Assembly (NCBI RefSeq): GCF_009914755.1
Contig: NC_060938.1
Direction: 5' to 3' (one strand)
DNA: 64,000 nt
From: the human T2T-CHM13v2.0 reference genome, Homo sapiens
Numbering within the stretch: position 1 is the stretch's first letter; every line of letters begins with the position of its first letter. The notes under the pieces were generated by a model. It made no database searches, was not told the origin of the DNA, and saw only the letters and a program-made list of their open reading frames with translations. This document shows, piece after piece, positions 1 through 64,000 of the stretch. A program made the translations under genes and the position numbers.

Positions 1-196
1 TTCTATTCTCTGTGTACATGAGATTAAGTTTTTTAACTCCCCCATATGAGTGAGAACATGTGGTATTTATCATTCTGTGCCTGCCTTATTTCACTTAATT
101 TAATGAATTCCAGTTCCATCCATGTTGCTGCAAATGATGTGATTTCATTTTTTATGACTGAATAGTATTCCTTTGTGTATATATACCACATTTTCT

Positions 197-6323
<6,127 letters not shown>

Positions 6324-6653
6324 TATACCACATTTTCTTAATTCTTGTGTCCATTGATAGATGCTTAGGTTGATGACGTGTCTTTGCTATTGTCAGTAGT
6401 GCTGTGATAAACACACAAGTGCAGGCCTTCCTTTTATATGCTTATTTCTTTTCCTTTTTATAAAGACCCAGTTAATGGCATTGCAGGATCATACAGTAGT
6501 TCTAATTTTAGTTTTCTGAGAAATCTCCATACTCTTTGCCATAGTGGTTATACTAATTTACATTCCTACCAACAGTGTATAAAAGTTCCTGTTTCTCCGG
6601 ATCCTCTGCAGCATGTTTTTTTTTTTTTTTTTTGTCTTATTAATAGCCATTCT

Positions 6654-7050
<397 letters not shown>

Positions 7051-8059
7051 TCATGTCCTTTGCCCATGTTTTAATGTTTTTTTTTTTGTTTGTTTGTTTT
7101 TGTTGTTGTTGTTGTCTTTTGTTCTTTTAACCATTGAGTGCCTTGTGTATTCTTGTGTATTCTTTATATTAGTCCTTTGTTGAATGAATAGTTTGCATAT
7201 ATTTTCTCCCATTCAACCACTTGTCTCTTAATTGTTGATTGTTTCCTTCTGCCTTTGTGCTGTGCATAAGCCTGTTAGTTTATTATAGTCCCATCTGTCC
7301 ATTTTTGTTTTTGTTACCTGTGCTTTTGAAGTCTTAACCAGAAAATCTTTGCTTAGACCAATGCCCTATAGTGTTCCCCTTATATTTTCTTCTAGTAGTT
7401 TTATAGTTTTGGGCCTTATGTTTAGGTGTTTAATCCATCTTGAGTTTAATCCATATGGTGAGAGATAAGGGTCTGGTTTCATTCTTCCGCATATGGATAT
7501 CCAGTTTTCCCAACTCGATTTATTGAGAGTGTTCTTTCCTCCAATGTATGTTCTTGGAAACCTTGAAAATCAGTTGGCTGTAAATACATGGATTTATTTC
7601 TGGGTTCTCTACTCTGTTTTATTGGTCTGTGTGTCTATTTTTATACCAATACTATGCTGTTTTGGTTACTATAGCCTTGTAATATATTTTGAAGTCAGAT
7701 AATGTGATGCCCCCACCTTGATCTTGCTCAGGATTGCTTTGGCTAGTTCTGGCTCTTCTTTGGTTTCATATGAATTTTAGGATTGTTTTTCTATTTCTGT
7801 GAAAAATTATGTTGGTATTTTGATAGCAATTGCATTGAATTTATAGATTGCTTTAGGTAATATGGACTTTTTAACAATATTATTCCAATCCTGTGATGAT
7901 GGGATGGGATCTTTCTGTTTATAGCCTCTTTAACTTCTTTTATCAGTGTTTTGTAGTTTTCCTTGTGAAGGCCTTTCACCTCCTTGTTTATATTTATTCT
8001 TTGGTGTTTTACTGTTTTCTTTGTGGCTATTGCTCTGACTAGGACTTTTAGGTGTGTGG

Positions 8060-8362
<303 letters not shown>

Positions 8363-9870
8363 TTTTAGTACTATATTTGATAGGAGTCATAAAAGTGTCT
8401 TGTTCCAGTTCTTAGAGGAAAGGTTTACAATTTCATTTTGGTATGATGTTAGCTGTGGGTCTGTCAGAAATAGCCTTTATGATGTTGAAGAATGTTCCTT
8501 CTGTATTTAGTGTTTTGAATGTTTTTATAATGAAGGGATGTTTAATTTTATCTTCGTCTATTGAGATGATCTGTTTTTTGTCCTTCATTCTGTTCATATG
8601 ATGTATCACATTTATTGATTTGCATATGTTGAACCATCCTTTTATCTGTGGGATAAAACCCACTTGAATATAGTTTATTACTTTATGATATGCTTTTTGA
8701 TTCAGTTTGCTAGTATTAATATTCGTTGAGTTTTACATCCATATTCATCAGAGACATTGGCCTATAGTTTTGTTTTTTTGTTGTGTTTTTGTCTGGTTTT
8801 GGTATCAGAATAATGCTGACCTTATAGAATGAGTTAGGGAAAATTTCCTCCTCTTCATTTTTTTGGGAATAGTTTGAGGAGAATTGGTGTTAATTCTTTA
8901 TAAGTTTGCTAGAATTTGGCAGTAAAGCTGTCTCAGTCTGGGCTTTTCTCTGTTTGGAGACTTTTTATTACTGATTTAATTTTGGTACTTGTTATTGGTC
9001 TGTTCAGGTTTTTGCTTTCTTTCTCATTCAACCTTGGTAGATTGTATTTGTCTAGGAATTTATCCATTTCCTCTAGGTTTTTTCAGTTTGTTAGCATGTT
9101 GTTCATAATAGCCTCTGACGATCTTTTATATTTCTGTGCTATCAGTTGTAATTTCTCCTTTTTCATTTCTGATTTTCTTTATTTGGGTCTTCCTTTTTTT
9201 CTTGGTTAGTCTAGCTAGTAGTTTATCCATTTTGCTTATCTTTACAAATACCCAACTTTTTGCTTCACTAATCTTTGTATTGTTTTTCTAGTCTCTATTT
9301 TGTTTAGTTCTGCTCTGATCTTTATTATTTATTTCCTTCTAATTTTGGGTTTGGTTTGTTCTTGCTTTTCTGTTTCCTTGAGGTGCATTGTTAGATTGTG
9401 TGAAATTTTCCTACTACTTTTATATAGATGTCTGTTGCTATAAAATTCCCTCTCAGCACTGCTTTTGTTGTATTACATGGGGTTTGGTGTGTTGTGTTTG
9501 TGTTTTCACTTGTTTCAAGAAAACTTCTTTATTTCCTTCTTAATTTCTACTTTGTCCCAGTGGTCTGTCATTTAGGAACATGTCATTTAATTTCCATGTA
9601 TTTGTATAGTTTCCAGAGTTCCTTTTTAATTTCCATGTATTTGTATAGTTTCCAAAGTATTATTGATTTCTAGTTTTATTCCATTGTGTTCTGATAAGAT
9701 ATTTGGTATAGTTTCAAGTATTTTAAATTTGTGGCCTAACATATGGTGTAACCTGGAGAATATTCTATGCCAGTGAGAAGAATGTATATTCTACAGCTGT
9801 CAGATAAGATTTTCTGTAAATATCTGTTATGTCTATTTGGTCTAAAGTACAGTTTAAGTCTAATGTTTCT

Positions 9871-10163
9871 GGCCAGGTGCTGTGGCTCACACCTGTAATC
9901 TCAGCACTTTGGGAGGCCAAGGTGGGAGGTTTTCTTGAGACTAGGATTTCGAGACCAGCCTGGCCAACATGGCAAAATCCTGTCTCTACAAAAAATACAA
10001 AAATTAGCTGGGTGTGGTGGAATGTGCCTGTAGTCCCAGCTACTCGGAGGCTGAGGCATGAGAATCACTTGAGCCTGGGAGGTGGAGGTTGCAGTGAGCT
10101 GAGATTGCGCCTTTGTTCTCCAGCCTGGGTGACACAGCGAGACCCTGTCTCAAATAAAAAAAA
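9871..10163 (+). mobile_element. Alu
   Basis: Alu consensus with A-tail; TCT(A/G)ATGTTTCT flanking duplication. Confidence 0.9.
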
Positions 10164-10700
10164 TCTGATGTTTCTTTGTTAATTTTCTGTCTGGATGATC
10201 TGTCTGATGCTGGGAGAGCAATGTTTTGTTTAAGTCCGTAACTATTACTGCATTGGTGTCTGTGTCTCCCTTTGGATCTAATAATATTTGCTTCAGATAT
10301 TTCTTCTAGGTGCTTCATTGTTGGGTACATATGTATTTAGAATTGTTATAATCTCTTGCTGAATTGATTCCTTTATTGTTTTGTAATGTTCTTCTTTGCC
10401 TCTGTATACTGTGTTTGACTTAAAGTCTGTTTTATCTCATGTAAGTACTCTTGCTTGCTTTTGGTTTCTCTTCACATGGAGTATCTTTTTTCAACTTAAA
10501 AAGCTGAAGAGTAAAGCTTTCAGTCTATGTGTCTTTACAGGTGATGTGATTTTCTTGTAGGCAGTATATAGTTTGGTTCTGGTTTTTAATTCACTCAGCC
10601 AGTCTACACCTTTTAAGCGGAAAGTTTAATCTCTCTGTGTTCTAGGTCATTGTTCATATGTGGTGAACTTATTTTTGGCATTTAAAAAATTGTTTTCTGG

Positions 10701-10999
<299 letters not shown>

Positions 11000-11680
11000 T
11001 TGTTTTCTGGTTATTTTGTATGTCTCATGTTTCTTTCTAGTTTATTGTGGTTTGTTGGTTTTTTTTTTGTTTTGTTTTTTTTTGTAGTGGTAACATTTGA
11101 ATCCTTTTTGTTCCTTATTTGTATTTGCTTTACCAGTAAGTTTTATACTTTTGTATTTTCATGGTGATAGGTTTTGTCCTTTCCCTTCCATTTATAGGAC
11201 TCCCTTAAGCATTTCTTGTAGGTCTGTTCTAGTGGTGATGAATTTTCTCAGTTTTTGCTTATCTAGAAAAGACTTTATTTTCCCTTTTGTTACGAAGGAA
11301 TACTTTGCTGGGTATAGTATTCTTGGCTGATAGTTTGTTTTTTTTTGTTTTGTTTTTGTTTTGTTTTGTTTTGTTTTTTTAGCACTGCAATATATTATCT
11401 CATTGTCTCCTGGGCTATAAAGTTTCTGCTGAGAAATCTGTGGTTATTTTGATGGGGATTCCCTTTTATGTAACTAGATTTTTTTTTCTTGTTGTTTTTG
11501 GAATCCTCTGTTTTTGACTTTAAACAGTTTGACTATAATGTGCTGTGGAGAATACCTTTTTGAATTTTACGCATTTGGGATCTCTGAATTTCCTGTATTT
11601 GGATGTTTAAGTCTCTTGTTATATGTGAGAACTTTTCAGCTATTATTTTATTAAATAGGTTTTCTTTTTCTTTTTTTTAA

Positions 11681-12080
<400 letters not shown>

Positions 12081-12274
12081 TAGGCTTTGTTCATTCTTAT
12101 TATTTTTTCTTTTTTTTGCATGTGTGTGTTACTGAGTTATTTCAAAAGGCCTGTGTTTAGGTTCTGAAATTCTTTCCTCTGGTTGATCTAGTCTGTTGTT
12201 GAAGCTTTCAGATGTGTTTGTAATTTCATGTATTGAATTCTTTCATTCTAGGAGACCTGGGTTTTTAAAAATAC

Positions 12275-12275
<1 letters not shown>

Positions 12276-12316
<41 letters not shown>
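12276..12316. repeat. (TATC)n tetranucleotide microsatellite, ~10 units
   Basis: Visible tandem CTAT array. Confidence 0.95.
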
Positions 12317-12317
<1 letters not shown>

Positions 12318-14732
12318 GTAATTTCTCATTTATATCCTGAATTGCTTTTCTGATTTCTTTGTATTGTTCATCTGTGTTCTCTTGCATCTCACTGAGCTTT
12401 AATAACATTATTTTGAATTATTTCTCCAGCATCTTATAAATTTCATTTTTATTGGAATATAATGCTGGAGAATTATTTTGTTTCTCTGGCTGTGTCACAT
12501 TTTCTTTCTTTTTTATGTTTTTTGTCTCCTTTACATTGATATTTGTATGTCTGGTGTAACAATCACTTCTTCTGATTTTTTGTATTGGCTTTTGTAGGGC
12601 CAGACTTTTTCCTAAAAGTGTGCCTGTGTTGTTGGTTGGGTAGGGCACTTTAGCTTTGATTCTGGGTGCATGCAGTAGTGTAGTCTCTATGCAGTTTCTT
12701 AGACTTTAAGCAGCTTCAGTGGTGTTTGTGATTTCATCAGTCGCTTAGGCTGTAGTTGTTAGTGGAGACTGTGGTGAGGTTTTGCTGGATATAGGGATGC
12801 CAGGTGGGCCAGGCCGTCCTCAGGGCCCAGTAGTGGGAATAGTGAGCTGAGTGTGCCTGTCCTTGGGTCTCTGGGTGTCCATACACGGGTACAGGTATTA
12901 ACAGGTCCGAGTAGCCTATTCTTGGGCTTCTGGGTAACTTTGTTGGGTGCTGGTAGTTGCATTGGTGGGCCAGGCGGGTGGGTTGTTGTGCCCCTGGGCA
13001 GTGTGTGTATCATGAGCAATGTCTGTAGTGGTGGTAAGACAACTTTTGAGTTTCCAGGTGGCACACACTTGTTTTGGAAATGGCTGTGTTGGGCTGGGTG
13101 GGCCAGTTCCCAGGCCCTCAGGGCACGTGCCAGCGAGTACCAGCTGTGATGTTAGTGGCAGGCTAAGTGAGCCCATCTTCAGGCCCCTAGGAGGAGTGCA
13201 CAGATGCCAGCAGTGGTGGATGGGTTGGGCTGATCCCCACGCCCTTGGATGGTGTGTTTGGAAATAGCCTGTCCTCAGTCTGTCCTGTGGTATGCATGGG
13301 TGCAGTTTGTGGTGGACAGATCGGGGTGACCCTTAGGTTTCCTGGCAGAGCACTTGGATGGTGGCAGCTGCATTGTGGTGAGTGGAGAGAGCCCATCCTC
13401 AGGGCACACACTAGTGCACTGTTGTCCTTTTGCTGGTGGGGATGGGGTTGCTGTCAGTGCTCACAGCTGCAGGTAGGCAACTCGTAGGCTCTAGGGAGGA
13501 CAAACTTCAACCTCTGGCATTGGTGGCAACAGCAGAAATAGTTCTCAGAGTGTGTGCAAGTGCATGGCCGCTGTGCTGCTGAGGGGCAGAGAGTTGCTGC
13601 CAGTGGCGCACGCTTGGGTCCCTGGTGGCAGCAGCAGTGTGGCACACTGGAAAGCCACGCAGTTGTGCTGTGGCCCTGCTGCTGATGGAGGCAGGGTTTT
13701 TATCAATGGCAGTAGCTTTAGGCAGGCAGGTTTCAGGCTCTGGGGAACTTGCAGCACTTTGGCTCCCTTTGTCCTGGGGGCAGCCTCCCTTGTGTGCTAC
13801 AGTGCCCTATCCTTGGGGTGCAGGATACTGTGTGTGCTAGAGTGTTGGCGACCCTGTCATTCCACTGAGTCCAACTGATACTATGCCACTGCAGTCATTC
13901 TGGTGAATGCAGGGGAATATCAGTGCAGCTTCAGGGATGTGGAGATGCAGGGGCTGTTGAGCCCTAGAGCAGAAGGCCTAGTCTGGTGGGGCTGGATTTT
14001 GAAATGGTGCTGTGCTGCACAGCTTGGATTTCAGGGACTGTGTGTGGTACTCGGCATGAGCTCCCTCTCTAGAGCAATGCTAACGTGCTATGTCTAGGCA
14101 GCTCCTTATGCTAGCTAGTCTGAGGGTTCTGTCCTGTGGCTAATGTTGTAGGAGTTTGCAGTGGGAATGTGGTTACCTGGGGATCCCTCACCCTTTTCCT
14201 ACACTGGAGAGCCTCTTTGGGCACCCAGCTGAGCTGGCTGCCAGACTTCCTTCTCCTTCCATGCCTCAGGTATTTCCTGTCACTTCTCTATTCCATTCCA
14301 GTGTTCTCTCTTAGGTGATCTATTCAAAGTGTGATTATCTACATGCTATTTTGGTTCTTTGTGGAGGAGGCAAATGTCAGATGCCTCTCGTCTGCTGTCT
14401 TGAAGCCCCTTCTCTTCTCTATTTGTATTATTTTTTATTGTCGTCGGTTTTTTTTCCCAAATATTGTGATCTGTGGTTGATTGATTCTGTGGATTCAGAA
14501 CTCAAAGTTACAGAGGAACTACTGCATATTGCTTTCTAAGTATCAATTAATATCAATATATTATCTTTTAATGTTGTTGGTGAGAAGTCTGAAGGAAATT
14601 TCATTTTGTTCCCTTTGTTGGTAACCTGATTTTTTTCCTATGGAAACTTGCTTTTTTCCCCCCTTTATCTTTGGTGTTCTGACAATCACAATATAATGCA
14701 TTTACATGTGAGGCTCTTTTCAATTATTGTTT

Positions 14733-15170
14733 TGTTAAGGTTCTCTGAGAAAGATTCCAAGATTGAATTAGACAATGAAGAGATTTATTGAGGAAGAACA
14801 CCTGTGAAGGATTAAGGGGCGAGAGAGCAAAATTAGATTGGAGAGGACCTTCAGACAGTGATTCAGGTCTGTCATCAGTGAATGGAGAGAGAGAAGGAAG
14901 AAAAATTGGGTGTAAACAGTCTTAGTGCATCTCTGAGAAAGTCTCAGGCAGGGCAGTGGCAATTCCCAGGGTAAAAATTGCCTGTTAGAATAGTCCCTCA
15001 TTAGGTAGGAATGGCTCTATTCTGGTTCCCCTGCTGTGTTCTGTCCTTGGCTTGGAGAATCTCCCAGGAGGAACCTGGTTTTTGTGTGCGTGCTGAAGGC
15101 TAAAGAGCTGTACTCCTCATAGCAGGATTTTTGCAGAGGAGAGACATGATTTGGTGTACCGTGGCTGCCA
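14733..15170. mobile_element. Ancient LTR remnant (ERVL/MaLR-type)
   Basis: Resembles old LTR consensus (GAGATTTATTGAGG...CCTGTGAAGGA); family not resolved. Confidence 0.45.
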
Positions 15171-16449
15171 CCTTGTGTTAAGGCACTTACTCTGAAGACT
15201 CATTTTCTGAAATTCTGGGAATTTTTTTTTTTAATCTTTGGAAAATTCCTTTTCTACTTTTCTTATATTTTTAGTCTCTACTTTTTTTCTTTTTCTTTTC
15301 TTTTTTTTGTTTTTTTTTTTGGTAATTTTTGACCCATAGGTAATTTAGTCTTTCAACTTTTGTTCTGAAAATTTTTTTCAATTATATATTCCAGTCATTC
15401 TCTTGAAATTTTTTTCAGTAAACGTACGTTTAATCTTCAAGAACATTTTTATTATACTTGTTTCTTTAGTTCAAACTTTGTTTCACAGATGTTGTCCTTT
15501 TTGTAAAGATTTATTATCTTCTTCAATCTCTCTATATTAGAGCTTTCTAAAAGTTGTCTTCTAAATTATCTGTTTCCTCTGGAGTTAATAATTAAATTCC
15601 ATTTGCTTCTCTTGGGTCTTCTGTCCTCACCATGCTTGCTAAGTCTGAAGTTATCCATGTTTCAGAAAGATGAACTAGTTAACTAGTACTGGCTCATATT
15701 TTTTTAAATGTAAGATGGACTGTTTTCCTGTTACATGGCTTTCTCAAGTGAGAATTCAGACTGGGAGATCTTTTTTCTTGTGGGTAGGGCTTGGGGAGGG
15801 GAATCTGTGACTGACAGGGTTTGCCTTGGGTTGAGCAGATAGGGATCTGGTTGGCAGGGTGAAGGCTGTTCAGATGCCGGAAAGAGATCTAGTCACACTA
15901 GAAGCCCTTGCTTGTTCCAGTTTAATTTCTTTAGGGAAGATCTGTCCGGTGTTTTAGCTAGAGGCAAATCCAGGCTCACTGCCTTGTGCTTGGGATTATA
16001 GGACTAGAATGGTAGTACCTACAATTAGGTATTCTATATACAGATCTTTAATCTCCCTCTTTTCACACTCATCCTTAATTCTGTGTATAGTATAGGGTAC
16101 ACATCTTCAGGTTCCATCAGGTAGACTGGCTTCCAGCCCCTGGTAACAGATTCTAGGCTGTGGCTTTCTCTAGTTATTTTATCTTCAACCTAATCCTCTC
16201 TGCTCCTCCTCTCCTCCAAAAAAATGGAAAACCTCTTATTTGTTGGTGGCCTCCTTTATTCTTTTTACTGTTATGGGATTTCAGTCAGCTCTTTGTGTTT
16301 TTTTCAGTGGGGTCTCAGGAGGTGGGCAGATGATAAATGCATGTGCTTTGTCTGCCATCTCAAAGCTTCAGTTTTCTATTGTTAATTGTTACCACCTTCT
16401 GAAGTGATAGCGACATGAATAGGTAAAAGTTCAACTGAGCATTATTTTG

Positions 16450-17361
16450 TTTTGTTTTGTTTTTCTCCCCCCTATGTTGGCAGTTGTTTTAAAAAACAAC
16501 ACCCCGTTTATTAGTTTCTTCTTTGTTCATCATTTTGCTTAATAGAAGTTACACAAAATTGGGGGCGATATATTGTCTTTGCAGACTGTCATTTGCAGAG
16601 GAGTCATGAATAATGATTCCAAAGCCCCTAGTTTAGCTCCTGAATCAGACAAAGAATAAATGACAACATAAGAATGAATTTTGTTTACAGCAATATTATA
16701 ATACAACATTGAATTACTGCAGTGAAGTGGTTGCAGTTTTCACAATAAAATATTACTAGCTCAAACACTAGACAAACTAAAATCACCCGACTGCTTACAA
16801 ACCGAAGTGATCAGTGCAAGCAGTTGTTGCCTCAATAGCGAAAAGCAAAATCGGTAAGGCTTTTCTGGCAGTCTCTGACATGAATGCTCCATCTCTGCTC
16901 AGTGAGGACCTGGGCAGCCACACTTTGAATCTTGGTCTTCCTTTTTATCTAAAAGGGTGAAGTAGATCCCCAGCTTTCTCAGTTCTCCCACCAGGTCCTC
17001 ATTCTGGCACATCTGCAGAAGAATGTTACAGCCCCTGACAAACTCTCCATTGAGGTATGCTTGTGGGATGGTGGGCCGGTTGGAATAGTCTTAATGCCCT
17101 GTCGGAGCTTGAGGTCACCCATCACTTTGTAGGCCAGATTGTCATGGAGACTGCGCAGTTGTAGGATATGCACCACCGTGTTGCTGAAGCCGCATTGGGG
17201 CTGCTCCGGCATCCTCTTGAGGAAGTCCAGCACCTTGTCCTTCACCAGCGCCTCTCTGCTGCCCGAGTCTGTCGCACGTGCTGCATGCCCAGCACAGCAG
17301 AGCCACCACTTCGCTGCTCATCCCCACACATTTGCTGGAGCCCACAATGGCCCAGGCCCTC
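16450..17361 (-). pseudogene. Processed pseudogene of GLRX5 (monothiol glutaredoxin 5)
   Basis: Minus strand reads [27 protein letters not shown]...LRQGIK, then after a 1-nt frameshift [42 protein letters not shown]...DQDSK. Intronless, with AATAAA at 16507-16512, a degenerate A-tail at ~16450-16464 and TSD GAGCATTATTTTG at 16437-16449 and 17362-17374. Confidence 0.92.
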
Positions 17362-18295
17362 GAGCATTATTTTGAACTGAAATACAGTAGACTTGAAAAT
17401 TTCAAGAAAGACTACTTCTGGATTCTATTTGGATAACTTTTCCCGTTGCTTTGATCTTACAGTCTTTTAAATAGAAAACTAACACGTGGTCCTTGAAGAA
17501 AAGTTGGAAAACGGTCAGATAGAAGAAAAATCAATAATCCAAGGCCATCACCAAAGCAGAATTGCATTTTGCATTTACATATTTCCTTCAAACTTTTATT
17601 CAAGTATCTTTTGAATTGTTGTAATTATGTGTGTCTGGAATTTTACTTTTTTTTCCTGAAACTTAATCCTCTAACGTAAATCATTTTTATGTTACGTAGT
17701 CATTTGTAAACTTCACTTTTAGTGTTTGTAAATGGTCCATTTTGTGAATATAGTTTACTTGACTATTCTTTTCTTGGTGAGCACTTACGCTGTTTTCATT
17801 TTTTAAAAGGATTTTTAAATATATATGATGATGTAATATTAAATATCTTTATTTATTCACTTTTGTTTTCTGGATTTAGGATAAGTTTAGGAATGTATTC
17901 CCAGAATTGGGGCCAGAATTTGGGGAAGGGGAGAGAGGGTAGTTAAGAAAAAGGGAGAAGATCATATTCTTTGGAACCAGGTTGGTTGCAAAAAAAGACA
18001 AGACTTTTTTAGGGCCAATTTGTAGACTTGGTTAGATGCTACACAATTATTTTGTGAATATAGTGAGTGATTTTTAGTCTGTTTTTGCAGATGTGGTTCA
18101 GGGTTCATCGTGTGTCTATTTAGACGAGAATCCAGTGTTATAATCATGACAAACTAAACCTCCTGCTTTTTCAAATTAGCAGCTACTTTTACAGATTTTG
18201 ATATGAGTGCTACAAAAGAGATGATGGGTTTTTTGTGTAATAGGAGAATGCTCTGATAATTTTGTATAAAGAGCAGTTAAGCATGTTATACATTG

Positions 18296-18860
18296 TGTTA
18301 GGTTTCTTGCTTGCAAGACGGAAATACGACTCAAACTGGTTTGAGAAAAATAACTGAATATTGTTTTTTGTGACTAAGAGTTTCAAGGTTTCACAGTTAC
18401 ATCTAATGACTTAAATTATATTATGAAAACATGGTCTTTCTGTCTTAGTCTCCTGGGCTTTACTTTTCCTCTGTTAATTTCATTCTCAGGCACATTATCT
18501 TTCTGTGTAGGGGCAACATCTCTAAGCTTACATGGTATTTAGTATTTACTACTTCAGAAGGGGGAGAGAGTCCTTTTTTCTTTTTTTTTTAAATTGGAAA
18601 ATTTTAGCAAAAGTCTTAAGGATGGCTCTAACTCTTCTGTCTTGGGGTGAATTTCCATCTCTGAACAAATCCCCTTGGCTGGGGTATGGGATCGGGAGCT
18701 TCCCCCTGTGGCTGGACAGGGTAATCCTCATCTGAATGATGTGGAATAAATTTCTTATAAGTAGAGGGATTCTGTTATAAGAATGGAGTACTGTGTAGGC
18801 AGAAACAGTAGGGTCTATTTCACATAGGAATAAGCTTATTCCTCTTTTCCTAGAAAGCCA
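18296..18860. mobile_element. Old MaLR LTR remnant (MLT1-like)
   Basis: MLT1-like terminal motif (GCTTGCAAG...ACTCAAACTGG); boundaries approximate. Confidence 0.45.
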
Positions 18861-19519
18861 AGTGTGTGTTTTAAAGGTTCCCACTTGCTGAGTAGTATTG
18901 ACTCAGTTTTGTGTGAAAACGTAAAAAAAAAAGTTGATGCAGGATAAATATGAAGTCTCATTTTTCAATTTCAATTATTTTAGAAGTTGTTCTTACATCA
19001 AAGATCTATGAGTTATAAGTGAGTAGAGCATAAGGTGAGTCAACAGTATAATGTGGAAGCTAGAACAATTAAGGATGTATATAATAGAAGTTCAGTTTCC
19101 AAATCGGACCAGGCAGCAGTTTTTGGAAAACTTTGTTCTGTTCTGGGTACCATATGTTAAATGTGCCTGCAGATTGCATGAACTTCGTAAATTTTAAATA
19201 ACTTGAGGGTATGTTTAGTTGAGAAGAGGAATCTAAGAGTATAGGAAAGGAAAATATCCTTGGTGCCAGAATTTTAAAAAGGATATTAAAACCTTTTTAA
19301 TGAAAAATGATAAAAGGATATTAAAACCAGATATAAGTTGTATGGACTAGTGTTTTAATGTATAAATGGATATAGAGATTCCTGCACAAATCTAGGACTT
19401 TTAAAGGAGTGCTAAAAACTGAATGTAACATATCTGGAGTACTTGGCAGAAACTGAACTGTAGTAATACTTAAGACTAGTTGTGACTCACAGCTTGTCCA
19501 TAGACAAGCAATTCCTACT

Positions 19520-19780
19520 GAAATTGAGGATGCAATAAAAAGTGTGTGTATTGTATATTTCAAAATAGATAGAAGAGAGTAATTCAAATGTTCAAGGGGA
19601 TTGGGTTTAGAGATGGAAATTTACCCCAAGACAGAAGAGTTAGAGCCGTCCCTAGCACAAAGACAAATATTTAAGGTGATGGATATCCCAGTTACATGGA
19701 TTTGGTCTTGAACTACATGAACATATTAAATTAGCACATGTACCCTAAATACGTACATTTATTGTGTTTCAATGAAGAAG
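19520..19780 (+). mobile_element. L1MA-type 3' end fragment, interrupted by a ~59-bp insert
   Basis: TATATTTCAAAATAG...GGTGATGGATATCCC...CATGTACCC is L1M 3'UTR-like. Confidence 0.65.
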
Positions 19781-20159
19781 TGAAAAAGGATTTAATTATG
19801 GTTTTAGGATATCACTAAGAAAATATTCCAGCATGTCATGTCTTTTTAAGTGTATTTATCTGTAATTGCTTTATCAATGTAAATACATACTGGCTTTCTA
19901 TGTTAAAAAGCAAAAAATTCTTGGCCAAAAAAAAAAAAAAAAAGCATGCCACTGAGGGAAAACCAGAAGACATAATAGTCTGGAAAATTAGCAACCTACC
20001 TAATTGAATTAAAAGAAAAACTTGAATGAGATTTTAAAGTATATTTTAAAAATAATTTGAAAGATAAAAGAATAAAAGCCACAAAGAGCAGAGCATTATG
20101 AAACAGGCTGAGGTATCGTTGATAAGAATCCATTAGGATGTGTAGAAATGAGAAAATAG

Positions 20160-20622
<463 letters not shown>

Positions 20623-22033
20623 CTCAAGGTGTGAGACTGGACCCAGCTAAAAAGAGAATATGTGAAATTACCAGAGTATGTTAACAGATAAATAAATGGA
20701 AATTATGGGGGAGGTTAAGGGACAGAAGACAGAATGAAAAGTCCAATATGAGCCTTGTAGGAGTTCCAGAGTGAAGACTGGAAGAGCAGCAACATTCAAA
20801 GAAATGGTAGCTGAGAATTTCTCAGAGTTGATGAAAAATGTAATTCCTCAGATTGCAGAAGCACTTTGAGTCCAAAGCAGATAAATAAAAGTAGATCTAT
20901 ACCTAAGGTCATGCCATTGGAAATCTACAGAATACTAAGGAAATTTGAAAGCAACCAGCAGGACAAATTACCTATAAACAGCAAACTAATAGCCTTCTCA
21001 TCAGTAATTATACAGGTCCAAAATTATGTATATACAGATGCTAACACATGGTAAATGTTCAATGAGTGATAAAATATTAACTTTGAGAACAGATATGATG
21101 ATGGCTATCTTTTTTTGGAAAAAGGAAATGTGATCTTTCAAAAGGCAAAACATCAGAGAATCTTGGGGTTGGAGAAGACTGAAAAATGACTCAGTTCATT
21201 TCTATAGATATAAATATTTTGCTTAACCAGGGCCAGTGTGTGTTCATCCCAAGAGATCTTGTCTAATATTCAAACAGGCAGTTAAGGAGGCTGTCCTCTT
21301 CCTATCAAGGTATGTGTTCACATGGAAATTAGGCAGCTATTTAACAGGTCTGAGGGATGTTTCTGTATTGAGACTGACCCAGTAGCCTCTGCGATTACTT
21401 GCAATAACATCTCTGGATGTTAGTAATATGAGAAACTCATTTTGCGTGTAATACTTCATATTTTTCAAAACAATCCTGTGAAGGAGTTAAGGCAGGTATT
21501 TGAATTCTCATTTTAGGTAAAACCTTAGGAAGCAACTCTTTTAAATTGGGTTTTATAACTAAAACTGGCTCATGATGATGTGCTTTAAAACTTTCAGAGT
21601 GTGCTTCATTTCTCACTTCTGAATCATGGAGGTTTGGACATGGCAAAGAAAACCAGGGATTAGACTTGGATTGGTATGAGGTAAAGGAAATGTGTAATCA
21701 GGAAATAAATATTCTTCCTGCTGCTTGTTAGTAAGGGAGAAGCATGTGCTCCCAATTAAAACTTAAGAGCCTTCTGTTTTCTAGATTGTTTTTCATTTAT
21801 GGACAAAGCTATTCCTTCAATTCTAAGGAATTGGCTAGGCAGATGAATAATTGGCTCTGTTGATTAAAGTTGCATTTCTAGTATTTTTAATGGTATTACT
21901 GAGAATGTTATCATTAGTTCATACTTTATTCATTATTTACCTTGGATAGAGTTTTTGCCATGTTAAATTCAGCCTGAAATGGTAAAGCTTTTAGAAACGT
22001 TGTAAAATGAGAGCATTAAAAGTTGTGGATCCA

Positions 22034-22337
22034 GGCCAGGCATGGTGGCTCACACCTGTAATCCCAGCACTTTGGGAGGACGAGGCAGACGGATTGCCTG
22101 AGCTCAGAAGTTCGAGACCAGCCTGGCCAACATGGCGAAACCCTGTATCTACTAAAAATGCAAAAAATTAGTCAGACATCGTGGCGCATGTCTGTAATCC
22201 CAGCTACTCAGGAGGCCAAGGCAAGAGAATTGCTTGAACCCGGGAGACAGAAGTTGCAGTGAGTGGAGATCAGGCCACTACACTCCAGCTTGTGTGACAG
22301 AGCAAGAGTCTGTCTTTAAAAACAAAACAAAACAAAA
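22034..22337 (+). mobile_element. Alu
   Basis: Alu consensus; TTGTGGATCCAG flanking duplication. Confidence 0.9.
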
Positions 22338-22565
22338 TTGTGGATCCAGTTGAGGGATGAGAAGTTCAAGGAAACAACCTGAAAATTAATATTTTGTTAT
22401 TGCTTCACTGAACAAAATCATGTAACTGAAGTTAATCTTTCATAAGCTCTTGAAATTATGAATCTTGTTTAGAGAAAAACTATAGTTTCATGAGCTTTTT
22501 AAAGCAGGATATTGTTATTTTAGTTATATAGTTATCTTTTTTTGGTAACCTAAAGCAAACAGTGA

Positions 22566-22873
<308 letters not shown>

Positions 22874-25800
22874 AAATGGTTTTACATTTCTTTATCTATA
22901 AAGTGAGGGAATTAGACAAGTTGATTTCTAAACGATTTTTCAATATTGAAATTAAATGAGTTTAACATGATAAATTATTGTGTCATGCTGTGGGTTGATT
23001 TAGTGTTTTTAAAAGTTAAATGTTTGAAACTAATATTTTAATATATAAATGTTTTTAAAGATAGCTCTATCATTTAAAAATTATGTTTAATATCAGTAGG
23101 TTTAATATAACAAATTTATGAAAACAGAAAACATGGCCAATTTTAAATCTTTATTAACTGAAACATAAGAGAATGTACTATTTCAAGCTAAAGGTGAACT
23201 AAGTATTTAGGAAGAGAGTTTGTTTTTTCAATCTCATGTAAAACAAAAAGTATGTGAGACAAATCTCAATCAGTTTAGAAGTTTATTGTGCCACGATTGA
23301 AGACACACCCAGGAGACAGATCTGTGCCTTTCTCCACAGATGATTTTGAGGGCTTCAATATTTAAAGGGGCAAAGCAGGCTGGAGGGGAAATAGGAAGTG
23401 TAGGGTCACATTACTGAATCCACAGGTTGCAAGATAAAACCACATAGGGGAATAGTGAATTATGTATTCGTCTTATGCTCAGTAAATCTGTGCTGTACAC
23501 AAGATAAGGTGATAGAGTGGAGATATTTGACCTTTATCTGTAGCTATCTGCTTAGGAACTAAAGGAAAGGCAGTTGCTTGCATGACTCAGCTTTCAGCTT
23601 AAATTTTTCCATTTGGCCTAGTGAATTGGAGTCCCGAGTTTCTATTTTCCTTTCACATTTCTCCCCACTTTTCTTTTTAAAATCTTTCAGATAAAGCATT
23701 TTAGAAGAAAATGACTCTCTGGTCTTGGGTTTTGTCTGATCTTTTGTGGCTAGGACAGTTTATTCCTAGACGAATAGGTCTCATGTTGTTAGGAAGCTAA
23801 TTTTTTGGCAGGTTGTGAAGTCTCATGTCCTACAAAGAGAACATAGGGGGAGGAAGAAAAAAAAAAAAAAGAACAATCCTGGAAAACTGACAAAGGCCAT
23901 ATTACTCTGAAGTCCATTCATCAGTAGGCAGGTATGAAAATGGTTTATGTATATAAATAGGTTGCTATTGTTTTCTTCTGAAGTTTAAGTTGTCTAGCTT
24001 CAGTTCACAGGGCTTTAAGAAAAGCAAAGCTTAATTTTTAGTGATTTCAAATCAGGAAAAATGGAAAAAAAGAAGGAAAAGAAATAAGGAAAAGAAATTG
24101 AAAACATTATTTTGGAGAGTCATAGCCAGCAAAAATTTTAGAATTCAGTCCAAATTGTAGAAAATAATAAAAATGAAAACATTAGGCAAGGCTGGAGTCT
24201 AATAACAGGTATACTATAATTTAATTTGAACAGGATTTTTCTCTCTCCAATAACCCAATTTTACTTAAAATCATAGAAGGACCAACTTACTTGTAAAATA
24301 CATTTTAGACCTATTACACTTGGCTTGATTATTTGCATAAAGTACAGCAAGAATAATCATTTGTTATACAGGCTCTCTCCCTTTTTTTTTTTAAATTGGC
24401 TTTGCTGGAAACTTTTTTTTATAAGGAATCTAAGATTTAGACTTTCTTAAAAGCCTTGAGCCCAGCCGAGGATTTATCTGTGCCTTCAAATACCTGTGTG
24501 AATTGGGTGAATTCTTCTCTTTTTGAGGTCCCAAGAAAACTTGGGGTTCCTGGGCCTGTCACCAAGTGACATTCTTTACTTACCACAGATCAGGACCCTG
24601 TAAAGAACAAGGTATGAGGCCAGTTTTTCCAAGGGGCTCCAGTTATGCACTTGTATAAAAGAAAATACATTCTTATTGAAGTTATGCAAATAACTGTATT
24701 TTCATAAATTAAGAATTCTCACAAATTAGTTACCAAATTTTGTCAAGATCAGGTTGAGTGAAAGGAATTATGTTTTAAATTTTTCTCATAAGAGTATATG
24801 TTACTGAATTGTTAAAAGCTGCAAATAGCCTAAAAGAAGAAAAAGTTTTCTTGACTTTGAAAAACAAAAAGAATCAGCAAATGTGTTAAACAAAAAGTCA
24901 TAAAAGATTATTTCCAGTCTGCTACTAGTTCATCCCATGCAGTTAACTCCTACTGTGCTCAATATTGGATCAGCAAACCTCATGAATACATCAGCTCTTC
25001 ATGAGAGTGCTGGAAGTTTTCCTCTTTATTCCAATGGCACCATCTCTAAATTTATCCATAAATCTATATCTAAGAGTACTCCTTAGAGTTCTATAGCTGA
25101 TTATAAACTGCCTTATAAAAGGATCAAAGTAAAACAACAATTGTGGATGACAAAAGTCTTAGAACAGCCATGGTTAAAGACACAACTGACAAGGAAATTT
25201 AGTTACTTCTTTGGCATACAATAGTTTTACATAATCATAATTACTACTGATAACATACACTAAAACATCAGAATCACAGGAATCTCTTATGATTTTGGCA
25301 CATATACTAATAACACATTTATATAAATGCAGTCCAAAGAAGGCTAAACAAAATTTCATATTTGACAATACTTCCTGTATGAATTTATTATACCAAACAA
25401 GCCAAATGTGTCTCTTGGACTTAAGGGTGCTTAATACCAAAAAAATTAATGAAGACCGAATTTAGAATTTGATTTTGGAAAGTTTGTCAAATATAAAGAG
25501 TTTAAAATACTTGATATTGCAAAATAGGATCACAGGTCATTGTAAAATAAGTCATTCATTTAGCCAAAGTGATAAGATTTTGTTTAAAAGGCAAAAATCT
25601 TTATTCTTTGAGAGGGGAGACTTAATTCCTCAAACAATACGCCAAAATAAAGACAGCATAAGGCCAATTAAACCTGTCTCTCAAATCTTATAAACCTATT
25701 AAATTTTAATCATCTCGACCATAAGATGGAATTTCCATAAACCTTTTTATAGTCTTTTATAATTTTTTTTTTTGGTTAAAAAGTGGGTTAATGCTCCAAG

Positions 25801-26173
25801 AAAACCTTGTTAATCTGACATGGGGCCCAGATGCTGGTCTTGCATTAGTGTACCTTTGGTACTAATGTTTAATTTATAGAGAAACTTTGAACTAATTTTC
25901 TCTCTCAAAATCAGCCCTTACCATCTTATGCACCCACCTCTTTCAGGATAGTCCCTGGGCCTAGAGTGGTTGAATAGTTTTAATTTCTGGCCCTGTGCCT
26001 CATGAATGCAGTTCATGATGTAATAACCTTAATTTAAAACCTTAAATCACCTTAAATTTAAAAATGTTTTAATCTCAGTTTTCCTAAGGCAAACTCCCCT
26101 CTCCCGTCGTACAAAACAAACAACGCACCACCTTCTGCAGTGTGATTGCTTTTCAATATGGGGAGTACATTTA

Positions 26174-26481
<308 letters not shown>

Positions 26482-27031
26482 AAAACCTTAAATTACCTTA
26501 AATTAAAAAATGTTTTTATCTCAGTTTTCCTAAGGCAAACAAAAAACAACAACAACAAAAACCCCACCACCTCCTGCAGTGTGATTGCTTTTCAATGTGG
26601 GGAGTACATTTAGACAACCCACAAGTCAAAACTAATGAGAAGGATACTTAAATAGAAGGAATATGTCCTGAGTTGTAAGTGAAGGCTTTCGGTTTCATAA
26701 AATAATTTAGATATATTAAGCCAAGAGCATAGAATGTTATATTGAAAGAAAACATTTCCTTCAGACCTTTAAGATAAAACATTTTTAGCATCAGGTCACA
26801 ACAGCAATTAAAACCTGAGGAAAAAAGAGGAGCTGGAGCAACTTATTATCTCAGGTCTTCTCCAAGGGGAGAGAAAGCTGAAAACAGAGAGACACAATAA
26901 AAGTTAAACTTTTGGGTCAAACAAAAAATTTTGTATATTAAAGGAACAACTCAGATGAAAACCAGATAGTGAAATTGACATCTCAAAATATAGAGAGAAA
27001 GTCGGTGGGCTAGAAGGCAATTAAAAATTGA

Positions 27032-27368
<337 letters not shown>

Positions 27369-30300
27369 CTACCATAGGATTATATAAAGAGACCAATTTT
27401 ATTTAGATTGCTAGTTTTAAATTTAGTCTCTATCTAGATTTCTGAGCTCTGGGCAGAGCCCACACTGAAACCCTGGTTCTCCAAAGAGAAAGATATCATG
27501 GGCCTATTCCGAAGAGACTAGGCCATGTAGTGCTTTTACAGTGCATTTTGTTACAAAGACTTTTCTGTAAGTCTCTAAACTATGTCCTTTCTTAAACACC
27601 CAAGAGCAGCCCCTGTGGTAATAACTATTTTAGTAAAAAAAACAAAAAAAAAAAAAACAAAGGTAACAATACAAAAGCAGGCAGTTTAAAAATCTGAGAA
27701 ACTTGTCTGTTTACACTCTTGGGGTATCATAAGGAAAAACAGAGCTTCTCCCTAAAAAGGAGTCTGGCATCTTCTTTGTTTTCATTAAGGAATCCTAGGC
27801 TGTTAGAAATTGTTTTAGGTCCTTCATGCAGCAGAAGGTGGTAAGAGGAAGGAAAGATAGGCAGAAGTAAATGGAGAAGACAGAATTCAGTCTACTGAGA
27901 AGAAATAAAACCTTTTTCTCAAAAAAGATTCTAGGAGAGAAAGAAAGCATAAAGGCCTTTTAAATACACACACACACATCTTGATAGCAGCTTTTAAGGT
28001 GACTTTCAACCATCAAACTGTTTAAAACATCCTTTTATATCTCATTACCATATTTTAGCTGGGACAAATTGCTTATATTTAAAAAGTAACATAAATATGA
28101 AAATATAAAGCCAGAAAGGACTTGATTTAAGGACCAATCCCAGCTGTCATGGTGAAAAAAGGGCAAAAGAATGAACCACACTGTGGGGCGATGGCCGAAG
28201 CTCTTTCGGTTTCGCTTGGCTAGCAAAAGGTGGCCTTGTTACATAAATAAAGTCCCTGTGTAGTCAATCTTTTTTCTTTTGCTGGCTGTTTTTTTTTTTC
28301 TTTTTCTTTTTTTTCCCCAGCTGTGGGAATCTAACCAATTCAGAGGCCTTATTCCTCCTAATTTGGAATGTTCCTTTGCATTTGATCAAGTCAGGTAGAG
28401 TTGGTCAAACCCAATGGGAAAAAGACTGAAAAAACAAAAACAAAAAAACCAGAAACAAATCAACAACAACAACAAGAACAATTAAACAACACAAATGATG
28501 CTTGCACAATTTATATGACTACTGAGCTCTTAATGGTAAGGAGAAATTAAGACTAGCTGGTTGTTAATCTTAACCTTTAGTTATTAAGGAGAATTTCTAA
28601 GACAAACCCTAGTTCAGCTAACTAGGAATGGGGTCCAGGCTAAAGACTGTTCTCTAGTGTCCTAGAAGCAGGAAAAAAACTCAAACTTGCCTTCCCTATT
28701 GGAAGCAAGCTGAAACTCCAGAAAGATACTGCCTGCTCTCCATCGTCAGGGAAGCAGGAAAACTCACCTTTCTTGTTGGAAGCGAGTAAAACTCCAGAAA
28801 AGGAGTTGTACAGCAAAATAAACCTTAGATCTCAATCAAATTTTGGGAGATCAGGGATTCTCTGGAAGGGAGAGCTCACAGGCCTCAGCAAATCATCCTA
28901 TTTGAGCAATAAAGACAGCCCAAGCTGGTACCAAGCATCGATAGGAAATTTGTTAAAGGTCAGGGGGACCTCCACTGAGCCCCTTCCTGGTCACAAATTT
29001 GTAAACCAAAAAGTTCCTGAGACAAGTCTCAACCAATGCAGAAGTTTGTTTTGCCAAGGTTGAGGACATGCCCAGGAGACAGCTTTGTACCTTTCTGCAA
29101 AGATGATTTTGAGGGCTTCAGTATTTAAAGGGGAAAAGCAGGCTGGAGGGGAAATTGGGAGAGTATGGTCACGTTACTGAATCCACATGTTACAAGAAAA
29201 AAGGAGCAGGTAGGGGAATAGTCAATTATGCATTTGTCTCGTGCTCAGTAATTCTGCGCTGTACACAAGATAAGGTGAACATAGAGTGGAGATATTTGAC
29301 CTTTATCTGTAGCTACTGCTTAGGAACAAAAGGAAAAGCAGTTGCTTGTATGACTCTGCTTTCAGCTTCAGTTTTTCCTTTAGGATAGTGAATTGGAGTC
29401 CAGACTTTTTATTTTCCTTTCACACTCATAAGAGATGTCTAGTAACAAAAATGTGTTCTAGTTTATTATTTGAAATACTATTTATTATTTATAATTAGGT
29501 ACAATAACAAGATAAGAATTGGACACTCTTTACTAATTGAACAGCTTTTAGACATATATCTGCTATGGCCACAGTTTTTTTTTTTTTTTTTTTTTTTTTG
29601 GTAAGAGATATAACTTTTGTTTTTTACAGTAGGCCTTCTGTGGGTCCTGATACAATTCCCAAACAATGGTGGAAATTATAAAGAAACAGATGATATGACT
29701 ATTACCTGTAAATCATGACCAGAAATATAATACAGACCTACTTCATTTTATTACACTTCATTGTGCCTCACAGATACTGTGGTTTCTTGTTTGTTTGTTT
29801 TAACACATTGAAGGTTTGTGGCAACTCTGTTGAGCAAGTCTATCAGCACCATTTTCCCAACAGTTTGTTCTTGCTTTGTGTCTCTGTGTGACACTTTGGT
29901 AACTCTCATAATATTTTAGACTTTGCATTATTATTGTATCTGTTATGGTTATCTATGATCAGTCATCTTTGATGCTACTATTGTTATTTTGGTGTACCAC
30001 AAACCACATCTATAGAAAATAGCTAACTGAATTGACAGATGTATGTGTTCTGACTACTTTCCCCATCTCTCTCCCTCTCCTTGAGCCTCCCTACTTCCTA
30101 AGATACAATCATTAAAATTAGGCCTATGACTAACCCTACAGTGACCTCTACGTGTTCAGGTGATAGGAAAAGTCCTATGTCTCTCACTTCAAATCAAAAG
30201 CTAGAAATGATTGTTTCATGAGGAAGGCATGTTGAAACTAGGCCTCTTGTGCCAAACAGCCAAGTTGTGAATGCAAAGGAGAAGTTCTTGAAGGAAAGTA

Positions 30301-31125
30301 TAGGTGCTACTTCATTGAACACATGAATGATAAGAAAGTGAAATGGCCTTATTGTTGATATGGAGAAAATTTTAGTGGTCTGGATAGAAGATGAAACCAG
30401 CCACAGCATTCTCTTAAGCCAACATCTAATCCAGAGCAAAGCCCTCACTCTCTTCAAGTCTATGAAGGATGAGAGAGGTGAGGAAGCTGCAGGAGAAAAG
30501 TTTGATGCTAGCAGAGGTTGGTTCATGAGGTTTAGATAAAGAAGTCATCTCCCTAAAAATGCAAGATGAATCAGCAGGTGCTGATGTAGAAGCTGCAGCA
30601 AGTTATCCAGAACGTCTAGCTAAGCTCATTGATGAAGGTGGCTACACTAAACAGCAGATTTTCAGTGTAGACAAAAACAGCCTTCTGTTGCAAGAAGAAG
30701 CCATCTAGGACTTTGATAGCTAGAGAGAAGTCAATGCCTGACTTCAAAGCTTCAAAGGGCAGACTGACTCTCTTGTTAGAGGTTAATGCAACTGGTCACT
30801 TTAAGCTGAAGCCATTTGCAATTCCAAAAATCCTAGGGTCCTTAAGAATTATGTTAAATCTGCTCTGCCTGTGCTCCATAAATGGAACAACAAAGTGTGG
30901 ATGTCAGCACGTCTGTATACAGCATGGTTTACTCAATATTTTAAGCCCACGACCTACTGCTCAGAAAAAGGCTCCTTTTAAAATTACTTCTCATTGACAA
31001 TGCACCTGGTTATTAAGGAGCTCTGATGGAGATGTGCAAGGAAATTCATGTTTTCATGCCTGTGAACACAACACCCATTCTGCAGCCCATGGATCAAAGG
31101 GTAATTTCGACTTTCAAGTCTTATT

Positions 31126-33748
31126 TTTTTAATTTTTTTTTAAGTTCAATGTGGTTTTATTTAAACGTTTACAGCTGAAGGAGGGGTCTGATCTTTTGTT
31201 AGATGAAACCAATTTTCACAGTATATATTTGGCCATTTTAGCTTTGTAGTGAATAATAACAGAAAATGAAGTTTCTGTTCAAGATCCTCACTCCGGCACA
31301 CTCAGCCAGGTGCCTGGCAAGATGACACATTTCCTGGTCTGAAGCTCACAGCCAGTCCTCTCACCTAAGTGGAACACCAATTCTCCAGACATACATACAT
31401 GTGCACGCGCACACTCACACACACACACACATCTTATTTTCACTGCTCTACACAGCGCCCTGAGAATCCTTAATTTTAAAGTTGGGAAAAACGTGAAAGG
31501 ATTCCTTAACTCATTGTCTGTGACAAATCCAACTACCTTTTAACTCTTAACAATTGCAAGTATAAAATACTTGAAATTTATGAGATGCTCCATTTAATGG
31601 AACAACTCAAATGCTAAAAAATTAGGTCAAGTAACATGCTTTAATATTTCTAAATGTTACTTAAAACTTATTAAGACAAGATAGCAGCACATTCTTGGTA
31701 TTATAAACTCCTACTGACGACTGCTACTTGATGGCCAAAACATCTAAAAAAAGAAGAAACCATACTGGTATACAACAATGTCTGCAGGGAATGTCATGTT
31801 GTACATTTTGTTAACTGAAATTAAACCTGACAAACCCAAAGATCTACAAAACCAACACCCATGTCATTTTAAATGATGAGGTAGGTTGTTTCCTATGCAG
31901 TAAAGTGAAGATAACAAAAAAATCCACACAACTTCCAAATCCTCTTTAAAAAAAAAAGTTCAGGTTATACTCACTTGCACAAACAAGACATTCATAAACT
32001 ATAAGGTGGAGAGGTCATACTCAGGCAGGTTCTGTACTTGATGTGTTACTTGGAGATTCAATCATCAGTCTTGGGTCAATCAACTCTCTCCAAAATACAG
32101 TGATCTTGCTCTCCTGTGTCACAGCGTAGTCCACTATCTCTGTTCCATTTTCATTGTGATAAACCAAATCAAATTTCCCAGGTTCTCTCAAGGCGGGTAA
32201 GGATGAAACAATTTCTATATCTACTTGCTGGGTCTCTGGATTGGGGCTTAATATTCTTCTGGATGTTAGTTCTAAAAGCTTAAATGCAATCTTTTCTTCA
32301 ACTTGAGGGGCAGCTGCTAACAGTGGTAACAGACTATAGTCCTTCTTACGTGTCTCTACCGGATTCTGGATAATAGTAGATGAATTTGTTACCAGGTCAT
32401 TTAATTGCTGTTGCCTCTGGTTCTCAGTGCTTCTATTTACAACACAGGAAACAGGATGCCCTTGTCCTCGACCTCTCCCCCGCATGCCCCGTCCCCTAGC
32501 TCCCTTTCAAGAAAAAAGGTTATCTCCTCTACCCCATCTTCTTCCTAAACTGGTGGGGAGAGACACACTGAGAGGAGGACCAGGAGCCTGTCCGCCACCA
32601 TTTGAGCAAGAACGCCTCCATCCAGCAGCACCTACAGTCTGTCATGACAACTCTGGGCCCGGACAACCTCTTCTTGCAAAAAGGCCTACTGTCTTTAAGA
32701 AACCCGCAGCACACTCCAGGGTGCTTGATGACATCAAGCATTGGTCATCTGACTCTGAACTAGAGTCTGAAATAGGAAGATGTTGTTCCAGAGGTCTTGC
32801 CCTTGCTGGGGGTAAGGCTAAAGCCAGATTTTATACCCAGTTTGTCTGCAGTTGTATTTTTGGTAGAGGGTCCTTCCTTTGATAACTCAGTCGGTAATTT
32901 CTCTGAGGAATTTCTGGCCTCCAAAGTGACTGTGCTGGGACCATCACTGATAGCTTCATCACAAGACTCAGACTCCGAGGAGGAACTGGGACTCTCTTTT
33001 GAGCAAACGCTTACACTACGTTTCCTTTTGGCTTTAACAAGGCTGTTTCTAGCAGAACCTTTTGGAGAACTACATCTCTGATTGGCCCAGTCTTTTACTG
33101 CCTGTACTTCAGGAGACTTGGGATTCTTGGCCTTTTTTTTTATATTCACATTTCTCCTTTTTCTTTGGTGATTTTCTTTTGGTCTCTTTGTTATCATCAC
33201 CTGCTGTGCCACAGTGGGCTTTCTTTTTTCTTTTTTTTCTTTTTTTTTGGCTGGCAGTCTGATCTGTGACAGCTTTTGGTTCCAGATCAAAGACCTTCTC
33301 ATTATTGTTATTGTTTTCTTGCCTCTTCCAATGCTTCTTTGAATATTTGTAATCTGGTTCAGTTTCTTCATCCTCCTCTAACTGAAATGCCCGCTTCTTT
33401 GCTTTTCTAAGTGATAGATTAGTGTCACCATTACTGATGACCATAGAATTCTCAGCAACTCCTCTCTCTTCTACTTTAACTCTGAGGCGGTCGTTCTCTC
33501 TCACCAGGCGCACGCTCTCCGCCCGGGGCAGGAGCCCCGGCTTCAGGTAGGGGCCTAGGAGGGCCCCAGAAATGAAGCCGAAGCATTGGCGGATGAGACT
33601 AACGAGATCTGTGACGACTCGTATCTGTTCAAGTGGAACAGAAGCCAGAAGGCCCTACAGTGCCGGGTAGCTGGCGGCGGGTAATCAAATTGAAGCCTTG
33701 GCCTAACTGTCTCGGAGGCTGCCATCTTGCTTGGTGCTCAACGGAAGC
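31126..33748 (-). pseudogene. COILP1: Coilin processed pseudogene 1
   Basis: ATG at 33723-33725 gives [20 protein letters not shown]; internal fragments include ENNNNNEKV and the RG box; C-terminus ...[11 protein letters not shown] ends at 32021. Several frameshifts, no introns, full 3'UTR with AATAAA at 31156-31161, A-tail at ~31126-31141, and TSD CGACTTTCAAG(T/C)CTTATT at 31108-31125 and 33749-33766. Confidence 0.95.
33508..33575 (+). CDS. MIA2: Probable alternative terminal coding exon of upstream MIA2/CTAGE5, encoding (S)[21 protein letters not shown]
   Basis: Acceptor TCGTTCTCTCTCACCAG ends at 33507, followed by 2 nt, 21 codons and TGA (33573-33575). The peptide matches my recollection of a cTAGE5 isoform C-terminus. 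The upstream donor lies outside the window. Confidence 0.7.
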
Positions 33749-35146
33749 CGACTTTCAAGCCTTATTGTTTAAGGAATACATTTTATAAGACTATAGCTAC
33801 CATAGATAGTATTTCATCTGATGGATTTGGGAAAAGTAAAGTGAAAACCTCAAAAGGATTCACCCTTCTAGATGCCATTCAGAGTATTTGTGATTCATGG
33901 GAGGAGATTAAAGTATCAACATTAACTGGACTTTGTAAGGAGTGGATTCCATGTTTAAGGAGTCCATTCCATGGAATCCATGGAATGATTTTGAGGGGTC
34001 TAAGACATCAGGGGAAGAGGTCACCGCATATGTGGTGGAAGTAGCAAGAGAACTAGAATCAGAAGTGGAGCCTGACAATGTGACTAAAGTGCTGCTGCAA
34101 TCTCATGATAAAACTTGAACAAATGAGGAATTGCTTCTATGGATCAGTAAAAAAAGTGTGTTTTTGAGATGGAATTTACTCCTGGTGAAGATGCTGTGAA
34201 CATTGTTGAAATAACACAATACTTCAAATATTCCATACACTTAGTAGATAAAGCTGCCGCAGAGTTCGAGAGGATTGAGTCCAATTTTGAAAGAAGTTCT
34301 GTGGGGAAAAAGCTATAAAACATCATGGCATACTACAGAGAAAATGTCCACAAAAAGAAGGAATGGATGCGGCAGATTTCACTGTTGTCTCATTTAAGAA
34401 ATTGCCAGAGCCACCCAGCCTTCATCAACCACCACTGCCATCAGTCAGCAGCTATCAACATGGAGGTGATATCCTCCACCAGGAAAAAGATTATGACTCG
34501 CTGAAGGCTCAGATTATTATTAGCATTTTTTAGCAATATTTTAAAAGTTAAGGTCTGTACATTTTTTAGACATAATGCTATTGTACACCTAATACATTTC
34601 AGTATAAACATAACTTTTATGTGCATTGTGAAACCAAAAAGTTTGTGTGACTTGCTATATTGCATTATTCTCTTTATTGTAGTGGTCTGGAACTGAACCT
34701 GCAATATCTCCAAGGTAGGGCTGTACCATAATGCCGAGTTCCCCCATCTGCTAATCATTTATTGCCTTATGGAAAAACAATTGTTTTCATCAGAAATTAG
34801 AATTTAACTTTGGTCAATATACAAAGCTGTTGATAAAGTAAGGCATACCCATGTAGAGTATTTATTGACAGCTATCCAAACAATCTTACATTTTTTCCTT
34901 CATGTTTTTCTTTTCAAAGAGGCAGTTTTATTTTGCTGCATTGTTACTGTAATTTCAAACTTTATAGTTTAAACCTGTTTTTTCATGTCTTTCCATATCC
35001 CTTTAAGTCTAAATTTTATGTCCTTACCTGATTTCCCTCTGAAAAATGTTTTCCAGAGATGTAGTGATATTGTGATATTAATGCTAACCCAAATGTTAAT
35101 ATGCCATTCATTTGAGAAATATATTTGAGAGTCTTCTGTGTGCTAG

Positions 35147-35597
35147 TGTGTCTGGAATTGGTGGGTTCTTGGTCTTGCTGACTTCAAGAATGAAGCCGCA
35201 GACCCTCGTGGTGAGTGTTACAATTCTTAAAGATGGCGTGTCCGGAGTTTGTTCCTTCTGATGTTCGGACGTGTCCAAAGCTTCTTCCTTCTGGTGGGTT
35301 CCTGGTCTCGCTGGCTTCAGGAGTGAAGCTGCAGACCTTCGCAGTGAGTGTTACAGCTCTTAAAGGCGGCGGGTCTGGAGTTGTTCATTCCTTCCATCTG
35401 GAGTTGTTCGTCCCTCCCGGTGGGTTCGTGGTCTCACTTACTTCAAGAGTGAAGCTGCAGACCTTCCTGGTGAGTGTTACAGCTCATAAAGGTGGCACGG
35501 GCCCAAAGAGTGAGCAGCAGCAAGATTTATTGTGAAGAGCGAACGAACAAAGCTTCCACAGTGTGGAAGGGGACCCGAGCAGGTTGCTGCTGCTGGC
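35147..35597 (-). mobile_element. LTR12 (ERV9 LTR) fragment, R/U5 portion only
   Basis: Repeated GTGAAGCTGCAGACCTTC...GTGAGTGTTACAGCTC units typical of LTR12 U5; minus-strand AATAAA at 35526-35531. Confidence 0.85.
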
Positions 35598-35599
35598 CT

Positions 35600-36410
35600 G
35601 TACATCTGTGCGGAAAGAAATGGGCTTTCATTTTCAGGAAAAGAAACATGGCCAGTGTGATATGGAGTAGAGTGAGCACAGGAGAGCCTGAGAGATCAGG
35701 TCAAGAAGTAGACAGGGCAGGTCATGCCTATCTTTTTTTTTTTTTTCCCCAGTATCTGTGTGAGAGATAGGTTATGCCTATCTTGAAGGCCATGTTAGGA
35801 AGTTAGTATTTTATTCTAAGAACAACAAGATGCCAGTGGAATATTTTTATATGACCTAACGACATATAAAATGAAAAGCACTTTTATTTGTGTGTGGAGA
35901 ATGGACTGAAGGGGAGAAAGATGGAAAGTAAAGAAATAAACTGAAAGACTATTGAAATAGTACAGCTGAGAGACAGTGGTGGCAAGGAGAGATGGAGAAG
36001 GAAGAGAAGTGGATGACCTTAGGATATATTTTAAAGTTATAGCCAAGGGGTTGCTGGTGGATTAGATGTAGAGAGTGAGAGAAAAAAGGAATCAAGAGTG
36101 ACTCTTGGTTTTTGATTTGAGCAATTGGATGAACAATAATGCCATTTATGGAAATGGGAAACACTGGGGAGAAAAGTTCTGGAGGGGGTGAAAATCAAGA
36201 ATAGAGAATTCTTTTGAAGAATACAGAATAGAGATTAAGTTGGAGAGGCCCATTTAGTCATCCAAGTGGAGATACTAAGAAGGAAGTAAACTGTGAGTCT
36301 GGAGCTTATGGAGGAGGGCACTTTAGGGCTGGGGAAACTAATCTGGGAGTCATCAGCTTACAGGTAACCATGCCAGTGGATGAAATTATGTGGGGAGTGA
36401 ATGTAGAGTT
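35600..36410. mobile_element. L2 LINE fragment
   Basis: L2-like degenerate sequence (GTTGCTGGTGGATTAGATGT...GCCATTTATGGAAATGGG). Confidence 0.6.
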
Positions 36411-38165
36411 GTGAAAATTCTCACAGTTTACATCAAGTACGTATGGAAGCTGCTTAACACTTTCAATTTAGAAACCTTTGTGATACATCTGGGAAGGTAA
36501 AAAAAAAAAAAAAAAAAGTGTCCCCGAAATGCCTGAAAACCATGCCATCCCTTTCTGATAAATTTAAGCCTTGCAGTGCTGCTTCCAAGCCAAACATCCT
36601 CTGGCATGGTTTCCTCCTCCATGGGTCTAAAAGTTTTATGACAAAATAGAGAAATATATTTTTAATTAAGGGGATTAACCTCAGAGTGAGTGAGAACCTT
36701 CCTGCTTAGATTTGATTAATGTTTCTGGCATTATTCTAGTAAGAGAAATTTTATCAAAGGGAATGAGTGTCAGTCTGTCTCGGACTATGTTTTACTTTTT
36801 TTCCTGTCACTTAGCTTACTTGACTGATGCTGCCGCTTAGTTTTAGGAGACCTTTGCATTAATCTGTTTCTCAGTAGGCTGTGCTATAGGTATGTCTTAC
36901 AAACAGGCAGCATAATTTGGCTACTTACAAAGATAATCCTCTCAGGTTACTTTTCTGGATTTGAGTGTGACTTAGGAAACCTTGCATGAAATGCTATTTA
37001 TCTTCCTTCAAAGGTGAGGATTTACTGGGAATGGATTTTTCTTGTGCTAGAACACCCTTCCTAGATTACCTTCAGTTCCAACTATTTAAAACAGCATTTC
37101 AGAAGATTTAAAATATTTTAATATTTGAAAATATTTAAAATTCTGTCTGGAATGCTCTAGTAAGCCAGAAAAATTCTAGTGACAATGTTGGAAAATTCTA
37201 GTGACAATGTTAACATTTATCCCATGAGGCTAAATGTGACCTGTGTGTTTCAAAATATTCAGGTGCAGCAGAGCTTGGAAATATATAAATTAAAATGATT
37301 TCTTCCTGTATGTTTCAACTCCAAAGCTAGTTTTGATGCTTTAATTTCACATATATTCTAACAGAGTACATGATATTTAGTCACATGTTGAATTTGTACA
37401 ATGCATTATGCATTAGCTTTTAAAAAGTTTTCATACCTATTTGTGATGGCTTTATATCCAGTGATTAGGCAGGACAGCTGTTAAAATTCCTGCCACAGAC
37501 AGAACTAGTAATGTGCCTGGGCTGGAATCCAGAGTATATTTCTATAAGATAAGGACCCTTAAGCAAACAACAAACATAACTACAATACCAGTGTCCACCC
37601 TTTAAAATTCCAATAATTTCCTACCATCATCAAATGTCACCTAACATCCAGTAACTTAATAACATAAAGATCCATTCATATTTTTGCAATTGTCTTTAAA
37701 AATTTTTTTTTGTTTGTTTGTTTGAATCAGTATCTAAGTAAGGTCCAAATAGTATCCTCAGAGTGTCTGTTTTACTTTTGTCTTTAAATCCATGCAAAAA
37801 AATCTTAAAGTCTAACTTATATGTTTTAGTAAGATTATAGTATAACTGTTATATATTATCAAAGAATCTACTATGTCAAAAGAGAATTTATTTTGGAGAA
37901 AAAATCAGGTAACTATGTAGATCTGAAAAAGTTTGATCTGTCAACTTTATAACCTGTGGATGATACGATGCGAAAATAGTCTGTTGATTTTATTAATTTA
38001 GTGGAAAACATGATCAATTCAGTCAGCTCAGGTATTAACAAATTATAAAATTAATTAGCCTTTAAAAAATGTCTTCTATTTGTTGGGTCCACAAATATAG
38101 CCAAGATAATATTTATAAAGGACCACAATTATATATTGACCACAATTATGTGTAAGACCACTTCA

Positions 38166-38498
<333 letters not shown>

Positions 38499-38613
38499 TC
38501 AGTTGAGTAGTTCTTAAGCTTTCAGAAATAATTACAACTATAGTGCAGTGCCTATTCTAATTTTAGAGCTATCTTGTCTAACAATTGGCTCATCACATAC
38601 CAACTATGTATTC

Positions 38614-38908
<295 letters not shown>

Positions 38909-39519
38909 AATTATGTATTATTAAAAATTAGAATAAAATTATACGCATAGATTAGGTTATATAGTACACACACACACTTTGTATGTTAGATGTGTTAGGC
39001 ATAAATTCATACACCTACATGATGATTATTCTGTTGCTTTGTGATTCCATAGATTTGGTGATACTGATAAATATACCAAGGGCAGTTAATGCACTTCAAG
39101 AAATACAGCAAGAATACTGGTACATGGAGAATATGGATGGAGCTTTAATATCTGTAAATTTTACAAACTAAGTGGAAAAATAGAATTATCTACCTAATAG
39201 TAAGGTAATCGTAGTCTTTAGGATCAGCAGGATAAAAGTCATGTAATGTAGGAGTTCTATCTTCTGGGTTTAAATTCTACCCAAACTCTTACTGGTTTTA
39301 CAACTTAGACACAATTGTTAATTTTTCTATGCCTATTTCCTTATATGTGAAATGAAATGATATCTACTCCAGGGTTGCTGTGAGAATTAAATGACAAAAT
39401 ACTTGTTTGTCAAATGCTCAAAACAGTGCTTTGCACACAGTAAATATTTAATACATATAAGTTATGGTATTTCTTAGTCTATTTATCAACATTGTTTCTC
39501 AGAGAATTTACTTAAGTGA

Positions 39520-39782
39520 TTTTTTTTTTTTTTTTTTTGCAGTGGTGCGATCTCGGCTCACTGCAACCTCCCCCTGCTGGGTTCAAGCTTCTCCTGCCTC
39601 ATCCTCCTGAGTAGCTGGGATTACAGTTGCCCGCCACCACGCCCGACTAATTTTTGTACTTTTAGTAGAGATGAGGTTTTGCCATGTTGGCCAGGCTGGC
39701 CTCCAACTCCTGACCTCAGGTGATCCGCCTGCCTCGGCCTCCCAAAGTGCTGGGATTATAGGCTGAGCCACCACGCCCGGCC
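39520..39782 (-). mobile_element. Alu lacking ~30 bp before its A-tail
   Basis: Poly-T joined directly to GCAGTGGTGCG; CTTAAGTG on both flanks. Confidence 0.88.
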
Positions 39783-40818
39783 TTAAGTGTGTATTTTTTA
39801 GCTAAAGGCTAGTCTTTTAAATATATAGTATTATTTTAGCCATCTTCAGTAGAAATATTTCCAAAATGTATTAAATGCTCCATTAATTTATGCCAATATT
39901 CTGAACACAGTGTAATTTTCATATTGATTCAAGTTCATTACAAATACTTACCATTGCCCTGTAGTTCAGGTTTGTTATAGGGGTGTTGAAGTCTGTTTCA
40001 AACTCCAAAATGGCCTAAGACTGATTATGCTCTTGCTTTCACATGTGTAAGCTTGCATGCCTTTCACAGTCACCCCCTTCCTTTCCCTTTCTAACCCACT
40101 GTAGACTGAGAAACCTGATGAACAGGTTTATTAGAATTATGCTGAAAATAAGACAAAGTGAGCTAGCAGGAATTGGAAATGGCTCTTCTGAGTGTGACAC
40201 CTTTACCCATTAGTCAGGGACTAATCCAGCTCCACGAGTCTTTTATACTTATTTCTGGATCCTTGGCTACACTTCAAATAGCTGAGGTTGTTGGATATAA
40301 TGTCCACATTAAATAAGTATTAATCTAATGACAATAGTGCTTTAAACTGAAATATGGTAGAGTCAATTACAGTGCCATTTTGCAGCTTTATTGAGGTGTG
40401 ATTGGCAAAACTTGCATATATTTAAGGTACACAATGTGTTTTCATATATGTATATACTGAAATGATTACAATACTCAAGCTAATTAAAATATCCATCACT
40501 TCACATAGTTACCATTTTTGGTGTGGTGAGAACACCTGAGATCTACTCTCTTAGCAAATTTCAAATATACATTATTAACAGTAGTCACCATACTGTATAT
40601 TAAATCTCCAGAATTTTATAATTGAAAGTTTGTACCCTTTGACCAGTATCTCCCCTTTTCCCCCACACAGTGACATATTTTGAAAAATCTATTCAGAACT
40701 TTCCTACAAACAACTAGGTCTTAAGCTCTCAGTAGATCTTTGAGCCTCTTTCAAGTTACTGTGATTCAGTAATGCATGAAAGGATAGAAAGCAATACTCT
40801 GTCCTCCTGCCTTGGTCA

Positions 40819-41202
40819 CTGCTATGGTTTGAATGTGTCCCCTCCAAAATTCACAGTTTAGTCCCCAATACAACAGACTTGGAAAGTGGGGTCTTATGGG
40901 AGAAGTTTATTTAGGTCATGAGGGCTTCACCCTCATGAATGTATTATTGCCCTTATAAAAAGTGCTTACAAAAGTAGATTAGCTCTCTTTCTGCCATGTG
41001 AGATTACACTGTTGCTTCGGAGGATGTTGCATTCAAGGTGCCATCTTGGAGGTGGAGATAGGGCCCTTACCTGACACCAAACCTGTTGGTGTCTTTATCT
41101 TGGGCCTCCCAGCCTCCAGAACTGTGAGAAATCAATTATTAATATTCTTTCTAAATTACCCAGTTTCAGATCTTCTGTAATAGCACAAAATGGACTACAA
41201 CA
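40819..41202. mobile_element. MaLR solo LTR (MST/MLT1A-like)
   Basis: TGCTATGGTTTGAATGTGTCCC...GCCTCCAGAACTGTGAGAAAT...AAATGGACTACAACA. Confidence 0.75.
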
Positions 41203-41543
41203 GTTGACTTTAGACTCAGCATTGTGAAACAAGTCAGTCCATGAACATTCATTTGTTTGTAACTTGGATCAGTAAATTACAAATTATTTTTTAAAATAGG
41301 AAATAACAAAATAATATAATGAATGCCCAATTACAGATAAAATTACCTTCATGCCCATCCACACTGATCCTTGTCCTCATGCCTGCCTCATAGGTAAGCA
41401 CTCTTGTGAAGAGGGTGTGAATGTTTTTTGTTTTTCATTATGAGAGAGTATATATTGAAGGATTCATTCAGAGCTAAAAGGCAAATAAACTGATAACTGA
41501 CAATATACAAGCTTAAGGAGGAAAATGAATGACAAAATTTCTA

Positions 41544-41891
<348 letters not shown>

Positions 41892-42527
41892 TTACTATAG
41901 CATTTAGATTCCATTATACATATTTTAAGAAGTCATGTATGTAATTTACTTTAAACTGCTGATGTTTATATCTGCTAAGATTATGACCAATGTTACATGT
42001 TTAACTTAAAAATATGCAAAGGGGTACATTTTTAGGGGCTAGGAAAACAAGTTAGAAAACATGGGATTAGAGAATACATCTAAAAGTGAAAAATCTGGGT
42101 TACAGGGCACAGGCAACTTCAACTTTACAAGATATTGCAAGTTTGCTTTCCAAAATGGATATATCAGTTCAAGTTCCACCTGTGTTTCCTCTTCCTTGCC
42201 AACACATGGTATATCTTGCCCTTTTAAAAAAATCTTTCAGAAAGGATGATTCAAGTATCCTGAAAACTTACTCATAATACATCATCCGTTTCTTTCCACA
42301 ACCAGCAAACCAAATTAATTAGTATACTGTACCAGGGGTGATACCCTGCAAGGACACCTAATGAGTCCTGGGGTGGCTGGAGCCTGGGTTGGTTGCCTTC
42401 TGATGCTTTCAGGCTCTTCTGAGCAGTGGGAGTGGAGCTGATTCTGAAAGTAGGCCCTGGACAGAGAGCAAACTCAGATACTCACTATTCCTAGCCAGAT
42501 GAGTCACTGTCCATCACAGAAAAGGGT

Positions 42528-42547
42528 GGGGGGGGGGGGGGGGGGGG
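42528..42547. repeat. Poly-G run (G20)
   Basis: Visible in sequence. Confidence 0.95.
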
Positions 42548-44309
42548 CGTCTACAAAGCTGTGAAAGAAATACGTTCCAGGTGTCCAAAGAGCAGGAAGG
42601 AAGCCCAAGTGTGAGGCCCCCAGGTGTGGCTAGTTGGATTTGAAAGGGTTGGGAGCTGGAGGTGGGAGGAGGGCTCCCTGCAGCCTCTAATTGCCTTCAC
42701 ATATATATAAAGTTGGTGGCTGTTTACTCTTCAGTGGTGTCTCACCTAGCAGTAGGATTATGTAAGGGAGATTACAAATTAGAGCATCATGATTTTAAAA
42801 TAATTGTAATAAACATCAATTTGAATTTGAACTTAACTCACAACATTATTTCCCAAAGAAGGAAGCGTTAAATTTCTTAGTTTCAACTGCATAAATTAAC
42901 GAATGGTTATTTTTAAAAAAGACCTAAAAATTATTACCTGTTTGTGGGGTGTTTCTCATTGGTGACAGTATTAAAACATTTTAATCAAATGTCAATTAAA
43001 TCAATTAAAACATCTGGCAAGATTTTATTTGAAAGTTCCATACAAATTCAGTATTTTTCCTCAAATCTTCTACATTTTTTCATCAATTATATAATTTTAA
43101 AAAAGTAATTTTTTTCTCTAATTCTTTCTGGTTTATACCAGTATGCTGTACAATATTTTCTATGTGTGCTACAACATGACAAAGGTTGGGAAACATTGAT
43201 ACAATGTGGTATGGTCCCTGGGTATTATTCACATCTGCTGTGTTACTCCATTAGCACTGTGTTATGTTACTGGCTTCATAAGGATCCAATATGACTCATG
43301 CTCTAAGTCCCAAGCAAGTTTCCCCATCTTTGTGTTCAATTTCTGCATCTTTGTGGTGGGGAAATGGAAAGTAATTTTAGATAGATATGTAAATTTCATA
43401 TAGTTTAATAAGCTATGTTTTGAAAATATTTAATACCTTGGTTTAAAGATGATCTTGTGTATCTGTGAGCTACTGAGCTAACAGCAATGGAAAATTTCAA
43501 TGAAGAATCGGAGTTTTAGCTAGCCAAGACCAATCCTTCATTTTAGAGATGAGGAAACCAAAGCTGAAAGAGGAGTCTGTGCTCAAGTAGAGCCAGAGCT
43601 TAGACTAGAAAACAGATGTCAAGCCTCCCAAATTTAGAGCTTTACTACAATAACCTTAACTTGCATGCTATTCATATTAGTAGACTTTCCTTTTTCGTAC
43701 ATTTTGGGTACGTCTTAAATATATACTTAAACATGTTGATTCATTCAAAGGACTCAGATGTGTCCAGGAAAGTAACGAAGTGGTAAGTAAAAAGTATAAG
43801 GACAATTATTTGTGAACACCAGATTATTCCAAGATAAAGCAGTGCCTGGAAGAGTCAATGTCTGGAATGATAAGGAAGGGAAGATGGAAGGAAGAAAAGA
43901 AGTCCTTTTGTTTCCTATGAATAAGAGCTGTGAGTCTCAACAACCAAGAACAGAGATCAGAATACCAAAATAAATAAAGGAATATAGGGGTTTATGAAGA
44001 ATTTAATATTGGCATATCTAAGTATTTTTGCATTTGGTATAGGAATCTTCTTTTAAAAAAGCAGCCCCTCTAGTCTATAAATTAAGTTTTACCATATTGA
44101 TAATGTAATGTATTCTAGGTGCATAATATACTGAGATTTTGTGCTAAGAAATCCAGTGTTTGTTTGCTTTTAAGCTTGTATTTTGTCAAAGTGAATTTCT
44201 GTAAAAAAATCTTCCAAACTATTCAGCTAAGACTTTTTATAATGTATCTCAAATTTAAGCTTTGCTGCACCAGAATACAACCAGAATACTAACACATTAT
44301 TATACACAA

Positions 44310-46143
44310 TATAAGGATTATTGCAGTTTATTTAACACTAAAAGTAGTCATGCTTCATATACAATAAAATATATTACAATGATCATTTTTAATGCTTTAT
44401 TCATTGATTAAAAGAATATACATTTAACATAAACCATACAACATCAGTCATCAGGTCAAACATTCAGCTGGTTTCCTTACAGTTTCTGTCAGGAGTTATT
44501 TTATCTGATCACATTTATAAGATAAAATCTCACCACATCTGGCATTTACACACACTGTGCCAGTGGATTCACACTACTGATGTACATATAAAATCCGCAT
44601 GGTATGTGCTCACTGGAGACAAAACAGTGCACACCTGTCAAAAGGTCATTTTAATATAAGATGGTAAAACCATTTGTAAAACACATATAAACTTTTTTCC
44701 ATAAATAGAATCATATCTGGACATCTGTTGCATAAATTGTGTTTCCAAAGCTTACAATAGAGCAGCCAGGTCTCAGCACTGCTGGGCACCCAGGTTGGCT
44801 ACTTACTTTATTATTGCAGACTGTCCTTTAACATTAAATGCACAACATTCGTACCACTTAAAACTGGGGTCAGGTGGAAGTCTCACAGAGACCACGTCTG
44901 TACCGCGGTTGCCCTGAAACAGTTAATAGGCTTTTAAAGCCTCTCAGATATAACAAGGTTTTAAAACATACTTCATGGAATGTTCTTCATGTATCATAGC
45001 AGCTCATACCTGTGATAGAACAAGCTTTCAGTTTTTCCTTTCTTTCCTTTACATTCACTATTCACAGTGAAACAGGTGCATGTTTTTTTTTTCTTTTTTT
45101 TTTTTTTTTGTTTTGTTTTTTCAGAGTTCTGAGGTTGCTGACTGAGCCACAGCACAGCTGTGTACCACAGGTCGAAATTCGACCTTAAATATTACAATCT
45201 AGCAGTATCTGGCTGGCCAGAGTGGGCCGGCCCCTGCCAGCATGTGGGCACTTCTTCATTAAGTCTATTCTTTGGCAGCTGACACGCGTGCTGACAGAGA
45301 AAAATCCAGTGACTTGTTGCTAGGGATTTCACGACTAATGTTTTTGCAAGCATGTGTATTTACAACTCTGTGTTTTTATTTCCTTTAGGAGATTTTACTC
45401 TGAAATACAGTTTCTTTCTTCCCCCACTATTTGAAATCTGGGCTAAATGAATGTGTAATGTAATTGATGAATAAAATTATGTCAGATATAGTTAAAAAAT
45501 CCAACAATTTCAGTATTCGTGTTTACGTAAATGCATTTTTTTTAAAAGGATTAAGCAATGTTCTAACCTAGTACTATACAAAATTCAAAATGGTAACTGG
45601 TGATATCAACTATTAGATATGTAATGAAAGTTAAAGTCTTGGCTTTTCTGTTACAGATAATTCATTTGGGATATTATTTATCTTCCATTTGAAATCAAAA
45701 TTAATGAAATGCTATCAGAATGCATGGATGCAGTGCATTGCATATAAATCTACCAGGCTATGGATATATATCTATATATGTATAAAAATATTTTGGCTCC
45801 TGAGCTCTGAACTCTGACACACAAAGAATAAAAACGTCAAAAAGGCAGAGTAACTCAGTGAAAAATAAAGTTAGCCAGCAACCTCAGACAATCTTCGGCT
45901 GTATATCCTTAAGGTTTGGTAACAAGTCCATTAACCGTGAAAGCCCTATACATTGTCACTTTGAACTTCTAAACCAATACCCGACTACGTTCTTTGATCA
46001 AGAAGTAGAATATACATATATAATTCTATAAAGCTAATACTGATTAAACACAGCACAAAAGGATTAATTCACACTACTGAAAAAAAAACATAATAGGACC
46101 CTACTTGCATATGTAACCACAGGAATTCTACATTAAAAAAAAG
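44310..46143 (-). other. FBXO33: FBXO33 3' UTR (3' end approximate)
   Basis: Repeat-free AT-rich sequence downstream of the stop codon; minus-strand AATAAA at 45375-45380, 44807-44812, 44396-44401 and 44327-44332. Confidence 0.75.
44327..44332 (-). terminator. FBXO33: Probable distal polyadenylation signal of FBXO33
   Basis: AATAAA on the minus strand followed by U/GU-rich sequence. Confidence 0.6.
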
Positions 46144-46415
46144 CTAAATGTCTTCACTGAAGCTTTGCATCTCTCTGTAAAAATGACGATTTGGTTCAGT
46201 GAAGACACTGAGTGATTCGATGTCCATGACTGCATGCCAAGGTTGACCCAGGCCCAGGGATACCTGCTCAATAAGGTTATGCACTGGATCTACATCCTGG
46301 TCGGCCAGTTCACCTTGGTCAAAATCAATGCTTTCTTCGGTGACTTCAAGCACTTTCAGATCAGAGCCCCGAAGACGAGCAATGGCAATGAGGTTGTGTG
46401 CCCACACCGTGTAAC
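46144..46415 (-). CDS. FBXO33: FBXO33 last coding exon
   Basis: Acceptor TTTCAG|GTTAC; encodes (G)YTVWAHNLIAIARLRGSDL...EMQSFSEDI*; phase matches the previous exon. Confidence 0.96.
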
Positions 46416-47803
46416 CTGAAAAATAAACAAAAGACAACACTGTAATTTCCTTGCATTTCCTTTTCTCTTTGGTAAGTCTGTCTTTTCCTCATTCAAAGCT
46501 TCTAGAGAAGCTTCAAATTTGTATCTCACTTACCGTTTTGGTCTTTTTCCTTTAGAAATATATTGAAATTGGAAAAGGAAACATGGTTGTATAGCCCAGA
46601 AAAAAAAAGGCTAGAAGTTGTGTTCAAGAGTTACCGCTATAGGTGGTGAATTGGCAGGTGATCTAATCCTTTATGACACTACTTCATTCAGTAAAATAGA
46701 CATTTAAAGTATATACAAATAAATTTTATAGCTTTGGGTAAAGATGTACCATAAGGATGAAATTTTTAGTTCATATATGCATGTATCTGTTAACCACACG
46801 TGGTAAATGTATTTTTCATTTGTGAAAAATCATCTCCTATAATGCTTTGCGAAGTTATGTAGTGACACTTTAAAGGTAAACTGTTAATTGTCAGTAGCAA
46901 ATACGTAAATTATAAAACAATCATGTGAATGATATGCACCAACTTCAGAATAATAACTACTTCTGGGAAGGAATAAAGAGGAATGAATACGGGGAGCTTT
47001 AGCATAAAGAAGAAAAAGGCTTTAAAAAGACTGGCTTAAATTAACTTTTAAATAACCTGATATGTCTTTAGCCCATTGTGTTTAGCACTTTCAGTATTGA
47101 TCTAGTCTTTTCTGCTACCTCTGATGACTGGCATAAAGCAAGACTTGAAAAGCAAGGCATACATTCCCAAATACAAATGCACACTAAAAAAAAAATAATG
47201 AAACAGTGCTAGTAGGATAGCTAATAAGAGAGTTTAAGACATTCTTATAGACTACTTTGTAATTATCTTACAAGTATCCGAAAAGGAAGTAAATTTATTT
47301 GTCAGAATACCAACTCTAGATCCAAATGAGAACAGGTCACATTAAAATGAAAGAAGCATATCAATGGAACCATCGTTAAAAAAATTATATACATTAATAC
47401 TTTGATACCAAGAATCTAAAAGATGAGGTAGTGAGCATGAAAGAAATCATACATTCTCTTCCCCCGCACTATGTTTTAAGGGGTCGTGTGATTAGAGGAA
47501 ATATATCTACCACAGGTATGTGTGCTTTCTTAGCTAAATTAATTTCACTGATTTTTTATGAAATACCGCCATTCACATGATGGACAAAAAAGTAACAGGG
47601 AAGCTGGAGCAGAACACTTGGGTTTGAATATGATTTTCCTTTTGTAAGTGATATATCTTGCAAACTTTAAAAAGCATAAGAATCTGTATATCAACTTGAT
47701 ACAAGATTTCTTGATACTATAAAGGTCAGTGCTATCTCTTTACTGGCAGAAAATGTTTTCGGTCTAATTCCAGTATCAGATTACAATGAACAAGATCACC
47801 TAC

Positions 47804-48489
47804 CATGAATTGCCAGAAGAGAGAGCTTTGTGCACCTCCATGCTAATAAAACCAACGGATCTTCATTTCGGTTGTCACTAAGATCTGGAAAACCAGATGT
47901 GTCAATCACATCATTCATTAAAATAAAATGAGTGAGGAACTTGTCATATTGCCTGGATATAAGATCAACAATAGCCCCTGAAACACAAGTGATATAGCTA
48001 TCAAAATGAATCCTCTCTAGTGGTATACTGGGTTTCAGAATCTTTAACATATCTTCACTCTTGATATCAAAAGCCATTATATAGACCCGAAAGCTGGTGC
48101 TCTTTCGTGACAGGGCTTTCCAATGCTCATCATTTGGCATGTTGTCCAGAGACTTGTGCATTACAGAAACATTGTGAACCAGAAGAGACAGTCGTTGCAA
48201 AGGCACATGGTTGCTATCAGTTAAGACTCTTGCCATCTCAGCTGTAAAGTCACAAAAATCCAAGGCAAGTGAGTGCAGATTCACAAATCGCTCCAGTTCA
48301 ACTGCAGTAATAAGAGTGCTGTTACCAGGAATATTATTGTCCAGTAAACTGAGGTGCTCCATGGTGTTGGCAACAGCATTAGAGAGAGATGACAGTGATG
48401 TTGGGGTTACTATTTCCAGCATAAACCCACAGGACAGCCATTTCAGTTGCCTACTATTACTCAGGATTTCTTCAAACAGTTGCTGAATT
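47804..48489 (-). CDS. FBXO33: FBXO33 penultimate exon (686 bp)
   Basis: Acceptor TTTCCTTATAG|AATT, donor CATG|GTAGGT; encodes IQQLFEEILSNSRQ...LSLLAIH. Confidence 0.96.
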
Positions 48490-49027
48490 CTATAAGGAAA
48501 ACACATGCCACAGTGATCCCATTAACATTTAGTTCTAATCTTTTAACACTGACTTTTGAAAATAGGCAATGAAAAGCATGCAATTTGAGATCTATTTTTC
48601 CTCATTAGGTAATTTCGATTCAACCCACAGTAAATACCATTAAAATTCACATTAAAATATAATGAATAAGGTATATTAAACATACAGATCTATTAAACAC
48701 GTAGAAATATGTTCCTCATCCAAGAAAAGCACCACTTATACCCGTTTAGTAGAAAAGTAGGATAACATACAATTTATGTTATAGCAAAGGCAAGTAGAGG
48801 AATAATTTTAAATAGCAATAATTATCCACTAAGTTACTTGATTTTTCTTAAAGATTTATGAGATGGAATGGCAGATGCTGATCACTGTATTTCACCATTA
48901 AAACATTTCCAGGACCTATGTTCCTTTTAGGAAAAAAATCATTACTCTTCTGTTTGTATCTCATAATTTCTTAGGAAAAACATATTATTAATAGTACAAC
49001 CTCCTTTCCATTAACCATATAACTTAC

Positions 49028-49138
49028 TGTTTAATTTTTTTGCCATCAGGGTCCACCTTGCTGAGGTATGTATTTGACAAACTTCCTTGCTGTTGTAGAA
49101 CACTTATGTCTCCAAAAAGACTAAACTTCTGAAGGTTC
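49028..49138 (-). CDS. FBXO33: FBXO33 internal exon (111 bp), not in the ORF track
   Basis: Acceptor TTGTTCTTGTAG|G, donor CA|GTAAGT; encodes NLQKFSLFGDISVLQQQGSLSNTYLSKVDPDGKKIK(Q), in frame with the next exon. Confidence 0.93.
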
Positions 49139-49201
49139 CTACAAGAACAATCATTTAAAATGATTTGCTAAATAATTTATACTTAAAAAATATAAATATA
49201 A

Positions 49202-49505
<304 letters not shown>

Positions 49506-49938
49506 CAGATTTCTTTATACATACAAAGCAACATGATACAGGAGAAGTGGCATAAGCTTTAAAGAACAAGGACCAGGGTATAAAGATTGGTTCAGGAACT
49601 AAATTTATAATGACCATGGAAAAGTCTCTTAATGTGCGTGAGACTCAATTCTTCATCAGTAATAACAATACCTACCTTATAGGGTTTAAGGATAAATGAC
49701 ACAATGATATATGACAAACTATGTAAGCTCTAAATTTTATAGAGATGATAATTACAATATAAACATGTCTCAAACCAGTTAATTTAGTCAACATGTTAAA
49801 TGCTCCAGGGTAAGTCACTGCCCTGAAGATATCTACTCAGTTAAGAAATATTCCTTAACTGAAATCTAAAGAGAACCTTCTCCAGTTTTATGATCAAACC
49901 ATACAGCTTATGAACAACAGAAGTAGAAAACTATGTAA

Positions 49939-50185
49939 GGCCAGGTGCGGTGGCTCACACCTGTGGTCCTGGCACTTTGGGAGACCAAGGCGGGGGGAAT
50001 CGCTTGAGGTCGGGAGTTCGAGACCAGCCTGGCCAACATGGCAAGACCTTGTCTCTAATGAAAATACAAAAATTGGCTGGGCGTGGTGGTACATGCCTGG
50101 AATCCCAGCTGAACTGGGAGGCGGAGGTTGCAGTGAGCCAAGATCATGCCACTGCACTCCAGCCTGGGAGACAGACTCTACCTAA
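49939..50185 (+). mobile_element. Alu with internal deletion
   Basis: Alu consensus; TAGAAAACTATGT flanking duplication. Confidence 0.88.
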
Positions 50186-50429
50186 GAAAACTAGAAAACT
50201 ATGTTAAAATCTTTTGGTTTTAGATAATTTTAGCTACAAAACATATAGTTTTCTGATAGTAAAATTGTAAATAAAATAGGAGAAAACTGGATGAAGAGAA
50301 AACTCCTAAGTCCAATAATAACGAACTAGATATTTCATTTATAACATAAAACTTAGGGATAATTTCAATTAAAAAATGTATCATCTACAACAGTGATACA
50401 AGATTTAAATAAATGAAAAATACCATTTC

Positions 50430-50664
50430 TTTTTTTTTTTTTTTGGAGACAGTGTCTCACTCTGTTGTTCAGGTTGGAGCGCAGTGGTATGATCACGGCT
50501 CACTGCAGCCTCAACCTCCTGGGCTTAAGTGATCCTTCCAGCTCAGCCTCCTGAGTAGCTGGGACCACAGGCATGTGCCACCATATGTGGATAATTTTAA
50601 ATATTTTGTATTTGTTGGACTCTCAAAGTGCTGAGATTACAAGTATGAGCCACCATGTCTGGCC
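50430..50664 (-). mobile_element. Alu (AluJ-like, internally deleted)
   Basis: Reverse Alu; TGAAAAA(T/C)ACCATTTCTT flanking duplication. Confidence 0.85.
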
Positions 50665-50941
50665 TGAAAAACACCATTTCTTGATGGTATGTCACATTTT
50701 CTCAAGTAAATCACCTTAATTTCACGGAAAAGCCCAATGATTCTAAAATTTAGCTTGAGGAATAATCATTAATTCGTTTATTCATTTAACCAACAATTCC
50801 CTGAGGGCCTACGAAGTACCAGGAACTGTGCTATATACTAGAGACACAATAGTGATTCAGTGCTGTGAAGGACAAGTACATGGTGCTACATATCATGGGC
50901 ATATTTGACACTGTAAGGGAGAGCAGGCGTCCCTAAATTGA

Positions 50942-51250
<309 letters not shown>

Positions 51251-51492
51251 TTTAAATGGATCTTAAGAATAAGTGGAAGTTAACCAGGAGAAGTAAGGTA
51301 GGGAGACAGCATTATAGGGAAAAGGAAAAGCATTTGCAGCACTTGAAGAGATCAAAGCGAGCTGAAAAGAATCCAGAGTGACTGGAGTACAGAGAGTAAG
51401 TGAACATGAAATGATGACGTAGAGGTAGACAGGGTTCTATGTCAAAGAAAAAATTTTGTAAGCTGCTCAACAATCATTTTAAGAAAAGAATA

Positions 51493-51771
51493 GGCTGGGC
51501 GCGGTGGCTCACACCTGTAATCCCAGCACTTTGGGAGGCTGAGGTGGGTGGATCACGAGGTCAGGAGTTCGAGACCAGTCCGGCCAACATAGTGAAACCC
51601 CATGTCTAATAAAAATACAAAAAATTAGCCAGGTGTGGTGGTGTGCTCCTGTAATTCCAGCTACTTGGGAGGCTAAGGCAGGAGAATCGCGTGAACCTGG
51701 GAGATGGGAGGTTGCAGTGAGCCGAGATCACGCCATTGCGTGTGATTCTGTCTCAAAAAAAAAAAAAAAAA
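51493..51771 (+). mobile_element. Alu (AluSg-like)
   Basis: Alu consensus with A-tail. Confidence 0.88.
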
Positions 51772-52516
51772 GGAATAAAATGATTAAATTTCTGTCTAGA
51801 AAATGTTACTGTGGCATTAGAAGAGTCTGGAAGGATGCCAGAACCAAAGTGGGGAGATGAGTTAAGAAAGTATTTTAGTAATAGAGATGAGAGATACTGG
51901 CACCTTGAACTGGAGTTTTGTTGGTCAATGTAGAGAAAATGGACAGCCTCAAGCTACATATCAGAGGTAAAATGGACAGGAATAGGTGCTGGATTAGCTA
52001 TAGGGGGTGAGGGGACAGTAGGCAAGAATAACTCCTAAATTTTCTGGGTTGTGTTAACATGGTACAGTTTCTTTCTTACTGGGATAGGGAATATTAGAAA
52101 TGAAAATCAGGGAATTTTTTGGGGGGGGTGTGGAGGCATGGTGGTGAAGTAAACAATGAGCACTATTTTGCACATGTTGAACCTGAGGTGCTTTTAAGAT
52201 AGTCAAGTCTTCCTAATCTTAGAATAGCAATAAATTAGGAAGTGATACATTTTTGACTATATAAAAATGAAAAACTTGATATCCAACAGCATACCTCACT
52301 AAAAAGGGCAAACCAACATTGTGAGAAAAATGTGTAACAAATGCTACATTTTAAAAAATTCATATATAAAATCACCCCACATAAGAAAAATATGAAGAAT
52401 CCAAGTAGTAAATAGGAAAAGGTTATAAAACAGCCAATGTAGAACATGTCAAGGAAAACATCACAGGAATTACTAATGGAAATAATCTAATTTTTCTTGA
52501 CCTTTAAAAAGTTTTA

Positions 52517-55506
<2,990 letters not shown>

Positions 55507-56579
55507 TAGTCACTCTGGTAAATCTAATCAACTTGACATGTGATTCTAAACTGTATTTTAAAAAACATTTCAAGGAGACATCGAACAAAAAAACCGTATT
55601 TTTTTCTGTTACAGAAAGGATATAAAACTGTTCTTGTGAGAATGGCTTCCATATTAGACTCCAAAGAATACATTACTAACATATATAAGTATGTCTGCTT
55701 TTAAGGTTTTTATCCTTTCTTTATTCTAAAGTTGCTACCATATCCATAAATTATAAAGACGTTAATTTGTTTTCCATAAGTTTTCTTAAAAAGAAAAATA
55801 AAAAAAATTAAAGGCTTCTAAAAGAATGGATATTTGGCTTTGGAGAATATAAGGTATTATATAAAGTAGAAAAAATATGTCACACAATTTCTAATAATAC
55901 TCAGAGGGGACAGTCATACAGTCTCAGTATTTTTCTCCTTTCAACTCAACTTTCATTTATTTGGTGGTATTAAAATACACATGTAAGAGACTTTTACTTC
56001 TTCTACAAAGAAACACTAAGGACAACGGCCTTCCCTCTGTAAACAACTATAAAACTAGAGAAAACAAAATAATTGTTTTCAGACATTGGACAATAAGCAA
56101 TATAGGACTGTGATCCTGAAAGATGGGGAAAAAATGAGGTGTGTATTATAAATTGCCTCCGATTATGGTCTGGAGAGAGTTTTCAGGTTACAACATAGCC
56201 TGGTAGTCTCCCTGAATCGAGGAGACAAGAGATTTTGGGGAGTTTGCAGTCTAGAATTTTAGGGCAGAGTACCAGAGACAAACTGTACAGAAAGAGCTTC
56301 ACAGATTTGCAAAGACTTCATATTACCCAGGTTTTTGGCTGAGTAATGATTTGTACATGTGTTGGGCAAAACTACAAGTCTGAAGAGAGAACCGCTGGAA
56401 AGCAGTAGAGTCCACACAGTGGTAAGGTAACACGGCTCACAACTAGGAGAAAAATCCATCAACAGAAATATACTCAGAAATGGCAGATGAAGGATTTAGG
56501 GAAAGAACTTAAATCAGCTATTAAAACTATACTCCATAAAACTATTCATCCATAAAAAGAATATGGATTGGAAAGAAAG

Positions 56580-56988
56580 AAGCAGAAGTGTCCTTATTTG
56601 CCAATTACATGATCATTTACACAAAAATTCTAAGGAATCTAAAAAAAGCTACTATAACTATGAGTTCAGTAAAGTTAGCAAGTTTAGTAAGGTCACAGGA
56701 TAAAAGGTCAATATATAAAAATCAATTGTATTTCTACATGCTAGCAATGAACATTTGGAAATTAAAATTTAAAAAACAACTTTTTACAGTAGTATCAAAA
56801 ATACAAGATATTTAGGAATAAACTGAACAGAAGTATCAGTCCTATACATTGAAAACTACAAAACATTGTTGAAATAAATCAAACAAGATCTAAGTAAATG
56901 GAATGCCATGTCTGTTGGTTGGAAGTTTCAATACTGTTAACATGTCAATTCTCCCCAAATTGATCAACAGACTCACACAATCCTAATA
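56580..56988 (+). mobile_element. Old L1M ORF2 fragment
   Basis: SLFANYMIIY-like RT remnant on the plus strand. Confidence 0.6.
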
Positions 56989-62300
<5,312 letters not shown>

Positions 62301-62301
62301 A

Positions 62302-64000
62302 CAGGCATAACTTGCAGATATTGCAGGTTTACTTCCAGACCACTGCAATAAAGTGAATATTGAAATAAAGAAAGTCACACAATTTTTTGTTTTTCAAGTT
62401 AACATAAAAGTAATGTTTACACTGTAATGTAGTTTATTAAGTGTGCAACAGCGTTATGTCTAAAAAAGCAATACATATACCTTAGGTAAAAAACACTTTA
62501 TTGCTAAAAAATGCTAACAATCACCTGAGTCTTCAGCAAGTTGTAATCTTTGGCTGATAGAATGCCTTGTCCCAATATCGGATGGCTACTCACTGATCAG
62601 GGTGATAGCTGAAGGCTGGAGTGACTGGCAATTTCTTAAAATAAGACAATGAAGTTTGCTGCATCTGTTGACTTCCTTTCATGAAAGATTTCTCTGTAGC
62701 ATGCTATGCTGCTTAATAGCTTTTTATCCACAGGAGAGATTGTTTTTACAATTGGACTCAATCCCCTTAAACTCTGCTGCTACTTTATCAGCTAAGTTTA
62801 CGGAATATTCTAAAGTCTCTGTTGTTATAATTTCAACAACATTCACAGCATCTTCATTAGAAGTAGATTCTAATCTCAAAAACCACTTTGTTCATCCATA
62901 AAAAGCAACTTCTCATGCATTCCAGTTTTATGATGAGATTGTAGCAATTTAGTCAAATCTTCAGGCTCCACTTCCAATTCTAGTTCTCTTGCAATTTTCA
63001 CCACATCTACAGTGACTTCCTACACTGAAGTCTTGAACTCCTCAAATGATCCATGAGTGCTGGAATCAATCTCTTACAAAGTCCTGTTAATGTTGATATT
63101 TTGATCTCCTCCCATGAATCATGAATGTTCTGAATGGCATCTAGAATGGGTGAATCGTTTTTATAAGGTTTTCAGTTTACTTTTCCAAGATCCACCAGAG
63201 AAATCACTATCTATGGCAGCTATAATCTTGTAAAATGTATTCCTTAAATGATAAGACTTGAAAGTCAAAATTAACTCTTGGATCCATGGGCTGCAGAACA
63301 GATGCTGTGTTCGCAAGCATGAAAACAACATGAATCTCCTGGTTCATCTGCACCAGAGCTCTTGAGTGACCATGTACATTGTCAATGAGATGTAATTTTA
63401 AAAGGAACCTTTTTGTAAGCAGTAGCTCTCCAAAGTGGGCTTAAAATATTCAGTAAATCATGCTGTATACAGATGTGCTATCATCCACGCTATGTTGTTC
63501 CACTTATGGAGCACAGGCAGAGTAGATTTAGCATAATTCTTAAGGGCCCTAGGACTTTTGGAATGGCAAATGAGCACTGGCTTCAACTTAAAGTGACCAG
63601 ATGCATTAACCTCTAACGAGAGTCAGCCTGTCTTTTGACGCTTTTAAAGTCAGGTATTGGCTTGTCTCTAGCTATCAAAGTCCTAGATGGTATCTTCTTG
63701 CAATAGAAGGCTGTTTTGTCTACACTGAAAAATCTGTTGTTTACTGTAACCACATTCATCAATGACCTTAACTAGATCTTCTGCAGCTTCCACGACAGCA
63801 CCTGCTGATTCAGCTTGCATTTTCAGGGAGGTGACTTTTTTCTTTAAACCTCATGAACCAACCTCTACTAGCTTCAAGCTTTTTCTCCTGCAGCTTCCTC
63901 ACCTCTCTCAGCCTTCACAGACTTGAAGAGCATTAGAGCCTTGCTCTGGATTAGACTTTGGATTAAGGGAATGTTGTGGCTAGTTTCATCTTCTATCCAG
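62302..64000 (-). mobile_element. Second Tigger1, cut by the window end
   Basis: Begins CAGGCATAACTTGCAGATATTGCAGG and is collinear with the reverse complement of the 29733-34723 copy. Confidence 0.88.

What the first reader, a model, noticed from the sequence alone, without database searches (positions are those of the whole stretch)
33491..34723. Candidate terminal exon of MIA2/CTAGE5 built from the antisense strand of a coilin retrocopy nested in a Tigger1 transposon
Seen: on the plus strand, antisense to COILP1, a polypyrimidine tract and CAG (33491-33507) precede a phase-1 ORF, (S)[24 protein letters not shown]. Its putative UTR continues through the antisense COIL 5' end and the right half of Tigger1. 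Recalled, not verified: MIA2/CTAGE5 lies just upstream on the plus strand and has an isoform ending in this peptide. Inference: Tigger1 inserted first, COILP1 inserted into it, and antisense exonisation followed. That would create a primate-specific Pro/Gly-rich C-terminus replacing part of the cTAGE5 proline-rich Sec23-binding tail. If my recall of parental coilin (RDND, here REND) is right, the change at 33496 also lengthened the pyrimidine tract.
Basis: partly seen in the sequence, partly recalled or inferred. Interest (0 to 1): 0.8.

Follow-up and report, generated by a model that had tools for sequence, protein, structure and literature searches.

The report
MIA2 alternative last exon from backwards coilin pseudogene
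This is a real, already annotated alternative last exon of the human secretion gene MIA2/cTAGE5, made from a coilin pseudogene read backwards inside an old transposon, and it swaps the protein's last 55 residues for 22 unrelated ones.

Summary
An AG lies at 33506-33507 behind a pyrimidine tract. The frame (x)[26 protein letters not shown] starts at 33508, exactly where RefSeq places two MIA2 exon versions (33508-35136 and 33508-35145). The penultimate MIA2 exon, 37.9 kb upstream, ends in phase 1 with an A, which gives Ser.

The minus strand is a full-length processed coilin copy (COILP1) with an A-tail and an 18-bp target duplication. It splits a Tigger/pogo-type transposase, so the insertion order Tigger, then COILP1, then exon use is supported.

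The G-to-C change at 33496 (coilin D to E) is real but minor. The CAG is shared with a second coilin retrocopy on chr4, so it is probably ancestral. The branch-point-like TTTAAC comes from antisense coilin exon 2 and the tract plus AG from exon 1. The acceptor is therefore contiguous only in a processed copy.

The new tail removes R757 and P771-774, which a preprint links to Sec23A binding.

No non-human protein carried the tail. Usage level, translation and primate distribution could not be tested. It is an annotated feature and an ordinary kind of exonisation.

The parts
33476..33480 (+). Branch-point-like TTAAC (A at 33479, 29 nt before the exon). It lies in antisense COIL exon 2, 2 nt from the retrocopy's exon2|exon1 junction (33481|33482).
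   Evidence: yTnAy scan. Junction. Its function as a branch point is inferred, not shown.
33491..33507 (+). Pyrimidine tract and CAG acceptor (AG at 33506-33507), in antisense COIL exon 1. C at 33496 is specific to this copy; C at 33505 is shared with the chr4 copy.
   Evidence: 13 of 17 pyrimidines at -20..-4.
33508..35145 (+). Alternative last exon of MIA2/cTAGE5 (RefSeq ends at 35136 and 35145).
   Evidence: Hub annotation in the finding. The start agrees with the sequence and with the protein isoforms.
33508..33575 (+). Coding part: split codon A|GC (Ser), then [21 protein letters not shown], then TGA at 33573-33575.
33576..35145 (+). 3' UTR of about 1.56 kb. It comprises antisense COIL 5' end (to 33751), the target duplication, the Tigger right half (33767-34723), and 413-422 nt of other sequence.
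   Evidence: annotation.
35118..35123 (+). AATATA, the only listed poly(A)-signal variant in the last 85 nt. A GU-rich stretch follows at about 35139-35157. There is no AATAAA in the exon and one ATTAAA, at 33907.
   Evidence: That AATATA is a usable variant signal is recalled, not tested.
31140..33751 (-). COILP1, a full-length processed copy of COIL mRNA. It has frameshifts and stops.
   Evidence: six blocks matching the COIL exons, 90-97% identity; K2P 0.059 over 2562 sites.
31126..31141 (-). Remnant of the retrocopy's poly(A) tail (reads T-rich on the plus strand).
31108..31125 (.). Left copy of the target-site duplication, CGACTTTCAAGTCTTATT.
   Evidence: (family D7, 91% over 22 nt).
33749..33766 (.). 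Right copy of the target-site duplication, CGACTTTCAAGCCTTATT (17 of 18 identical to the left copy).
29735..31125 (+). Left part of the Tigger/pogo-type DNA transposon. HTH_Tnp_Tc5 at 30342-30536; DDE_1 fragments at 30805-30978 and 31017-31175. TA precedes the end CAGACCTAC.
33767..34723 (+). Right part of the same transposon. DDE_1 profile positions 125-174 lie in the frame 33694-34041. The element ends ...GTAGGGCTG and is followed by TA.
   Evidence: 4772 first-look candidates genome-wide; the 40 scored gave 44 non-self matches, those spanning most of the query being 73-78% identical, and many end at query position 951-957.

Best explanation
The stretch is a genuine alternative last exon of MIA2/cTAGE5.

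How the transcript forms: transcripts that skip the normal last exon and its poly(A) sites run on for about 38 kb. They splice from the penultimate coding exon (chr14:33537364-33537598, which ends in phase 1 with A) to the acceptor at window 33508.

Where the acceptor and coding sequence come from: both are the antisense strand of COILP1. COILP1 is a processed coilin pseudogene that retrotransposed into the transposase gene of an older Tigger/pogo-type DNA transposon. The acceptor is composite. A branch-point-like TTTAAC and upstream pyrimidines come from antisense coilin exon 2. The pyrimidine tract and CAG come from antisense exon 1. In the parent gene a 9.8-kb intron separates these pieces, so the module exists only in a spliced-and-reverse-transcribed copy. 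It was essentially present at insertion. The later G-to-C change at 33496 only lengthened the tract.

The reading frame: it is an accident of GC-rich antisense sequence and ends at a TGA that the parent antisense also has.

The product (RefSeq isoforms 12 and 22): it keeps the coiled coils and three of the four proline clusters. It loses residues 750-804, including R757 and P771-774.

Inferred consequence: if the protein is made, it still reaches ER exit sites but binds Sec23A less well. The mRNA also gains a different 1.56-kb 3' UTR. I expect it to be a minor isoform.
For: Shown:
- Acceptor and frame.
- A RefSeq exon start at 33508 (hub annotation).
- Exon 28 donor GCAA|gtatgc. Its boundary is confirmed by 11 of 11 examined CTAGE retrocopies joining exon 28 to exon 29 at that base (11 of the 13 non-self hits had loci).
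- 2 of the 120 listed proteins, both human NCBI curated-style names, end in the exact junction and peptide. A search with the 42-residue junction region returns only these two at E about 2e-14; the next hit is at E 0.85.
- COILP1 matches COIL exons without introns and has an A-tail and an 18-bp duplication.
- The transposase domains are interrupted by the insert. The transposon is a high-copy repeat whose other copies are 73-78% identical to this one, whereas COILP1 differs from COIL by K2P 0.059.
- The alignment of chr14, chr4 and chr17 shows the 33496 change, the shared CAG and the shared TGA.
- Exon 29 encodes residues 750-804.

From print (passages read): preprint 10.1101/452904 reports that R757G and the 4PA mutant (P693-5, P720-4, P743-5, P771-4) reduce Sec23A binding. 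Both mutants fail to rescue collagen VII export yet still localise to exit sites. Most clones from its loss-of-binding screen were nonsense mutants. Saito 2011 (PMC3128532) reports that residues 651-804 bind Sec23A/Sec24C.
Against: - No expression data could be examined. The normal last exon and its poly(A) sites must be bypassed, the poly(A) signal is only an AATATA variant, and 24 other AGs in the upstream 33.5 kb look as good by crude criteria. Usage may therefore be very low.
- 0 of 11 CTAGE retrocopies carry this exon.
- No non-human protein with the tail was found, although many ape and monkey MIA2 isoform models are in the database. This fits either weak use or human-only curation.
- No paper held the tryptic fragments of the tail.
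- The branch point is predicted from a consensus only.
- The Sec23 inference rests on a preprint's point mutant, not on this tail. The R757G mutant kept GAP-enhancing activity.
- The ancestral state of the -3 base is inferred from two retrocopies, not from outgroup COIL sequences.
Confidence: 0.85

Rival explanations
1. Splicing noise. The exon is a rare by-product of read-through transcription past the MIA2 poly(A) sites. It was captured by a few cDNAs and so annotated, but it makes no meaningful amount of protein and has no function.
For: - The canonical terminal exon must be skipped across a 37.9-kb intron.
- The poly(A) signal is only a weak-looking AATATA.
- 25 of 2190 AGs meet the same crude acceptor criteria.
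- The tail length is what chance gives.
- The tail appears in none of the non-human models searched, in 0 of 11 retrocopies, and its peptide fragments appear in no paper.
Against: Two separately numbered NCBI human isoforms and two annotated 3' ends suggest more than one supporting transcript (annotation). The stop lies in the last exon, so the mRNA should escape nonsense-mediated decay (established rule). Nothing here measures abundance either way.
Confidence: 0.45
2. The exon was created after insertion by copy-specific mutations, chiefly the change at 33496 that lengthened the pyrimidine tract.
For: 33496 is C only in the chr14 copy; both chr4 and the parent have G. The longest pyrimidine run in the last 25 nt is 9 here against 6 in the others.
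Against: The pyrimidine count at -20..-4 rises only from 12 to 13 of 17. The CAG, the TTTAAC at -29 and the open frame are also present in the chr4 copy or the parental antisense. The two retrocopies are independent: they are 88% alike, less than either is to COIL.
Confidence: 0.2
3. The main effect is at the RNA level. The exon matters as a 3' UTR switch and as a 244-nt antisense overlap with COILP1 transcripts (33508-33751), not through the 22-residue tail.
For: About 96% of the exon is UTR (33576-35145). COILP1 is annotated on the opposite strand up to 33751. COILP1 is reported to be expressed and to encode a 203-aa protein (PMC5612246 and PMC4920197, passages read), and a 203-codon ORF from its first ATG lies at 32763-33371 on the minus strand.
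Against: No data here show co-expression or any duplex. The COILP1 papers read do not mention MIA2 or CTAGE5 (0 occurrences).
Confidence: 0.15

Closest known systems
Retrocopy exon acquisition by host genes ('Type I' events of Baertsch et al. 2008, PMC2584115; passages read). Examples: an RPL32 retrocopy giving RPS29 a new alternative C-terminal exon, and an exon from an antisense RPL13A retrocopy.
   Same: A processed pseudogene supplies a splice site, a short out-of-context coding tail and most of a new 3' UTR at the end of a neighbouring gene.
   Different: Here the retrocopy is read antisense, sits about 36 kb beyond the host gene's normal end, and is itself nested in a DNA transposon that supplies more of the UTR. 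COIL, CTAGE5 and MGEA do not occur in that paper's main text. Its supplements could not be opened.
Antisense Alu and other transposon exonisation (search listings and abstracts only; e.g. PMC2639721, PMC10515820, PMC7617988).
   Same: A repeat inserted in antisense offers a pyrimidine tract plus AG that the spliceosome adopts. The result is a lineage-restricted alternative exon, often a minor isoform.
   Different: The tract here does not come from a poly(T) of an A-tail. It comes from antisense coding sequence, and the branch-point-like site and the AG come from two different parental exons.
cTAGE5 R757G and 4PA mutants (bioRxiv 10.1101/452904; passages read).
   Same: They alter the same C-terminal part of the proline-rich domain. 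The natural tail deletes R757 and the P771-774 cluster.
   Different: Those are engineered point mutants of the 804-aa form. The natural isoform replaces 55 residues with 22 others, and isoforms 12 and 22 also lack a 43-residue internal segment (728 = 804 - 43 - 33). Its Sec23 binding has not been tested.
COILP1-encoded protein coilp1 (Poole et al., PMC5612246 and PMC4920197; passages read).
   Same: It comes from the same pseudogene locus. The 203-aa ORF lies at window 32763-33371 on the minus strand.
   Different: It is on the opposite strand and is a different product. Those papers do not discuss the MIA2 exon.

Membership tests
Alternative last exon of MIA2 (RefSeq isoforms 12 and 22) | AG acceptor at the annotated exon start | tested here: met
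   AG at 33506-33507 and exon start at 33508 (hub annotation).
Alternative last exon of MIA2 (RefSeq isoforms 12 and 22) | Frame continuity with an upstream MIA2 exon that gives the recorded protein end | tested here: met
   Exon 28 ends in phase 1 with A. P0008 and P0022 end ...[25 protein letters not shown].
Alternative last exon of MIA2 (RefSeq isoforms 12 and 22) | Cleavage/polyadenylation signal before the annotated ends | tested here: inconclusive
   Only AATATA at 35118, followed by a GU-rich stretch. No AATAAA in the exon.
Alternative last exon of MIA2 (RefSeq isoforms 12 and 22) | Spliced transcripts and peptides observed | not testable with these tools
   No RNA-seq, EST or proteomics resource was available. 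A literature search for tail fragments found 0 papers.
L1-mediated processed pseudogene of COIL | Colinear with the parental exons and lacking introns | tested here: met
   Six blocks matching chr17 COIL exons, 90-97% identity. About 20 nt between blocks 3 and 4 did not align.
L1-mediated processed pseudogene of COIL | 3' poly(A) tail and flanking target-site duplication | tested here: met
   T-rich run at 31126-31141. Duplication at 31108-31125 and 33749-33766, 17 of 18 identical.
L1-mediated processed pseudogene of COIL | Disabled reading frame | tested here: met
   Coilin_N is split over two frames and the homologous region carries stops.
Tigger1 (pogo-type DNA transposon) | Transposase with a Tc5/CENP-B-type DNA-binding domain and a DDE_1 catalytic domain | tested here: met
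   HTH_Tnp_Tc5, E 4.4e-10. DDE_1 fragments at E 1.4e-07, 2.5e-06 and 0.0033, in profile order on the plus strand.
Tigger1 (pogo-type DNA transposon) | Terminal inverted repeats flanked by a TA duplication | tested here: inconclusive
   TA flanks both ends. The ends are CAGACCTACTTC and CAGCCCTACCTT (reverse complement), 9 of 12 alike. The repeat finder did not report them.
Tigger1 (pogo-type DNA transposon) | Dispersed multicopy element | tested here: met
   4772 first-look candidates; the 40 scored gave 44 non-self matches, those spanning most of the query at 73-78% identity.
Tigger1 (pogo-type DNA transposon) | Match to the Tigger1 consensus rather than another Tigger subfamily | not testable with these tools
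No Dfam or Repbase library was available.

The most novel reading that the evidence does not exclude
The tail makes a natural, primate-restricted cTAGE5 isoform that is uncoupled from Sec23. It would still bind TANGO1 and Sec12 and sit at ER exit sites. Lacking R757 and the P771-774 cluster, it would engage Sec23A poorly and so tune or antagonise export of collagen and other large cargo. Its splice acceptor would be a module that exists only because a spliced mRNA was reverse-transcribed and is read backwards, with the branch point from one parental exon and the tract plus AG from another.
Probability: 0.15. Interest if true: 0.55.

Novelty: already known. Interest (0 to 1): 0.25.

Why it matters
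The exon, the isoforms and the pseudogene are all in RefSeq, so the feature itself is not new. This work adds three things.

1. A checked anatomy of the origin: a Tigger-type transposon, then a coilin retrocopy inserted in it, then antisense use of that retrocopy as an exon. I found no description of this in print. Supplements were closed.

2. The acceptor spans a retrocopy's exon-exon junction. It is a small worked example of how processed pseudogenes can carry ready-made antisense splice sites.

3. The replaced 55 residues contain R757 and one of four proline clusters, which a preprint ties to Sec23A binding and collagen VII export. That gives a concrete and cheap functional test for an otherwise ignored isoform.

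There is also a practical caveat. COILP1 studies that use assays without strand specificity could pick up MIA2 read-through RNA.

Tried and rejected
- The first Pfam call used coordinates that included stop codons and failed. It was corrected.
I then searched with the 78-aa exon-28 translation and with the 42-residue junction region of the stored protein P0022.
They may list this event.
- Usener 2003, the original cTAGE-5 splice-variant paper, is not held. Which cDNA first showed this tail is therefore unknown to me.
- Literature searches for cTAGE-5A/5B, MGEA6 and MGEA11, for cTAGE5 with splice variant or Tigger, and for MIA2/CTAGE5 with alternative last exon or polyadenylation gave nothing on this exon.
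- The repeat finder did not detect the transposon's terminal inverted repeats. A direct alignment shows only a weak terminal match.
- I looked in chr14:33532001-33606000 for the different tail (NCISLE) of an orangutan model, P0030, and found nothing.
- A CTAGE retrocopy used as an mRNA proxy gave MIA2 exon boundaries only to within about 3 nt. I therefore make no quantitative comparison of acceptor strengths.
- My in-silico exon2|exon1 join of the parent duplicated 3 nt, so its printed branch-site distances (37 and 32) should read 34 and 29.
- No MaxEntScan or SpliceAI model was available.
- No primate genome was available, so presence of COILP1 in other species was not tested.
Full report
**1. 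The observation**

Reading the plus strand shows tcgttctctctcaccag at 33491-33507, with AG at 33506-33507.

The stop-to-stop frame 33486..33575 translates [29 protein letters not shown] and ends at TGA 33573-33575. With an exon starting at 33508, the first codon is split (x|GC) and 21 full codons follow.

The hub annotation gives MIA2 exons 33508-35136 and 33508-35145, so the acceptor is at exactly the annotated base.

**2. Is it more than chance?**

Not from sequence alone.
- The other two phases give tails of 16 and 13 codons, so a 21-codon tail is unremarkable.
- A crude acceptor filter (at least 13 of 17 pyrimidines at -20..-4, pyrimidine at -3, a yTnAy 18-40 nt upstream, no AG in the last 15 nt) passes 25 of 2190 plus-strand AGs in window 60-33508, this one included.
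- The site is in the best 1% or so, but 24 unannotated sites look as good. The case rests on the annotation and on protein records.

**3. The upstream exon and the phase**

The genome that holds the window is searchable; the window is C14:33542001-33606000. I fetched the 50 kb upstream.

Proline-rich open frames pick out two exons:
- chr14:33537364-33537598, encoding NLNVPDSS...GPPPAPFA.
- The normal last exon, encoding (M)RNVYPPRGF...PQQET.

The first ends GCAA|gtatgc and the last begins ...aacag|TGAGAAATG. The penultimate exon therefore ends in phase 1 with an A.

As mRNA proxies I used CTAGE retrocopies. One search gave 13 non-self hits, of which 11 had loci. In 11 of 11, exon 28 is joined to exon 29 at exactly that base, and 0 of 11 carry the alternative exon. 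My exon-29 probe started one base late, which explains the one-base offset in that output.

**4. The decisive check**

A search of the large protein collection with the exon-28 translation returned 570 hits at E <= 0.001 among 909 candidates, with 120 listed. Scanning the C-termini of all 120 gave:
- 86 had MRNVY within the last 70 residues.
- The other 34 were printed. Two carry the tail: P0008 (648 aa, named by NCBI 'melanoma inhibitory activity protein 2 isoform 12 [Homo sapiens]') and P0022 (728 aa, 'isoform 22'). Both end ...[33 protein letters not shown].
- The remaining 32 are CTAGE paralogues or carnivore orthologues with variant canonical ends, entries truncated at PFA (P0038, P0048), one that reads into the intron (P0055), one with an unrelated end (P0054), and an orangutan model ending NCISLE (P0030).

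Searching with the 42-residue junction region of P0022 found only P0008 and P0022 at E about 2e-14. The next hit was at E 0.85 (13 hits at E <= 10 among 63 candidates, lengths 400-1274). Among longer proteins (1275-3640 aa) there were 2 hits at E > 1 among 27 candidates, and both have the normal end.

So the recalled isoform is real. In this collection it is human only, although many chimpanzee, bonobo, gorilla, orangutan, gibbon, Old World and New World monkey MIA2 models are present. That absence is weak evidence, because gene models depend on each species' RNA data.

**5. The minus strand is a processed coilin copy**

- Pfam gives Coilin_N (E 8e-22) and a weak Tudor_Coilin match.
- Against the chr17 COIL gene, the region 31140-33751 aligns as six intronless blocks at 90-97% identity. 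There are 144 substitutions and 44 gap columns over 2562 aligned sites. K2P is 0.059, or 0.046 without CpG sites.
- It ends in a T-rich run (31126-31141, the A-tail seen from the plus strand).
- It is flanked by CGACTTTCAAG[T/C]CTTATT at 31108-31125 and 33749-33766.
- With recalled catarrhine substitution rates of roughly 1e-9 per site per year and a slower-evolving parent, this divergence suggests an insertion some 25-45 million years ago. That is an inference only. No other primate genome was available.

**6. The host element is a Tigger/pogo-type DNA transposon on the plus strand**

- Pfam finds HTH_Tnp_Tc5 at 30342-30536 (E 4.4e-10).
- DDE_1 fragments lie at 30805-30978 (profile 23-71) and 31017-31175 (profile 101-132). 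After the insert, the frame 33694-34041 matches profile 125-174.
- The catalytic domain resumes where it left off, and the duplicated target is transposase sequence. The retrocopy therefore landed in an existing element.
- The right half (33767-34723) has 4772 first-look candidates in the genome. The 40 scored gave 44 non-self matches; those spanning most of the query are 73-78% identical, and many stop at query positions 951-957. This fixes the right end and shows the element is much older than COILP1.
- TA flanks both ends, and the terminal 12 nt match 9 of 12 in inverted orientation. The subfamily name Tigger1 is recalled, not tested.

**7. How the acceptor arose**

I aligned chr14, a second coilin retrocopy on chr4, and the antisense of COIL exon 1.
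- The parent has GTCGTTGTCTCTCACAAGG and chr14 has GTCGTTCTCTCTCACCAGG.
- The pyrimidine count at -20..-4 changes only from 12 to 13 of 17.
- The more consequential -3 base is C in both retrocopies and A only in today's COIL.
- The two retrocopies are independent. They are 88% alike, less than either is to COIL. The simplest reading is that the source mRNA already gave CAG in antisense and COIL changed later (a synonymous Leu codon).
- The retrocopy's exon2|exon1 junction lies at 33481|33482. The only well-placed branch-point-like motif, TTTAAC with its A at 33479 (29 nt upstream), together with the pyrimidine-rich stretch before it, is antisense exon 2. The tract and AG are antisense exon 1.
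- In the parent gene these pieces are 9.8 kb apart, and the sequence just upstream of the parental site has no such motif. The acceptor module is thus a by-product of splicing plus reverse transcription. That it is the branch point actually used is inferred.

**8. The peptide is a frozen accident**

The parental antisense frame reads ARSRRGARAPPPGRGLGRPQN and stops at the same TGA. The chr14 tail differs from it at 7 of 21 residues. The chr4 copy lacks that TGA because of a 1-nt insertion.

**9. 3' end**

- The exon has no AATAAA and one ATTAAA, at 33907.
- AATATA at 35118 precedes the annotated ends by 18-27 nt, and a GU-rich stretch follows.
- The stop codon is in the last exon, so nonsense-mediated decay is not expected.
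- The UTR is about 1.56 kb: antisense coilin 5' end, the Tigger right half, then 413-422 nt of other sequence.

**10. What the change does to the protein**

- In the 804-aa numbering (P0026 residues 56-859), exon 29 encodes residues 750-804, which begin MRNVYPPR.
- Saito et al. 2011 (PMC3128532; passages read) showed that residues 651-804 bind Sec23A and Sec24C.
- Preprint 10.1101/452904 (passages read) reports that R757G, and a 4PA mutant of P693-5, P720-4, P743-5 and P771-4, reduce Sec23A binding. Both fail to rescue collagen VII export yet still localise to exit sites and bind TANGO1 and Sec12. Most loss-of-binding clones in its screen were nonsense mutants. R757G kept GAP-enhancing activity.
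- The new tail removes R757 and the P771-774 cluster and has no PPP motif. Three clusters remain.
- I therefore infer reduced Sec23A binding with normal localisation. This has not been tested. Isoform 12 also lacks the N-terminal transmembrane part.

**11. Comparison with what is known**

- The event is an instance of retrocopy exon acquisition at a gene's 3' end, as catalogued by Baertsch et al. 2008. It also resembles antisense repeat exonisation in general (listings only).
- The COILP1 literature concerns a 203-aa protein from the opposite strand and never mentions MIA2 or CTAGE5.
- I found no paper describing this exon's origin.

**12. Verdict**

The feature is already annotated and of an ordinary kind. 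The one lead worth a bench test is the loss of R757 and P771-774.

Noticed in passing
window 32763-33371 (-): A 203-codon ORF from its first ATG (MKKLNQ...; 205 codons stop to stop). Its length matches the published 'coilp1' protein. It lies in the intron just upstream of the MIA2 acceptor, on the other strand. Annotated COILP1 (to 33751) overlaps the MIA2 exon by 244 nt in antisense, so assays without strand specificity could confuse the two RNAs.
   Followed up: partly
L002 / L031 (G000:C4:126324001-126331000): A second, older coilin retrocopy (about 90% to COIL, 88% to COILP1). It has the same antisense TTTAAC...CATCAG acceptor-like module but no TGA at the matching place, because of a 1-nt insertion. 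Whether any transcript uses it was not checked.
   Followed up: partly
window 33544-33551 (+): A strong-looking donor-like CAG|GTAGGG lies inside the coding part of the terminal exon. RefSeq lists no exon ending there.
   Followed up: no
window 35146-35600 (+): Directly after the annotated poly(A) sites begins a stretch of about 65-nt units repeated three or more times (GGTGGGTT..GCTG.CTTCA.GA.TGAAGC.GCAGACC..). It resembles an LTR12-type solo LTR from recall. It was only read, not analysed.
   Followed up: no
L009:5545-5575 (chr14, MIA2 exon 28, outside the window): This assembly encodes YFPPRDFPG, as do all non-human primates listed. The NCBI human isoforms 11, 12, 16, 20 and 22 read YFPPGDFPG. 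This is an apparent R/G difference between human assemblies in the proline-rich domain.
   Followed up: no
P0030 (orangutan MIA2 isoform X13): It ends PFANCISLE, a different alternative tail spliced after the same exon 28. No matching sequence exists in human chr14:33532001-33606000. Read-through splicing to other downstream acceptors may recur in apes.
   Followed up: partly
window 32260-32278 (-), between COILP1 blocks 3 and 4: About 20 nt of COILP1 between the blocks matching chr17:57827321 and 57824146 did not align to the fetched COIL gene. It could be a small exon, an indel or a diverged stretch.
   Followed up: no
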